A stretch of 64,000 bases of DNA, taken from Pseudomonadota bacterium. Lineage in GTDB: Bacteria > Pseudomonadota > Gammaproteobacteria > Burkholderiales > Burkholderiaceae_C. Numbering within the stretch: position 1 is the stretch's first letter; the number at the start of each line of letters is the position of its first letter. Below the pieces are notes generated by a model that made no database searches, had not been told where the DNA came from, and saw only the letters and a program-made list of their open reading frames with translations. Position numbers and translations under genes: made by a program. Below, piece after piece: positions 1 through 64,000 of the stretch. The stretch lies in assembly GCA_021848345.1 (NCBI GenBank), contig JAJZUV010000011.1, forward strand, positions 8,080-72,079, read 5' to 3'.

Positions 1-2
1 CC

Positions 3-734
3 CCCGAGGCCGAAACCGGCGCGCATGACGCCGCGGCCGAGGCGCCCGAGCTGGTGCGCCGCGGCGTGCGCTCCTACGTGCTGCGCACCGGGCGCCTGAC
101 CACCGGCCAGGCCCGCGCGCTGGCCGAACTGGGGCCGCGCTACGTGCTGCCCCACTCGCTCACCCCGCTCGACTGGGACACGCTGTTCGGACGCCGCGCG
201 CCGCGGGTGCTGGAAATCGGCTTCGGCATGGGCGAGGCGACCGCGCAACTGGCCCGCGAACAACCCGAACGGGATTTCATCGGCGTCGAGGTGCACACCC
301 CCGGGGTCGGCTCGCTGCTGCTGCGCATGCGCGAACTGGGCCTGGACAACGTGCGCATCGTCCAGCACGACGCGGTCGAGGTGCTGCGCGACATGGTCGC
401 GCCGGACTCGCTGGACGCGTTGCACGTCTACTTTCCCGACCCCTGGCACAAGAAGCGCCACCACAAGCGGCGCCTGATCCAGCCGGCACTGGTCGCGCTG
501 GCGGCCTCGCGCCTGCGCCCCGGCGGGCTGCTGCATTGCGCCACCGACTGGCAGGACTACGCCGAGCACATGCTGCGGGTGCTGCAGGCCGAACCGGCGC
601 TGCGCAACACCGTCGAGGCCTACGCCGAGCGCCCGTCGTGGCGCATGCCCAGCAGGTTCGAGCAGCGAGGGCTGCGCCTGGGCCATGGGGTGTGGGACCT
701 GATTTTCGAGCGCCGCGACGCCGCGGGCGGATAA
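3..734 (+). CDS. trmB: tRNA (guanine-N7)-methyltransferase; 5' end probably lies before the window
   Basis: Motifs [35 protein letters not shown]; frame stays open to the window start. Confidence 0.95.
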
Positions 735-738
735 AATC
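733..738 (+). promoter_or_regulatory. Candidate sigma70 -10 element (TAAAAT) for pcm, overlapping the trmB stop region
   Basis: GGATAAAATCG about 30 nt before the ATG at 769; the same 11-mer precedes suhB. Confidence 0.35.
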
Positions 739-768
739 GCGGTTTTCCCGTACGAGCCCCCTACAGCG

Positions 769-1419
769 ATGGATTTCGAACAAGCCCGTTTCAACATGAT
801 CGAGCAGCAGATCCGCCCCTGGGATGTGCTGGACCAGGACGTGCTGAACCTGCTGGGCGCGGTCAAGCGCGAGGACTTCGTGCCCGCTGCCTATCGCGCC
901 ATGGCCTTCACGGACATGGAGATTCCCCTGCCCCACGGGGAAAGCATGCTGGCGCCCAAGGTGGAGGCGCGCCTGCTGCAGGAACTGGGCGTGCGCAAGC
1001 ACGAATGGGTGCTGGAGATCGGCGCGGGCAGCGGCTTCATGGCGGCGCTGCTGGGCCATTGCGCCGCGCACGTGATGAGCCTGGAGATCCATCCGGAACT
1101 GGCCGAATCGGCGCAGCAGCACCTGCGTCAGGCCGGGGTGATGAACGCCACCGTGCGCTGCATGGATGCCTCGAAGGAACTGCCCCCGGGCGAATTCGAC
1201 GTGATCGTGCTGTCCGGCTCGGTGGCGCAGATCCCGCAGGCGCTGGTGGACCGGCTCAAGCCCGGCGGCCGCCTGTGCGCGGTGGTCGGGGATGCGCCCA
1301 TGATGCGCGCGCAATTGCTCACCCGCAGCGGCGAGCGCCAGTCGCGGGTGGTCGACCTGTTCGACACCGTGGCTCCGCGCCTGCACGGCTTCGCCGAGAC
1401 GCCGCGTTTCCGCTTCTGA
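769..1419 (+). CDS. pcm: Protein-L-isoaspartate O-methyltransferase family protein
   Basis: EQARFNMIEQQIRPW N-terminus, VLEIGAGSG SAM-binding motif. Confidence 0.88.
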   Translation: MDFEQARFNMIEQQIRPWDVLDQDVLNLLGAVKREDFVPAAYRAMAFTDMEIPLPHGESMLAPKVEARLLQELGVRKHEWVLEIGAGSGFMAALLGHCAAHVMSLEIHPELAESAQQHLRQAGVMNATVRCMDASKELPPGEFDVIVLSGSVAQIPQALVDRLKPGGRLCAVVGDAPMMRAQLLTRSGERQSRVVDLFDTVAPRLHGFAETPRFRF

Positions 1420-1470
1420 ACCCAACCGGCGCCGGCGCCCCCGCCGTCGCCTGCCCTGCAGGATCCCCCC

Positions 1471-1818
1471 ATGACCATTGCGCAACTGACCGTTGGCGAA
1501 CTCAGCGAAATGCTCGACAACCATCCCGAGGAACTGGGTTCCTGGCAGGTGGTGGACGTGCGCGAGCCCTGGGAACTCGAACGCGCGAGCATCCGGCACG
1601 CGCGCTTTCGCAGCACCGCGATCCCGATGGCCACGATCCCGTTGCGCCAGGGCGAACTCGAGCGGGAGAAGAAGCTGCTGATCATGTGCCGCACCGGTGG
1701 GCGCAGCACCCAGGTGGCGAATTTCCTGGTGCAGAACGGCTTCGAGCAGGTCTACAACCTGCAGGGCGGCATCACCGCGTGGTCGCGCGAGATCGACCCC
1801 TCGATCCCCACCTATTGA
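1471..1818 (+). CDS. Single-domain rhodanese-like sulfurtransferase
   Basis: VDVREPWE, active loop CRTGGRS, YNLQGGITAW. Confidence 0.88.
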   Translation: MTIAQLTVGELSEMLDNHPEELGSWQVVDVREPWELERASIRHARFRSTAIPMATIPLRQGELEREKKLLIMCRTGGRSTQVANFLVQNGFEQVYNLQGGITAWSREIDPSIPTY

Positions 1819-3158
1819 CCCGGCGCGGAACCGGCCGCAGGCTGCGAGGACGCCTCCTCGCGCGCGGCGGCACCGCGCAGGCGCTGGGCGATCCAGTGCG
1901 CCTGGGCGCGTGCCGCGCCGCGGTGGGATGAACTGAAATCGCGGGCGCCGGCGCGCGCGCGCTGCAGCGCCGCGCCGTCGTCCAGCCAGCCCAGCAGGCG
2001 CCGCCAGACCTCGGCGGCGTCGGCCGCGCGCGCCACCGCGCCGGCCTGCTCGCCCTGCTCCACGGCCTGCGCGAAATTGAACACGTGCGGCCCCATGACC
2101 ACGGGGCAGGCCTCGGCGCAGGCCTCGATCAGGTTCTGCCCGCCCAGCGGCAGAAGACTTGCACCGACGAAGGCGGCATCGGACATCGCGTAGTACGCCG
2201 GCATCTCGCCGATGCTGTCGCCGATCCACACATCGAGTTCGGCGTCGGGAGGCCCGGCGCTGCGCGAACCATGCCGCAGCCCGCGCTGATCGAGCAGGAG
2301 CCGCAGCGCCGGAACCCGATCCAGATGGCGTGGCACGAGCACCACCAGCGCGCGCCGGCCCAGGCCCTTCGGCATGGCGTCCAGCAGGAGCTGCTCCTCG
2401 GCCACGCCGCGATCCTCGCGCGTGGAGGCTAGCACCAGCACGCGACGCGCCGCGGCGTCGCGCCACTGCCGCCCCTGCGCGCGCAACGCGGCATCGGCGC
2501 GGCGATCGAACTTGAGATTTCCGGCCACCACCACGTCGCGCACCCCCAGATCGCGCAGGCGCGAGGCGTCGCCGCCGGTCTGCGCGGCCGCGCCGGCCAG
2601 CGCGCCGCAGGTGGCATGCGCCAGCGCCGGCCAGCGCGCCCAGCGCGCCGCGCTGCGCGCGGAAAGCCTCGCATTGGCCAGCAACAGCTGGATGCCCCGC
2701 GCCGCGCAGGCCCGCGCCAGGTTGGGCCACAGCTCGGTTTCCATCAGCACCCCCACGTCGGGGCGGAAATGGTCGAGAAAGCGGCCCACCGCCCACGGCA
2801 GGTCGTAGGGCAGCCAGACCTGGGCGTCGCCGGCGCGCAGCAGTTCGGCGCCGGCGGCCCGCCCGGTGGGCGTGGTGTGGGTGAGCAGCAGGCGCAGATC
2901 GGGGAGCTCGCGCCTGAGCGCCTCCAGCAGCGGCGCCGCCGCGCGCGTCTCGCCCAGCGAGACCGCGTGCAGCCACAGCAGGGGCGCGTCGCCAGCGCTC
3001 GTCGGCGGCAACGCGTAATGCCCGAAACGCTCGCCCAGGTGCGCGCGGTAGTCCGCATCGCGCCGCGAACGCCACAGCAGGCGCAGCACCGCCAGCGGCG
3101 CGAGCAGCCACCAGGCCAGGGTGTACAGGCGGATTGCGCGACGCTCGGCCGGGCTCAT
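1812..3158 (-). CDS. waaA: 3-deoxy-D-manno-octulosonic acid (Kdo) transferase
   Basis: LWLHAVSLGET, YLPYDL-like WLPYDLP, METELWPN, GNLKFD, GGQNLIEA; start chosen at ATG 3158 (MSPAERR). Confidence 0.93.
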   Translation of the reverse strand: MSPAERRAIRLYTLAWWLLAPLAVLRLLWRSRRDADYRAHLGERFGHYALPPTSAGDAPLLWLHAVSLGETRAAAPLLEALRRELPDLRLLLTHTTPTGRAAGAELLRAGDAQVWLPYDLPWAVGRFLDHFRPDVGVLMETELWPNLARACAARGIQLLLANARLSARSAARWARWPALAHATCGALAGAAAQTGGDASRLRDLGVRDVVVAGNLKFDRRADAALRAQGRQWRDAAARRVLVLASTREDRGVAEEQLLLDAMPKGLGRRALVVLVPRHLDRVPALRLLLDQRGLRHGSRSAGPPDAELDVWIGDSIGEMPAYYAMSDAAFVGASLLPLGGQNLIEACAEACPVVMGPHVFNFAQAVEQGEQAGAVARAADAAEVWRRLLGWLDDGAALQRARAGARDFSSSHRGAARAQAHWIAQRLRGAAAREEASSQPAAGSAPGQ

Positions 3159-3473
3159 ACCTGGCCGGCCCGGCTCGGCAGGCCCGCCGCACGGCAAGCC
3201 GACGCGCGCACACGCGACGCGTCCGAACATGCCGCCACGGACCCGGGGTGCGGGCAACGGCCACGGCGCCAGGCGCAGCGGTGCGGCCAAGCTATGATGA
3301 CCGGTCGCAGGAATCGGCAGGACATCGAAGGACCGTGCGCGCGCGCACGCACGCCCCGACTCCCCAAGCCGCGGATGCGCCACGATCCGCACGGGTTACC
3401 CGGCGGCTGCGACGGCGTTTCGGCAAGCCGCGGAGCACCGGACGGGCAAGCCTCGCGGAACCTGGCAGGCACG

Positions 3474-4538
3474 ATGAATATTCTGATCATCAAGACTTCT
3501 TCTCTCGGCGACATCGTACATGCGCTACCTGTCCTTCAATACCTGCGGCGGGTGGCACCACAAGCTCAAGTCGACTGGCTGGTGGACGAGGCGTTCGCAA
3601 ACGTTCTGACCTTGCACCCGGCCGTGAGCCAATTGCTCGTGGTCCCGCTGCGGCGGTGGAAAAAGGCCCCGCTGGCGCTGTCCACCTGGCGCGGTCTGCG
3701 CGCATTCGTGCGCCGGCTTCGAGGTCGGCATTATGACTTGGTGTTCGACCTGCAAGGCAACACCAAGAGCGCCCTGCTTTGCGCAGCCACGCGCGGCACG
3801 CGCAAGGTCGGCTTTGCCGCGCGCAACCTGCAGGAACCCCTGGCACGCTGGGTCACCAACGAGAAGGTCGAATTCGAGCCGACCGACCGCCACGCCGTGC
3901 AGCGCTATCTGCGCGTCGTCGCGGGCGCGTTCGACGCGACTCCGGATGCGCTGCGCGATCGCGCGAGCATCGCCGTGGCCGAGAGCGATACCCGGGCCGC
4001 CGCCGCGCTGCTGGCCGATGCCCCCCGGCCTCGCATCGCGCTGCACTGCGGTACCTCGTGGGCCAGCAAGCTGTGGTCCGAGGACGGCTGGGTGGAACTC
4101 GGCCGAGGCTTGCTCGCGCACGGCCTGGCCGGCGCGCTGCTGCTGAGCTGGGGCGACGAGGCCGAGCGGGAGCGTGCCGAGCGCATCGCATCGCGCATCG
4201 GCGAGGGTGCCCGGCTGCTGCCTCGGCTCGACCTCAAGCGCCTGTGCGCGGTCTTCGAGGCCTGCGAACTGATGCTTGGCGCCGACACGGGCCCGGTGCA
4301 CCTCGCCGCGGCGGCCGGCACCTCGACGGTCTCCATCTACCGATGCACCGACGGCACACGCAACGGCCCGTTCGGCCCGTCCCACCGTATCGTGCAGGCG
4401 CCGCTGGACTGCTCGAAATGCTGGGGCGGAACCTGCTGGCGGGACGTCGAGTGCACCGGCAGCATCCGTCCGGATGCCGTGCTGCAGGCCGCGCGGGAAC
4501 TGCTGGAGTCTGGTCCGACACCTCGCCCTGAATCATGA
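3474..4538 (+). CDS. waaC: GT9 lipopolysaccharide heptosyltransferase I-like protein
   Basis: MNILIIKTSSLGDIVHALP, YDLVFDLQGNTKS, GADTGPVHLAAA; C-terminal CSKC-x4-C-x5-C motif; AT-richer 5' codons. Confidence 0.8.
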   Translation: MNILIIKTSSLGDIVHALPVLQYLRRVAPQAQVDWLVDEAFANVLTLHPAVSQLLVVPLRRWKKAPLALSTWRGLRAFVRRLRGRHYDLVFDLQGNTKSALLCAATRGTRKVGFAARNLQEPLARWVTNEKVEFEPTDRHAVQRYLRVVAGAFDATPDALRDRASIAVAESDTRAAAALLADAPRPRIALHCGTSWASKLWSEDGWVELGRGLLAHGLAGALLLSWGDEAERERAERIASRIGEGARLLPRLDLKRLCAVFEACELMLGADTGPVHLAAAAGTSTVSIYRCTDGTRNGPFGPSHRIVQAPLDCSKCWGGTCWRDVECTGSIRPDAVLQAARELLESGPTPRPES

Positions 4539-5629
4539 CGACGAACAAACTCTCCATCGTGCAGGTCATCAGCCAGGCACGCTTTTCAGGTGCCGAGCAT
4601 GTCTGCCTGAACCTCAGCCTCGAGTTGCAGCGCCGCGGCCACCGGGTGCTGCTGCTGTGCAAGGACACCGGCGGCTTTCCCGAAGAGGCGCGAAAGCGCG
4701 GGCTGGACGTCCGTACGCCATCGATCTCGGGCAAGCTCAACTTCGCCGCCCCGGTGGCGATCGGCTCCCTGGCCCGCAGCTTCGGTGCCGATCTGATCCA
4801 CAGTCACCTGTCGAGCGCGGCGCTCTGGGGCAGCCTGGCGGGGCGACTGTTCGGCATCCCGACCATCGGCCACATCCACGCCCTGAACACCTACTTCTAT
4901 TACCGTTTCAGCCATTTCAACCTCACCTGCTCCGACGGGGTGAGGCGTGCCATGCTGTCCCGCGGGGCCGAGCCATCGCGCATCCGGGTGGTCTACAACG
5001 GGATCGACCCGGGGCGCCTGCTCGACCTGACGCCGCCGCAGCAGCTTCTCGGCGAGCTGAACATCGATGCCGACGCGCGGGTCATCGCCTGCGTGGGGCA
5101 CCTGACCGCTCGCAAGGGGCAGATCCACCTGCTGCGGGCCATGGCCAGGCTCAGCGAGGACTGGCCGCAGCTTCACTGCCTGCTGGTCGGCGTCGGCAAT
5201 CTGCGCGACATGCTGCGCGAGCAGGCGCGACAACTGGGCATCGCCGACCGCGTGCATTTCCTCGGATTCCGACGCGACGCGGTGTCCCTGATGAACTGCG
5301 CGGAAATCGTCGTGCTGCCGTCGATCAGCAAGGAGGGGCTCGGGCTCGCGCTGATCGAGGCCCAACTGCTGGGCAAGCCGACCGTCGGCAGCGATGCCCC
5401 GGGAATCGACGAAGTGATCGAGAACGAGGTCGTCGGCCTGCTGGTCCCTCCGGCCGACGACGCTGCGCTGGCCGCGGCGCTGCACCGGCTGCTGGCCGAC
5501 TCGTCGCTGCGTCAGCGTTTCGGGGCAGCGGGACGCGAGCGTGCCCGCACGCGGTTCACGGTCGAGGCCATGACCGACGCATGCGAGTCGGCCTACGCCG
5601 AAGTGCTGGCGCGAACCAGGTCCGGTTGA
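4535..5629 (+). CDS. GT4 family glycosyltransferase (probably LPS core)
   Basis: FSGAEHV, VVYNGID, GHLTARKG, EGLGLALIEA; ATGA overlap with the GT9 gene. Confidence 0.88.
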   Translation: MTTNKLSIVQVISQARFSGAEHVCLNLSLELQRRGHRVLLLCKDTGGFPEEARKRGLDVRTPSISGKLNFAAPVAIGSLARSFGADLIHSHLSSAALWGSLAGRLFGIPTIGHIHALNTYFYYRFSHFNLTCSDGVRRAMLSRGAEPSRIRVVYNGIDPGRLLDLTPPQQLLGELNIDADARVIACVGHLTARKGQIHLLRAMARLSEDWPQLHCLLVGVGNLRDMLREQARQLGIADRVHFLGFRRDAVSLMNCAEIVVLPSISKEGLGLALIEAQLLGKPTVGSDAPGIDEVIENEVVGLLVPPADDAALAAALHRLLADSSLRQRFGAAGRERARTRFTVEAMTDACESAYAEVLARTRSG

Positions 5630-5638
5630 ATCCCGCCG

Positions 5639-5660
5639 TGCCGGCCGCCCCCGGCCGGCA
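5639..5660. terminator. Perfect 9-bp hairpin between convergent GT4 and PMM/PGM genes
   Basis: TGCCGGCCG-CCCC-CGGCCGGCA; no U tract. Confidence 0.45.
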
Positions 5661-5665
5661 GCGGT

Positions 5666-7042
5666 TCAGAACGGCAGGGCCAGCCCGGGTTGCAGGGCGT
5701 GCAGCGCGGCGCGGAATTCCTCCTGGATGCGCCGCAGGCCGGCCTGGTCATGGGCCTCGAAGCGCAGCACCACGCACGGCGTGGTGTTGGAAGGACGGGC
5801 CAGCCCGAAACCGTCGTCGTACTCGGCGCGCACGCCGTCGATGGTGTGCACGTGGCGTGCCGTGGGAAAGCGCGCCTCGCGCTGCAGGCGCTCGCAGATC
5901 TCGAACTGCTGCTGCGCCTCGGTTGGAATCTTCAATTCAGGCGTGGACACCGAATCGGGCAGCGCCAGCAACTCGGCCTGCACGTCGGCCACGCGCGCCA
6001 GGAGTTCCAGCAGGCGCGCGGCACCGTACTGGGCATCGTCAAATCCGTACCAGCGATCCTTGAAGAAGATGTGCCCGCTCATCTCGCCGGCCAGCGGCGC
6101 GCCCACCTGCTTCATGCGCGCCTTGATCAGCGAGTGTCCGGTGCGCCACATCATCGGATCGCCGCCGTGGCGTCGCACCCAGGGGTCCAGGTTGGCCGTG
6201 CACTTGACGTCGAAGATGATCGGAGCGCCGGGATGGCGCTGCAGCACGTCGGCCGCGTAGAGCATCAGCTGGCGATCGGGCCAGATCACGTGGCCGTCCT
6301 TGGTGACCACGCCCAGGCGGTCGCCGTCGCCGTCGAAGGCCAGGCCGATCTCGGCGTCGCCGTCGCGCAGCACGCGTTGCAGGTCCTCCAGGTTGTGGGG
6401 ATCCGCCGGATCGGGGTGATGATTGGGAAAGCTGCCGTCGACCTCGCAGAACAGCTCGGTGACCTCGCAGCCCAGGCGGCGCAGCAGTTCCGGCGCGAAA
6501 GCACCGGCCACGCCGTTGCCGCAATCCACCGCCACCCGCACGGGACGGGCCAGGCGGATGTCGGAGACGATGCGCTGCAGATAGGGCTCGACGATGCTGG
6601 CCTCGCGCAGCGCGCCGCTGCCCTGGGCATAGGCCTCGGAGACCGTGAGATCGCGCAGCGCGGCGATGTCCTCGCCATGCAGTGCGTCGCCGCACAGCAC
6701 CATCTTCAGGCCGTTGTATTCCGGCGGGTTGTGGCTGCCGGTGATCTGGATGCCGTTGGCGACCTCGGTGGTGGCACAGGCGAAATACAGCATGGGCGTC
6801 GCGTTCATGCCCAGGTCGATCACGTCGAGCCCGCCCGCGCGCAGGCCCGCGCTCAGCGCGCCGGCCAGCCTGGGGCCCGAGTCGCGTCCGTCGCGACTGA
6901 TGTGGACGGCCCGCTGGCCGCGCGCGCGGGCCACCGTGGCGTAGGCGCGCCCGATGTGCTCGCAGGCGGCTTCGGTGAGGGAGCGGTCGACGATGCCGCG
7001 GATGTCGTAGGCCTTGAACAGCGAGGGATCGAGTTGTGCCAT
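5666..7042 (-). CDS. Phosphomannomutase/phosphoglucomutase (AlgC-like)
   Basis: FKAYDIRG, ITGSHNP, FDGDGDR, GEMSGH. Confidence 0.95.
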   Translation of the reverse strand: MAQLDPSLFKAYDIRGIVDRSLTEAACEHIGRAYATVARARGQRAVHISRDGRDSGPRLAGALSAGLRAGGLDVIDLGMNATPMLYFACATTEVANGIQITGSHNPPEYNGLKMVLCGDALHGEDIAALRDLTVSEAYAQGSGALREASIVEPYLQRIVSDIRLARPVRVAVDCGNGVAGAFAPELLRRLGCEVTELFCEVDGSFPNHHPDPADPHNLEDLQRVLRDGDAEIGLAFDGDGDRLGVVTKDGHVIWPDRQLMLYAADVLQRHPGAPIIFDVKCTANLDPWVRRHGGDPMMWRTGHSLIKARMKQVGAPLAGEMSGHIFFKDRWYGFDDAQYGAARLLELLARVADVQAELLALPDSVSTPELKIPTEAQQQFEICERLQREARFPTARHVHTIDGVRAEYDDGFGLARPSNTTPCVVLRFEAHDQAGLRRIQEEFRAALHALQPGLALPF

Positions 7043-7139
7043 GGATTGCGTGCTTGCGTGCGTACGTGCTTGCGATGGACCCGGGGACACGCGGCCCGCC
7101 AGGTCGAGGCAAAATGCCATTTTCTCACGCCGCCCCGCC

Positions 7140-7979
7140 ATGGCCACCTATCTGATCGGCGACCTGCAAGGTTGCGACGACGCCTTCGCCCGCCTGATCG
7201 ATCACCTGCGCTTCGAACCGGGGCGCGATCGCCTGATCGTGCTGGGCGACGCGGTCAACCGCGGGCCGGCCTCGGCCGCCTGCCTGCGCCGGCTCATGGG
7301 CCTGGGCGACAGCGCGCAGTGCCTGCTCGGAAACCACGACCTGCACCTGCTCGCCGTGGCCGAGGGCGTACGCCGCGCGCATCGCAGCGACACGCTGGAC
7401 GACATCCTGCGCGCGCCCGACCGGGACGAAATGCTGCACTGGGTGCGCCAGCGCCCGCTGGCGCTGCTCGAACAGGGCTGGCTGCTGGTGCACGCCGGAG
7501 TGCTGCCGGACTGGAGCGTGGAACAGACCCTGGAACTGGCCGCCGAGGTCGAACAGCAGTTGCGCACCCAGGCTCCGCGTGAATTCCTCGCCGACCTGTT
7601 CGGCAACCAGCCGGCACGCTGGTCGCCGGGGCTGCGCGGCCCGGATCGGTGGCGTCTGACGGTCAACGCGCTGACCCGCCTGCGCTACATCGACACCCGC
7701 GACGCAAGCATCGATTTCCACGCCAAGCAGGCCCCCGCCGGCGCCCCGCCCCATCTGCTTCCCTGGTTCGCGGTGCCGGGACGCGCCACGCGCGCCACGC
7801 CCATCGCCTTCGGGCACTGGTCCACCCTCGGCCTGTCGTGGAGCGACGGCGCGCTGTGCCTGGACAGCGGTTGCCTGTGGGGCGGCGCGCTGAGCTGCGT
7901 ACGCCTCGAATCGCCCCAGCGCCCGTGGCTGGAATTGCATGGCCTGCCCTGCGTGGGCCAGCGCGAGCCGGGCACCTGA
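7140..7979 (+). CDS. apaH: Symmetrical bis(5'-nucleosyl)-tetraphosphatase
   Basis: [41 protein letters not shown]. Confidence 0.93.
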
Positions 7980-8068
7980 ACGTCGCGCGAGACGCCTCGC
8001 ACTGGGCATGCGGGCCAATCCTGTGTACAATGCCCCTTTTTGCCAACGCTTATCAAGTGGAGTGCTGT

Positions 8069-8302
8069 ATGGCACGCGTCTGTCAGGTTACCGGCAAAGC
8101 GCCGATGGTGGGTAACAACGTTTCCCACGCCAACAACAAGACCAAGCGTCGCTTCCTGCCCAATCTGCAATATCGCAGGATCTGGGTGGAAAGCGAGAAC
8201 CGTTTCGTGCGCCTTCGCGTCTCGAACGCCGGCCTGCGCCTGATCGACAAGGTCGGCATCGATGCCGTGCTGACGGATCTGCGCGCGCGCGGCGAAGTCT
8301 GA
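8069..8302 (+). CDS. rpmB: 50S ribosomal protein L28
   Basis: [34 protein letters not shown]; GGAG RBS. Confidence 0.98.
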
Positions 8303-8330
8303 ATTCGACAAGCAACAGGAGTGACGCGCC

Positions 8331-8498
8331 ATGGCCAAAGGCGGACGTGAAAAGATCAAGCTGGAGTCGACCGCCGGAACCGGTCACTTCTACACCACGA
8401 CCAAGAACAAGCGCATCCAGCCCGAAAAGATGGAGATCGCGAAGTTCGATCCGGTCGCGCGCAAGCATGTGGTCTACAAGGAAACCAAGCTCAAGTAA
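8331..8498 (+). CDS. rpmG: 50S ribosomal protein L33 (55 aa, absent from the ORF track)
   Basis: Manual translation [55 protein letters not shown]; AGGAG RBS. Confidence 0.97.
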
Positions 8499-8537
8499 GT
8501 TCGCCTGAACTTGGCGGGTCGGACCCGCTCTGCCCCA

Positions 8538-8567
8538 AGAAACCCGCCCATGAGGCGGGTTTTTTTG
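8538..8567 (+). terminator. Rho-independent terminator of rpmBG
   Basis: AAACCCGCC-CATGA-GGCGGGTTT followed by a T run. Confidence 0.9.
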
Positions 8568-8675
8568 CGCCCTGCCCGGCGCGCACCCGCGCTGCGGGCG
8601 CAAAAAAGCCAGCCGAAGCTGGCTTCTCTGCAGGACTCGACAGCGAGCCGAGGCCCGCTGCGCGGCAATGCCGAA

Positions 8676-8918
8676 TTACTTCTTGTCGGCGCTGCTGGCG
8701 GCGGAAGCGGCCGGGGCGGCAGCCGGAGCCGAAGCGGCGGCGGAAGCAGCCGGGGCGGCCTTCGACGCTTCAGCGGCGGGGGCCGAGGCGGCGGCGGGGG
8801 CGGAGGCCGGGGCGGCGGCGGAGGCCGGGGCCGAGGCAGGAGCAGCTTCTTCCTTCTTGCCGCAGGCAGCCAGAGCCAGAGCAGCGATCATGGAAGCCAA
8901 CAACACGGACTTTTTCAT
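8676..8918 (-). CDS. Small Ala/Pro/Ser-rich lipoprotein
   Basis: MKKSVLLASMIAALALAAC lipobox, then low-complexity APAS/AAAS repeats; GAGGA RBS. Confidence 0.8.
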   Translation of the reverse strand: MKKSVLLASMIAALALAACGKKEEAAPASAPASAAAPASAPAAASAPAAEASKAAPAASAAASAPAAAPAASAASSADKK

Positions 8919-9098
8919 TTGATTCCTCAAGCGTCAGTACAAGACACAGGCGATGGAACCGGGGATTCCCGGCTGAATTTTGTGAAGCTCGAACCCGCCA
9001 TCCACATCGATGGCACACAGTTCAATGGAAAAGTATAGCTCCACCCCGGGTTTGCCCCGATGCCCTTGTCATCATTGCATCCAAATGTTGCAAAACGA

Positions 9099-9599
9099 TC
9101 ACAATCCGAGGGCGCGGGGCACGAAGCCGGGCTCGGCCAGATCCCAGGCCTGCTCGAACATCTGCAGCGAGGCCTGAGCATCGCGTCCGGCCTGGAGCAA
9201 GGCGCGGCGCTCGCGCTGCGCCGGCAAGGCCACCAGCGCGCGCTCGTGCAGCCACAGCCCCTCGGGAGGAGACTCGATCCCGGGAGACAACTCGCGGCAC
9301 TGGATGACGTGGGAAAACTCCTCTCTCCACCGAACGAAACGAGAGTTTCCCGCAAGCAATCTGGAATAGTCGCGCGCAAGCATGCGCATGCAGGGACGCC
9401 GTCGCGGCAAGGCCCAGCGCGCGAGCCCCTGCACCAGCGCGGATTCGTCCAGCGGCCACTCGGCGTAGTCGTCGCTGTACATGCACAACTGCGCGCCGGG
9501 ATCGAGCAACAACTCGCGCAGGGCCTGTTGCCAGGCCAGGCGACCTTCGATGACCGGCGCCGCCTCGGATTGCGCTGCGCCGTCCTGCGTGGCATCCAT
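9099..9599 (-). CDS. Hypothetical protein downstream of the JmjC/cupin gene
   Basis: Protein-like composition (YSDDYAEWPL, SRFVRWREEFSHVIQCR), same strand and 28 nt from the cupin gene. Confidence 0.65.
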   Translation of the reverse strand: MDATQDGAAQSEAAPVIEGRLAWQQALRELLLDPGAQLCMYSDDYAEWPLDESALVQGLARWALPRRRPCMRMLARDYSRLLAGNSRFVRWREEFSHVIQCRELSPGIESPPEGLWLHERALVALPAQRERRALLQAGRDAQASLQMFEQAWDLAEPGFVPRALGL

Positions 9600-9627
9600 T
9601 CATACCTCCCGCTCGCGCCGCCGCGCT

Positions 9628-10761
9628 TCAGTCCCGGCCGGCATGGGCCCAGCCCGCCTCGCACCACTGCGCGATCAGTTCCCGTTCGGCCGGGCTGGCC
9701 TGCGCGTATTGTGCCGCATCGATTTCGCGCGCATCGGCCAGGCGGCGCAGCAGCGGCGAACGCCCTGCCTCGTCCGGCACGCTCTCGCCGTTGATGCTCA
9801 TGCCGGAACGGTTCCACAGCATGCGCGTGCGGCGGTCCAGGCGCAGCCCCCGGCGCGCGGCGATGCGAGCGGCCTCCCGCGCATCGCCGGCCTCGAACAC
9901 CACTTCCTGCTTCGGCTCGGTGAGCAGTTCGCCGAGGACCCGCGCGAAATCGGCCTTGGAGGGGCGCAGACGCGCGAAGGCGTCGGCCACGAAATCCACC
10001 ATGTCCTCCGGCAGGCGCGCAGGATGCGCAGCCAGGCTCGCGGACAACTTGCCGCGGTCGCTGTAGCGGGGCGCGGGTTGCAGTTCCTCGGCCATGTTCC
10101 ACAACAGCTGGCGCAGCAGTTCGTCGCCGGGCGGCGCCCGAAAGCCCACCGAATAGGTCATGCATTCGCCGTCGGCGATTCCATCGTGGCCCCAACCCGG
10201 CGGCAGATACAGCAGATCCCCGGGCTCGACCACGAAGTCCTGCTCGGGCGCGAAGCCCTGCAGGAGCTTCAGCGGCTGCCCCGGCTGCAGGCGCGGGCGA
10301 TCCACCGGTCCGATGCGCCAGCGGCGACGCCCCTGCGCCTGCAGCAGGAACACGTCGTACTCGTCGACATGGGGGCCCACGCCGCCGCCGTCGCTGGCCC
10401 AGGAGATCATCAGGTCGTCCAGGCGCGCGTCCGGCACGAAGCGGAACCGACGCAGAAGCCCGGCCACGCCCTCGTCGTGCAGATCCACGCCCTGCACCAG
10501 CAGGGTCCAGCGCGGCGTGCGCACGGCCGGCAGGTCGCGGCGCGCCAGCGGCGCGTGGCGCACGTCCCACTGCCGTCCCTCGCGTTGCACCACCCGTGCC
10601 TCCACGTCGTCGCGCAGCGCCAGATCGAACAGATCGCGCCGCGACAGCAGGGGCTGCATCCCGGGCAGGGCGCCGCGTATCAGCAGGGGCTTGCGCTGCC
10701 AGTACTCGCGCAGGAATCGCTGGCGGCCGATGCCGGGGATGTCAAGCAACTTGGGGGACAC
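9628..10761 (-). CDS. JmjC/cupin ribosomal protein hydroxylase (YcfD/RoxA-like)
   Basis: FLREYWQRKPLLIR, RLDDLMISWA, GVGPHVDEYDVFLLQ, LYLPPGWGHDG; GTG start at 10761 inferred. Confidence 0.9.
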   Translation of the reverse strand: MSPKLLDIPGIGRQRFLREYWQRKPLLIRGALPGMQPLLSRRDLFDLALRDDVEARVVQREGRQWDVRHAPLARRDLPAVRTPRWTLLVQGVDLHDEGVAGLLRRFRFVPDARLDDLMISWASDGGGVGPHVDEYDVFLLQAQGRRRWRIGPVDRPRLQPGQPLKLLQGFAPEQDFVVEPGDLLYLPPGWGHDGIADGECMTYSVGFRAPPGDELLRQLLWNMAEELQPAPRYSDRGKLSASLAAHPARLPEDMVDFVADAFARLRPSKADFARVLGELLTEPKQEVVFEAGDAREAARIAARRGLRLDRRTRMLWNRSGMSINGESVPDEAGRSPLLRRLADAREIDAAQYAQASPAERELIAQWCEAGWAHAGRD

Positions 10762-10895
10762 GCGATACTCCGCAGGCGGTGGTCGACAGGCCCGGCAGTG
10801 TAGCCCCCCGGCTGGCCCGGGAACCCGCTTGTGGCGCACAATAACGGCCCCGGCGCGCACCGCGCTGGGCCCCATCCCCACGCAGGACACCCTAC

Positions 10896-11405
10896 ATGCA
10901 AGTAGCTCCCGACACCGTGGTCACGCTGGCCTGGCGCCTGACCGATGCCCAGAACGAGGACCTGGCCGACGACGAGGCCGGCACGGACTTCTACGTCGGC
11001 GGCGGCGACCTGCTGCCGGCCATCGAGCGCGATCTGCTGGGCAAGTCGGCCGGTGACAGTGGCGCGCTGCAGATCGAGCCTCCGGATGCCTTCGGCGACT
11101 ACGAGCCCGAGCGCCTGCGCATGGAGGACCGGTCGCTGTTCCCCGAACTGCTGGAGCCGGGCATGCAGTTCGAGCAATTGCCGCCGGGCTGCGCGCCGGC
11201 CGAGCCCGGCAGCCTGTTCACGGTCACCGACATCGCCGAGGGCAAGGTCATGCTGGACGGCAACCACCCGCTGGCCGGCATGGCGCTGCGCGTGCACTAC
11301 CGCATTCTGGAGGTGCGCCAGCCCGACCCGGACGAGCGCGAGGCGCGCAGCGCCCTGCTCGACGACGTGGACAGCGGCATGTTCCTGGTGAAAGGCTCGG
11401 GCTGA
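10896..11405 (+). CDS. slyD: FKBP-type peptidyl-prolyl isomerase (SlyD-like)
   Basis: VVTLAWRL, AFGDY, LDGNHPLAG. Confidence 0.85.
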   Translation: MQVAPDTVVTLAWRLTDAQNEDLADDEAGTDFYVGGGDLLPAIERDLLGKSAGDSGALQIEPPDAFGDYEPERLRMEDRSLFPELLEPGMQFEQLPPGCAPAEPGSLFTVTDIAEGKVMLDGNHPLAGMALRVHYRILEVRQPDPDEREARSALLDDVDSGMFLVKGSG

Positions 11406-11426
11406 GCCCTCCCCCGCCGGCTGCGC

Positions 11427-12563
11427 TCAGGCCATGGCGCCGATGGCCCGGCGCAGGCGGGTCAGCGCGATGCCGAAAAAGCCCGCCCCGATGCCGGCGA
11501 TGGCCAGCAGCTGAGGCCAGACCTCGGCCAGCCCCGCCCCGCGGAACAGCGTGGCCTGGGACAGGCTGACGAAATGCGTGGTCGGCGCGGCCAGCATCAG
11601 CAGGCGCACCGCCTCGGGCATGCTTTCGCGTGGGGTGCTGGCGCCCGAGAGCATTTCCAGCGGCAGCAGCACCATGATCAGCAACAGGCCCATCTGGGGC
11701 ATGGAACGCGCCATGGTGGCCAGGAAGATCCCCAGCGAGGTGACCGCGAACATCTGCAACGCGGCGCCCAGCACGAACACCCAGGTGGTCGACGGCAGCG
11801 GCACGCCGATCAGCTGGTGCACGATCAGCCACAGCGACGCGCAGCACCCCAGCAGCACCACCAGCCCCATGGACCAGACCTTGGCGGCCATGATCTCCAG
11901 CGGGCTCAGGGGCATGGCCAGCAGATGTTCGAGGCTGCCGTGCTCGCGCTCGCGCAGCCAGGCCGCGCCGGTCAGCACGATGCCCAGCATGGTCACGTTG
12001 TTGATCAGTTCGGCCACGGCACCGAACCACGAGGGCGTGAGCGTCGGGTTGAAGCGGTTGCGCAGCACCAGGCGGGCGAGCGCCCCGGCCTGCGCGTCGC
12101 CGCTTCGATGGCGCTGCAGGAACTCGGCGATCTCGGCCTGGCAGATGGCCTGCACGTAGGCCCCTCCGGTGAAGGCCTGGGTCATGCGCGTGGCGTCCAC
12201 GCTGAGTTGCAGCGTGGGCGCGCGCTCGCCCACCAGGTCGCGCTGCAGATGCCGCGGCAGGTCCAGCACGAAGGTGTAGCGTCCGGCGTCCATCGCCGGA
12301 TCGACGTCGCGCAGGGAAATCACCGGCGGAGGCAGGAAATACGGCGGCCCGAAGGCCTCGCGCAGGCGCATCGACAAGGCGGAATGGTCCTCGTCGACCA
12401 CCGCCAGCGGCGCGCGCTGCAGGGTCTCGGGCGCCCCGGTCGCGGCGCTGTAGATGGCCAGCGTGAAGGCGAAGGCGATCAGCACCAGCATCGCCCGATC
12501 GTGGCGCAGGCTGCGCAATTCCTTCAACCCGAGATACCAGACGTTGCGCAGGCCCTGTCGCAT
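11427..12563 (-). CDS. ABC-2 type permease (YhhJ-like)
   Basis: LGLKELRSL, NRFNPTL, REREHGSLEHLL, LSGASTPRESMP. Confidence 0.88.
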   Translation of the reverse strand: MRQGLRNVWYLGLKELRSLRHDRAMLVLIAFAFTLAIYSAATGAPETLQRAPLAVVDEDHSALSMRLREAFGPPYFLPPPVISLRDVDPAMDAGRYTFVLDLPRHLQRDLVGERAPTLQLSVDATRMTQAFTGGAYVQAICQAEIAEFLQRHRSGDAQAGALARLVLRNRFNPTLTPSWFGAVAELINNVTMLGIVLTGAAWLREREHGSLEHLLAMPLSPLEIMAAKVWSMGLVVLLGCCASLWLIVHQLIGVPLPSTTWVFVLGAALQMFAVTSLGIFLATMARSMPQMGLLLIMVLLPLEMLSGASTPRESMPEAVRLLMLAAPTTHFVSLSQATLFRGAGLAEVWPQLLAIAGIGAGFFGIALTRLRRAIGAMA

Positions 12564-12588
12564 GGCGGCCGTCCCGTGGTCTCGCCGG

Positions 12589-15396
12589 TCAACGTTCCTG
12601 GCGCCGCAGCAGCGCGATACCCGCGCCCAGCAGCACCGGCGCGCCGAGCAGCAGCGCGAACATCTGAGGCCCCAGGTCGCCCAGACCCAGCCCCTTGGAG
12701 AAGGTGCCGCGCGAGACGATGAGGTAATGCGTGGTGGGGTACACCCTTCCCACCCACGCGGCCAGGCCCTGCAGCGAGGAGGTGGGGTCGAGCAGGCCGG
12801 AGAACTGCACCGCCGGCAGCACCGTGCCGATGGTGGTGGCGAAAATCGCCGCGGTCTGGGTGCGCAGGAAACTCGACATCAGCAAGCCCAGCGCGGTGGC
12901 GTCGACCACGTACAGCAGGGAGCCGAGCGCGAAGGCGGCGGCGCTGCCGCGAAAGGGCACGCCGAACACCCAGCGTGCCCAGGCCCACAGGACCGCCGCG
13001 TTGAGCAGCGCCAGGGCCACGTAGGGCAATTGCTTGCCCAGCAGGAATTCCATGCGCGTGGCGGGCCCGACGTAGAAATTCAGGATCGAGCCGAGCTCCT
13101 TCTCGCGCACCACGCTGAGCGCGGCGAGCATGGCGGGAATCATGATCAGCAACAGCGGAATGATGGCCGGCACCATGGCGACCAGACTGCTCACGTCCGG
13201 GTTGTAGCGGTAGCGGATCTCGATGCCGGCGGGCTGCGCCGGCTCTCCCTGCGCCCCGCGCTCGGCGGCGCGCCGGGCCAGCCACGAGGCATGCACCGCC
13301 TGCACGAAACCGTCGACGGTCTCGGCACGCGCCGGCATGGAGCCGTCGACCCAGGCGCCGATCTCCGGCGACAGGCCGCGCTGCAGGTCCCGACCGAAAT
13401 GCGGCGGGATCTCCAGCGCCAGCGCGAGCTCGCCGTCGCGCAGGCGCCGTCGCATGTCCGCGTCGCTGCGCAAGGGCGCGCGCTCGCTGAACTCGCGGGC
13501 GCTGGCGAAATAGCGCACATAGTCCCGACTCAGCGTGCTGCCGTCGCGGTCGAGCACGGCGAAGCGCAGGTGCTGCACGTCCAGGTTGATGCCATAGCCC
13601 ATGATCACCATCAGCAGCACGCTGCCCAGCAGCGCGAGGCTGGCGCGCACCGGGTCGCGCAACAACTCCAGGCTCTCGCGCCAGCTGTGACTGAACAGCC
13701 GGGTGAGCGAGCGCTGCACCAGCCAGGGCGGGCGCGCGGGACGCTGGCGTGCACCCTGCCCCGCCTCGGCCGGCGCCTCGAGCGCATGCGTCGGACCCGG
13801 GCGCTGTGCCGCCTCGGGCGCCGGCCCCCGCGAGGTCTCGATCCACTGCACGAAGGCCTGTTCCAGCGATGCGGCGCCGCGGGCCTCGGTCAACTCGCGC
13901 GGCGTGCCGCTGGCCAGCACGCGCCCGGCGTGCATCAACGCGATCCTGTCGCAGCGCTGGGCCTCGCTCATGCGATGGGTGGACACGAACACGGTGACAC
14001 CATCGCGCCGTGCCAGCAGCTGCATCTGGTGCCAGAACCACTCCCGCGCCAGCGGATCCACGCCCGACGTGGGTTCGTCCAGGATCAGCAGCTCGGGCCC
14101 ATGCAGGGTCGCCACGGCGAAGGACAGCCGCTGGCGCTGCCCGAGCGCCAGGCGCGCCGGCCATTGGTCCATCACCTCACCCAGCTCGAAACGCTCGGCG
14201 GCCTGCTCGACCGCCGCGGCCCGCTGGCGCGCGGACAGGCCGAACAGGCGCGCATGCAGCTCCAGGTTCTGGCGCACGCTCAACTCGTTCCACAACGAGA
14301 AGCCCTGGGTCATGTAGCCCACCCGCTTGCGCGTGGCCAGGTCCCGCGCGTCCGGCGTGCGCCCCAGCACCCGCACGCTGCCCTCGGTGGGCTCGAGCAG
14401 GCCGGTGAGCATTTTCATGGTGGTGGTCTTGCCGCAGCCGTTGGATCCGATGAATCCGAAGATCTCGCCCTGACGCACGCTCAGGTCGATGTGGTCGACC
14501 GCGGTGAAATCGCCGAAGCGCCGGCACAGTCCGCGCGCCTCGACCACCGGCGCCGTCGGCTCGCGCGGCGCCGCCGACGCCTCGGAGGCCCACCGCTCGG
14601 GGGGACGCGCACCCACCAGCTGGACAAAGGCCTGTTCGAGATCGGCGCAGGCGCTGCGCTCGAGCAGCTCGGCCGGAGTCCCGTCGGCGACCACGCGGCC
14701 GGCGTTCATGGCCACCAGCCAGTCGAAATCCCGCGCCTCGTCCATGTAGGCGGTGGCCACGACCACGGTCAACTCCCGCTCCGCGGCCCGCTGCTGGCGG
14801 ATGTCGCGGATCAGCGCCCAGAACTGCACCCTGGACAGCGGATCGACTCCGGTGGTCGGCTCGTCCAGCACCAGCAGGTCGGGGTCGTGCAGCAGCGCGC
14901 AGCACAGGGCCAGTTTCTGTTTCATGCCCCCCGACAGGGTGGCCGCCGGACGCCGCGCGAAGGCCTCCAGCCCGGTGGCCTGCAACAGCTCGCGAGCGCG
15001 CTGTTCGCGCCACGAACGCGAGAATCCGCGCTGGCGCCCGAAGAACTCCAGGTTCTCGGCCACGGAAAGCCCGCCGTACAGGCTGCGGCCCAGCCCCTGG
15101 GGCATGTAGGCCACTCGGTGCCGCAGATGGGACAGGTGATGGGCATCGCGCAGACTGCCGCCGAGCACCTCGATGTCGCCGCGCTGCAGCGCGCGCGCGC
15201 CGCAAAGCAGGGCCAGCAGGCTGGACTTGCCGACGCCGTCGGGACCGATCAGGCCGATCATGCCCAAGGCGGGAAGCTCCAGCCGCGCGATGTCGAGCAC
15301 TTCGCGTCGGCCATAGCGCAGCCCGACCTCGCGAAACCGGGCCAGCGCCACGGGCCCCGGCTCCCGCCCGCCCGGGGGCGGCGCCTGGCCGCTCAT
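12589..15396 (-). CDS. rbbA: Ribosome-associated ATPase / ABC transporter with two ATPase domains fused to a permease
   Basis: GPDGVGKSS and GSNGCGKTT Walker A motifs, LSGGMKQKL, two LDEPT motifs, C-terminal REKELGS permease. Confidence 0.9.
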   Translation of the reverse strand: MSGQAPPPGGREPGPVALARFREVGLRYGRREVLDIARLELPALGMIGLIGPDGVGKSSLLALLCGARALQRGDIEVLGGSLRDAHHLSHLRHRVAYMPQGLGRSLYGGLSVAENLEFFGRQRGFSRSWREQRARELLQATGLEAFARRPAATLSGGMKQKLALCCALLHDPDLLVLDEPTTGVDPLSRVQFWALIRDIRQQRAAERELTVVVATAYMDEARDFDWLVAMNAGRVVADGTPAELLERSACADLEQAFVQLVGARPPERWASEASAAPREPTAPVVEARGLCRRFGDFTAVDHIDLSVRQGEIFGFIGSNGCGKTTTMKMLTGLLEPTEGSVRVLGRTPDARDLATRKRVGYMTQGFSLWNELSVRQNLELHARLFGLSARQRAAAVEQAAERFELGEVMDQWPARLALGQRQRLSFAVATLHGPELLILDEPTSGVDPLAREWFWHQMQLLARRDGVTVFVSTHRMSEAQRCDRIALMHAGRVLASGTPRELTEARGAASLEQAFVQWIETSRGPAPEAAQRPGPTHALEAPAEAGQGARQRPARPPWLVQRSLTRLFSHSWRESLELLRDPVRASLALLGSVLLMVIMGYGINLDVQHLRFAVLDRDGSTLSRDYVRYFASAREFSERAPLRSDADMRRRLRDGELALALEIPPHFGRDLQRGLSPEIGAWVDGSMPARAETVDGFVQAVHASWLARRAAERGAQGEPAQPAGIEIRYRYNPDVSSLVAMVPAIIPLLLIMIPAMLAALSVVREKELGSILNFYVGPATRMEFLLGKQLPYVALALLNAAVLWAWARWVFGVPFRGSAAAFALGSLLYVVDATALGLLMSSFLRTQTAAIFATTIGTVLPAVQFSGLLDPTSSLQGLAAWVGRVYPTTHYLIVSRGTFSKGLGLGDLGPQMFALLLGAPVLLGAGIALLRRQER

Positions 15397-16454
15397 GGCT
15401 GCACCCGCAAGCGCGCCGGCCAGGGCAGGTCGCGCCGCAGACGCACGTAGGCCATGCCGGGCATGCCGCTCTTGAGTTCGGGGCGGTGCGCCGCGGCCCA
15501 GCGCGCATCCACGCGCGCGCGCACCCGGAACATCAGCTTCTGGCGCTCGCTGGCCGTCTCCACGGTCTTCGGCGTGAACTGCGCCACCGCCGACACGTAG
15601 GACACGACGGCGGGCACCGCCCGCCCGCCGAGGGCGTCCGGCACGATGCGCGCCTCGTCGCCGATCACCACCTTTCCGGCATCGGACTCGGGAAGGAAAA
15701 AGGACATGCCCAGGTCCGAGGTGTCGAGCAGGCTGACCACCCGCGCGCCGACCCCCAGCATCTCTCCCGGGCGCGCCACGACGTACTGCACCTGTCCGTC
15801 CACCGGGGCAAGCAGCGAACAATCCTGCAGGTCCACGTCCACGCGGCTCAGCGCGGCCTGCGCCGCGCCGATCGCGGAGCCCGCCTCCACGGCCTGCAGA
15901 CGCGCCGCCTCGATCGCCGCGGACGCCGCAGCGGCCTGCGCGCGCGCCGCCGTCAGCGCCCCCTCGGCGCTGCCCACGCCCGCGCGGTCGTCGTCGAACT
16001 GCTGGCGCGACACCCCGCCCACCGCGAGGAGTTGCCGGGAACGCTCGAGCCGGCTGCGCGCGGCCTGCAACTCGGCGTCGCGCTGGCCGATCTGCGCCAC
16101 CGCCGCGTCGCGCTCGCTGCGCCTCAGCGCGACCTGGCTGCGCGAGGTGGCCTCGGCATCGCGCGCGCGCTGCAATTGCGCCAGCGCCTCGCCCCGCTGC
16201 GCCTGCAGCGGCGCGCAATCCAGGCGCGCGAGCACTTGACCGGCGCGGACCTGCTCGCCTTCCTGCACCTGCAGGCTGAGCAGCCTGGCGGGAATGCGCG
16301 TGGAAAGCTCGAGCTCCACCGCCTCCAGGCGGCCGTTGCCCGACGCCAGTCCGTCGGGCGCCGGCGCGCGGCCCAGCCAGAGCCAGGCCAGAATTCCCAG
16401 CGCGACGGCCCCCGCCGCCAGCGCCCACCCCCCTCGACCGAGCTTGCCGCGCAT
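15393..16454 (-). CDS. HlyD-family membrane fusion protein (YhiI-like)
   Basis: ASGNGRLEA, AQFTPKTVET, LKSGMPG; overlaps the rbbA start. Confidence 0.9.
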   Translation of the reverse strand: MRGKLGRGGWALAAGAVALGILAWLWLGRAPAPDGLASGNGRLEAVELELSTRIPARLLSLQVQEGEQVRAGQVLARLDCAPLQAQRGEALAQLQRARDAEATSRSQVALRRSERDAAVAQIGQRDAELQAARSRLERSRQLLAVGGVSRQQFDDDRAGVGSAEGALTAARAQAAAASAAIEAARLQAVEAGSAIGAAQAALSRVDVDLQDCSLLAPVDGQVQYVVARPGEMLGVGARVVSLLDTSDLGMSFFLPESDAGKVVIGDEARIVPDALGGRAVPAVVSYVSAVAQFTPKTVETASERQKLMFRVRARVDARWAAAHRPELKSGMPGMAYVRLRRDLPWPARLRVQP

Positions 16455-16563
16455 GCTCTTCGCCCCCGGCTCCGTCCGGTACGGAACCTCGAGGGAAATT
16501 GTGCCGCCTCGGAGGCGCCGCGAAGGCGCGCCAGATCAAATCGGCGGCACGCGGCGCACCGTT

Positions 16564-17043
16564 TCAGGAACCGGTGGAGCCGAAGCCTCCGGCGCCGCGC
16601 TCGCTGGCGGCGGAAAAGGCCGCCACGACCCGGAACTCGGCGCGCACGATGGGCACGAACATCATCTGCGCGATGCGCTCGCCCGGCTCGATGCGCAGGG
16701 GCGGACTGCCCGCCGCATTGCGGTTCCACACGCTAACCATCACCTGCCCGGTGTAGTCGGCGTCGATCACGCCCAGGGAATTGCCCAGCACCAGGCCGCG
16801 CTTGTGCCCCATGCCCGAGCGCGGCGCGATCACCGCCATCAGCCCGGGGTCGGCGATGTGCATGGCGAAACCCGCCGGCACCAGCAGCGCGGGGCTGCCC
16901 GCCGGGATGTCCAGCGTCGCGTCGATGCAGGCGTGCAGGTCCACCGCGGCGGCCATCGACGACTGGTAGCTGGGCAGGCCCCATTGGTGCAGGCGGGGAT
17001 CGAGGATCACGAGTTCCACGGGCGCGGTCGCGGCGGTGCTCAA
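16564..17043 (-). CDS. dut: dUTP diphosphatase
   Basis: PRSGMG, GVIDADYTG, GERIAQ, RGAGGFGSTG; TTG start at 17043 preceded by GGAGA. Confidence 0.93.
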   Translation of the reverse strand: MSTAATAPVELVILDPRLHQWGLPSYQSSMAAAVDLHACIDATLDIPAGSPALLVPAGFAMHIADPGLMAVIAPRSGMGHKRGLVLGNSLGVIDADYTGQVMVSVWNRNAAGSPPLRIEPGERIAQMMFVPIVRAEFRVVAAFSAASERGAGGFGSTGS

Positions 17044-17121
17044 GGGCGGTCTCCAGGAAGGCAAGGGCTGTGGGGGAATATCGGAGCGCGCGCCCGTCGG
17101 GCGCGCGCGGCGGTGGGCGCC

Positions 17122-18345
17122 TCAGGGGCGCGCCGGCAGGCGCGGGGCGATCTCGGCCACCAGTCGGCGCGCCAGGTCGAGCTTGTCCATGCTCGGCAGT
17201 TCGCGCACGCCCTGGGCGTCGACCAGCACGCAGCTGCTGTGATCGCTGCCGAAGGTCTGCGGCCCGAGGTTGCCCACCAGCAACGGCACCCCCTTGCGCT
17301 CGCGCTTGGCCTGGGCATGGGCCACGAGTTGCTCGGCCTCGGCCGCGAAGCCCACGCAGAACGGCGCGTCGGGGCGCGCGGCCACCTCGGCCAGGATGTC
17401 GGGGTTGAGCAGCAGTTGCGGCAGGGGCGGCGCCCCGTCGGGCTGCTTCTTGATCTTGCCGGGTTGCGCCTCGGGGCGCCAGTCGGCCACCGCGGCCGCG
17501 GCGACGAACACATCGACGCCCCCGACCGCCAGTTCGGCCCGTACCGCGTCGCGCATCTGCAGCGCGGTCTCCACGGGCACGGTGCGCACGCCATGGGGCG
17601 GCGCGAGCGCGGTCGGACCGGCTACCAGCACCACTTCGGCGCCCGCCTCCCAGGCGGCCCGCGCCAGCGCCCAGCCCATCTTGCCGCTGGAGCGGTTGGT
17701 CAGCCCGCGCACCTCGTCCCAGGGCTCGAAGGTCGGGCCCGCGGTCAGCAGCACGCGCCGGCCGCGCAGCAGCGGGGGTTGCCACAGGGCCTCGATCTCG
17801 CACATCAGTTGCTCGGGCTCGAGCATGCGTCCGTCGCCGACTTCGCCGCAGGCCTGTGCACCGCTGCCGGGGCCGGCCAGGCGCAGGCCGTCGCGCCGCA
17901 GTTGCTCGGCATTGCGCTGGACCGCCGGGTGCGCCCACATGGCGCGGTTCATGGCCGGGGCCAGCAGCGTGGGCACCGCGTCGCGCGCCAGCAGCAGCGT
18001 GGCCAGCAGATCGTCGCCCATGCCGGCGGCAGCCCGGGCGATGAGATCGGCGCTGGCCGGCGCGAGGACCAGCGCATCGGCCTCGCGCACCAGATCGATG
18101 TGGTCCATGCCGGAGGCGCGCAGCGGATGCCAGGAATCCAGCGCCACTTCGCGTCCCGACAACGCCTGCAGGGTGATGGGCCCGACGAAACGCGTGGCCG
18201 CCTCGCTCATCGCCACCTGCACCTGGTGCCCGGCCTTGACCAGCAGGCGGACGAGTTCGCAGGCCTTGTAGGCGGCGATGCCGCCGCTGATGCCCAGCAG
18301 CACGCGGCGCGAGGCCTTGCCGCCGGAGCGTTGCGCGTCGGTCAT
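17122..18345 (-). CDS. coaBC: Bifunctional phosphopantothenoylcysteine decarboxylase/ligase
   Basis: GISGGIAAYK, APAMN, QACGEVGDGRM, TNRSSGKMG, VGFAAE. Confidence 0.96.
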   Translation of the reverse strand: MTDAQRSGGKASRRVLLGISGGIAAYKACELVRLLVKAGHQVQVAMSEAATRFVGPITLQALSGREVALDSWHPLRASGMDHIDLVREADALVLAPASADLIARAAAGMGDDLLATLLLARDAVPTLLAPAMNRAMWAHPAVQRNAEQLRRDGLRLAGPGSGAQACGEVGDGRMLEPEQLMCEIEALWQPPLLRGRRVLLTAGPTFEPWDEVRGLTNRSSGKMGWALARAAWEAGAEVVLVAGPTALAPPHGVRTVPVETALQMRDAVRAELAVGGVDVFVAAAAVADWRPEAQPGKIKKQPDGAPPLPQLLLNPDILAEVAARPDAPFCVGFAAEAEQLVAHAQAKRERKGVPLLVGNLGPQTFGSDHSSCVLVDAQGVRELPSMDKLDLARRLVAEIAPRLPARP

Positions 18346-18355
18346 CGCCGGCCTC

Positions 18356-21106
<2,751 letters not shown>

Positions 21107-21278
21107 GCGTTCACCTGGAATGGCCACCGTCGGCGCGTCGTGCCGGCAGCGGCGAAACCGCGATTTTAAGGGCCAGCCCCGGCGCATGCCCGCACGCCGC
21201 CGCCGCACGCGCACTACAGTTGGCAGTTCGCGCCCGCGTGGCGCTCGTTTTCACGCACCAGAACCTGCGGAGATCCCC

Positions 21279-22772
21279 ATGCCCGAAGCCCCCACCGCTT
21301 CCGTGCTCGCGCCCCTGCGCGACCCCTCCCTGCTCAAGACCCAGGCGCTGATCGGCGGGCGCTGGGTGGACGCCGCCGAACGCGTGGCCGTGCACGACCC
21401 GGCCAGCGGCGCGCTGCTCGCCGAGGTTCCGCGCCAGGGCGCCGCCGACGCCGAGCGCGCGATCGAGGCGGCATCCGCCGCGTGGCAAGGCTGGCGCGGC
21501 CAGACGGCGCGCCAGCGCGCCACGGTGCTTCGCCGCTGGTTCGATCTGCTGCTGCAGCATGCGGACGACCTGGCGCTGATCATGACCGCCGAGCAGGGCA
21601 AGCCGCTGGCCGAGGCCAAGGGCGAGATCGCCTACGGAGCCAGTTTCGTGGAGTGGTTCGCCGAAGAGGCCAAGCGGGTGTACGGCGAGACCATCCCCAG
21701 CCCCGACCCGAGCAAGCGCCTGGTGGTGCTGCGCCAGCCCATCGGCGTGTGCGCGGCGATCACGCCCTGGAACTTCCCGCTGGCCATGATCACGCGCAAG
21801 GTGGCGCCGGCGCTGGCCGCCGGCTGCCCGGTGGTGATCAAGCCGGCGGAACAGACGCCGCTGACCGCGCTGGCGGCGGCCGAACTGGCGCAACGCGCCG
21901 GCATGCCGCCGGGGGTGCTCAACATGCTCACCAGCGACGCCGACGGCTCGGTGCAGATCGGCAAGGTGCTGTGCGCCAGCGACGTGGTGCGCCACCTGTC
22001 GTTCACCGGATCGACCGAGGTCGGGCGCATTCTCATGGCGCAATCCGCGCCGACGGTGAAGAAGCTCTCGCTGGAACTCGGCGGCAACGCCCCCTTCATC
22101 GTGTTCGACGACGCCGACATCGACGCGGCGGTGGAAGGCGCGATGCAGAGCAAGTACCGCAACGCCGGCCAGACCTGCGTGTGCGCGAACCGCCTGTACG
22201 TGCAGCGCGGCGTGTACGAGCAGTTCGTCGAACGCCTGGCGCGGCGCGTGGCCGAGCTCAAGGTCGGCCCCGGCACCTCCGCCGGGGTGCAGATCGGCCC
22301 GCTGATCGACCAGCAGGGCCTGGACAAGGTGCGGCGCCACGTCGACGACGCGCTGGCGCGCGGCGCACGCCTGCTGACCGGCGGCAAGGTGCTGGAGCAA
22401 GGCGGCGGGCGCTATTTCGAGCCCACGGTACTGGCCGACGCCGACGCGTCGATGCTGTGCGCGCGCGAGGAGACCTTCGGCCCGGTCGCGCCGGTGTTCG
22501 CCTTCGACACCGAGGAGCAGGCCGTGGCCGCGGCCAACGCGACCGAGTTCGGCCTGGCCGCCTATTTCTACAGCCGCGACCTGGCGCGGGTCACGCGCGT
22601 GGGCGAGGCGCTCGAATACGGCATCGTCGGCGTCAACACCGGGCTGATCTCCAACGAGGTCGCGCCCTTCGGCGGGGTCAAGCAGTCGGGGCTGGGGCGC
22701 GAAGGCTCGCACCACGGCATCGACGAATACCTCGAGCTCAAATACCTGTGCGTCGGCGGCATCGGGGGGTGA
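21279..22772 (+). CDS. gabD: NAD(P)+-dependent succinate-semialdehyde dehydrogenase
   Basis: ITPWNFP, FTGSTEVG, LELGGNAPF, GQTCVC, EETFGP, FGGVKQSG. Confidence 0.9.
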   Translation: MPEAPTASVLAPLRDPSLLKTQALIGGRWVDAAERVAVHDPASGALLAEVPRQGAADAERAIEAASAAWQGWRGQTARQRATVLRRWFDLLLQHADDLALIMTAEQGKPLAEAKGEIAYGASFVEWFAEEAKRVYGETIPSPDPSKRLVVLRQPIGVCAAITPWNFPLAMITRKVAPALAAGCPVVIKPAEQTPLTALAAAELAQRAGMPPGVLNMLTSDADGSVQIGKVLCASDVVRHLSFTGSTEVGRILMAQSAPTVKKLSLELGGNAPFIVFDDADIDAAVEGAMQSKYRNAGQTCVCANRLYVQRGVYEQFVERLARRVAELKVGPGTSAGVQIGPLIDQQGLDKVRRHVDDALARGARLLTGGKVLEQGGGRYFEPTVLADADASMLCAREETFGPVAPVFAFDTEEQAVAAANATEFGLAAYFYSRDLARVTRVGEALEYGIVGVNTGLISNEVAPFGGVKQSGLGREGSHHGIDEYLELKYLCVGGIGG

Positions 22773-22821
22773 CAGCCCCCCGGGCTGGCCCGCCCCCCAC
22801 TTTCCCGGAGAAATTCGCACC

Positions 22822-23922
22822 ATGCAAGGCCCGAGCGCCCTGTTCCAGCCGCTGAAGCTGGGAAGCCTGGAACTGTCCAATCGCATCGTCATGGCCCCGC
22901 TGACGCGCTCGCGCGCCGCGCAGCCCGGCGACGTGCCCTCGGAGATGAATGCGCGCTACTACGCGCAGCGCGCCTCGGCGGGCCTGATCATCTCCGAGGC
23001 CTCGCAGATCAGCCGCCAGGGCCAGGGCTACGCCTTCACGCCGGGCATGTACACGGATGCCCAGGAACGCGGCTGGCGCCTGGTCACCGAGGCCGTGCAC
23101 GCGGCCGGGGGTCGCATCGCCGCGCAACTCTGGCACGTGGGGCGCATCTCGCACCACCTGCTGCAGGAGCATGGACAGCCGCCGGTGGCGCCGTCGGCGC
23201 TGCGCGCGGAGCATGGCGAGTCCTTCGTCGTGCTGCCCGAGGGGCCCAGGCGGGTGCCGTGCGACGCGCCGCGCGCGCTGCGCACCGAGGAAATCCCCGG
23301 CATCGTGGCCGATTACGCCCACGCGGCCGAGCGCGCGCTGCGCGCGGGTTTCGACATGCTCGAACTGCACGCGGCCAACGGCTACCTGCTGCAGCAGTTC
23401 CTGGCCCCCAACAGCAACTTGCGCACGGACCGCTACGGAGGCAGCCTGGAACACCGCGCGCGCATCGTGCTGGAGGCGCTGGACGCGCTGATCGGCGTGG
23501 CCGGCGCCGACCGCGTGGGGGTGCGCATTTCCCCGCATTTCGTGCGTCACGACATCGACGATCCCGAGACCGAGGCCATGCACCTGTACCTGGCCCGCGA
23601 GTTCGACCGCCGCGGCGTGGCCTATGTGCACACGGTGGACTCCTCGTGGTCCGCGGGCCCGGCGCTGAGCGACGAGTTCCACGCCCGGCTGCGCCAGGCC
23701 TACGGCGGGCGCATCATCGTGTGCGGCGGCTACGACGCCGCGCGCGGCGCGGCGCGCATCGCGCAGGGCGTGGCCGACGCGGTGGCCTACGGCCGCGCCT
23801 TCATCGCCAACCCGGACCTGGTGCGGCGCATGCGCGAGGGCGCCGCGCTGAACACGCCCGACCCGGCGACCTTCTACGGCGGCGCCGAGCACGGCTATCT
23901 CGACTACCCGGCGCTGCCCTGA
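22822..23922 (+). CDS. Old yellow enzyme-family alkene reductase (NemA-like)
   Basis: [40 protein letters not shown]. Confidence 0.93.
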
Positions 23923-23998
23923 CCGCCTCGCCACATCGGGCATCTCCTACAATTCCACGCTTCAAATGCGTCTATCCGCCGCAGGCGGCTCCTCCACC

Positions 23999-25335
<1,337 letters not shown>

Positions 25336-25339
<4 letters not shown>

Positions 25340-25656
25340 GCCCCGGCGCGCTGCGTGGCGCGGTGGTGCCGCGGGCGAACGTGTATTTCGACGGACGCTG
25401 CGTCAGCCACACGGTGCAGCTCGACGACGGCAGCCGCAAGAGCGTGGGCGTGATCCTGCCCGGCAGCACGCTGCTGTTCAACACCGGCGCGCCGGAGGTG
25501 ATGCAGGGCGCGGGCGGCTGGTGCGAGTGGCGCATGCAGGGCAGCCAGGACTGGAAGCGCAGCGCCGAAGGCGAGGAGTTCTCGGTTCCGGGCAACGCGC
25601 GCTTCGAGATCCGCACCGGCGACGAGGCCTACCACTACGTCTGCCACTTCGGCTGA
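25336..25656 (+). CDS. ppnP: Pyrimidine/purine nucleoside phosphorylase (DUF1255)
   Basis: [37 protein letters not shown]; ATGA overlap with argG. Confidence 0.88.
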
Positions 25657-25676
25657 GGCGCGAGCCGCGCCCGAAG

Positions 25677-25719
25677 CAAGGGCCGCCGGCGGGGAACCCT
25701 CCCCGCCCGCGGCCCTTCG
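25677..25719. terminator. GC-rich hairpin between convergent ppnP and sqr
   Basis: AAGGGCCGC...GGCGGGGA-ACCC-TCCCCGCC...GCGGCCCTT. Confidence 0.5.
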
Positions 25720-25734
25720 ACCTTGGGCGCGCCC

Positions 25735-27036
25735 TCAGCTCGACTGCCCGGGGTGCAGCACGCGGTCCTGCAGGCGCTTGAAGCCGATGAGCTTCATCAC
25801 GTACTTCTCGTAGATGGGCTCGGAGTTGCCGGTGCGCATCTTGCGCATGAAGTACTTCTCGAAGGCAATCTTGGCCAGGTGCACCCACTTGCCCGAGCCG
25901 AACCAGTTGACGTCGCGCGGCGGGATCTGCGGAATGGCCGCGAAGGCGGCTCCCGTGGTGCCGAAGTCGGCCAGGCAGATGGCTTGCCAGGTGCCCTTGT
26001 GGGTCGGCTGCGCGCCGGCCATCTGCTCCTCCAGGTTGTGCACGATGGCGGTGACCATGGACTCGATCATGAACCCCGTCTTGGGGACCCCGCAGGGCAC
26101 CGGCGTCGGCCCCACCGGAGGGATCGCGATGCACACGCCGGCGGAATAGATGTTGGGATACTTCGGGCTGCGCTGGTGCTCGTCGACGATGACGAAGCCG
26201 CGCGGATTGCACAACCCCTCCACCTTGGCCACCGCGTCGACGCCCTTGAAGGCCGGCAGCATCATCGAGTGCCGGAACGGCAGCTCGTGCTTGCGGAACA
26301 CGTTGCCCAGCGCGTCGAGTTCGTCCACGTACATCTTGCCCTGCTCGACCTTGGTGGTCCTGGCGTTGGTGATCCAGCGGATGTCGTGGTCGCGGAACTC
26401 ATGCTCCATGATGCCCTTGGAGTCGCCCACGCCGTCCAGGCCGAGGTGCCCGATGTAGGGTTCGGCGGTCACGAAGGTGATGGGCACCTTGCTGCGCAAG
26501 CGGCGCTTGCGCAGCGCGGCGTCCAGGATCATCGTGTACTCGTAGGCGGGGCCGAAGCAACTCGCCCCGGGCATGGCGCCGATGATCACGGGGCCGGGCT
26601 GCGCGCACAGGCGCTCGAAATCCTCGAAGCACTTCTCGGCATGGTCGATGGTGCAGATGGACTGGGTGAAGCCGGCGTGCGGGCCCGCTCCCTCCACCTC
26701 CTCGAAGGCCAGCTTCGGGCCGGTGGTGATGATCAGGAAGTCGTAGCTGACGCTGTCGCCGCCCTGCAGCACGATGGTGCTGGAGGCCGCGTCGATGGAT
26801 TGCGCCGGCCGCCCGATGAATTCGATGCCCTTGCGCTCCAGGTAGGGCGCGATGGGCAGCACGACCTGCTCGCGCGAACGCCAACCCACCGCGACCCAGG
26901 GGTTGGACGGCACGAACTGGAAATAGTCGACGCTGTTGATCACCGTGATGCGGTGTTCGCTGCCGAGCTTCGCCCTCGCCTCGTAGGCGGCGGGAAGTCC
27001 GCCGATACCCGCCCCAAGAATGACGATGTGTGCCAT
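25735..27036 (-). CDS. sqr: Sulfide:quinone oxidoreductase, type I (SqrA-like)
   Basis: MAHIVILGAGIGG, FQFVPSNPW, QSICT, ASCFGPAYE, PKTGFMIESM, ICLADFG, WVHLAKIAFEKYF. Confidence 0.95.
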   Translation of the reverse strand: MAHIVILGAGIGGLPAAYEARAKLGSEHRITVINSVDYFQFVPSNPWVAVGWRSREQVVLPIAPYLERKGIEFIGRPAQSIDAASSTIVLQGGDSVSYDFLIITTGPKLAFEEVEGAGPHAGFTQSICTIDHAEKCFEDFERLCAQPGPVIIGAMPGASCFGPAYEYTMILDAALRKRRLRSKVPITFVTAEPYIGHLGLDGVGDSKGIMEHEFRDHDIRWITNARTTKVEQGKMYVDELDALGNVFRKHELPFRHSMMLPAFKGVDAVAKVEGLCNPRGFVIVDEHQRSPKYPNIYSAGVCIAIPPVGPTPVPCGVPKTGFMIESMVTAIVHNLEEQMAGAQPTHKGTWQAICLADFGTTGAAFAAIPQIPPRDVNWFGSGKWVHLAKIAFEKYFMRKMRTGNSEPIYEKYVMKLIGFKRLQDRVLHPGQSS

Positions 27037-27123
27037 GGATGCCTTCCTCTCCTCGCAAAAGCCGGTGGTTGAGCCCCCGGTGTGAACCCCGGGGTGGATC
27101 GGGCAGCTTGCAGGATGCACCGC

Positions 27124-27144
27124 CCTGTATCGACGCAAAACAGG
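27124..27144. promoter_or_regulatory. CCTGT-N11-ACAGG inverted repeat (T-N11-A, LysR-type pattern)
   Basis: CCTGT ATCGACGCAAA ACAGG, 88 nt upstream of the sqr ATG. Confidence 0.3.
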
Positions 27145-27199
27145 ATAACCACCGATGCGAGCCGTGTTTCGCCGCGGACGGCAATGCCGTGGGGCGCGC

Positions 27200-27213
27200 T
27201 TGACGGGCATCAA
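27200..27213. promoter_or_regulatory. FNR/Anr-like box
   Basis: TTGAC-GGGC-ATCAA, 9/10 match to TTGAT-N4-ATCAA, midway in the divergent sqr/yeeE intergenic region. Confidence 0.55.
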
Positions 27214-27372
27214 TGCGCCTGCGAGCTCCCCTGGTGTTCCCCCCAAGCTGACTAACCCTAATACTCCCCACTGCATGTTTCTTTTGTATCTATACTCTCC
27301 CCGCTATCTGCACCGGATGCGCACGATCCTGCCGCGATTCGACGGCACAACGCCTGAGGAGACACGACCGCC

Positions 27373-27879
27373 ATGAAATCCCCTCGCCCTCTGTGGAACC
27401 CCTATGTAGCCGGCGTGGTGCTGGGCGCCGCGCTGCTGGCCACCTTCCTGGTGACCGGCAACGGCTACGGCGTGACCGGCGCCACCACGCTGGCCACGGC
27501 CGCGGCGGCCGGGCACCTCGCCGCCGGCACGGTGGCCCCCGGCACCTACCTGCACGGCCTGTTCGACGCCGGGCTGAATCACTGGATCACTTGGGAAGTC
27601 GTCGGCCTGGCCATCGGCGCGCTCGCCGGCAGCCTGCTGGCCGGACGCTTTCGCTGGGAGCTCGACGGCCCGGCGCGAGCGGCGCGCGGCTTGCGCCTGG
27701 TCCTGGCCCTGGCGGGAGGCACCGCCTCCGGCTTCGGGGCGCGCCTGGCCCTGGGCTGCACCAGCGGCATGGGCCTGTCCGGAGGCGCCACGCTGGCGGC
27801 CGCCGGCTTCCTGTTCCTGATCGGCTTTTTCGTCGCCGGCATCGCGTTCGGGCAAATCACCAAGGGGCTGTGGAAATGA
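27373..27879 (+). CDS. YeeE/YedE-family sulfur-compound transport membrane protein (half 1)
   Basis: WNPYVAGVVLG, multiple TM helices, GFGARLALGCTSG. Confidence 0.85.
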   Translation: MKSPRPLWNPYVAGVVLGAALLATFLVTGNGYGVTGATTLATAAAAGHLAAGTVAPGTYLHGLFDAGLNHWITWEVVGLAIGALAGSLLAGRFRWELDGPARAARGLRLVLALAGGTASGFGARLALGCTSGMGLSGGATLAAAGFLFLIGFFVAGIAFGQITKGLWK

Positions 27880-28451
27880 GTTTTCCTCTGGGGTATACGG
27901 GCCCGATCTCGGGCTTGCTACTGGGCACCGTATTCGGCTACGTGCTGGAGAACGCCGGTTTCGGCAGCGGCTGCAAGCTGACCGCGCAGCTGCGCTTCCA
28001 GGACTGGGCCGTGTTCAAGGTCATGTTCACCGCCATCGTGGTGGCCTCCGGCGGCCTGTACCTGCTGCAGGGCCTGGGCCTGATGAACGTGACCAACGAT
28101 CTGTTCGTCCCCTCCGTGTTCCTGTGGGGAAGCTCGCTGGGAGGCGTGCTCATCGGCGCCGGCATGGCCATCGGAGGCTATTGCCCCGGCACCTCGCTGG
28201 TGGCGTTCTGCTCCGGGCGGGTGGACGGGCTGGTGTTCCTGCTGGGCATCGTGCTGGGCACGCTGGGTTTCAACTCGGGCTACGAGTCCATCAAGACCTG
28301 GGCCTGGAAACAGGTGGGCCCCGACTCCCTGACCCTGCCGCAACTGCTGCACCTGCCGGCCTGGGCCGTGTGGGCGTTGCTGCTCGCGGTGCTGCTGGTC
28401 GTGGGCTACCTCACCCGCGGCAACGGCACCAGCGGGCGCCAGGCGGCTTGA
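27876..28451 (+). CDS. YeeE/YedE-family sulfur-compound transport membrane protein (half 2)
   Basis: GTVFGYVLE, QDWAVFKVMFTAI, GGYCPGTS; ATGA overlap with half 1. Confidence 0.85.
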   Translation: MSFPLGYTGPISGLLLGTVFGYVLENAGFGSGCKLTAQLRFQDWAVFKVMFTAIVVASGGLYLLQGLGLMNVTNDLFVPSVFLWGSSLGGVLIGAGMAIGGYCPGTSLVAFCSGRVDGLVFLLGIVLGTLGFNSGYESIKTWAWKQVGPDSLTLPQLLHLPAWAVWALLLAVLLVVGYLTRGNGTSGRQAA

Positions 28452-28616
28452 TCCGGGTCAAGCGCCCCGCGACCAGCCTCAGCGAAGCCCGGCTACCCGG
28501 CACTACGATGATCCGCTTTGCGTCACGCGGCCCGAGCTTGCGCGCAACCGCGCGAGCCGACGCCGCGGGCGCTCCCGACCCGCATTTCGTCGACCACCAT
28601 TGGAAGGAGACCGATC

Positions 28617-28883
28617 ATGGCGAAGTCCCGCATCAAGACCCGTATCAAGCTGTCCCACGCCCTGCCCGTGCTGGCGCTGGCCGCCGCGGCCGTGGCGCCC
28701 ATGCCCCAGGCGCTGCGCGCCGCGTCGCCCACGGCGCTGGCGCAGGCCTCGGCCAATCCCTGCGCGCCGGGCAACCCCTGCGCCCCGGGCGGAGCCAAGA
28801 AGAAGGCCAAGGCCGGCAACCCCTGCGCGCCCGCCGGCGGCAAGTCGAAGAAGAAGTCGGCCAACCCCTGCGCGCCGAACTGA
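28617..28883 (+). CDS. 88-aa probably exported peptide with four NPCAP repeats
   Basis: AAGGAG RBS at 28604-28609; basic N-terminus + hydrophobic stretch + A-x-A; NPCAP at 28755, 28773, 28818 and 28863 with Lys-rich spacers. Confidence 0.8.
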   Translation: MAKSRIKTRIKLSHALPVLALAAAAVAPMPQALRAASPTALAQASANPCAPGNPCAPGGAKKKAKAGNPCAPAGGKSKKKSANPCAPN

Positions 28884-28909
28884 GCATCGCAGGCACCGGC
28901 CGCAGCGCC

Positions 28910-29599
28910 GTGAGCACCCGCATCGCCCCTTCGCGCGAGCGATTGCTCGACGCGCTGCGCCGAGCGCCGCGCCGGCCGCTGGATGCGGCGCTCCAGGGCA
29001 CGCTTCGACACCTGCGCGCCAGCGCGCGCAGCGGCCGCGGCGTGCTGGCGGACCTGCTCGGGCGGGCCGAGGGCTTCGCCGAGTGGGAACACTACCCCCC
29101 GCGCGACGCGCTCGACGCGCGCAGCGGCTACCGCTTCTACTACCACGCCCACGCGGCGCAGCAACGAGTCCGAGGCGAGCACGGTCATTTCCACGTCTTC
29201 GCCCCGCGGCGCCCGCGCCGCGCGGGCGAAGCCGACTACGTGCACCTGTTCGGCCTGTCGGTCGATGCCCGCGGCATGCCGCTGCGCGTGTTCACCACCA
29301 ATCGCTGGGTCACCGCCGAGCACTGGCAGGACGCCGCCTGGACCCTGCGCGCACTGCGCCGGCTGGACCTTTCGCATGCTCGCCCGCGGCGCGTCGCCAG
29401 CTGGCTGGAGCACATGGCGCGATTGTTCGCACCCCAGATCGAGGCCGTGGTGCTCGAACGCGATCGACGGGTGGCCGAGCGCGCCCGTCGGCGCCCGCGC
29501 GAACAGGTGCTCGAGGACCGGCGCAGCCACATTCTCAGCCAGTGCGCCGCGGACCTGGCGCGCCAGCTCGACATCCTGCAGGCCGCGGATCTCGCCTGA
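28910..29599 (+). CDS. Uncharacterised His-rich protein (resembles DUF6969 from memory; unverified)
   Basis: WEHYP, YRFYYHAH, EHGHFHVF, HLFGLSVD, FTTNRWVT; GTG start inferred; same strand between the peptide and the rhodanese. Confidence 0.75.
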   Translation: MSTRIAPSRERLLDALRRAPRRPLDAALQGTLRHLRASARSGRGVLADLLGRAEGFAEWEHYPPRDALDARSGYRFYYHAHAAQQRVRGEHGHFHVFAPRRPRRAGEADYVHLFGLSVDARGMPLRVFTTNRWVTAEHWQDAAWTLRALRRLDLSHARPRRVASWLEHMARLFAPQIEAVVLERDRRVAERARRRPREQVLEDRRSHILSQCAADLARQLDILQAADLA

Positions 29600-29652
29600 A
29601 GGCGACGCGACCGACCACCGTTCACGCTTGTTGTTCAACCCGGAGGAGAACC

Positions 29653-30639
29653 ATGAAGACCCTGAAGTACCTGCTGGCAGCCGGCTTCGTCGGCGCCTGT
29701 GTGCAATTGGCCTCTGCGGCCACCCTGCCCGGTCCGCTGGTCACGCCGCAATGGCTGCATCAGCACCGTTCCGAGGTGACCGTCCTGGATATCCGCGACG
29801 ACATGGACACGCTGACCCGCGCGCCCAAGTTCGAGGTGGACAAGAAGACCGGCGCGAAGAAGCTGGTGGCCACCGGCGGTCACCTGGAAGGCGCGCTGTC
29901 GGTGGACTTCGGCAAGATCCGCCAGAACAAGGAAATCGACGGCAAGAAGATCGTCGCCCAGCTGCCCAGCGCCGAGTACTTCACCAAGGTGATGGACGAG
30001 GCCGGCCTGGACAAGGGCAAGCCCATCGTCATCGTGCCCACCGGCGAGACCGTGGACACCATGGACATGGCCACGCGACTGTATTTCCAGCTGCGCTACT
30101 TCGGCGAGCCCGAAGGCCAGGTGGCGATTCTCAACGGCGGCGTCAATGCCTGGCTGCAGGACGGCCTGCCGGTGAGCACCGCCAAGGTCAGCGCCCCCAA
30201 GGGTGACTGGGCCGCCACCGGCGAGGACAAGCAGATCCTCGCCACGCTCGATCAGGTCAAGGAAGGCCTGCGCAGCGGCGCCGACCAGTTCGTCGACGCG
30301 CGTCCCACGCCGCAGTTCCTGGGCATCGTGGTCAAGCGTCCGGTGGACGCGGCTGGCGGCCACCTGCCCGGCGCGCGCTCCTTCCCCACCGACGCCATCG
30401 TGCGCCCGGTGGGCGCCGCGCACGAGTTCATGAGCGCCGCCGACTACCGCAAGATATACGCCGAGTACGGCATCCAGCCGGGCGCCTCGACCGTGACCTA
30501 CTGCAACACCGGGCACCTGGCCTCGGGCGCCTGGTTCGTGGATCACGAGATCCTGGGCAACCCCAAGACCCGCCTGTACACCGGTTCCATGACCGAGTGG
30601 ACCAACCTGGGCAACCCGACCGTCGGCCTGCCGGGCTGA
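29653..30639 (+). CDS. Exported tandem-domain rhodanese/sulfurtransferase
   Basis: GGAGGAG RBS; Sec signal MKTLKYLLAAGFVGACVQLASA; LVTPQWL, ILNGG, VDAR, GHLPGA, YCNTGHLA, LYTGSMTEW. Confidence 0.92.
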   Translation: MKTLKYLLAAGFVGACVQLASAATLPGPLVTPQWLHQHRSEVTVLDIRDDMDTLTRAPKFEVDKKTGAKKLVATGGHLEGALSVDFGKIRQNKEIDGKKIVAQLPSAEYFTKVMDEAGLDKGKPIVIVPTGETVDTMDMATRLYFQLRYFGEPEGQVAILNGGVNAWLQDGLPVSTAKVSAPKGDWAATGEDKQILATLDQVKEGLRSGADQFVDARPTPQFLGIVVKRPVDAAGGHLPGARSFPTDAIVRPVGAAHEFMSAADYRKIYAEYGIQPGASTVTYCNTGHLASGAWFVDHEILGNPKTRLYTGSMTEWTNLGNPTVGLPG

Positions 30640-30660
30640 GCGTCGGCAGGAAGAGGAACG

Positions 30661-30686
30661 AGGGGCGCCGTCGGCGCCCCTTTTTT
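30661..30686 (+). terminator. Rho-independent terminator closing the yeeE...rhodanese unit
   Basis: AGGGGCGCCG / CGGCGCCCCT hairpin followed by a T run. Confidence 0.8.
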
Positions 30687-30705
30687 CATCCCGCGACCGT
30701 GGCGC

Positions 30706-31728
30706 TCAGACCACCACCGGCTCGTATTCGAGTTCGATGCCGAAGCGCTCGCGCACCGCGTCGCGCACGCTCTCGGCCAGGCGCAGCACCTCGGCGCCGC
30801 TGGCACCGCCCCGGTTGACCAGCACCAGCGCGTGGCGCGCATCCACCGCCGCGGCGCCCACGCTGCGCCCCTTGCAGCCGCAGGCGTCGATCATCCAGGC
30901 CGCGGCAAGCTTGTAGGTGCCGTCCTCCAGGGGATAGCTGACGATCTCCGGGAACTCCTCCAGGATCTCGTTGCGAATGGTGCGGTTGACCACCGGGTTC
31001 TTGAAAAAACTACCGGCATTGCCCAGGCGCGACGGGTCCGGCAGCTTGGCGCGACGGATCGCGCACACCGCATCGAACACGTCCCGCGGCGAGGGCTCGG
31101 CCTGTCCCGCGCGCTCCAGATGGCGCTGCAGCTCGGCGTAGCCCAATTGCGCCCGCCAGGGCTTGGGCAGGCGCAGGCGTACCCGCGTGATCACCGACTT
31201 GCCCGCCAGCGCCCCCTTGAACAGCGAATCGCGGTACCCGAACCTGCAGGCCGCGCGCTCCAGGGTCACGGCGCGACCCGTGGTGAGGTCGACCAGGTCC
31301 AGCGATTCGAAGCGCTCCGACAACTCCATGCCGTAGGCGCCGATGTTCTGCACCGGAGCCGCCCCCACGGTGCCCGGGATCAACGCCAGGTTCTCCAGGC
31401 CGCCGAAACCCTGCTCCAGGCTCCAGCACACGAGTTCGTGCCAACCCACGCCGGCACCGGCCTCGATCAGCGTGGATTGGGCGTCGTCGTGCAGCACGCG
31501 CAGCCCGCCGATTTCCATTTTCAGCACCAGCCCGGCGGGATCCTGGGTGAGCAGCAGGTTGCTGCCCCCGCCCAGCACCAGCTTGGGCAGCCGCCCCAGT
31601 TCGGGGTGATCGACCACCGCGCGCACCTGCCTCGCATCGCCGATGCGCACCAGGCGGCGCGCCCGCGCGGGCACCCCGAAGGTGTTCAACCCCTGCAACT
31701 CGACATCGTCTTCGATCGCCAGATCCAT
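30706..31728 (-). CDS. murB: UDP-N-acetylmuramate dehydrogenase
   Basis: NTFGV, LGGGSNLL, IPGTVGAAPVQNIGAYG, GNAGSFFKNP, HALVLVN. Confidence 0.96.
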   Translation of the reverse strand: MDLAIEDDVELQGLNTFGVPARARRLVRIGDARQVRAVVDHPELGRLPKLVLGGGSNLLLTQDPAGLVLKMEIGGLRVLHDDAQSTLIEAGAGVGWHELVCWSLEQGFGGLENLALIPGTVGAAPVQNIGAYGMELSERFESLDLVDLTTGRAVTLERAACRFGYRDSLFKGALAGKSVITRVRLRLPKPWRAQLGYAELQRHLERAGQAEPSPRDVFDAVCAIRRAKLPDPSRLGNAGSFFKNPVVNRTIRNEILEEFPEIVSYPLEDGTYKLAAAWMIDACGCKGRSVGAAAVDARHALVLVNRGGASGAEVLRLAESVRDAVRERFGIELEYEPVVV

Positions 31729-31810
31729 ACAATTTCCCATCGCGGCCCTTCGGTCCGCCAAGCTTCATTATTCCCGCCACCGCGGACGCCCTGCACGTCC
31801 CCCAAAGCCC

Positions 31811-32296
31811 ATGCCCAGCTTCGACGCCGTCCTCGAACCCGACCTGATCCAAGTCCGCAACGCCGTGGACCAGACCGCCAAGGAAGTCGCCAATCGCTTC
31901 GACTTCAAGGGCAGCTCGGCGAAGATCGAACTCGCCGACAAGACCATCACGGCCTGGGCCGACAGCGACTTCCAGCTCGGCCAGTTGCGCGACGTGCTGC
32001 TGGCCAAGATGGCCAAGCGCGAAGTCGATCCGCGCTTCCTCGAACACGGCAAGCCCCAGCCCGCGGGCGGGGACAAGTTCAAGCAGGTGTTCACCGTGCG
32101 CTCGGGCATTCCCCAGGACCTGGCCAAGCGCATCACCGGCGCGATCAAGGAGTCGCGCATGAAGCTCCAGGCCTCGATCCAGGGCGACACCGTGCGGGTC
32201 ACCGGCGGCAAGCGCGACGACCTGCAGGCGGCCATCGCGCTGCTGAAAAAGCACATCGACGATACGCCGCTGTCGTTCCAGAATTTCCGCGACTGA
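31811..32296 (+). CDS. yajQ: YajQ-family nucleotide-binding protein
   Basis: MPSFD, NRFDFKG, ASIQGDTVRVTG, KRDDLQ, FQNFRD. Confidence 0.95.
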   Translation: MPSFDAVLEPDLIQVRNAVDQTAKEVANRFDFKGSSAKIELADKTITAWADSDFQLGQLRDVLLAKMAKREVDPRFLEHGKPQPAGGDKFKQVFTVRSGIPQDLAKRITGAIKESRMKLQASIQGDTVRVTGGKRDDLQAAIALLKKHIDDTPLSFQNFRD

Positions 32297-32335
32297 AGGC
32301 CTCCGCCCAGGTCGCCGGGGCCGGCGCGGGCCGGC

Positions 32336-32998
32336 TCAGTGCGGAGGCTTGCGCCCTGCGCCCGCGGACTTCGCGCCGATGCGGCTTTCCTCGCCGCGCA
32401 GCAGCTTGCGGATGTTGTGCTGGTGGCGCCAGATCACGAGCAGCGAGATGGCGCCCAGCGCGACCACCATGGCCGGCTGCAGGTTCCACACCAGGTCCTG
32501 CCCGAGCAGCGCGTAGAAAGGCGCGAACACCGCCGCGGCCAGCGCGGCCAGCGAGGAGTAGCGGAAGAACACCGCGACGACCAGCCAGGTGAGCACGGTC
32601 GCCAGGCCCAGCCAGCCACTGGCCGCCAGCAGCACGCCGGCCGCGGTGGCCACGCCCTTGCCGCCGCGAAAGCCGAGGAACAGCGGCCACATGTGCCCGA
32701 TCACCACGGCCAGTGCCACCAGCGGCACCGCCGCCGTCTCCAGCCAGCCGGCCTGGGCGGCGCGCTGCGCCAGCCACACCGCCAGCCAGCCCTTGCCCCC
32801 ATCGAGCAACAAGGTCAACGCGGCCGCGGCCTTGCTGCCCGAGCGCAGCACATTGGTGGCGCCGGGATTGCCCGAGCCGTAGCTGCGAGGATCGGCCAGG
32901 CCCATGGTGCGGCTGACCAGCACCGCGAACGGCAGCGAGCCGAGAAGGTAGGCGAGCGCGGCCGCGAGCAGCGCAACAATCGTCGAGACAGGTTCCAT
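32336..32998 (-). CDS. plsY: Glycerol-3-phosphate acyltransferase
   Basis: [39 protein letters not shown]. Confidence 0.95.
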
Positions 32999-33058
32999 CG
33001 GCGCGGATTCTAGTGTCGCCTCGGGCGGGCTTCGGCGGCCAAGGCCTAAAATGCGGGA

Positions 33059-33904
33059 ATGTCCCATTCGCTCAACGCAGATCTGCACTGCCACTCCCTG
33101 GTCTCCGACGGAACCCTCGCTCCGGCCGTGCTGGCGCGTCGCGCGCTCGACAACGGCGTGCAGCTGTGGGCCCTGACCGATCACGACGAGCTCGGCGGCC
33201 TGGCCGAGGCCCGGCAGGCCTGCGCCGAGATCGGGCTGGAATTCGTCACCGGAGTGGAAGTTTCGGTGTCGGTGGACGATCAGACCGTGCACGTGGTGGG
33301 CCTGGGCGTCGACCCGGCCCATGCCGAATTGCGCGCGCGGCTGCGCGGCATGTCCGAAGGGCGCGACGCGCGCGCGCGTCGCATGGCCGAGGCCTTGCGC
33401 GAGCACACGGGGGTCGAGGACGCCTACGCCGGCGCTTGCCGCCTGGCCGGCAACCCGGCCCTGATCTCGCGCACCCATTTCGCCCGCCACCTGGTCGAGC
33501 GCGGCGTGTGCGCCAACACCGGCGAGGTGTTCGCGCGCTTCCTCACCCCCGGCAAACCCGGCTACGTGGAACATGCATGGGCCACGCTGGAACAGGCCAT
33601 CGGCTGGATCCGGGAGGCCGGCGGCCTGGCCGTGCTGGCCCATCCCGGGCGCTACCGCTTCACCCCACAGCGCGAGCGTGAACTGCTGGCGCGATTCGTG
33701 GAACTCGGAGGCGCCGGCATCGAGGTCGTGACCGGCAGCCACAGTGCGGCCGACTGGCGCAAGTACGCCGCGCTGGCGCGCGAGTTCGGGCTGCGCGCGT
33801 CGCGCGGCTCGGACTTCCATTGTCCGCGCGAGAGCCGTTGTGACCTGGGACGCCTGCCGCGGCTGCCCGAGGGACTGTCCCCCATCTGGGACCTCCTGCA
33901 CTGA
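33059..33904 (+). CDS. PHP-domain phosphoesterase (YciV/TrpH-like)
   Basis: [34 protein letters not shown]. Confidence 0.92.
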
Positions 33905-33935
33905 GCGGCCCGCCCGTTCCCGCCATCACCTGCCC

Positions 33936-34571
33936 ATGGCCCAGTACTTCAGCCTGCACCCCGACAACCCCCAGCAGCGCCTGATCAAGCAAGCCTGCGC
34001 GATCCTGCACGCGGGCGGCGTGGCGGCGATTCCCACCGACTCCTCCTACGCGCTGGCCTGCCACCTCGACGACAAGGCAGCGGCCGAGCGCCTGCGACGC
34101 ATCCGTCAGGTGGACGCCAAGCACCACCTGACCCTGCTGTGCAGCGATCTGTCGGAGCTGGGCAACTACGCCGTGGTGGACAACCGCCAGTTCCGTCTGC
34201 TGCGCGCGGCCACGCCGGGTCCCTACACCTTCATCCTCGAGGCCACGCGCGAAGTGCCGCGCAGGCTGTCCCACCCGTCGCGCAAGACCATCGGCGTGCG
34301 GGTCCCCGACCACGCGGTGACACGCGCGCTGCTGGTCGAACTCGGACAGCCCCTGCTCGCGACCACGCTGATCCTGCCCGGGGACGTGGAGCCCCTGAAC
34401 GAAGCCGAGGAGATCCGCTCCCGGCTCGAGAAACAGGTGGACCTGGTGCTCGATGCCGGCCCCTGCCCGCGCGAGCCGACCACGGTCATCGACCTCAGCG
34501 GCGCGGCTCCCGAAGTGCTGCGCCAGGGGCGCGGCGACATCACCAGCCTCGGCCTGGCGCAGCCCGACTGA
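33936..34571 (+). CDS. Sua5/YciO/YrdC-family protein (YciO-like)
   Basis: HPDNPQQRLI, PTDSSYA, TPGPYTFIL, KTIGVRVP. Confidence 0.92.
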   Translation: MAQYFSLHPDNPQQRLIKQACAILHAGGVAAIPTDSSYALACHLDDKAAAERLRRIRQVDAKHHLTLLCSDLSELGNYAVVDNRQFRLLRAATPGPYTFILEATREVPRRLSHPSRKTIGVRVPDHAVTRALLVELGQPLLATTLILPGDVEPLNEAEEIRSRLEKQVDLVLDAGPCPREPTTVIDLSGAAPEVLRQGRGDITSLGLAQPD

Positions 34572-34599
34572 GCGGGCCTGCGCCCTCACCTTCCCCGCC

Positions 34600-35259
34600 A
34601 TGAACAACATCATCCAGGCCATCACCGTCTACGCGCTGCCCGTGCTGTTCGCGATCACGCTGCACGAGGCCGCGCACGGGTACGCCGCACGCCGGTTCGG
34701 CGACAACACGGCCTACATGATGGGCCGCCTGTCGCTGAATCCGGCGCGCCACATCGACCCCATCGGCACCATCCTGGTTCCCCTGGTGCTGTACTTCGCC
34801 ACCGGAGGATCCTTCCTGTTCGGCTACGCCAAGCCGGTGCCGGTGAATTTCGGCGCATTGCGCAACCCCAAGCGCGACATGATCTGGGTCGCGCTCGCCG
34901 GGCCGCTGTCCAATTTCGCGCAGGCCTTCCTGTACGGCCTCGCGATGCTGCTCATGAACCGCCTGGGGATCCAGGAGGTGTACTTCTACGACGTCGCGCG
35001 GGCCGGCATCCTGGTCAACCTGGTGATGTTCGTGTTCAACCTGTTCCCGATCCCGCCGCTGGACGGCGGGCGCGTGCTGGTGGGCCTGCTGCCGCTGCGC
35101 CAGGCGCTGGCGCTGTCGCGCATCGAACCCTATGGCTTTTTCATCGTCATGGCGCTGGTGCTGACCAACATCGCCACCACCGTGTGGCTGATCCCGCTGA
35201 TGCGACTGAGTCAGAACCTGCTGGGCCTGCTGCTCAGCCCCTTCGGCATGATCCTCTAG
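34600..35259 (+). CDS. Site-2 protease (M50) family protein
   Basis: TLHEAAHG, HIDPIGT, ALAGPLSN, FNLFPIPPLDGG. Confidence 0.93.
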   Translation: MNNIIQAITVYALPVLFAITLHEAAHGYAARRFGDNTAYMMGRLSLNPARHIDPIGTILVPLVLYFATGGSFLFGYAKPVPVNFGALRNPKRDMIWVALAGPLSNFAQAFLYGLAMLLMNRLGIQEVYFYDVARAGILVNLVMFVFNLFPIPPLDGGRVLVGLLPLRQALALSRIEPYGFFIVMALVLTNIATTVWLIPLMRLSQNLLGLLLSPFGMIL

Positions 35260-35359
35260 TGTCCTGTCCCCGCGGCCCGCGCACCGCCTTCCGGCGGGGC
35301 GCTGCCGCGCGGGCCTTCTCCCCGCTCCCGCCCCCGCCCCACTCGCCCGAGAATCGAAC

Positions 35360-35905
35360 ATGAACAACAGTCCTCGCAAACACCTTGGCCGCTGCACGGC
35401 CGCCCTGGGCGCCCTGCTGGCTTCCAGCCTGCTCGCCGTCGCGCCGGCTCGCGCCTCCGAGGTATCGCTGCTCGCAGGCTCCTTCGACGGATATCACAAC
35501 ATCACCGCGGCCTGGCAGAGCGATGCGCTCTGGGCGCACGATTTCGGCTCGCACCGCCTCGACCTCAGCGTGGAAGCTTCCGCTGGCCGCGTGTTCGGTC
35601 CCGCCGGCAAGGTCGGCGCACCGCTGTGGCACGTGGGCCTCACGCCGTTCCTGCGCTGGTGGTTCACCCAGGACACGGCGCTGGAAGCCGGCATCGGCGC
35701 CAATTTCTTCTCGGGCACCTACATCGGCTCCAAGACCATTTCCACCTCCTACCAGTTCGGCGATTCGCTGGGGCTGTTCCACCGCATCTCGGACACCCCC
35801 TGGGGCGTGGGCGTGCGATTCACCCATTATTCGAATGCCGACATCAAGCGTCCCAATCCCGGCCAGAACTATCTGCAACTGCGCGTGAGCTATGAATTGC
35901 GCTGA
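35360..35905 (+). CDS. pagL: Acyloxyacyl hydrolase / lipid A 3-O-deacylase (PagL-like outer-membrane beta-barrel)
   Basis: Signal peptide; FTHYSNADIKRPNPG catalytic H-x-S-N motif; amphipathic beta strands. Confidence 0.8.
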   Translation: MNNSPRKHLGRCTAALGALLASSLLAVAPARASEVSLLAGSFDGYHNITAAWQSDALWAHDFGSHRLDLSVEASAGRVFGPAGKVGAPLWHVGLTPFLRWWFTQDTALEAGIGANFFSGTYIGSKTISTSYQFGDSLGLFHRISDTPWGVGVRFTHYSNADIKRPNPGQNYLQLRVSYELR

Positions 35906-37106
35906 TTCCTTTCCCGAACGCGTCCTTTCGGGCATGCGCCCGACCGGCGCACTGCACCTGGGCCACTACCACGGCGCGCTGAAGAACTGGGTGCAGCTCC
36001 AACAGGACAAGCCCTGCTACTTTTTCGTCGCCGACTGGCACGCGCTGACCACGCATTACGAATCCCCCGAGGTGATCGCCAGCCATACCCATGACATGGT
36101 GATCGACTGGCTGGCCACCGGGGTGGACCCCGACAAGGCCACGCTGTTCGTGCAGAGCCGCCTGCCCGAGCATGCGGAGCTGTTCCTGCTGCTGGGCATG
36201 GGCACTCCGCTGGCCTGGCTGGAGCGCGTGCCCACGTACAAGGAGCAGATCTCCAACCTGAAGGACAAGGACCTGCTCACCTACGGCTTCCTGGGCTACC
36301 CCTTGCTGCAGGCGGCCGACATCCTGATCTACCAGGCGCGCTGGGTCCCGGTGGGCGCGGACCAGGTTCCCCACATCGAGATCAGCCGCGAGATCGCCCG
36401 GCGTTTCAACACCCTGTACGGCAAGGATCCCGACGTCGAGGCCAAGGCCCGCGCGGCCGCGGGCCACCTGCCCGACGACGAGCGCCAGCGCCTGCAGGCG
36501 CTGCGCCGGGCCGCCGACCAGGAGGGCCAGGTGGAGTTGCGCGAACAGGCGCACGCGCTGATCTCGGCCAGCAAGCTTTCGCGCGCCGACAAGGACGCGC
36601 TGCGCGCGCAGGTCGACGGCGGCCGGCGCACCATCCTGCGCGAGCCCGAGGCGCTGCTCACCCCGGAATCGCGTCTGCCCGGGCTGGACGGACGCAAGAT
36701 GTCCAAGAGCTACGGCAATTCCATCGCCATCCGCGAGGAACGCGCCAGCGTGGAGCACAAGATCCGTCGCATGCCGACCGATCCGGCCCGCGTGCGCCGC
36801 AGCGATCCCGGCGATCCCGAGAAGTGCCCGGTATGGCAATTCCACCTGGCCTACAGCGACGACGCCTGCCGCGAATGGGTGCGCCGCGGCTGCACCAGCG
36901 CGGGCATCGGCTGCCTGGAGTGCAAGCAACCGGTGATCGACGCGGTGCTGCGCGAGCAGCAGCCGATGCTGGAACGCGCCCAGCCCTATGTCGACCATCC
37001 GGCGCTGGTGCGCGACATCCTGGACGCCGGCACGGAAAAGGCGCGGCAGACGGCGCGCGAGACCATGCGCGAGGTGCGCGACGCGATGGGACTGCTCGGC
37101 GCCTGA
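35892..37106 (+). CDS. trpS: Tryptophan--tRNA ligase
   Basis: RVLSGMRPTGALHLGH, YPLLQAADI, KMSKSYGN. Confidence 0.97.
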   Translation: MNCADSFPERVLSGMRPTGALHLGHYHGALKNWVQLQQDKPCYFFVADWHALTTHYESPEVIASHTHDMVIDWLATGVDPDKATLFVQSRLPEHAELFLLLGMGTPLAWLERVPTYKEQISNLKDKDLLTYGFLGYPLLQAADILIYQARWVPVGADQVPHIEISREIARRFNTLYGKDPDVEAKARAAAGHLPDDERQRLQALRRAADQEGQVELREQAHALISASKLSRADKDALRAQVDGGRRTILREPEALLTPESRLPGLDGRKMSKSYGNSIAIREERASVEHKIRRMPTDPARVRRSDPGDPEKCPVWQFHLAYSDDACREWVRRGCTSAGIGCLECKQPVIDAVLREQQPMLERAQPYVDHPALVRDILDAGTEKARQTARETMREVRDAMGLLGA

Positions 37107-37721
37107 TCAGTTGCTCCGGGGCGGCTCCGACGCGCCCTGGGACTGGCTGCGGCGAGCCATTGCGCGCCGCAGCCAGGCGCGCACCGCCAAGCGCACCAGC
37201 CAGGAGCCCAGCAGCACCACGGCCAGCAGCAGCAGCAGGCCCTGTTCGAAGCCGGCCAGGCGCCTGGATGCATGTTCCCACGCGTGCCCGAAGCCCCAGC
37301 CCAGACCGGCGACCAGCGGCGCCCACAGGAGCGCGCCGATCACGTTGAACACGGCGAATCGCGCGGGCGCGACGCCCGCGGCGCCGATCAGGATGGGCCC
37401 GGCGATGCGCAGACCGTAGAGAAATCGCACGGCCACCACCGCGCCACCGGGGTTGCGCCGAAGCAACAGCAACACGCGTCCCAGCTTGGCCTGCAGGCGC
37501 GGCAGGCGGCGCAGCAGCGCCGCGCCCCACAGACGTCCGATCCAGTAGAAGAACTGGTCGCCGGCGCTGGCGGCGACCACCGCGACCAGGATCACACGCC
37601 ACAATTCCAGCCACCCGGCGCGCGACGCGTAGCCGGCGGCCAGCAGCACCGTCTCGCCCTCCGCGAAGGTCCCGGCGGCGACCGCCAGGTAGCCCCAATC
37701 CCTGACAAACTGATCCAGCAA
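37107..37721 (-). CDS. DedA-family membrane protein
   Basis: GTFAEGE, GDQFFYWIGR, RFLYGLRI, FAVFNVIGA; TTG start after GGGAG inferred. Confidence 0.88.
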   Translation of the reverse strand: MLDQFVRDWGYLAVAAGTFAEGETVLLAAGYASRAGWLELWRVILVAVVAASAGDQFFYWIGRLWGAALLRRLPRLQAKLGRVLLLLRRNPGGAVVAVRFLYGLRIAGPILIGAAGVAPARFAVFNVIGALLWAPLVAGLGWGFGHAWEHASRRLAGFEQGLLLLLAVVLLGSWLVRLAVRAWLRRAMARRSQSQGASEPPRSN

Positions 37722-37803
37722 GTCCGACTCCCGAGCCGGCGCCACGGCGCCGCGTATGGACGTGCATCATGCTCCCGCCGCGGCGCGCGCGAACGGCGGG
37801 CAC

Positions 37804-37829
37804 AAAAAAGCCGACCCTGGCGGGTCGGC
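37804..37829 (-). terminator. Rho-independent terminator (distal) downstream of the csp gene
   Basis: Minus strand GCCGACCC-GCCA-GGGTCGGC-TTTTTT. Confidence 0.75.
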
Positions 37830-37930
37830 ATTTCGACAGAACAACGCCTGCACGCCCATGTCAGGGCGCGATCGGCGACACCAACCGGGCGGCGCCACGC
37901 CGTCGTGCGGCGAGGGCCGTCCGAAATGGC

Positions 37931-37954
37931 AAAACGCCCGGCTATCGCCAGGCG
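37931..37954 (-). terminator. Rho-independent terminator (proximal) of the csp gene
   Basis: Minus strand CGCCTGGC-GATA-GCCGGGCG-TTTT, 30 nt after the stop. Confidence 0.6.
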
Positions 37955-37984
37955 CTGTATCTATCTACGATCCTGCGTTCGTGC

Positions 37985-38188
37985 TCAGAGCACGCGGATC
38001 TGCGAGGCTTGCGGACCCTTCGGGCCGGCCTTCACCGTGAACTCCACGCGCTGGTTCTCTTGCAGCGTGCGGAAGCCCTTGGCCTGGATTTCGCTGAAGT
38101 GGGCGAACAGGTCCTCGCCGCCTTCGTCGGGCTTGATGAAGCCGAAGCCTTTGCTCTCGTTAAACCATTTGACGATGCCGGTGGGCAT
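37985..38188 (-). CDS. Cold-shock protein (CspA family)
   Basis: GIVKWFN, KGFGFI (RNP1), LFAHFS (RNP2), GPKGPQA. Confidence 0.96.
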
Positions 38189-38315
38189 GATCTTCCTTTC
38201 AAGTACTGAATATCAATGACATGCAAATCTTCAACAAGCCCAGCCGGTTTATCGAGTGACTCCAAACCCAAACTGTGCGCAGCAAAGCGCCCGTCTTGAA
38301 GCGACTGCAGGGCTT

Positions 38316-38342
38316 ACTATACACCGGTTGGCGCTTTTGCAA
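38316..38342 (-). promoter_or_regulatory. Candidate sigma70 promoter for csp, implying a long AT-rich 5' UTR
   Basis: Minus strand TTGCAA-15 nt-TATAGT; spacer is short. Confidence 0.3.
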
Positions 38343-38503
38343 GCATTCCCCGTCCCCGCCGTTCCAAATCGTCGGAGACCGGGGTCTTCGGCGTTGTCCG
38401 GGGACCACAACTGCCTCGCTCCCCAGGGGGGGCGGCACCGCGGGGCGTGCTTCGACGGAAGCCCTCGGGCCCTACCCCGCCCGGTATAACTCACGATCTT
38501 CTC

Positions 38504-39463
38504 ATGCAGGTATTCCGAGGTTTTCAGCACGCCGCGCTGCAGGTGCCCAGCGCGGTCACGATCGGCAACTTCGACGGCGTGCATCGCGGCCACCAGGCCA
38601 TGCTGGCGCTGCTGGTGCACGAGGCCAGGCAACGGGGCTTGAGCCCCTGCGCGCTGACCTTCGAACCCCATCCGCGCGATTATTTCGCCGCGCAGCGCGG
38701 CCAGCCCGAACTCGCGCCGCCGCGCGTGGCCGGGTTGCGCGACAAGCTCGACGGCCTCGCGCGCTGCGGCGTGGAACGCGTGGTGGTGCTGCGCTTCGAC
38801 GCGGCGCTGGCCTCGCTGGCCGCCGAGGACTTCATCCAGCGCGTGCTGGTGGACGGCCTGCACGCGCGCTACGTGCTGGTGGGCGACGACTTCCGCTTCG
38901 GCGCGGGACGTGCCGGCGACTACGAGATGCTCGACGCCTGGGGCCTGCGCCTGGGCTTCGAGGTCGCGCGCATGAACGCCTACGAGGTGCATTCGCGCCG
39001 CGTTTCCAGCTCGGCCGTGCGCCAGGCGCTGGCCGCCGGCGACATGCGACTGGCCGCCAGCCTGCTGGACCGCCCCTACAGCGTCAGCGGGCATGTTCAG
39101 CACGGCGCCAAGCTCGGCCGCGAACTGGGCTTTCCGACCCTGAACCTGCGCTTCGGCCATGACCGCCCGGCGGCGCAGGGCATTTTCGTCGCCCGCGTGC
39201 ACGGCCTGCAGGCGCAGCCGCTGCAGGCCGTGGTCAGTTTCGGCCGGCGCCCCAGCGTGGATGATTCGGGTCGGGTGCTGCTGGAGGCGCACGTCCTCGA
39301 TTGGAGCGCGGACGCCTACGCTAAACTGGTGCGGGTGGAACTGCTGCACAAGCTGCGGGACGAAGTCCGCTACGACGGCCTGCAGGCCCTGACCGCCGCG
39401 ATCGCCGCGGACGTGCGCGCGGCGCGCGCATGGTTCGCGAGCGCGGCGGCCGACTCCCCCTGA
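38504..39463 (+). CDS. ribF: Bifunctional riboflavin kinase/FAD synthetase
   Basis: [42 protein letters not shown]. Confidence 0.96.
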
Positions 39464-39602
39464 ACCCAGGCGTCGCCCAGGCCGCGCTGGCAGGGGCCCG
39501 CGCGCCGCCGCGGGCATGCCTGCGCCGCCCGTCCAAGCTCCCTCCCCCGCCCGCCCCGAACCCACGGAAAACGCCCGCGCCAACCTGGCGCAACCGCATG
39601 CC

Positions 39603-42455
39603 ATGACCGATTCCGACGCGTCCGCCAAGTCCGACTACCGCTCCACCCTGAACCTGCCCGACACGAGTTTTCCGATGCGCGGCGATCTGCCGCGCCGCGA
39701 GCCCGGCTGGGTGCAGCGCTGGCAGGACGAGGGTGTGTACCAGCGTCTGCGCGCGGCGCGCGCCGGACGGCCGCGCTTCGTGCTGCACGACGGCCCGCCC
39801 TACGCCAACGGCCAGATCCACATCGGCCACGCGGTCAACAAGATCCTCAAGGACATGATCGTCAAGGCGCGCCAGCTGGAGGGCTTCGACGCCGTCTACG
39901 TGCCCGGCTGGGACTGCCATGGCCTGCCCATCGAGAACCAGATCGAGAAACTCTACGGACGCAAGCTCGGGCGCGACGAGATCCAGGCCCGCAGCCGCGC
40001 CTACGCCACCGAGCAGATCGCCGGCCAGATGGCGGACTTCAAGCGCCTGGGGGTGCTCGGCGACTGGGACCATCCCTACCGCACGATGGACTTCGGCAAC
40101 GAGGCCGATGAGATCCGCGCCCTCAAGCGCGTGGTCGAGCGCGGTTTCGTGTACCGCGGCCTGAAGCCGGTGCACTGGTGTTTCGACTGTCATTCCTCAC
40201 TGGCCGAATTCGAGATCGAATACGCCGACAAGACCTCCCACACGCTGGACGTGGCCTTCCCCTGCGAGGAACCCGAACGCCTGGCCGCCGCGTTCGGGCT
40301 CGACAGCCTGCCGGGCCCCGCCTTCGCGGTGATCTGGACCACCACCGCGTGGACCATCCCGGCCAACCAGGCCCTGAACCTCAATCCCGAGCTCGACTAC
40401 AGCCTGGTGAACACGCCGCGCGGCGTGCTGCTGCTGGCCAGCGCGAGGGTGGAGGCCTGCCTGAGGCGCTACGGCCTGGAAGGCAGCGTGCTGGCGACGG
40501 CCCTCGGCCAGGCGCTGGGCGGGTTGCGCTTTCGGCACCCGCTGGCCGCGCTGGATGCCGGCTACGACCGCGCCAGCCCCGTGTACCTGGCCGAATACGC
40601 CACCGCCGACGACGGCACCGGGATCGTGCACTCCTCCCCGGCCTACGGCGTGGAGGATTTCAACTCCTGCATCGCGCACGGCATGCGCATCGAGGAGGTG
40701 CTCAACCCGGTGCAGGGCGACGGCGTGTATGCCGCCGATCTGCCGCTGTTCGGCGGCGAGCAGATCTGGCGCGCCGCGCCCAAGGTGGTGCAGGCGCTGC
40801 GCGACGCGGGCCACCTGCTGGCCACCGAGGACATCCGCCACAGCTATCCGCACTGCTGGCGCCACAAGTCTCCGGTCATCTACCGCGCCGCCAGCCAGTG
40901 GTTCGTGCGCATGGACCAGGGCGAGGGGGTGTGCACCGTCGACAAGGCATCGCGCACCCTGCGCGAGACCGCGCTGGAAGCGGTGGAGCGCACGGCCTTC
41001 TATCCGGCCGGAGGCAAGGCACGGCTGCACGACATGATCGCCGGGCGTCCGGACTGGTGCATCTCGCGCCAGCGCGCATGGGGCGTGCCGCTGCCCTTCC
41101 TGCTGCACAAGGTCAGCGGCGAGTTGCATCCGCGCACCCTGGAGCTGATGGATCGCGCGGCCGAACTGGTGCAGCGCGAAGGGGTCGAGGCCTGGTCGCG
41201 CCTGGACCTGCGCGACTGGCTGGGCGACGAGGCCGAGGACTACGAGAAGTCCCAGGACATCATCGAGGTCTGGTTCGACTCCGGCACCACCCACTGGCAC
41301 GTGCTGCGCGGCAGTCACCGCGAGCAGTTGGCATGGCCGGCGGACCTGTACCTGGAGGGCCACGACCAGCATCGCGGCTGGTTCCATTCCTCCCTGCTCA
41401 CCGGCTGCGCCATCGATGGTCGCGCGCCGTACAAGGCCTTGCTCACGCACGGATTCACCGTCGACGGGCAGGGGCGCAAGATGAGCAAGTCGGTCGGCAA
41501 CGTGATCGCGCCGCAGACGGTCAGCGACAAGCTCGGCGCCGAGATCATCCGCCTGTGGGTGGCCTCCACCGATTACTCGGGCGACCTGGCGATCTCCGAC
41601 GCCATTCTCAAGCAGGTGGTCGAGAACTACCGCCGCGTACGCAACACCCTGCGCTTCCTGCTGGCCAACGTGTCGGACTTCGACCCGGCCACGCAGGCGG
41701 TGGCGCCGCGCGACATGCTGGACCTCGATCGCTGGATGCTGGCCCATGCCGGAGCCCTGCAGCGCGAGATCCTCGCGCATTACGCGGCCTACGAATTCCA
41801 CCCGGTGGTGGCGCGCCTGCTGGTGTTCTGCTCCGAGGACCTCGGCGGCTTCTACCTCGACGTGCTCAAGGACCGGCTCTACACCACGCGGGCCGACGGG
41901 CTGGCGCGGCGCAGCGCGCAGACCGCGCTGTGGCACCTCGCGGCGGCCATGCTGCGCTGGATCGCCCCGTTCCTGAGCTTCACCGCGGAGGAGGCCTGGG
42001 AGCATTTCGCACCGCAACTGGCGAAGGCCGAGCGCAGCATTTTCGTGCAGACCTTCCACGAGATCCCGGCGCTCGACGATGCGCCCGAACTGCTCGCGCG
42101 CTGGGCGCGCATCCGCGCGCTGCGCGACGAGGTCAACCGCGCGGTCGAGCAGGTGCGCTCGGAAGGCCGCCTGGGTTCCTCGCTGCAGGCCTGGGTGGAC
42201 CTCGGCCTGGCGGCCCCGGACCTGGAGCTTGTCGCCGGCCTCGGCGAGGAAGCCCGCTTCGCCTTCATCGTCTCCAGGCTCCAGCTGCACGCGGCCGACG
42301 CCACGCAGGTGCGGGTGACCCCGGCCGAAGCGGCGAAATGCGAACGCTGCTGGCACTGGGTGGAAGACGTGGGCGCCGATGCCACCCTGCCCGGGCTGTG
42401 CGGGCGTTGCGCGAGCAACCTGCATGGCGACGGCGAGGTGCGGCGCCATGTCTGA
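39603..42455 (+). CDS. ileS: Isoleucine--tRNA ligase
   Basis: [39 protein letters not shown]-terminal KCERCWH...CGRC zinc finger. Confidence 0.98.
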
Positions 42456-42978
42456 AACCGCGGCGACAACGCAGCGCCGCCCTCCGCCCTCCTGGGTCTG
42501 GCTGCTGCTCGCGCTGGCGGTGCTGGCGCTGGACCAGTTCAGCAAGTGGCTGGTGGCGCGGGAACTGCCGCTGGACGCGTCGATTCCGGTCACCGGGTTC
42601 TTCAACCTGGTGCACATCGAGAACCCGGGAGCGGCGTTCTCCTTTCTCGCCGGGCAGGCCGGCTGGCAGCGCTGGCTGTTCACCGCGCTGGGGCTGGGCG
42701 CTTCGCTGCTGATCGTCGCGCTGCTGCTGCGCCGGCGCCGGCGTCCCCTGCTCGGCCTGGCGCTGGGCCTGATTCTGGGCGGAGCGCTGGGCAACGTCGC
42801 CGATCGCGTGCTGTGGGGCCACGTGACCGATTTCCTCGACTTCTACCTGCGCACGGCGTCCGGCTCCTGGCACTGGCCGGCGTTCAACCTGGCCGACAGC
42901 GCCATCTTCCTCGGCGCCGTGGCGCTGCTGATCGACGAGCAGCGCGAGGCGCGCCGCCGCGCCTCGCGCCCAGGGTAG
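42448..42978 (+). CDS. lspA: Lipoprotein signal peptidase II
   Basis: [35 protein letters not shown]. Confidence 0.96.
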
Positions 42979-43057
42979 ACCCGGCCTTGCGGGGAACCCC
43001 CGGGGGTTATAACCTTGCGGCCATCATGGTTGTATCCAGACATGACGGGCCCTGCCG

Positions 43058-43864
43058 ATGACCCCCGAGGAAGCCAGGCGCCAACCTTTGGCGCAGCAAC
43101 GAACCGTGCGCGTGAGCGTATGCACCCTGGGCTGGCGCGATCCGCTGCGCTGGCTGGCCGCCGGCGCGCGCGACATGCGCGCCTGCCCGGGCCTCAGTCT
43201 GGGCTACGGCCTGCTGTTCACCGCGGTGGCCTGGCTGCTGGGCCTGAGTCTGCGTAGCAGCCCGCAATACGCGCTGCTGCTGGGCAGCGGGATCATGCTG
43301 CTCGGCCCGGCGCTGACCATGGGCCTGATCCAGGCCAGCCGCAGTTGCGAAGCCGGCCGGCGCCCACGCCTGCGCCTGTGCCTGGCCTGCTGGTGGCCGA
43401 CGCGCTCCAGCGTGGCGCTGTTCGCCGGGCTGCTGCTGGTCCTGGAACTGCTGTGGGCGCGCAGTTCCCTGATCGTGTTCGCGCTGTTCGCCGACTCCAT
43501 GGCCCCCGAACCGTCGCTGTCGCAGCTCGTGCTCGACCCGGGCAACCGGCCCTTCCTGGCGGCCTATGCCGCCATCGGCGCGCTGTTCGCCGCGATCGCC
43601 TTCGCCTGCAGCGTGATCGCCGTGCCCATGCTTCTGGACCGCCCGGTGGATGCCGTCACCGCCGCGCTGACCAGTGTGCGCGCCTGCCTCGAGCATCCCT
43701 GGGTGCTGCTGATGTGGGGTGCGCTGCTGACCGCGCTCACCCTGCTCGCGCTGGCGCCGGCGGGGCTGGGCTTGCTCGTGATCGGCCCCTTGCTCGGACA
43801 TGCCAGCTGGCATGCCTATCGCGGCATCGTGTGCCCCAGCCTGCAGGCCTCGACGCCCGATTGA
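43058..43864 (+). CDS. Integral membrane protein (DUF2189-like)
   Basis: PLRWLAAGARD, multiple TM helices, PMLLDR, PLLGHASWHAYR. Confidence 0.75.
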   Translation: MTPEEARRQPLAQQRTVRVSVCTLGWRDPLRWLAAGARDMRACPGLSLGYGLLFTAVAWLLGLSLRSSPQYALLLGSGIMLLGPALTMGLIQASRSCEAGRRPRLRLCLACWWPTRSSVALFAGLLLVLELLWARSSLIVFALFADSMAPEPSLSQLVLDPGNRPFLAAYAAIGALFAAIAFACSVIAVPMLLDRPVDAVTAALTSVRACLEHPWVLLMWGALLTALTLLALAPAGLGLLVIGPLLGHASWHAYRGIVCPSLQASTPD

Positions 43865-43902
43865 CGGTGCGCTCCCATACCCGCCGCCGGCATGGAGCGG
43901 GT

Positions 43903-44877
43903 TCAGGGCTGCAGCACGATGCTGCCGGTGGTGGCGCGGCTCTCCAGCGCGCGGTGGGCGTCGGCGGCGTCGCGCAGCGCGTAGCGCTGGCCGATGCGCG
44001 GCCGCACCTTGCCCGACAGCACCACGTCGAACAGTTCGGAGGCCATGTCCAGCTGGGTCGCGCGGTCCGCCAGGTGGGTCATCAGGGTCGGGCGGGTCAC
44101 GTACAGCGAACCGCGCGCGGCGAGGTCTCCCAGCGTGACCGGCGGCACCGAACCCGAGGCATTGCCGAAACTGACCATGAGCCCGAAAGGCTGCAGGCAA
44201 CCCAGCGAGCGCTCCCAGGTATCGCGCCCGACCGAGTCGTACACCACCGAGACTCCCCGGCCGCCGGTGATCTCCCGGACCCGCGACACCAGATCCTCGC
44301 TGCGGTAGTTGATGCAATGCGCGTAGCCGTTTTCCAGCGCCAGGCGGCATTTCTCCTCGCTGCCGGCCGTGCCGATCAGCTGCACCCCCAGCGCCCTGGC
44401 CCACTGTCCCGCGATCAGGCCCACGCCGCCGGCGGCGGCGTGGAACAGCACCACGTCGCCGGCCTGCAGGCGCCGCGTGCGACGCAGCAGGAATTGCGCG
44501 GTCAGCCCCTTGAGCATCATCGCCGCCGCGGTCTCGAACTCGATGCCCTGCGGAAGTTTCACCAGCACGCGCGCGGGCATCACGCGCGCCTGCGCATAGG
44601 CGCCGGTCGGCCCGTGGCAATAGGCCACGCGATCGCCCTCGCGGAACTCGCTCACGCCCTCGCCCACCGCCTCGACCACGCCGGCCGCCTCCAGGCCGAT
44701 GCCCGCCGGCAACTGCAGCGGGTACAACCCCGTGCGGTGATACACGTCGATGAAGTTCACGCCCACGGCGGCGTTGCGCACGCGGACCTCGCCGGCCCCC
44801 GGCTCGCCGACCTGCACCTCCTGCCACTGCAGCACCTCCGGACCTCCTGTACGCTCGATGCGAATCGCGTGGGTCAT
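43903..44877 (-). CDS. NADPH:quinone oxidoreductase (zeta-crystallin/MDR family)
   Basis: GGPEVL, GVNFIDVY, AAAGGVG, YDSVG, GSLYVTRP. Confidence 0.93.
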   Translation of the reverse strand: MTHAIRIERTGGPEVLQWQEVQVGEPGAGEVRVRNAAVGVNFIDVYHRTGLYPLQLPAGIGLEAAGVVEAVGEGVSEFREGDRVAYCHGPTGAYAQARVMPARVLVKLPQGIEFETAAAMMLKGLTAQFLLRRTRRLQAGDVVLFHAAAGGVGLIAGQWARALGVQLIGTAGSEEKCRLALENGYAHCINYRSEDLVSRVREITGGRGVSVVYDSVGRDTWERSLGCLQPFGLMVSFGNASGSVPPVTLGDLAARGSLYVTRPTLMTHLADRATQLDMASELFDVVLSGKVRPRIGQRYALRDAADAHRALESRATTGSIVLQP

Positions 44878-45000
44878 GGTCGTCTCCGTTTGCCCTGGTT
44901 GCATTCGCGCATCCCCCGCGGGCGCGCGCACGGGGATAATTGTGCCCATTGCCGCGTGCCGCCGCATGCTCCCCCTGCTCCCGCTCCCTGGACCCTCCCG

Positions 45001-45687
45001 ATGCGCCTGCTGCTGGTCGAAGACGACATGATGATCGGCGAAAGCGCGCTGGATGCGCTGCGCGCCGAGGGTTACGCCGTGGATTGGGTGCGCGACGGTC
45101 GGGCGGCGGATGCCGCCTGGGGCACCGAGCATTACGACCTGGTGCTGCTGGACCTGGGACTGCCGTCACGCGACGGTCTGCAGGTGCTCAAGGCGGCCCG
45201 CGAACGCCACGACGCGACCCCGGTGCTCATCATCACCGCGCGCGACTCGGTGGACGACCGTATCCGCGGACTCGACGCGGGCGCCGACGACTATCTGCTC
45301 AAGCCCTACGACCTGAGCGAGCTGCAGGCGCGCATCCGGGCGCTGCTGCGCCGGGCGGCCGGCCGTGCCGAACCGGCGCTGAGCCACGGCGGCGTGTGCC
45401 TGAACCCCGCCACGCGGGAGGCCACCCTCCACGGTCAGCCGCTGGTGCTGTCGCAACGCGAATGGGCGGTGCTGGAGGCCTTGATGCGCCGCCCCGGCGT
45501 GATCCTGTCGCGCGCGCAGCTGGAAGAGAAGCTCTACGGCTGGAAGGATGAGATCTCCAGCAACGCCGTGGAGGTCTACGTGCACAGCCTGCGCAAGAAA
45601 CTGGGAGCCGAATTCATCCGCAACATCCGCGGCATGGGCTACGTGCTGGCGCGCGAGAACCCTGCCGCAGACCCCGAGACGCCGTGA
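45001..45687 (+). CDS. OmpR-family response regulator (QseB/PmrA-like)
   Basis: MRLLLVEDD, LLDLGLP, GADDYLLKP, SNAVEVYVHSLRKKLG. Confidence 0.93.
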   Translation: MRLLLVEDDMMIGESALDALRAEGYAVDWVRDGRAADAAWGTEHYDLVLLDLGLPSRDGLQVLKAARERHDATPVLIITARDSVDDRIRGLDAGADDYLLKPYDLSELQARIRALLRRAAGRAEPALSHGGVCLNPATREATLHGQPLVLSQREWAVLEALMRRPGVILSRAQLEEKLYGWKDEISSNAVEVYVHSLRKKLGAEFIRNIRGMGYVLARENPAADPETP

Positions 45688-46988
45688 AATCCCTGCGTGC
45701 CAAGCTGCTGATCCTGCTGACGGTGGCGGTACTGACCGCCGCGCTGGTGCAGGCCGTCGCCGTGTTCCGCAACGCCATGCGCGAGGCCGACGCGGTGTTC
45801 GACTACCACCTGCAGCAGATCGCGCTGTCCCTGGCCACCGGCGAGCTCGGCCTGCCCGGCTTCGGCCCGCGCGGCCACGCGCGCGACGATCTGGACTACG
45901 TGTTCCAGGTCTGGGCCCCGGACGGCCAGCGCATCTACGTGTCGCGACCGCGCGTGGAACTGCCGGACCAGGCCGTGCTGGGCTACGCCAACGTCGCGGT
46001 GAACGGCCAGAACTGGCGCGTGTTCTCGATGCAGGCGGGCGGGCGCACCATCCAGGTGGCGCAACCCCTGCTGAGTCGACGCGCGCTGGCGCTGACCTTC
46101 GCGCTGAACTCGGTGTGGCCGATGCTGCTGATCGTGCCCTTGCTGCTGCTGGTGGTCGCATGGGTGGTGCGCCGCTCGCTGGCTCCGCTGCGCGCGCTGT
46201 CGACGGAACTGGAAAACCGGGCCGCCACCTCCTTCGACCCGCTGGATCCGGGCGCCGCCATGCTGGAGATGCGCCCGGTGGTGCGAGCGATGAACGGCCT
46301 GTTCGCGCGAACGCGCCAGGCCTTCGATGCGCAACAGATGTTTGTCGCAGACGCTGCGCACGAATTGCGCTCGCCGCTCGCGGCCCTCAAGCTGCAATTG
46401 CAGATGCTCGAACGTGCCCCGGACGATTCGACGCGCCGCGTGGCCGCGCAACGGCTCGATGCCGGCATCGACCGGGCCACCCATCTGGTGGAGCAACTGC
46501 TGGCGCTGGCACGCGCCGACTCCGGCGGTCGCGAGGCCCCCGCGCCGACCTCGGTGACCGACGTCGCGCGTCAGGCCCTGGCCGACACGCTGGACCTGGC
46601 GCAGGCGCGGGGAATCGACGCCGGACTGGAGCAGGCCGAGGAACTCACCGTGGTGGCGCCTCCGCAGGGCTTGCGCATGCTGGCGCGCAACCTGGTGGAC
46701 AACGCCGTGCGCTACAGCCCGCGCGGCGCGCGGGTGGACGTGCGGGTGCGCCAGCAGGACGGCAAGGTCCTGCTCGAAGTGGACGATTCGGGGCCCGGCA
46801 TCCCGGCGGCCGATCGGCCGCGGGTGTTCGATCGCTTCTACCGCCGCGCCGACGCGCCCCCCGGCGGCAGTGGACTCGGGCTGGCCATCGTGCGCAGCGT
46901 CGCCGAGCGCAGCCACGCGAGCGTCGAACTGCTGGATTCCCCGCTCGGCGGGCTGCGCGTGCGCGTGAGTTTCGCGTCGCCGTCCTGA
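45684..46988 (+). CDS. Sensor histidine kinase (QseC/PmrB-like)
   Basis: Two TMs, FVADAAHELRSPL, NLVDNAVRYS, DDSGPG, FDRFYR, GSGLGL; GTGA overlap. Confidence 0.93.
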   Translation: MKSLRAKLLILLTVAVLTAALVQAVAVFRNAMREADAVFDYHLQQIALSLATGELGLPGFGPRGHARDDLDYVFQVWAPDGQRIYVSRPRVELPDQAVLGYANVAVNGQNWRVFSMQAGGRTIQVAQPLLSRRALALTFALNSVWPMLLIVPLLLLVVAWVVRRSLAPLRALSTELENRAATSFDPLDPGAAMLEMRPVVRAMNGLFARTRQAFDAQQMFVADAAHELRSPLAALKLQLQMLERAPDDSTRRVAAQRLDAGIDRATHLVEQLLALARADSGGREAPAPTSVTDVARQALADTLDLAQARGIDAGLEQAEELTVVAPPQGLRMLARNLVDNAVRYSPRGARVDVRVRQQDGKVLLEVDDSGPGIPAADRPRVFDRFYRRADAPPGGSGLGLAIVRSVAERSHASVELLDSPLGGLRVRVSFASPS

Positions 46989-47036
46989 GTCCGGCGGCGG
47001 GCGCGCGCCGGCGCTCGGCCGGCGCCGGTGGAATGC

Positions 47037-48296
47037 TCAGCTGCCGGGCTGCGCGTCCAGGTCGAAGGCGCGGTGCAGCGCGCGCACCGCGAGCTCGAGG
47101 TATTTCTCGTCGATCAGCACCGACACCTTGATCTCCGAGGTGGAGATCATCTGGATGTTGATGCCCTCTTCCGACAGCGTGCGGAACATGGTGCTGGCCA
47201 CGCCGGCATGCGAGCGCATGCCCACGCCCACGATCGACACCTTGCAGGACTTGGGATCCCCGAGCACGTCCTTGGCGCCGATGTGCGCCTGCACCTCGTT
47301 CTTCAGGATCGACAGCGTGCGCGCATAGTCGTTGCGCCCGACGGTGAAGGAGAAATCGGTGAACCCGGCCACGCTCTGGTTCTGCACGATCATGTCGACT
47401 TCGATGTTCGCCTGCCCCACCGCGCTGAGGATCTGGTAGGCGATGCCCGGGCGGTCGGGCACGCCCACCACGGTGATCTTGGCCTCGTCGCGGGCGAAGG
47501 CGATGCCGGAAACGACGGCACGTTCCATGTTCTGGTCCTCTTCGAAAGTGATCAGGGTACCGCTGCGCATCTCCTGCTCCAGCGGAATGTCCCACGGCGT
47601 CAGGCTGGACAGCACGCGCAGGCGCACGCGGTACTTGCCCGCGAACTCGACCGAGCGGATCTGCAGCACCTTGGAGCCGAGGCTGGCCATTTCCAGCATT
47701 TCCTCGAAGGTGATCGAGGGCAGCTTCGAGGCCTCGGGCACGACCCGCGGGTCGGTCGTGTACACGCCGTCCACGTCGGTGTAGATCTGGCATTCGTCGG
47801 CGCCCAGCGCGGCCGCCAGCGCGACGCCCGAGGTGTCCGAGCCGCCTCGGCCCAGGGTCGTGATGTTGCCCTGCGCGTCCATGCCCTGGAAGCCCGCGAC
47901 GACCACGATCATGCCCTGATCCAGGTCGGCCCGGATGCGCTGCTCGTCGATGGATTCGATGCGCGCCTTGGTGTAGGCGCTGTCGGTGTGCACGCCCACC
48001 TGGAATCCGGTGTAGCTGCGCGCCGGCTGCCCCAGGGATTTGAGAGCCATCGCCAGCAGGCCGATGGTCACCTGCTCGCCGGTGGAGGCCACCACGTCGA
48101 GTTCGCGGGGATCGGGCTCGGGCTGGATTTCGCGCGCCAGCGCGATCAGCCGGTTGGTCTCCCCCGACATGGCCGAGACGACCACCACGACCTGGTTGCC
48201 GGCTTCGGCCCATTTGATCGCACGCCGGGCGACGTTCTTGATGCGTTCGACGGAACCGACCGAGGTACCGCCGTATTTCTGGACGATGAGCGCCAT
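47037..48296 (-). CDS. Aspartate kinase
   Basis: LIVQKYGGTSV, VVSAMSG, TLGRGGSDTS, DVDGVYTTDP, two ACT domains. Confidence 0.96.
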   Translation of the reverse strand: MALIVQKYGGTSVGSVERIKNVARRAIKWAEAGNQVVVVVSAMSGETNRLIALAREIQPEPDPRELDVVASTGEQVTIGLLAMALKSLGQPARSYTGFQVGVHTDSAYTKARIESIDEQRIRADLDQGMIVVVAGFQGMDAQGNITTLGRGGSDTSGVALAAALGADECQIYTDVDGVYTTDPRVVPEASKLPSITFEEMLEMASLGSKVLQIRSVEFAGKYRVRLRVLSSLTPWDIPLEQEMRSGTLITFEEDQNMERAVVSGIAFARDEAKITVVGVPDRPGIAYQILSAVGQANIEVDMIVQNQSVAGFTDFSFTVGRNDYARTLSILKNEVQAHIGAKDVLGDPKSCKVSIVGVGMRSHAGVASTMFRTLSEEGINIQMISTSEIKVSVLIDEKYLELAVRALHRAFDLDAQPGS

Positions 48297-48422
48297 GATG
48301 GGATGGGCATGGGGCGCGACCCGCCGCGATGGCCGCTGCGCCCCGGGTGGCACGACCCGCGACCGGTACGGACTTCGAGCGAATCGAAGCGATCGGGACG
48401 CGGCGACGCAAAAAGCTGCCGA

Positions 48423-49388
48423 TTATAGAGGCCCGCCGTCGCCGGGTTCGCAGCGCAGCCACTCGCCTTCGCGCCACAGGCGCGCGTCGGCGATCCCCAC
48501 GCGCACCGCCGCGCCAGGCGGCGCCGCGATCTGGCGCAACAGATTGTCGATTTGCGCGGCGTTGCTGCGCAGGCCGGACTCGGCCAGCCAGGCTCGCAGC
48601 ACCTGGGCGCGTCGTGCCGGCTCCAGGGCCGCCAGCCGCTCCAGTCGCAGACCGGCTTCTCCCTGGCAAGCGGCCAGATCCGAGGCTGCCTGCGCGCGCA
48701 GCTGGTCGGCCGCCTGGGCGCACAGCGCCGCACTGCGTCCCAGCGTGGTGCGCCACGCGGGCTCCAGGGCTTCCAGCACCGGCAGCAGTTCGTGGCGGAT
48801 GCGACTGCGCCGCAGCTGCGCCTGTTCGTTCATCGGATCGAGCACGTAGGGCACCCCGGCGGCGTCCAGCTCCGCGCGCAGGCGCCGCGCCGAGCATTCG
48901 AGCAGCGGGCGCCCCAGCCACACGCCCGCCCGGCTCGCCGCCGCCGGCATCGCCGCCAGGCCCGCGGGGCCGGCGCCGCGCAGCAGCGCGAGCAGCAGGC
49001 TTTCGGCCTGGTCGTCGGCGTGGTGCCCGAGCAGCAGCCAGGCGCAACCCAGCTCCCGCGCCGCGCGTCCGAGCGCGGCATGGCGCGCCAGACGCGCCTG
49101 TTCCTCCACGCTGTCGCCGCGCACCCTGCGCACCTGCACCGGCAGCACCCGGCAGGCCACGCCCCAGTCCGCGCAGCGCGCCAGCGCGTGTTCGGCAAAG
49201 GCGTCGGCCGCCGCCTGCAGGCCATGGTGCACATGCAGTGCATGCACCGCGCGCCCCGGCCAGGCGCGCAGGGCCGCCAGCAGCAAGGCCGTGGAATCGG
49301 CGCCGCCGCTGAAGGCCACGGCCAGGGGCCGTCCCGGATCGGAAAGTGTCGCCGAGGCGCCGGTCGACGGATCGCCCGTCGTTCGCAT
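48423..49388 (-). CDS. tilS: tRNA(Ile)-lysidine synthase (short form)
   Basis: AFSGGADS, HVHHGLQ, ARLARH, GHHADDQAE, RPLL, RSRIRH. Confidence 0.9.
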   Translation of the reverse strand: MRTTGDPSTGASATLSDPGRPLAVAFSGGADSTALLLAALRAWPGRAVHALHVHHGLQAAADAFAEHALARCADWGVACRVLPVQVRRVRGDSVEEQARLARHAALGRAARELGCAWLLLGHHADDQAESLLLALLRGAGPAGLAAMPAAASRAGVWLGRPLLECSARRLRAELDAAGVPYVLDPMNEQAQLRRSRIRHELLPVLEALEPAWRTTLGRSAALCAQAADQLRAQAASDLAACQGEAGLRLERLAALEPARRAQVLRAWLAESGLRSNAAQIDNLLRQIAAPPGAAVRVGIADARLWREGEWLRCEPGDGGPL

Positions 49389-49444
49389 GCGCACGAATCG
49401 ACGCAGCGCAGCGACGGCGCTGCGCGTGGCCGCCGCGGGCGGCC

Positions 49445-50419
49445 TCAGCGCGCCGCCTTGGTGTCCTGGAAGCGACCGAACGCGCACAGCCGCTCGTAGC
49501 GCTGGCGCACCAGATCGGCGGGCTTGACGCCCTGGAACTGGCGCAGGCTCTCGCCCAGCGCGCGCTTGAGCGAGGCCGACATGGCCTGCGGGTCGCGATG
49601 CGCGCCGCCCACCGGCTCGTTGACGATCTTGTCGATCAGGCCCAGGGCCTTCAACCGGTGAGCGGTCAGGCCCAGGGCCTCGGCGGCGTCGGCCGCGCGC
49701 TCCGAGCTCTTCCACAGGATCGACGCGCAACCCTCGGGGGAGATGACCGAGTACACGGCGAACTGCAGCATCAGCACGTGGTCGGCCACGGCGATGGCCA
49801 GCGCACCGCCCGAGCCGCCCTCGCCGATGATGGTGGAGACGATGGGCACCTCGAGCTGGGCCATTTCCAGGATGTTGCGCCCGATGGCCTCCGACTGGTT
49901 GCGCTCCTCGGCGTCGATGCCGGGGTAGGCGCCGGGGGTGTCGACGAAGGTGAACACGGGCAGCCCGAACTTCTCCGCCAGTTTCATCAGACGCAGGGCC
50001 TTGCGGTAGCCCTCGGGCTTGGTCATGCCGAAGTTGCGCATCGCGCGCTCCTTCGTGTCGCGGCCCTTCTGGTGGCCGATGACCATGCAGGCCTGGCCGT
50101 TGAACCGTGCCAGGCCGCCGACGATCGACAGGTCGTCGGCGAAATGGCGGTCGCCGTGCAACTCGTGGAAGTCGGTGAACAGGCTGGACACGTAGTCCAG
50201 CGTGTACGGGCGCTGCGCATGCCGGGCGATCTGCGTGACCTGCCAGGGACTGAGCTTGCTGTACAGGTCCTTGGTCAGCTGCAGGCTCTTTTTCTGCAGG
50301 CGCGAGATCTCCTCCGAGATGTCGACCGCCGACTCGTCCTGCACGAAACGCAGTTCCTCGATCTTGGCCTCGAGTTCGGCCACCGGCTGTTCGAAATCCA
50401 GAAAGACTTTCTTGCTCAT
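49445..50419 (-). CDS. accA: Acetyl-CoA carboxylase carboxyltransferase alpha subunit
   Basis: [32 protein letters not shown]. Confidence 0.97.
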
Positions 50420-50483
50420 GATGTGATCGGTTCGCCGAGAAAGGCCCCGGGCGGGGCCCGCGGATCCACCGCGCGGTCGGAAG

Positions 50484-51131
50484 TCAGTATTCCACCGGAA
50501 TCGGGTCCAGGCTACGCCAAATATACCAAGTACCCACGGAACGCCAGGGTTCCCAGGCCGCGGCCACCTCGCGCAGCTCGCTGCGGCTGACCGCCTCGCC
50601 GGAAAAGTAGCACTGGCTGATGCCCTTGCGCAAGCCGAGGTCGTCCAGAGGCAGCACGTCGGGGCGCATCAGGTGGAACATCAGGAACATCTCGGCCGTC
50701 CAGCGCCCGATGCCGCGAATGGCCACCAGTTCCTCGATGATGGCCTCGTCGGGCATCTCGTGCCATTGCCGCGGATGCACCAGTCCCTGCTCGAAACGGG
50801 TGGCCAGGTCCGTCAGGTACTCCGCCTTGCGCTGGGACAATCCGGCCTGCCGCAGCGACTGCGCATCGTGCACCAGCAGGCGCTCCGGGCGCACCGCGCC
50901 GACCAGGGCCTGCAGGCGCTCCCACACCGACTGCGCCGCGCTCACCGAGATCTGCTGCCCGACGATCGAGCGCGCCAGGGTCTGGAAGGCATCGCCGCGG
51001 CTTTGCAGCCGCGCCTTGCCGTATTCCGGGATCAGCCGGCGCATCACCCGATCGGCGCGCATGAGCTCGCCGCAGGCCTCGTCCCAATAGGCCGGGGTCC
51101 CCTTGGCGGGCTGCGTGCTCCTGGGGGCCAT
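50484..51131 (-). CDS. DNA-3-methyladenine glycosylase II family (AlkA-like, HhH-GPD)
   Basis: [30 protein letters not shown]. Confidence 0.9.
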
Positions 51132-51134
51132 GGC

Positions 51135-52514
<1,380 letters not shown>

Positions 52515-52734
52515 GGAGTACGCGAAGAGGGGCGCAGCGCGCAAGGGCGAAAACTTAGCACAGGCCGCCCGATGGCGCGGCGGCGCGTCGCCCCGCGTCA
52601 ATCCCATGTCGCTTGAACTGATCAATTGCTGAGGGGGCTTGTCGCTCCCCGCGCGCACCGCCGGCACGAACGGTGTGCAATGAACCCATGCCACTGCATC
52701 AAGGCACCACCGCAATGCCCGCCGGAGGATCCGC

Positions 52735-53322
52735 ATGCCATCGCAGAGTTCCGTCGCCCCGAAGGAGCGCGTCAACATCGTCTACCGTCCGGCCACCGAA
52801 GGCGCGCAGGCCGAGGTCGAGCTTCCGTTGAAGCTGCTGGTGCTGGGCGACTACACCTTGCGCGACGACGACACTCCGCTGGAGGAGATCGAACCCGTCG
52901 CGGTGGACAAGGACAATTTCGACGACGTGCTCGCCGCGCAGGCGCCGCGCCTGGAACTGCAGGTTCCCGACATGCTGAGCCGCCAGCGCGGCTGCACGCT
53001 GGCGCTGGACCTGCGCTTCACCCGGCTCGACGACTTCTCCCCCGACGCGCTGGTCGCGCAGGTTCCGCAGTTGCGGTCCTTGCTGGAACTGCGCGACGCA
53101 CTGAAGGCCCTCAAGGGGCCGCTGAGCAACATTCCCGCCTTCCGCCGCAAACTCCAGCAGATCGCGGCAGAGCCCGAGCTGCGACGTCGCCTGGGCGCGG
53201 AACTTCGCCAGGCAGCCGCCGAGGCCGCCGAAGCGAACGACGCCGACACCGCGGCGAACCCGGTCGAGCCCGATCCCGGCAAACCGCAGGGCGGTGCCGC
53301 AGAGACCCCGGAGGCACGATGA
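52735..53322 (+). CDS. tssB: T6SS contractile sheath small subunit
   Basis: [55 protein letters not shown]. Confidence 0.93.
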
Positions 53323-54905
53323 ACCAGGCCGACCAGCGCCTCGCGCAAGACGAATCCACTTCCGTGCTGGACGAGCTCGCGCTCAGCGCCCGCGTGCGCC
53401 CCGGCGACGAAGCCTATGCGGTGACCCGCCGTGGCATCGAGGCCCTGCTGCGCCATCTGCTGGAGCCCGACGAGACGACGGCGCCGGAACACTCCACGGG
53501 CGGCGCCGTCGCCGCGCCCGCCCCGGACCAGGCCGCGTCGCGCCAGGCCGCGGCGGAACGAAGCGTCGCGACGCCACCCGTCGCGCCCGGCGAGCAGGCG
53601 AACCCGCTGCTGGTGGATGCACTGATCGCCGCCATCGACCGCCAGTTGTCCGACCAGGTCGATGCCATCCTTCATCACCCCCGGTTCCAGAGCCTCGAAT
53701 CAGCCTGGCGTTCGCTGAAATTCCTGGTCGACCGGACCAACTTCCGCGAGAACACGCGCATCCACTTCCTGTCGCTGAGCAAGCAGCGACTGATGCGCGA
53801 CTTCGCCGATAGTCCCGAGGTCGTGCGCAGCGGCCTGTACAAGCTGGTCTACACCGCCGAGTACGGCCAGTTCGGAGGTCAGCCCTACGGCGCCATCGTG
53901 GCCGATTACGAGTTCGGCCCCTCGGCGCCCGACATCCGCCTGCTGGAAAACGCCGCCAAGGTCGCGGCGATGGCCCATGCGCCGCTGCTGGCCGGAGCCT
54001 CGGCCCAGTTCTTCGGCCTCGAGTCCATGCAGCAGTTGCCCGCGCTGAAGGACCTGAGCTCGCTGTTCGAGGGGCCCCAGTTCATCGCCTGGAACGCATT
54101 GCGCGAAAGCGAGGACGCGCGCTACCTGGGCCTGGCCCTGCCGCGCTTCGTGCTGCGCCTGCCCTACGGGCCCGACACGCTGCCCACGCGCAGTTTCCAG
54201 TACCAGGAGAGTGTCGGCAATGCGGGGACCGGCTACCTGTGGGGCAATGCCGCGTTCGCCCTGGCCAGCCGCTTGTGCGAGAGCTTCGCCGAATACCGCT
54301 GGTGCGCCAATGTGATCGGGCCCCAGGGCGGCGGCGAGGTCGGCGGCCTGCCGATCCACACCTTCCCGTCGATGGGCACGCTGCAGCATCGCCTTCCCAC
54401 CGAAGTGCTGATCTCCGAGCGCCGGGAGTTCGAACTCGCTGAGCAGGGGTTCATCCCGCTGACCATGCGCAAGAACAGCGACCGCGCCGCCTTCTTCTCG
54501 GCCAACTCGGTGCAGAAACCCAAGTTCTTCGGCACCAGCGCCGAAGGGCGCGAAGCCGAGCTCAATTATCGGCTCAGCACCCAGCTTCCCTACATGTTCG
54601 TGGTCAGCCGGCTGGCCCACTACATCAAGGTCCTGCAGCGCGAGAACATCGGCACCTGGAAGGAGCGCGGCGACCTGGAGAACGCACTGAACCTGTGGAT
54701 CCGCCAGTACGTGGCCGACATGGACAACCCCGCGCCCGGCGTGCGCAGCCGGCGCCCGCTGCGCCAGGCCCAGGTCCAGGTCCAGGTCAGCGACATCGAA
54801 GGCGACCCCGGCTGGTACCGCGTCGACCTGCGCGTGCGCCCGCACTTCAAGTACATGGGCGCGTCATTCACCTTGTCCCTCGTGGGCAAGCTCGAGAAAC
54901 TCTGA
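53319..54905 (+). CDS. tssC: T6SS contractile sheath large subunit
   Basis: ILHHPRFQSLESAWRSL, EYGQFGG, YLWGNAA, RREFELAEQGFIPL, SRLAHYIKVLQRE, PHFKY; ATGA overlap with tssB. Confidence 0.95.
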   Translation: MNQADQRLAQDESTSVLDELALSARVRPGDEAYAVTRRGIEALLRHLLEPDETTAPEHSTGGAVAAPAPDQAASRQAAAERSVATPPVAPGEQANPLLVDALIAAIDRQLSDQVDAILHHPRFQSLESAWRSLKFLVDRTNFRENTRIHFLSLSKQRLMRDFADSPEVVRSGLYKLVYTAEYGQFGGQPYGAIVADYEFGPSAPDIRLLENAAKVAAMAHAPLLAGASAQFFGLESMQQLPALKDLSSLFEGPQFIAWNALRESEDARYLGLALPRFVLRLPYGPDTLPTRSFQYQESVGNAGTGYLWGNAAFALASRLCESFAEYRWCANVIGPQGGGEVGGLPIHTFPSMGTLQHRLPTEVLISERREFELAEQGFIPLTMRKNSDRAAFFSANSVQKPKFFGTSAEGREAELNYRLSTQLPYMFVVSRLAHYIKVLQRENIGTWKERGDLENALNLWIRQYVADMDNPAPGVRSRRPLRQAQVQVQVSDIEGDPGWYRVDLRVRPHFKYMGASFTLSLVGKLEKL

Positions 54906-54921
54906 ACCCCAGGAGATCATC

Positions 54922-55176
54922 ATGCCAATGCCGTGCTACCTCTCGCTCGAGGGCCAGACCCAGGGAGCCATCCAGGGCTCCAGCAAGGTCCAGGGCCAGG
55001 AAAACAAGATCATGGTCCAGGCCGTGGAACACCTGGTCGACATCCCCAGCAATCCCCAGAACGGCCTGCCGTCCGGAAAGTGCGTGCTGGGCCCGATGAC
55101 CTTGACCAAGGAAGTGGACAAGTCCTCGCCCAAGCTGTTCCAGGCCCTGAGCCAGGGAGAGCAGATGACCAACGTC
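54922..55176 (+). pseudogene. hcp: 5' half of hcp (TssD), truncated after 85 codons
   Basis: CAGGAG RBS; MPMPCYLSLEG..QG.I.G, TKEVDKSSPKLFQAL..GE Hcp motifs, then an abrupt switch to non-Hcp residues (RRASRRRHC) and a stop at 55224. Confidence 0.85.

Positions 55177-64000: not shown

Follow-up and report, generated by a model that had tools for sequence, protein, structure and literature searches.

Several described systems resemble the locus analysed here, each in part. Heterodimeric channels of the PmpAB/YedE1E2 type, for which import of zero-valent sulfur has been shown (PMC10812762), are encoded in Cupriavidus pinatubonensis, Sinorhizobium meliloti and Serratia (PMC10812762, PMC11582611) by two adjacent half-size PF04143 genes, as they are here. 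In both cases the products divide full-length YeeE into an N-terminal and a C-terminal half with one invariant Cys each, and sqr, pdo and rhodanese genes are often close by. The halves encoded at our locus are longer, however, measuring 168 and 191 aa where the described ones have about 130-140; the half matching the C-terminal part of YeeE comes first, and the operon includes an exported Cys-repeat peptide, a DUF6969 protein and an exported tandem rhodanese, all three of which are missing from the described loci. Thiosulfate uptake by TsuA-TsuB (YeeE-YeeD) likewise depends on a YeeE-family membrane protein that needs a small partner encoded beside it; TsuB, though, is cytoplasmic and TusA-like (PMC11582611), whereas our operon has no TusA, DsrE or YeeD gene and its DUF6969 protein has no invariant Cys. 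BigR/Blh operons (blh with DUF442, and pmpAB) and heterotrophic SQR-PDO-rhodanese oxidation share a parts list with the locus: SQR, a split YeeE channel and a rhodanese- or DUF442-type sulfurtransferase, with a PDO-like gene standing beside several related loci. Searches of the window (the whole 64-kb stretch of DNA that was analysed) with the query proteins used detected neither a PDO-like gene nor an ArsR-type regulator. The rhodanese is exported, and two extra uncharacterised genes are present.

Two further systems bear on these extra genes. SoxYZ with SoxAX offers an exported carrier, served by periplasmic enzymes, whose reactive Cys lies in a small-residue motif near the C-terminus. SoxY itself is folded, and its only Cys lies in GGCGG, whereas our peptide is short and of low complexity, belongs to a group with 2 to more than 10 Cys, has no similarity to SoxY and, unlike SoxY, is paired with the presumed cytoplasmic DUF6969 protein. 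Bufferins and other MNIO-modified peptides (PMC11626156) also start as small Cys-containing, Sec-targeted precursors whose genes immediately precede that of a cytoplasmic metalloenzyme, and the products work in the periplasm. DUF692 (MNIO) and DUF2063 genes, however, are absent here, DUF6969, unrelated in sequence, lacks a relative among solved structures, and modification is only predicted. A literature search gave no paper naming DUF6969 or the module, in keeping with the suggestion of an initial sequence-only reading that the five-gene composition may be undescribed.

Organization and products of the locus

The locus consists of a type I sqr gene divergent from five plus-strand genes that end in one terminator (Table 1). 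Sequence, ORF and profile searches recovered all six genes and the terminator of the sequence-only reading, the terminator now lying at 30660-30682 instead of 30661-30686; it also serves the convergent murB gene. The spacings across the five-gene operon are, in order, -4, 165, 26 and 53 nt. Metatranscriptome contigs from mine drainage span three of the four junctions (yeeA/yeeB, peptide/DUF6969 and DUF6969/rhodanese), and one metatranscriptome contig stops at 30645, near the terminator. None of the contigs crosses the 165 nt that separate yeeB from the peptide gene, so that the proposed co-transcription is seen within yeeAB and within the three downstream genes but not between the two groups. 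Mine-drainage habitats are also the source of the organism.

Table 1. Coordinates of the features of the locus, with the basis of each assignment
Feature	Position	Strand	Basis
sqr, type I sulfide:quinone oxidoreductase, 433 aa	25735..27036	-	Pfam Pyr_redox_2; alignment to 3SZ0
Divergent control region	27037..27372	.	alignment A2 of orthologous intergenic regions
YeeE/YedE half A (yeeA), PmpA/YedE1-like, 168 aa	27373..27879	+	PF04143 profile positions 177-308
YeeE/YedE half B (yeeB), PmpB/YedE2-like, 191 aa	27876..28451	+	PF04143 profile positions 4-149
Exported NPC-repeat peptide, 88 aa	28617..28883	+	repeats, N-terminus, synteny with DUF6969
NPCAP repeats	28755-28768, 28773-28786, 28818-28831, 28863-28876	+	DNA pattern search
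DUF6969 protein, 229 aa, GTG start	28910..29599	+	PF22308, E 7e-60
Exported tandem-domain rhodanese (sulfurtransferase), 328 aa	29653..30639	+	PF00581, two stretches
Intrinsic terminator	30660..30682	+	10-bp stem, 8 G-C pairs, then T run

The longest sqr ORF covers 25735-27276, but we place the true start at the ATG at 27036 (MAHIVILGAG). From there the alignment with the type I SQR of Acidithiobacillus ferrooxidans (3SZ0) runs end to end (E 2.6e-176). Cys128, Cys160 and Cys354 are conserved. Linkage of sqr to the module was found only in the window's clade and Thiomonas (L001-L015) and in matching metagenome loci. Its earlier inclusion in the system thus holds for these genomes and fails elsewhere, where sqr is absent as a partner: the gene is an optional neighbour of the module, outside its core. 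Alignment A2, of ten orthologous intergenic regions from the window clade plus Thiomonas, contains a conserved FNR/CRP-like box, TTGAC-N4-ATCAA, at 27200-27213, and two further conserved blocks, CCCTAATACTCC at 27256-27267 and TCTATACT at 27289-27296. A regulator is predicted to bind at the box; Crp-family regulator genes adjoin DUF6969 in L081 and L056.

The start of yeeB overlaps the stop of yeeA in an ATGA at 27876-27879, and the two products correspond to the C-terminal (YeeA) and N-terminal (YeeB) halves of full-length YeeE. All 67 YeeA orthologues keep Cys129 (LGCTSG), whose counterpart in the alignment with Spirochaeta thermophila YeeE (6LEO) is the essential Cys293 (PMC11582611), and Cys103 of YeeB (GYCPGT) is kept in 71 of 72. 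The exported rhodanese combines a signal-peptide-like N-terminus with its two PF00581 stretches and has its catalytic Cys284 in the motif CNTGHLA (62 of 63 orthologues); among PDB entries it is closest to the two-domain sulfurtransferases 1UAR, 3AAX and 3HWI.

The peptide gene is preceded by a ribosome-binding site, GGAAGGAG, 8 nt 5' of its start. It encodes a Sec-type signal peptide (judged by eye, as for the rhodanese) followed by four NPCAP repeats parted by Lys-rich spacers, with the final Cys four residues from the C-terminus. The DNA pattern AAYCCNTGYGCNCC occurs four times in the window, against 0.12 copies expected by chance, and all four fall inside 28755-28876. No family in Pfam or NCBIfam matches the peptide. 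The next product, rich in His (12 His, 42 Arg, 1 Cys), is a member of DUF6969, a family of 1048 representatives at 50% identity. Seven to eight His/Glu residues are invariant in alignment A1 (H61, H79, H81, E90, H91, H93, H95 and H112), and no Cys is. Because none of 23 aligned members has a signal peptide, and one homologue runs from DUF6969 through a membrane helix to an SH3 domain, the protein is most likely cytoplasmic and so no member of a purely periplasmic relay of the kind first proposed. The confident AlphaFold2 model (pLDDT 94.5) gave nothing below E 0.6 in a Foldseek search against the PDB, and a sequence search of the PDB gave no match.

Conservation and genomic contexts

We compared the 80 genome loci most similar to the window DUF6969 protein. 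About 40 of them repeat the order YeeA-YeeB-peptide-DUF6969-rhodanese, in beta- and gammaproteobacteria, and Acidiphilium has the module in an altered order; Ciceribacter thiooxidans has rhodanese-YeeE-peptide-DUF6969. In about 50 of the 80, DUF6969 is preceded by an in-frame peptide orthologue, and in 28 of the 53 loci with enough flank it has the peptide, a rhodanese and a YeeE gene nearby. The association also holds from the peptide side: 26 of 28 short exported NPC peptides from metagenomes have DUF6969 within 200 nt downstream, at 5-78 nt. The co-occurrence check proposed in the sequence-only reading is thus positive, the split YeeE genes, the NPC peptide, DUF6969 and the exported rhodanese forming a conserved module. 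Most sampled loci are sulfur loci, a share biased upwards because the 80 are those closest to the window protein. In at least 16 of the 80, soxCDYZAX lies no more than 10 kb away, mostly just downstream, and other loci adjoin sqr or psr-like genes; psrABC-like genes and a rhodanese accompany the module in Acidiphilium (L081), and PDO-like, soxCDYZAXB and DsrE genes in Spectribacter (L083).

The expected sulfur setting does not extend to every occurrence of the peptide-DUF6969 pair. The pair stands alone among housekeeping genes in four loci (L025, L048, L062, L063), and some pairs have no YeeE gene within 10 kb. In alphaproteobacteria it adjoins cytochrome P460 genes and periplasmic FGE-like and cupredoxin-like genes, and Burkholderia glumae plasmids carry it within an ArsS-type cluster that also encodes thioredoxin and CcdA. 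The basic function of the pair may therefore be broader than sulfur. Eight Azospirillum-type loci have no peptide, channel or rhodanese near DUF6969. Conversely, a rhodanese-YeeA-YeeB-peptide module without DUF6969 (L096, L097) keeps the NPCAP motif; this variant shows that the link of the peptide with channel and rhodanese does not depend on DUF6969.

In many taxa the peptide has a Cys 2-5 residues before its end. Some variants, from Legionellales and elsewhere, have a high content of His, Met or Glu (HPCMP, EHPCAA), a composition that looks like metal binding. NPC repeats are also found fused to larger proteins. They flank a SoxA/TsdA-type cytochrome c domain in L056, L070, L095, L099 and L102 (PF21342, 30.6 bits against a cut-off of 27, barely over the Pfam threshold; a PDB search with this cytochrome retrieved no SoxA or TsdA sequence), and they precede a DUF442/BLH_phosphatase CX5R domain beside YeeA and YeeB (L092, L125, L126 and others). 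These natural fusions agree with the earlier idea of an exported multi-Cys sulfur carrier, and the peptide fits a sulfane-sulfur carrier resembling the SoxY arm. Other NPC tails are joined to cytochrome P460 domains, for which we know of no sulfur role; two of three examined NPC-P460 genes have no DUF6969 nearby.

Possible roles of the operon

We hold, at about even chances, that the conserved operon handles sulfane sulfur (persulfide or polysulfide sulfur) across the inner membrane, its products probably capturing reactive sulfur outside the cell membrane and carrying it inward. On the periplasmic side, sulfane sulfur would be made or handled by type I SQR here and by Sox or Psr enzymes in other taxa. 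The exported rhodanese would load it, as persulfide or polysulfide, onto the several Cys of the flexible, Lys-rich peptide. With its last Cys near the C-terminus, the peptide would be a multi-armed counterpart of the GGCGG arm of SoxY, from which the sulfur could pass to the conserved Cys of the PmpAB/YedE1E2-type channel. DUF6969, as a putative cytoplasmic His-cluster metalloprotein, would be the dedicated partner of the peptide. As the pair also occurs without the channel and the peptide leaves via Sec, the most likely substrate of DUF6969 is the not yet exported precursor, whose Cys motif it would modify or handle in a metal-dependent way, and not imported sulfur. The conserved order, the sulfur-gene neighbours and the invariant C129 (YeeA), C103 (YeeB) and C284 (rhodanese) favour this reading, as do the peptide-side association, the cytochrome and DUF442 fusions, the module lacking DUF6969, the Cys near the peptide's end, the metatranscriptome contigs and the probable cytoplasmic location of DUF6969; against it count the upward bias of the sampled loci, the pair alone or in the ArsS cluster, the metal-like peptide variants, the P460 fusions, the marginal SoxA/TsdA match, the unbridged 165-nt gap and the eight Azospirillum-type loci.

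Several of these adverse points would suit a bufferin-like system of modified peptides, an explanation we consider unlikely, in which sulfur genes are secondary recruits in sulfur oxidizers. DUF6969 would be a metalloenzyme with a fold unseen among solved structures and would modify the Cys of (N/H/K)-P-C-(A/G)-(P/A) before Sec export, and the mature peptide would serve as a periplasmic buffer for Cu(I), As(III) or another thiophilic metal or metalloid. Bufferins provide the precedent (PMC11626156), and the self-sufficiency of the pair in unrelated contexts, the short distance from peptide gene to DUF6969, the invariant His/Glu of a cytoplasmic DUF6969, the Met-, His- or Glu-rich variants, the B. 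glumae cluster, the FGE-like and cupredoxin-like neighbours and the mine-drainage origin all agree with it. The module without DUF6969, however, has the same NPCAP motif, so that recognition by DUF6969 is not the only reason for its maintenance. Loci annotated gene by gene contain no cop, cus or czc genes save for a single RND efflux pair close to L081, Cu(I) sites do not typically have Lys-rich spacers, DUF6969 is unlike any known peptide-modifying enzyme by structure and sequence searches, and the prevalence of sulfur loci in the sample also speaks against it.

Decidedly unlikely is a role of DUF6969 as cytoplasmic receiver or enzyme for YeeE-imported sulfur, an analogue of TsuB/YeeD or of persulfide dioxygenase with a metal centre in place of Cys, its position beside the peptide gene being mere operon order. 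As the probable sole cytoplasmic product of the operon it could supply the cytoplasmic partner that YeeE-family importers require (PMC11582611), and its His/Glu cluster without invariant Cys would suit such a centre. DUF6969 also co-occurs with split or full-length YeeE in beta-, gamma- and alphaproteobacteria, and a convergent periplasmic rhodanese lies at six alphaproteobacterial FGE-DUF6969 loci. Yet there are pairs without YeeE within 10 kb and a YeeAB-rhodanese-peptide module without DUF6969, and the PDO-like gene beside several loci makes DUF6969 no simple PDO replacement.

We regard it as highly improbable that NPC peptides and tails serve in the periplasm as a general thiol buffer, or scavenge oxidants, NO, sulfide or electrophiles, with thioredoxin/CcdA-type systems keeping them reduced and sulfur genes being one client among several. 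The P460 tails are consistent with such a buffer, as are neighbouring MsrB and DegP (L088), thioredoxin and CcdA (L086), and hemerythrin, a Crp-type regulator and a haem-copper oxidase (L056), but it leaves unexplained the strict order with the YeeE halves and rhodanese and the sox adjacency, and gives DUF6969 no role. That the five genes are neighbours by chance or recent local rearrangement, without common function, is scarcely credible: only the unbridged yeeB-peptide gap speaks for it, and it is contradicted by synteny, the same order recurring in genomes and metagenomes across genera that share only 35-50% protein identity.

Gene content of the module

The gene set that the sequence-only reading had placed at 25735-30686, a minus-strand sqr divergent from five plus-strand genes, was found again in the raw sequence, in the list of ORFs and in the family scans. 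The functions discussed below are inferred from sequence and context.

Features of the sqr-yeeAB-peptide-DUF6969-rhodanese region (window positions)
Feature	Position	Strand	Remarks
sqr, type I sulfide:quinone oxidoreductase	25735-27036	minus	ATG at 27036 begins the match to solved SQRs; longest ORF 25735-27276
Divergent control region			336 nt between sqr and yeeA
yeeA	27373-27879	plus	PF04143 (Sulf_transp) profile positions 177-308, C-terminal half
yeeB	27876-28451	plus	PF04143 positions 4-149, N-terminal half; ATGA overlap with yeeA
NPC-repeat peptide gene	28617-28883	plus	88 aa; good ribosome-binding site upstream
DUF6969 gene	28910-29599	plus	GTG start; 229 aa, His-rich; PF22308, E 7e-60
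Rhodanese gene	29653-30639	plus	Two domains; hydrophobic N-terminus
Terminator	30660-30682	plus	

Residues 2-428 of the SQR align with residues 5-433 of the type I enzyme of Acidithiobacillus ferrooxidans (3SZ0; E 2.6e-176), and the redox cysteines C128, C160 and C354 (C128, C160 and C356 in A. ferrooxidans) are present and kept in orthologues. Full-length similarity and the three redox cysteines together mark the product as a type I SQR. Such enzymes make polysulfide, and the type I SQR of Rhodobacter capsulatus has been reported to face the periplasm, an orientation that we assume for the window SQR. The rhodanese matches PF00581 in two stretches, aligns with 1UAR, 3AAX and 3HWI, and has a cysteine (Cys284, in CNTGHLA) that only one of 63 orthologues lacks. 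Sulfur is carried by rhodaneses as a Cys persulfide; with two domains and the catalytic cysteine in the loop of the C-terminal one, this protein fits the tandem-domain sulfurtransferases of the TST/MST type, and it scored under the cut-offs of the NCBIfam equivalogs SseA and ExtH. Split YeeE proteins of the YedE1E2 kind import zero-valent sulfur and require conserved cysteines (PMC10812762), and PmpA and PmpB match the two halves of YeeE (PMC11582611). As adjacent genes with one PF04143 half each, yeeA and yeeB appear to encode a split channel of this YedE1E2/PmpAB type. Each half also has one conserved cysteine, a probable equivalent of Cys293 or Cys91 of TsuA: all 67 YeeA orthologues have C129, the counterpart of Cys293 in an alignment with 6LEO, and C103 of YeeB is kept in 71 of 72, its pairing with Cys91 being taken from the Pfam register only because phmmer yielded no PDB alignment.

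The peptide has no match in Pfam or NCBIfam; NPCAP-encoding DNA is present four times in the 64-kb window, where chance would give 0.12, and each time inside the peptide gene. The His-rich product belongs to DUF6969 (PF22308, 202.5 bits; cut-off 27). SQR, split channel and rhodanese are of known kinds, and the peptide family and DUF6969 are uncharacterised. The genes that flank the module have housekeeping functions, argG and ppnP at one end and murB, yajQ and plsY at the other, and tblastn of the 64-kb window with sox, PDO-like, DsrE, psr, ArsR and related queries detected none of these; nor were tRNA genes or Rfam families (at gathering score) found in it. Among the window neighbours of the module there is no regulator gene of the ArsR, SqrR or FisR type. 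The sqr-yeeA region contains a box of the FNR/CRP consensus type (TTGAC-N4-ATCAA, 27200-27213) and the AT-rich blocks CCCTAATACTCC and TCTATACT (27256-27267 and 27289-27296), all conserved from the window's clade to Thiomonas, and Crp-family regulator genes adjoin DUF6969 at two other loci (L081 and L056). Contigs of a mine-drainage metatranscriptome, from a strain about 95% identical, bridge the yeeA/yeeB, peptide/DUF6969 and DUF6969/rhodanese junctions and end at 30645, just short of the terminator; DNA carry-over is possible for these contigs, and their coverage is uneven, as usual for RNA. None of them bridges the 165-nt gap between yeeB and the peptide gene.

Conservation of gene order and sulfur neighbourhood

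The protein database holds 682 relatives of the DUF6969 protein (Thiomonas, Acidiphilium, Salinisphaera, Spectribacter, Tibeticola and others), labelled hypothetical or DUF6969 only, and 1048 came up when 1.84 billion cluster representatives were searched with a profile. With one genome scanned per species there were at least 578 DUF6969 loci, of which the best 80 were taken with 10-kb flanks and the window proteins placed on them by homology mapping; since these 80 are the closest to the window protein, sulfur contexts are over-represented among them. The sequence-only reading had proposed co-occurrence of the channel pair, peptide, His-rich protein and exported rhodanese as a check, and the neighbourhoods bear it out: the order YeeA, YeeB, peptide, DUF6969, rhodanese is kept in about 40 of the 80 loci, all from beta- and gammaproteobacteria (Thiomonas, Tibeticola, Polynucleobacter, Rhodoferax, Noviherbaspirillum, Arenimonas, Rhodanobacter, Sinimarinibacterium, Nevskiaceae), at protein identities down to 35-50%. 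Where at least 2.5 kb upstream and at least 1.5 kb downstream were available (n=53), YeeE was present in 35 loci, the rhodanese in 34 and an NPC peptide in at least 37, with all three near DUF6969 in 28. The same reading had asked whether sqr and sox accompany these genes. Among the 80 loci, sqr is there in the window's clade and Thiomonas (L001-L015) and not outside them; soxCDYZAX lies within 10 kb, mostly just downstream, in at least 16 loci.

Other arrangements keep the sulfur setting. In Acidiphilium the order is rhodanese, two YeeE genes, peptide (95 aa) and DUF6969, adjoining a psrABC-like molybdoenzyme; in Spectribacter the module is flanked by a divergent DsrE-thioredoxin pair and by PDO-like and soxCDYZAXB genes; Ciceribacter thiooxidans has the order rhodanese, full-length YeeE, peptide, DUF6969. 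The link was also approached from the peptide: scanning metagenomes for NPCAPxNPCAP gave 120 loci, 33 of them with short exported Lys-rich NPC peptides and the remainder with NPC tails on larger proteins or unrelated low-complexity repeats. DUF6969 follows on the same strand within 200 nt in 26 of the 28 peptide loci having at least 700 nt downstream. A variant module, rhodanese-YeeA-YeeB-peptide, is without DUF6969 and retains the NPCAP motif.

The NPC peptides and DUF6969

The peptide gene is almost never called by gene callers, and only 10 homologues were found among 5.8 billion protein clusters. All versions have a signal peptide (judged by eye) or lipoprotein box, followed by two to more than 10 copies of (N/H/K/A)-P-C-(A/G/M/S)-(P/A). 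The spacers are Lys-rich in beta- and gammaproteobacteria; alphaproteobacterial peptides have tandem KNPCAA or NPCNPCAAK units, with one acidic case (EHPCAA), a Legionellales version is Met- and His-rich (MMDAHPCMP), and the repeats of Burkholderia glumae are KCAP or KCGA. In many taxa the last cysteine lies 2-5 residues from the C-terminus, a position that recalls the GGCGG arm of SoxY; the likeness is one of position only, as the peptide has no PF13501 match and its motif is NPC(A/G)(P/A), not GGCGG.

NPC repeats also occur on larger periplasmic proteins. They flank a single cytochrome c domain, marginally assigned to the SoxA/TsdA type (PF21342, 30.6 bits with the cut-off at 27; SoxA family TIGR04484, 25.8 bits, far under cut-off), and are attached N- or C-terminally to cytochrome P460 family domains. 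For the C-terminal haem domain of the large NPC proteins hmmscan gave no Pfam match; precomputed annotation of homologues places it in the P460 family. When three NPC-P460 genes were looked up, one lay beside FGE-like and DUF6969 genes and two did not. A protein with NPC repeats ahead of a DUF442/BLH_phosphatase CX5R domain, encoded beside YeeA/YeeB, occupies the usual place of peptide and rhodanese and may be a fused carrier and transferase. The peptide therefore appears as the hub, tied to a YeeE-type channel and to sulfurtransferase or SoxA-like enzymes on one side and to DUF6969 on the other. As side observations, many alphaproteobacterial P460 proteins (P0290, P0307, P0345 and P0395 among them) have long N- or C-terminal NPC/NPCNPCAAK tails, some with more than 60 cysteines, and their loci (L046, L055, L058, L059, L067, L088-L090) have DUF6969 near in only some cases. 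The exported NPCAP-DUF442 proteins were seen at seven metagenome loci (L092, L106, L125, L126, L168, L178 and L181), adjoining YeeA and/or YeeB in L092, L125, L126 and L178 and mostly without DUF6969, L168 excepted. In the public record of L046 an NPC-repeat gene some 1 kb upstream of DUF6969 is interrupted by masked bases (N), so assemblies may contain too few of such repeat genes. At DNA level NPCAPxNPCAP also matches long PCAPV/NPCAPW-type low-complexity repeats (L093, L107, L110, L123, L145, L161 and many more metagenome loci), which appear unrelated to the signal-peptide family and to be false positives of motif-only searching.

Across 23 diverse DUF6969 members the invariant residues are H61, P63, Y78, H79, H81, E90, H91, G92, H93, F94, H95 and H112, and the alignment also has a TNxWVTxE block; no cysteine is invariant. 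In the AlphaFold2 model (pLDDT 94.5, pTM 0.91) helices at the N-terminus are followed by an antiparallel sheet of five strands and then by a bundle of helices. The invariant histidines alternate along adjacent strands and are thus predicted to share one face of the sheet, as would be expected of a metal site. No PDB structure matched the model in Foldseek at better than E 0.6, PDB sequences searched with a profile gave no match, and a second Pfam family was absent even at E 10. The motif YYHAH...EHGHFH had prompted a cupin or 2-His-1-carboxylate dioxygenase identity; this was dropped because the predicted fold is not a double-stranded beta-helix barrel and Foldseek, hmmsearch and Pfam were all empty. 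Domain fusions gave no clue to function, consisting only of a tandem duplication, a form with membrane helix and SH3 domain, and miscalled N-terminal extensions that are the peptide gene read in another frame.

A putative sulfur relay and its alternatives

Capture and import of sulfane sulfur by the module is the best-supported account, to which we give about an even chance; what was observed for it here is the conserved order, the sulfur neighbourhood, the invariant cysteines and the fusions. The exported rhodanese would load sulfane sulfur onto the peptide cysteines, and the loaded peptide would pass it to the split YeeE channel. DUF6969 seems tied to the peptide rather than to the channel, because there are DUF6969-peptide pairs without a channel and channel-rhodanese-peptide sets without DUF6969. 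Since DUF6969 is probably cytoplasmic (no signal-peptide-like N-terminus among the 23 aligned members) and the peptide is Sec-exported, their relation would have to take place on the precursor, which DUF6969 might mature or handle much as in bufferins (PMC11626156). Unlike bufferin/MNIO systems, the window genes have no DUF692 (MNIO) or DUF2063 match, and neither family was seen in related loci with Pfam-labelled genes.

Several loci lie outside a pure sulfur context. One alphaproteobacterial set (L046, L056, L067, L070) combines full-length YeeE, periplasmic cupredoxin-like and FGE-sulfatase-like proteins, an NPC-haem protein, an NPC peptide and DUF6969. Between the YeeE and NPC genes of this set is a small periplasmic protein (L056 8090-8577, L067 6761-7258; recurring in L046 and L070), with three cysteines and a weak cupredoxin-like C-terminus in L056 and L067 (PF13473, E 0.003, under cut-off). 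A second set has FGE-like, DUF6969 and SpbR/DUF2336 genes without a peptide, and six of its loci have a convergent gene for a periplasmic single-domain rhodanese (L050 10663-11150, minus strand; also L028, L035, L037, L040, L076); the L050 tail, EPCNNCGPPP, resembles an NPCGP motif. DUF2336, considered as a functional partner in alphaproteobacteria, is SpbR (NF052659). SpbR is a cell-pole protein of Caulobacter, and its position next to DUF6969 is therefore probably lineage synteny. Action of the FGE-like neighbour on a CxPxR-like motif is a misfit as well, because FGE-like genes accompany NPCAAK-type repeats that lack the Pro. Eight Azospirillum-type loci have DUF6969 without any of these partners, and in Methylocapsa, Pseudorhodoplanes, a Legionellales genome and others the peptide-DUF6969 pair stands alone among housekeeping genes.

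On Burkholderia glumae plasmids the pair is embedded in a cluster whose genes are annotated as ArsS, two glycosyltransferases of the arsenosugar type and MTAP. A peptide that buffers thiophilic metals or metalloids is one of the main rivals of the import account, and we rate it as rather unlikely. On one such plasmid (L086, p2_YH43) the gene of a signal peptide with KC(A/G)P repeats and a homologue of DUF6969, in which N replaces H91, occupy 5574-6666, with thioredoxin, CcdA and an ECF sigma/anti-sigma pair upstream; matches of this type occur on 49 Burkholderia plasmid records, all those listed being B. glumae. In about 100 Sinorhizobium megaplasmid records a peptide gene with APCAAG repeats precedes a copy of DUF6969 whose match is partial. 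Sinorhizobium meliloti was rejected as a source of functional data, its pSymA copy being decayed (L084, L087): at L084 a YeeE 3' remnant lies upstream and DUF6969 is frameshifted. A convergent SH3-domain protein gene in Sinorhizobium echoes the DUF6969-membrane helix-SH3 fusion of protein P0244.

A role of DUF6969 as cytoplasmic sulfur acceptor agrees with its predicted location; we consider this role improbable. A general periplasmic thiol buffer is very improbable and would leave the kept order with channel and rhodanese unexplained. The import account can be carried further, tentatively and at less than even chance: DUF6969 would be a metalloenzyme of unseen fold that modifies cysteines of Sec-exported (N/H/K)PC peptides in the cytoplasm, giving a new class of ribosomal periplasmic carriers, which in sulfur oxidisers would bring SQR/Sox sulfane sulfur into the cell with the exported rhodanese and split YeeE, and in other bacteria would serve thiophilic metalloids. 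In the literature searched no paper mentions DUF6969, the peptide motif strings give unrelated text only, a Thiomonas mine-water preprint has nothing on the module genes, and none describes peptide, DUF6969, channel and exported rhodanese in combination. As a putative sulfur relay from periplasm to cytoplasm the module belongs to a known kind of system, yet its peptide-DUF6969 pair may quite possibly be categorically new.

The module bears on how, in bacterial sulfur oxidation and sulfide detoxification, sulfane sulfur produced by type I SQR or Sox outside the inner membrane is held, protected and moved into the cytoplasm. It offers as candidates a multi-Cys carrier peptide, an exported sulfurtransferase, a channel of the zero-valent-sulfur type and an orphan His-cluster family, the last comprising 1048 representatives (50% identity), modelled confidently and lacking any solved relative. 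Small size and ready expression of the parts make these hypotheses directly testable. Since common freshwater bacteria such as Polynucleobacter and sulfur oxidisers of mine drainage such as Thiomonas have the module next to sox clusters, what it does matters for sulfur cycling in the environment and for the generation of acid. The sequencing runs in which the window stretch occurs are mainly mine-drainage, mine and rhizosphere metagenomes.

Follow-up and report, generated by a model that had tools for sequence, protein, structure and literature searches.

A DUF6969 protein with a conserved histidine cluster is encoded next to Sec-exported Pro-Cys-repeat proteins, often in sulfur-gene clusters, in Proteobacteria

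A 64,000-nucleotide stretch of DNA from a Pseudomonadota bacterium (contig JAJZUV010000011.1; hereafter the window) very likely contains a real gene for a cytoplasmic DUF6969 protein with an alpha+beta fold and an invariant putative metal site, encoded as the fourth gene of an operon that also carries its Pro-Cys-repeat partner. Across Alpha-, Beta- and Gammaproteobacteria the most faithful partner of DUF6969 is a Sec-exported protein made of x-P-C-x-x repeats, a relationship that is strongly supported by the loci compared. The protein probably represents a new metal enzyme whose chemistry concerns sulfur or cysteine peptides.

The gene encodes 229 residues followed by a stop codon. In a Pfam HMM search the product matched PF22308 (DUF6969) with an E-value of 7.1e-60 and 202.5 bits, where the cut-off is 27 bits, and profile positions 5-200 of 201 were covered. 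The match is end to end and well outside chance, and the resemblance to this family that the initial annotation had suggested was correct. NCBI lists such proteins as 'DUF6969 family protein'. The four motifs singled out there, WEHYP (residues 59-63), FYYHAH (76-81), EHGHFHVF (90-97) and FTTNRWVT (128-135), are all present. The family-invariant elements HYP, YYHxH, EHGHFH, H112, FTTNRWVT and RD are likewise all found in the window protein, and they are conserved in 35 homologues and in the 138 representatives described below. The GTG start is supported, since homologues align from residue 1. The close spacing reported between this gene and the stop of the preceding peptide gene was seen again, and only the figure changes: 26 nt lie between the genes, the earlier value of 27 nt having been counted to the start base.

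The N-terminus of the protein is hydrophilic and predicted to be helical. It has no hydrophobic stretch, in line with the earlier remark that no signal peptide is obvious, and a hydrophobic run of at least 10 residues within the first 45 is also absent from 137 of the 138 representatives. No alignment column carries Cys in more than 40 of these 138 proteins, and no rhodanese, TusA/YeeD or DsrE domain was found by Pfam in the DUF6969 protein, which has no conserved catalytic Cys. The lack of both a signal peptide and a conserved Cys indicates a cytoplasmic protein that is not a persulfide-relay transferase. At 50% identity the family comprises about 1,060 clusters (1,064 representatives). Among the best 150 of the 1,064 no informative domain fusion was present; the departures from the standard architecture were a tandem duplication (homologue P0122), membrane tethering through a coiled coil and TM helix with an SH3-like tail (homologue P0231), and probable mis-called starts. 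Literature and PDB searches for DUF6969/PF22308 returned no characterised member, solved structure or paper, and literature searches with the NPCAP, NPCGP and NPCAA motifs and with Thiomonas/YeeE/rhodanese combinations returned nothing relevant. The locus also occurs in mine and mine-drainage metagenomes among public runs.

Table 1. Features of the DUF6969 locus in the window. Residue counts refer to 138 family representatives.
Feature	Position	Strand	Details
Sulfide:quinone oxidoreductase, type-I-like	25735..27036	-	Pyr_redox_2 E 8.7e-16; divergently transcribed
PmpA/YedE-like half-size YeeE	27373..27879	+	PF04143 E 3.3e-18, profile 177-308 of 310
PmpB/YedE-like half-size YeeE	27876..28451	+	PF04143 E 6e-16, profile 4-149 of 310
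Sec-signal NPCAP peptide, Lys-rich, 88 aa	28617..28883	+	four NPCAP motifs; TGA ends at 28883
DUF6969 protein, 229 aa	28910..29599	+	GTG start; predicted cytoplasmic, alpha+beta fold
His61 codon, WEHYP motif	29090..29092	+	129/138
His79-Ala-His81 (HxH)	29144..29152	+	end of predicted strand 75-80; His79 138/138, His81 137/138
Glu90-His91-Gly92-His93-Phe94-His95	29177..29194	+	start of predicted strand 92-99; E90 131/138, H91 114/138, G92, H93 and H95 each 138/138
His112 codon	29243..29245	+	predicted strand 110-118; 138/138
FTTNRWVT motif (F128-T135), Glu137 next	29291..29314	+	N131 137/138, W133 and V134 138/138, T135 132/138
Arg184-Asp185	29459..29464	+	C-terminal helical part; R184 138/138, D185 133/138
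Periplasmic tandem-domain rhodanese	29653..30639	+	signal peptide MKTLKYLLAAGFVGACVQLASA; PF00581 E 3.6e-18, two stretches
Bidirectional intrinsic-terminator-like hairpin	30660..30682	.	10-bp stem, 8 GC pairs, T tract

The arrangement of the genes strongly supports a five-gene operon composed of the pmpA-like gene, the pmpB-like gene, the NPCAP peptide gene, the DUF6969 gene (gene 4) and the rhodanese gene, divergent from sqr. The genes overlap or are closely spaced and share a single terminator, and thus appear to form one operon. The hairpin, with 10-nt arms that are 100% complementary, is placed between the rhodanese gene and the convergent murB, and no comparable terminator-like site was found within 27373-30639. 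The likely start of sqr is MAHIVILGAG at 27036, where the mechanical ORF reaches 27276, and sqr is kept beside the module in 15 related loci. By resemblance to the Acidithiobacillus SQR sequence it is a putative type I, periplasm-facing SQR. The two importer genes correspond to the PmpA and PmpB halves defined earlier (PMC11582611): the PmpA-like protein matches Sulf_transp over the C-terminal half of that profile and has the conserved Cys in LGCTSGMG, and the start of the PmpB-like gene overlaps the stop of its predecessor (ATGA). The rhodanese has the active-site loop CNTGHL and sub-threshold matches to 3-mercaptopyruvate sulfurtransferase and ExtH; in 42 loci a rhodanese lies directly downstream of DUF6969.

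Conservation of the histidine cluster was counted over 138 diverse and unbiased DUF6969 representatives with identities down to 26%. The initial annotation had made its proposal dependent on conservation of these residues in homologues, and conserved they are: four histidines (79, 93, 95 and 112) occur in every representative and His81 in all but one. In the predicted structure (pLDDT 95.4), which consists of helices and a 5-7-stranded sheet, the His residues are located on three adjacent predicted beta-strands (75-80, 92-99 and 110-118). On the basis of sequence and model, His79, 81, 93, 95 and 112, together with His61, His91, Glu90, Asn131, Glu137, Arg184 and Asp185, are interpreted most simply as binding a metal or a cofactor. 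The metal centre suggested earlier from HxH and HGHFH is thereby strengthened by the invariant His on three adjacent strands, short of proof. Foldseek comparison of the model yielded no relative either in the PDB (best E 0.87, TM below 0.33) or in BFVD (best E 0.32), and the family profile gave chance matches alone against PDB sequences (E ~0.7). Hence the structural search, to which the metal-centre proposal had also been exposed, revealed no match to a known unrelated fold. The YYHAH and HGHFH motifs recall, as a lead at the sequence level, the HxH + H of alpha-carbonic anhydrase, Cu,Zn-SOD, and WYHSH/HxHxH of multicopper oxidases. HxH on neighbouring antiparallel strands is common to these beta-sheet His sites and to DUF6969, but none of the three proteins was structurally matched by the model (Foldseek, PDB).

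The NPCAP peptide belongs to no Pfam or NCBIfam family, and the 10 close sequence homologues found are all without names. A secreted x-P-C-x-x repeat protein was seen directly upstream and on the same strand in about 56 of 81 DUF6969 loci, including those of Methylocapsa, Pseudorhodoplanes, Sneathiella, Legionellales, Polynucleobacter, Thiomonas and Arenimonas. When metagenome loci were anchored on the peptide, with unrelated collagen-like PCAPV repeats excluded by eye from the pattern scan, DUF6969 was directly downstream in about 38 of the ~55 that could be evaluated (~70%), and mostly overlapped the peptide gene or started within ~100 nt of it. The stretches examined were 2-17 kb per locus. 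The linkage elsewhere to sulfur genes or Cys-peptide genes on which the initial annotation had staked its proposal is therefore strong and broad. In six loci (L046, L024, L060, L085, L118 and L159) peptide and DUF6969 form an isolated two-gene cassette, away from any YeeE, rhodanese or sox gene. DUF6969 also remains the next gene where the repeats are fused to a periplasmic domain, namely cytochrome P460, cytochrome c or a DUF442/DSP-phosphatase-like sulfurtransferase.

In every motif variant inspected the Pro-Cys dipeptide is kept, and the flanks and the repeat number (1 to 34) vary. The alphaproteobacterial motif is NPCAA, NPC[A/G]P contains C-x-P, and the partner in Legionellales carries HPCMP repeats and is rich in Met and His. 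Some peptides have a single Cys near the C-terminus, as in ...KKKRAANPCAGQ (L033) and ...RRRRGPCDV (L039). The pair thus has the layout of a RiPP system, with a short precursor beside the enzyme and a conserved target in a variable core. It is accompanied by no RiPP-recognition partner, no protease and no exporter, and the signal sequences of the peptides differ between lineages, so that recognition would rest on the short PC motif.

Within the 2-17 kb examined per locus the link between enzyme and peptide is not obligate, and exceptions occur both ways. YeeE-peptide-rhodanese(-sox) loci without DUF6969 were found (L138, L169 and L141), and in about 17 peptide loci the fetched stretch held no DUF6969. 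Conversely, in about 20 loci, which form an alphaproteobacterial clade, DUF6969 accompanies DUF2336, a domain with incidental mentions in the literature, and no peptide is encoded upstream. The core residues in this clade are identical to those of the rest of the family, which implies that the chemistry is unchanged where no peptide gene adjoins. A PC motif carried as a C-terminal tail on the neighbouring rhodanese of this clade was considered and dropped, the tail being present in 2 of 4 sequences.

We tentatively favour, as the foremost of several readings none of which is by itself probable, that DUF6969 is a metal-dependent enzyme which modifies or primes the peptide cysteines before export. 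As an O2-dependent, non-haem metal enzyme it would meet the PC-repeat precursor in the cytoplasm, still unfolded, and act on its cysteines ahead of Sec export, by a logic resembling that seen with signal-peptide RiPPs such as bufferins and oxazolins or in the generation of formylglycine. The peptide, once matured into a multi-arm molecule, might then cooperate in the periplasm with the PmpAB importer, the rhodanese and either SQR or Sox, and carry or chelate sulfane sulfur or a thiophilic metal. The genera of the named hosts, which we take to be aerobic or microaerophilic Proteobacteria, fit O2-dependent chemistry. Points against this role are the exceptions to the linkage, the missing RiPP partner genes, and a TlpA-like periplasmic thioredoxin that lies beside the peptide-DUF6969 pair in two genomes and suggests that the peptide cysteines work as free thiols. 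Of the functions guessed at in the initial annotation, the sulfur dioxygenase-like and the peptide-modifying enzyme have become the two leading hypotheses, and the transferase is disfavoured by the absence of a conserved Cys.

The modifying role stands narrowly ahead of an unlikely but serious competitor, in which DUF6969 would be a metal-dependent enzyme that consumes, in the cytoplasm, the sulfane sulfur delivered by the PmpAB/YedE1E2-type split YeeE importer. Its activity would be that of an oxidase, a dioxygenase or a lyase, with zero-valent sulfur, glutathione persulfide or thiosulfate as substrate, and it would either have a PDO-like role as in yedE1-yedE2-pdo operons or reset the sulfane signal of an ArsR/SoxR-type repressor; the NPC peptide and rhodanese would be the periplasmic delivery arm. 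The gene order YeeE_A-YeeE_B-peptide-DUF6969-Rhod2, kept in about 40 of 81 loci and often abutting soxCDYZAXB or sqr, is consistent with such a role. So is the fact that the cluster's products are otherwise periplasmic or membrane-bound, DUF6969 and an ArsR-type regulator alone being soluble and cytoplasmic. No PDO gene is encoded within the window. Import of zero-valent sulfur by YedE1E2 is functionally coupled to PDO, with yedE1-yedE2-pdo2 operons known (PMC10812762), and YeeE proteins of the SoxT type bring in sulfur that serves oxidation and signalling (PMC11582611). The peptide-less clade, with its identical core residues and with a rhodanese adjoining DUF6969 in 4 loci, also speaks for consumption of sulfur. 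However, the isolated cassettes have no importer nearby, some YeeE-peptide-rhodanese-sox loci manage without DUF6969, and the fold and motifs are unlike those of PDO, SOR or cupin dioxygenases. Moreover, an ETHE1-type MBL gene (ETHAHADH motif) shares the sulfur island with DUF6969 in L020 and L091, which weakens the idea of DUF6969 as a simple PDO replacement. MBL genes beside YeeE in other loci were also considered as PDO; they carry lipoprotein or signal peptides, and were thus assigned as SoxH-like.

Defence against a thiophilic metal such as Cu(I), with the peptide buffering the periplasm, DUF6969 binding or detoxifying in the cytoplasm, and the linkage to sulfur genes reflecting shared sulfide and metal chemistry, is improbable. 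The Legionellales HPCMP-repeat partner has the Met- and His-rich composition typical of Cu(I) binders. Genes near DUF6969 in some Alphaproteobacteria point the same way: FGE-sulfatase-domain genes with signal peptides in 9 loci, FGE being a copper enzyme, TlpA-like thioredoxins, and an NrsF-like anti-sigma factor. The origin of the host from mine drainage and the bufferin precedent (PMC11626156) would also suit metal defence. Against it, conserved copper or metal efflux, CopZ/CueR or czc neighbours are absent and YeeE, rhodanese, sox and sqr dominate, and the invariant Asn, Trp, Arg and Asp, together with the fixed geometry of the His, suggest a catalytic or cofactor site rather than a buffer. 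Least probable is a non-enzymatic DUF6969 with a sensing, adaptor or export-chaperone role in the cytoplasm, where it might, for instance, dock on PmpAB or hold the Cys-rich precursor in a reduced, unfolded state for Sec: the tight, probably translational, gene coupling, the lack of informative enzyme-domain fusions and the two unusual homologues, one membrane-tethered and the other a duplication suggestive of a dimeric scaffold, would agree with it, but a set of five invariant His, joined by acidic and amide residues and kept in sequences with as little as 26% identity, is far more what one expects of a catalytic metal site, and neither Pfam nor Foldseek revealed a DNA-binding fold or a known chaperone fold.

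Sulfur oxidation still poses the question how sulfane sulfur travels in the periplasm, passes to YeeE-type importers and is handled in the cytoplasm (PMC11582611). To sulfur clusters the module adds two undescribed and widespread parts, the exported Pro-Cys-repeat peptides and a cytoplasmic five-His protein without a known fold. Should DUF6969 turn out to modify the peptide, signal-peptide RiPPs would gain a new class of enzyme; should it turn out to use up imported sulfur, it would be a sulfur-oxidising enzyme of a new kind. The most far-reaching version, which we judge somewhat unlikely, is that DUF6969 founds a non-MNIO class of metalloenzymes of unseen fold that modify Cys of Sec-exported Pro-Cys-repeat proteins and so generate a widespread periplasmic multi-arm carrier of sulfur or thiophilic metal feeding SQR, Sox, rhodanese and PmpAB. 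Dissimilatory sulfur oxidation would then contain a RiPP-like family not seen before.

Comparison with known enzymes sets DUF6969 apart from the cupins (CDO, ADO, quercetinase-like): no cupin appeared among the Pfam or Foldseek matches, and the spacing from HxH to Glu is 8 residues, against 3-4 in the cupin motif G(X)5HXH(X)3-4E(X)6G. Operons of the YedE1E2/PmpAB-PDO-rhodanese-SQR kind (BigR/blh, yedE1-yedE2-pdo2) combine, as here, a split YeeE importer, a rhodanese and SQR in one island, and have an ArsR-type regulator (here in relatives) and one cytoplasmic enzyme gene after the importer (PMC10812762, PMC11582611). In contrast to them, the enzyme here is DUF6969 in place of a PDO of metallo-beta-lactamase fold, and there is an additional exported Cys peptide. 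The DUF6969 protein gave no Lactamase_B match at E-values up to 1 and has no HxHxDH motif.

In SoxYZ the carrier Cys belongs to SoxY, on its C-terminal GGCGG arm. The peptide, often encoded beside soxCDYZAXB, would likewise offer periplasmic Cys on flexible Pro/Ala/Lys-rich arms, as a putative carrier. It differs in having no SoxY or SoxZ domain, in a motif repeated 1 to 34 times, and in its export by Sec, whereas SoxYZ is exported via Tat. FGE, acting on C-x-P-x-R of sulfatases, represents a like concept, an O2-dependent metal enzyme that modifies Cys of an unfolded, export-bound protein; DUF6969 has no FGE-sulfatase domain, and the peptide motif is without the sulfatase Arg.

Bufferin and oxazolin systems (MNIO) place an exported repeat-Cys precursor beside a cytoplasmic His-rich oxidative metalloenzyme, and the gene layout here, with DUF6969 as the putative metalloenzyme, is of the same kind. 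The DUF6969 pair differs from them in being without the DUF692 TIM-barrel, DUF2063 and DoxX: Pfam gives DUF6969 only, and neither DUF2063 nor DoxX is present among the four other operon genes. The motif is x-P-C-x-x here and EGKCG there, and the neighbours are sulfur-oxidation genes here and copper-stress genes there. MNIO substrates vary in repeat number and occur as fusions to larger exported proteins (PMC12452194, PMC11626156), and variation of the same kind is seen in the Pro-Cys-repeat proteins.

The initial annotation had placed a His-rich protein between a Cys peptide and a rhodanese and suggested a resemblance to DUF6969. A Pfam search bears this out: the match to PF22308 spans profile positions 5-200 of 201 and scores 202.5 bits (cut-off 27; E 7.1e-60), whereas NCBIfam lacks a model for it. 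Each of the quoted motifs was located, WEHYP at residues 59-63, FYYHAH at 76-81, EHGHFHVF at 90-97 and FTTNRWVT at 128-135. The gene does follow the peptide gene, with 26 nt rather than the 27 nt first counted between the peptide stop (28883) and the GTG, and this start codon is supported by close homologues, whose alignment begins at residue 1. Among 5.8 billion proteins 682 matches were found, all with PF22308 and all unnamed, 'hypothetical' or 'DUF6969 family protein', from organisms including Thiomonas, Acidiphilium, Salinisphaera, Spectribacter and Tibeticola. When 1.84 billion representatives were searched exhaustively by profile, 1,064 clusters at 50% identity emerged, represented nearly always by single-domain proteins of 200-290 aa. 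No function-informative domain fusion was seen among the best 150 of these 1,064. One homologue is membrane-tethered, and another (P0122, 497 aa) carries two complete DUF6969 domains in tandem, which hints at a dimer as the functional unit. A mine-associated proteobacterial MAG is the nearest relative (98% identity), and the public runs containing the locus are mine and mine-drainage metagenomes. The literature searched does not mention DUF6969, PF22308 or the peptide motif.

Residue conservation was assessed on 138 of the 1,064 representatives, not motif-selected and 26-49% identical to the query. Histidines of the HxH and HGHFH motifs, from which the initial annotation proposed a metal centre, proved conserved: His79, His93 and His95 are invariant (138/138), as are His112, Gly92, Phe97, Trp133, Val134 and Arg184. 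Nearly invariant are His81 and Asn131 (137 each), Asp185 (133), Thr135 (132), Glu90 (131) and His61 (129); Glu137 (118) and His91 (114) are less conserved. An N-terminal hydrophobic run is absent from 137 of the 138, which argues for a cytoplasmic protein. At no alignment position do more than 40 of the 138 sequences carry Cys; a role as Cys-persulfide relay was therefore ruled out.

An AlphaFold2 model built with a 35-sequence alignment is very confident (pLDDT 95.4, pTM 0.92). It consists of helices at 9-50, a five-strand antiparallel meander (62-68, 75-80, 92-99, 110-118, 124-130) and C-terminal helices. HxH, HxHxH and His112 are placed on three consecutive strands and, judging from side-chain alternation, should share one face of the sheet. 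Foldseek returned nothing significant from the PDB (best E 0.87, TM <0.33) or BFVD, and a profile search of PDB sequences gave chance matches only; the structural check suggested earlier thus revealed no known fold and none that contradicts the annotation. YYHAH and HGHFH presumably resemble the beta-sheet metal sites of alpha-carbonic anhydrase, Cu,Zn-SOD and multicopper oxidases at the sequence level, a likeness with no fold match behind it.

Features of the window and of retrieved comparison loci (L numbers; anchored on DUF6969 or on the PC-repeat peptide)
Feature	Position or loci	Strand	Remarks
Sulfide:quinone oxidoreductase (sqr)	25735-27036	-	divergent from operon
Half-size YeeE, PmpA-like	27373-27879	+	C-terminal half of Sulf_transp (Pfam)
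Half-size YeeE, PmpB-like	27876-28451	+	N-terminal half of Sulf_transp (Pfam)
PC-repeat peptide	28617-28883	+	NPCAP x4, 88 aa, Sec-type signal peptide, Lys-rich mature part (translation)
DUF6969 gene	28910-29599	+	GTG start, 229 aa
Tandem-domain rhodanese	29653-30639	+	signal peptide (family search)
Terminator-like hairpin	30660-30682		the only strong one; directly 3' of rhodanese
Single-Cys peptide between YeeE_B and DUF6969	L033 7612-7863; L039 182-490		secreted, Pro/Ala/Lys-rich, Cys near C-terminus
P460 or c-type cytochrome repeat fusions	L052 3098-4249; L063 6245-7477; L072 6073-7374; L053 7080-7850; L128, L133, L139
DUF442-like repeat fusions	L090 10066-10881; L114 1211-2002; L119, L153, L177, L193, L195
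FGE-sulfatase-domain neighbours	L026, L034, L044, L047, L063, L064, L072, L076; L175
DUF6969 then same-strand DUF2336 (Rhodospirillales clade)	L028, L031, L036, L037, L042, L045, L047, L057, L067-L070, L077, L080
SQR/FCSD-like and ETHE1-type genes	L020 12253-14494; L091 6647-7549
HPCMP-repeat protein and DUF6969 cassette	L046 7293-8666
TlpA/ResA-like thioredoxin (WCPPC or WCAPC)	L024 8676-9536	-	Methylocapsa aurea
TlpA/ResA-like thioredoxin (WCPPC or WCAPC)	L060 6695-7357	+	Pseudorhodoplanes

In the window operon the start of the pmpB-like gene overlaps the stop of the pmpA-like gene. The pmpB-like stop and the peptide start lie an unusually long 165 nt apart (28452-28616). This gap contains an imperfect inverted repeat (28526-28544 / 28549-28567; 19-nt arms, 74% complementary), which may serve in regulation or processing within the operon. 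The divergent intergenic region between sqr and the pmpA-like gene (27037-27372, 336 nt) contains no match to a sigma-70-like consensus, and no regulator gene lies beside it in the window lineage, in contrast to the ArsR-containing Polynucleobacter loci. No other sox, persulfide dioxygenase or DUF6969 gene is found in the 64-kb window. The flanking genes appear to be housekeeping (argG, murB, plsY and others, named from their translations). Far from the sulfur island, a small ORF (1420-1815, +) shows weak similarity to single-domain rhodaneses (E 5e-7).

Conserved ORFs of 80 genome loci and the window were clustered, and the clusters were named by Pfam. Since retrieval relied on the patterns EHGHFH[VLI]F and FTTN[RQ]WVT, the loci are unusable for judging conservation of those motifs. 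The order YeeE_A, YeeE_B (the half-size PmpA/PmpB-like proteins), small peptide, DUF6969, two-domain periplasmic rhodanese recurs in ~40 of the 81. This block often adjoins soxCDYZAXB (Polynucleobacter, Arenimonas, Noviherbaspirillum and others) or, in the Thiomonas-like lineage including the window, sqr; some loci have an ArsR-type regulator as well, together with a YgaP-like membrane protein. In ~56 of 81, counting the single-Cys peptides of L033 and L039, the gene immediately 5' of DUF6969 in the same orientation encodes a secreted PC-repeat protein, with repeats of the form [N/H/S/K]-P-C-[A/G/M/S]-[P/A]. In a neighbour-joining tree the peptide-less loci group into contiguous alphaproteobacterial branches, including Azospirillum and other Rhodospirillales. 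In them DUF6969 is followed by DUF2336, sometimes with an adjoining single-domain rhodanese, and its core residues do not differ from those of peptide-linked members. In Azospirillum this pair lies 3' of an MlaD/ABC-auxiliary-lipoprotein transport operon.

The reciprocal test was carried out on metagenome contigs scanned for DNA coding C-A-P...N-P-C-[AG]-P...N-P-C-[AG]-P, which gave 120 loci; unrelated collagen-like PCAPV repeats and loci with too little downstream sequence were left out. DUF6969 lies immediately downstream of ~38 of ~55 true signal-peptide PC-repeat proteins, mostly overlapping or within ~100 nt. In ~17 peptide loci no DUF6969 was present in the stretch fetched, and L138, L169 and L141 read YeeE-peptide-rhodanese(-sox) with no room for it. 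With the peptide-less DUF6969 loci counted too, the link does not appear obligate in either direction within the 2-17 kb examined per locus. Lone pairs of peptide and DUF6969 occur in L085, L118 and L159 and in L024 and L060, and in L046 (a Legionellales MAG) an HPCMP-repeat protein and DUF6969 stand alone among housekeeping genes. Taken together, both sets of counts and the lone pairs make the PC-repeat protein the most faithful partner of DUF6969, and linkage to sulfur or Cys-peptide genes elsewhere, whose lack would have counted against the initial annotation, is found in both.

The window peptide has no Pfam or NCBIfam family and only ten sequence homologues, all unnamed. Exported Pro-Cys-repeat peptides form an unannotated family at well over 100 loci near YeeE, rhodanese and sox genes: a Sec signal is followed by 1 to 34 copies of [N/H/S]-P-C-[A/G/M]-[P/A] with Lys/Ala/Pro-rich linkers. 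The single-Cys peptides end in ...KKKRAANPCAGQ and ...RRRRGPCDV (L033, L039), which brings to mind SoxY with its C-terminal Cys arm. The L046 repeat protein (216 aa, secreted) is Met/His-rich, a composition typical of Cu(I) binders; arginine deiminase, L25, pth and ychF surround the cassette. In Alphaproteobacteria cytochrome P460 proteins (some with a lipobox) or c-type cytochromes carry as many as 34 fused NPCAA-type repeats, still adjoining DUF6969. Full-length YeeE and FGE-sulfatase-like genes lie near such loci, the latter encoding secreted proteins that recur beside DUF6969 and NPC proteins; the C-x-P part of the sulfatase motif C-x-P-x-R is contained in NPC[A/G]P. Elsewhere, a signal peptide and NPCAP repeats precede a fused DSP-phosphatase/BLH_phosphatase (DUF442-like) domain whose loop reads HC(E/Q)SSNR; DUF6969 follows in most loci, with none in the stretch fetched for L193 and L195. 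This fusion would be a periplasmic Rhd442-type putative sulfurtransferase with its own Cys arms; the sulfurtransferase Rhd442 is a characterised example of the domain type (PMC11582611).

Other neighbours were also recorded. The peptide-DUF6969 pair adjoins a TlpA-like periplasmic thioredoxin in L024 and L060; conserved genes nearby encode an NrsF-like (DUF1109) anti-sigma factor and a radical-SAM protein. In Polynucleobacter-type islands the stretch from the DUF6969 module to soxCD includes a second SQR/FCSD-like flavoprotein and a metallo-beta-lactamase of ETHE1 type; from its ETHAHADH motif the latter is likely a persulfide dioxygenase.

These results make it highly probable that the protein truly belongs to DUF6969, is cytoplasmic, has an uncharacterised fold and carries a conserved metal or cofactor site based on His, and that it is part of a conserved module of exported Pro-Cys-repeat and periplasmic or membrane sulfur-handling proteins. 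The observation made initially holds, and its hedged interpretation, a metal centre in a proposed sulfur or peptide-modifying enzyme, is supported. For the mechanism we infer two close readings. Ranked first, tentatively, DUF6969 may act on the PC-repeat precursor, at its cysteines, while this is still in the cytoplasm, because no other neighbour is as universal as the peptide, coupling of the two genes is tight, some cassettes consist of this pair alone and several exported proteins carry the repeats as if these were a portable module. The named hosts, too, all come from genera regarded as aerobic or microaerophilic, which fits O2-dependent chemistry. Second, and somewhat doubtful, DUF6969 could be a cytoplasmic consumer of PmpAB-imported sulfane sulfur, with a persulfide dioxygenase-like or signal-resetting role: nothing else in the island is a candidate for a cytoplasmic enzyme, the putative active site is identical in the peptide-less clade and a rhodanese adjoins DUF6969 in 4 peptide-less loci, but cassettes without the importer exist and two islands (L020, L091) have an ETHE1-type dioxygenase alongside. 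A role in metal homeostasis is unlikely, and a non-catalytic one slightly more so.

Half-size YeeE proteins (PmpA/PmpB, YedE1E2) have been proposed to form heterodimers. Zero-valent sulfur is taken up by YedE1E2, whose coupling to persulfide dioxygenase is functional and often also genetic (PMC10812762; PMC11582611). SoxT-type YeeE imports sulfur for oxidation and for signalling to the ArsR-type SoxR (PMC11582611). Bufferins and oxazolins are RiPP precursors with a signal peptide and Cys repeats, which multi-iron MNIO (DUF692) enzymes modify in the cytoplasm (PMC12452194; PMC11626156). They provide a precedent both for modification before Sec export and for repeats fused to larger proteins, as with the PC repeats. 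By sequence the window protein is an ordinary member of a catalogued DUF; the module, which joins a five-His protein of no known fold and an unannotated family of exported PC-repeat peptides to a split YeeE importer and a rhodanese in the periplasm, appears undescribed and may be likened to signal-peptide RiPP logic or to YedE-PDO-type sulfur islands.
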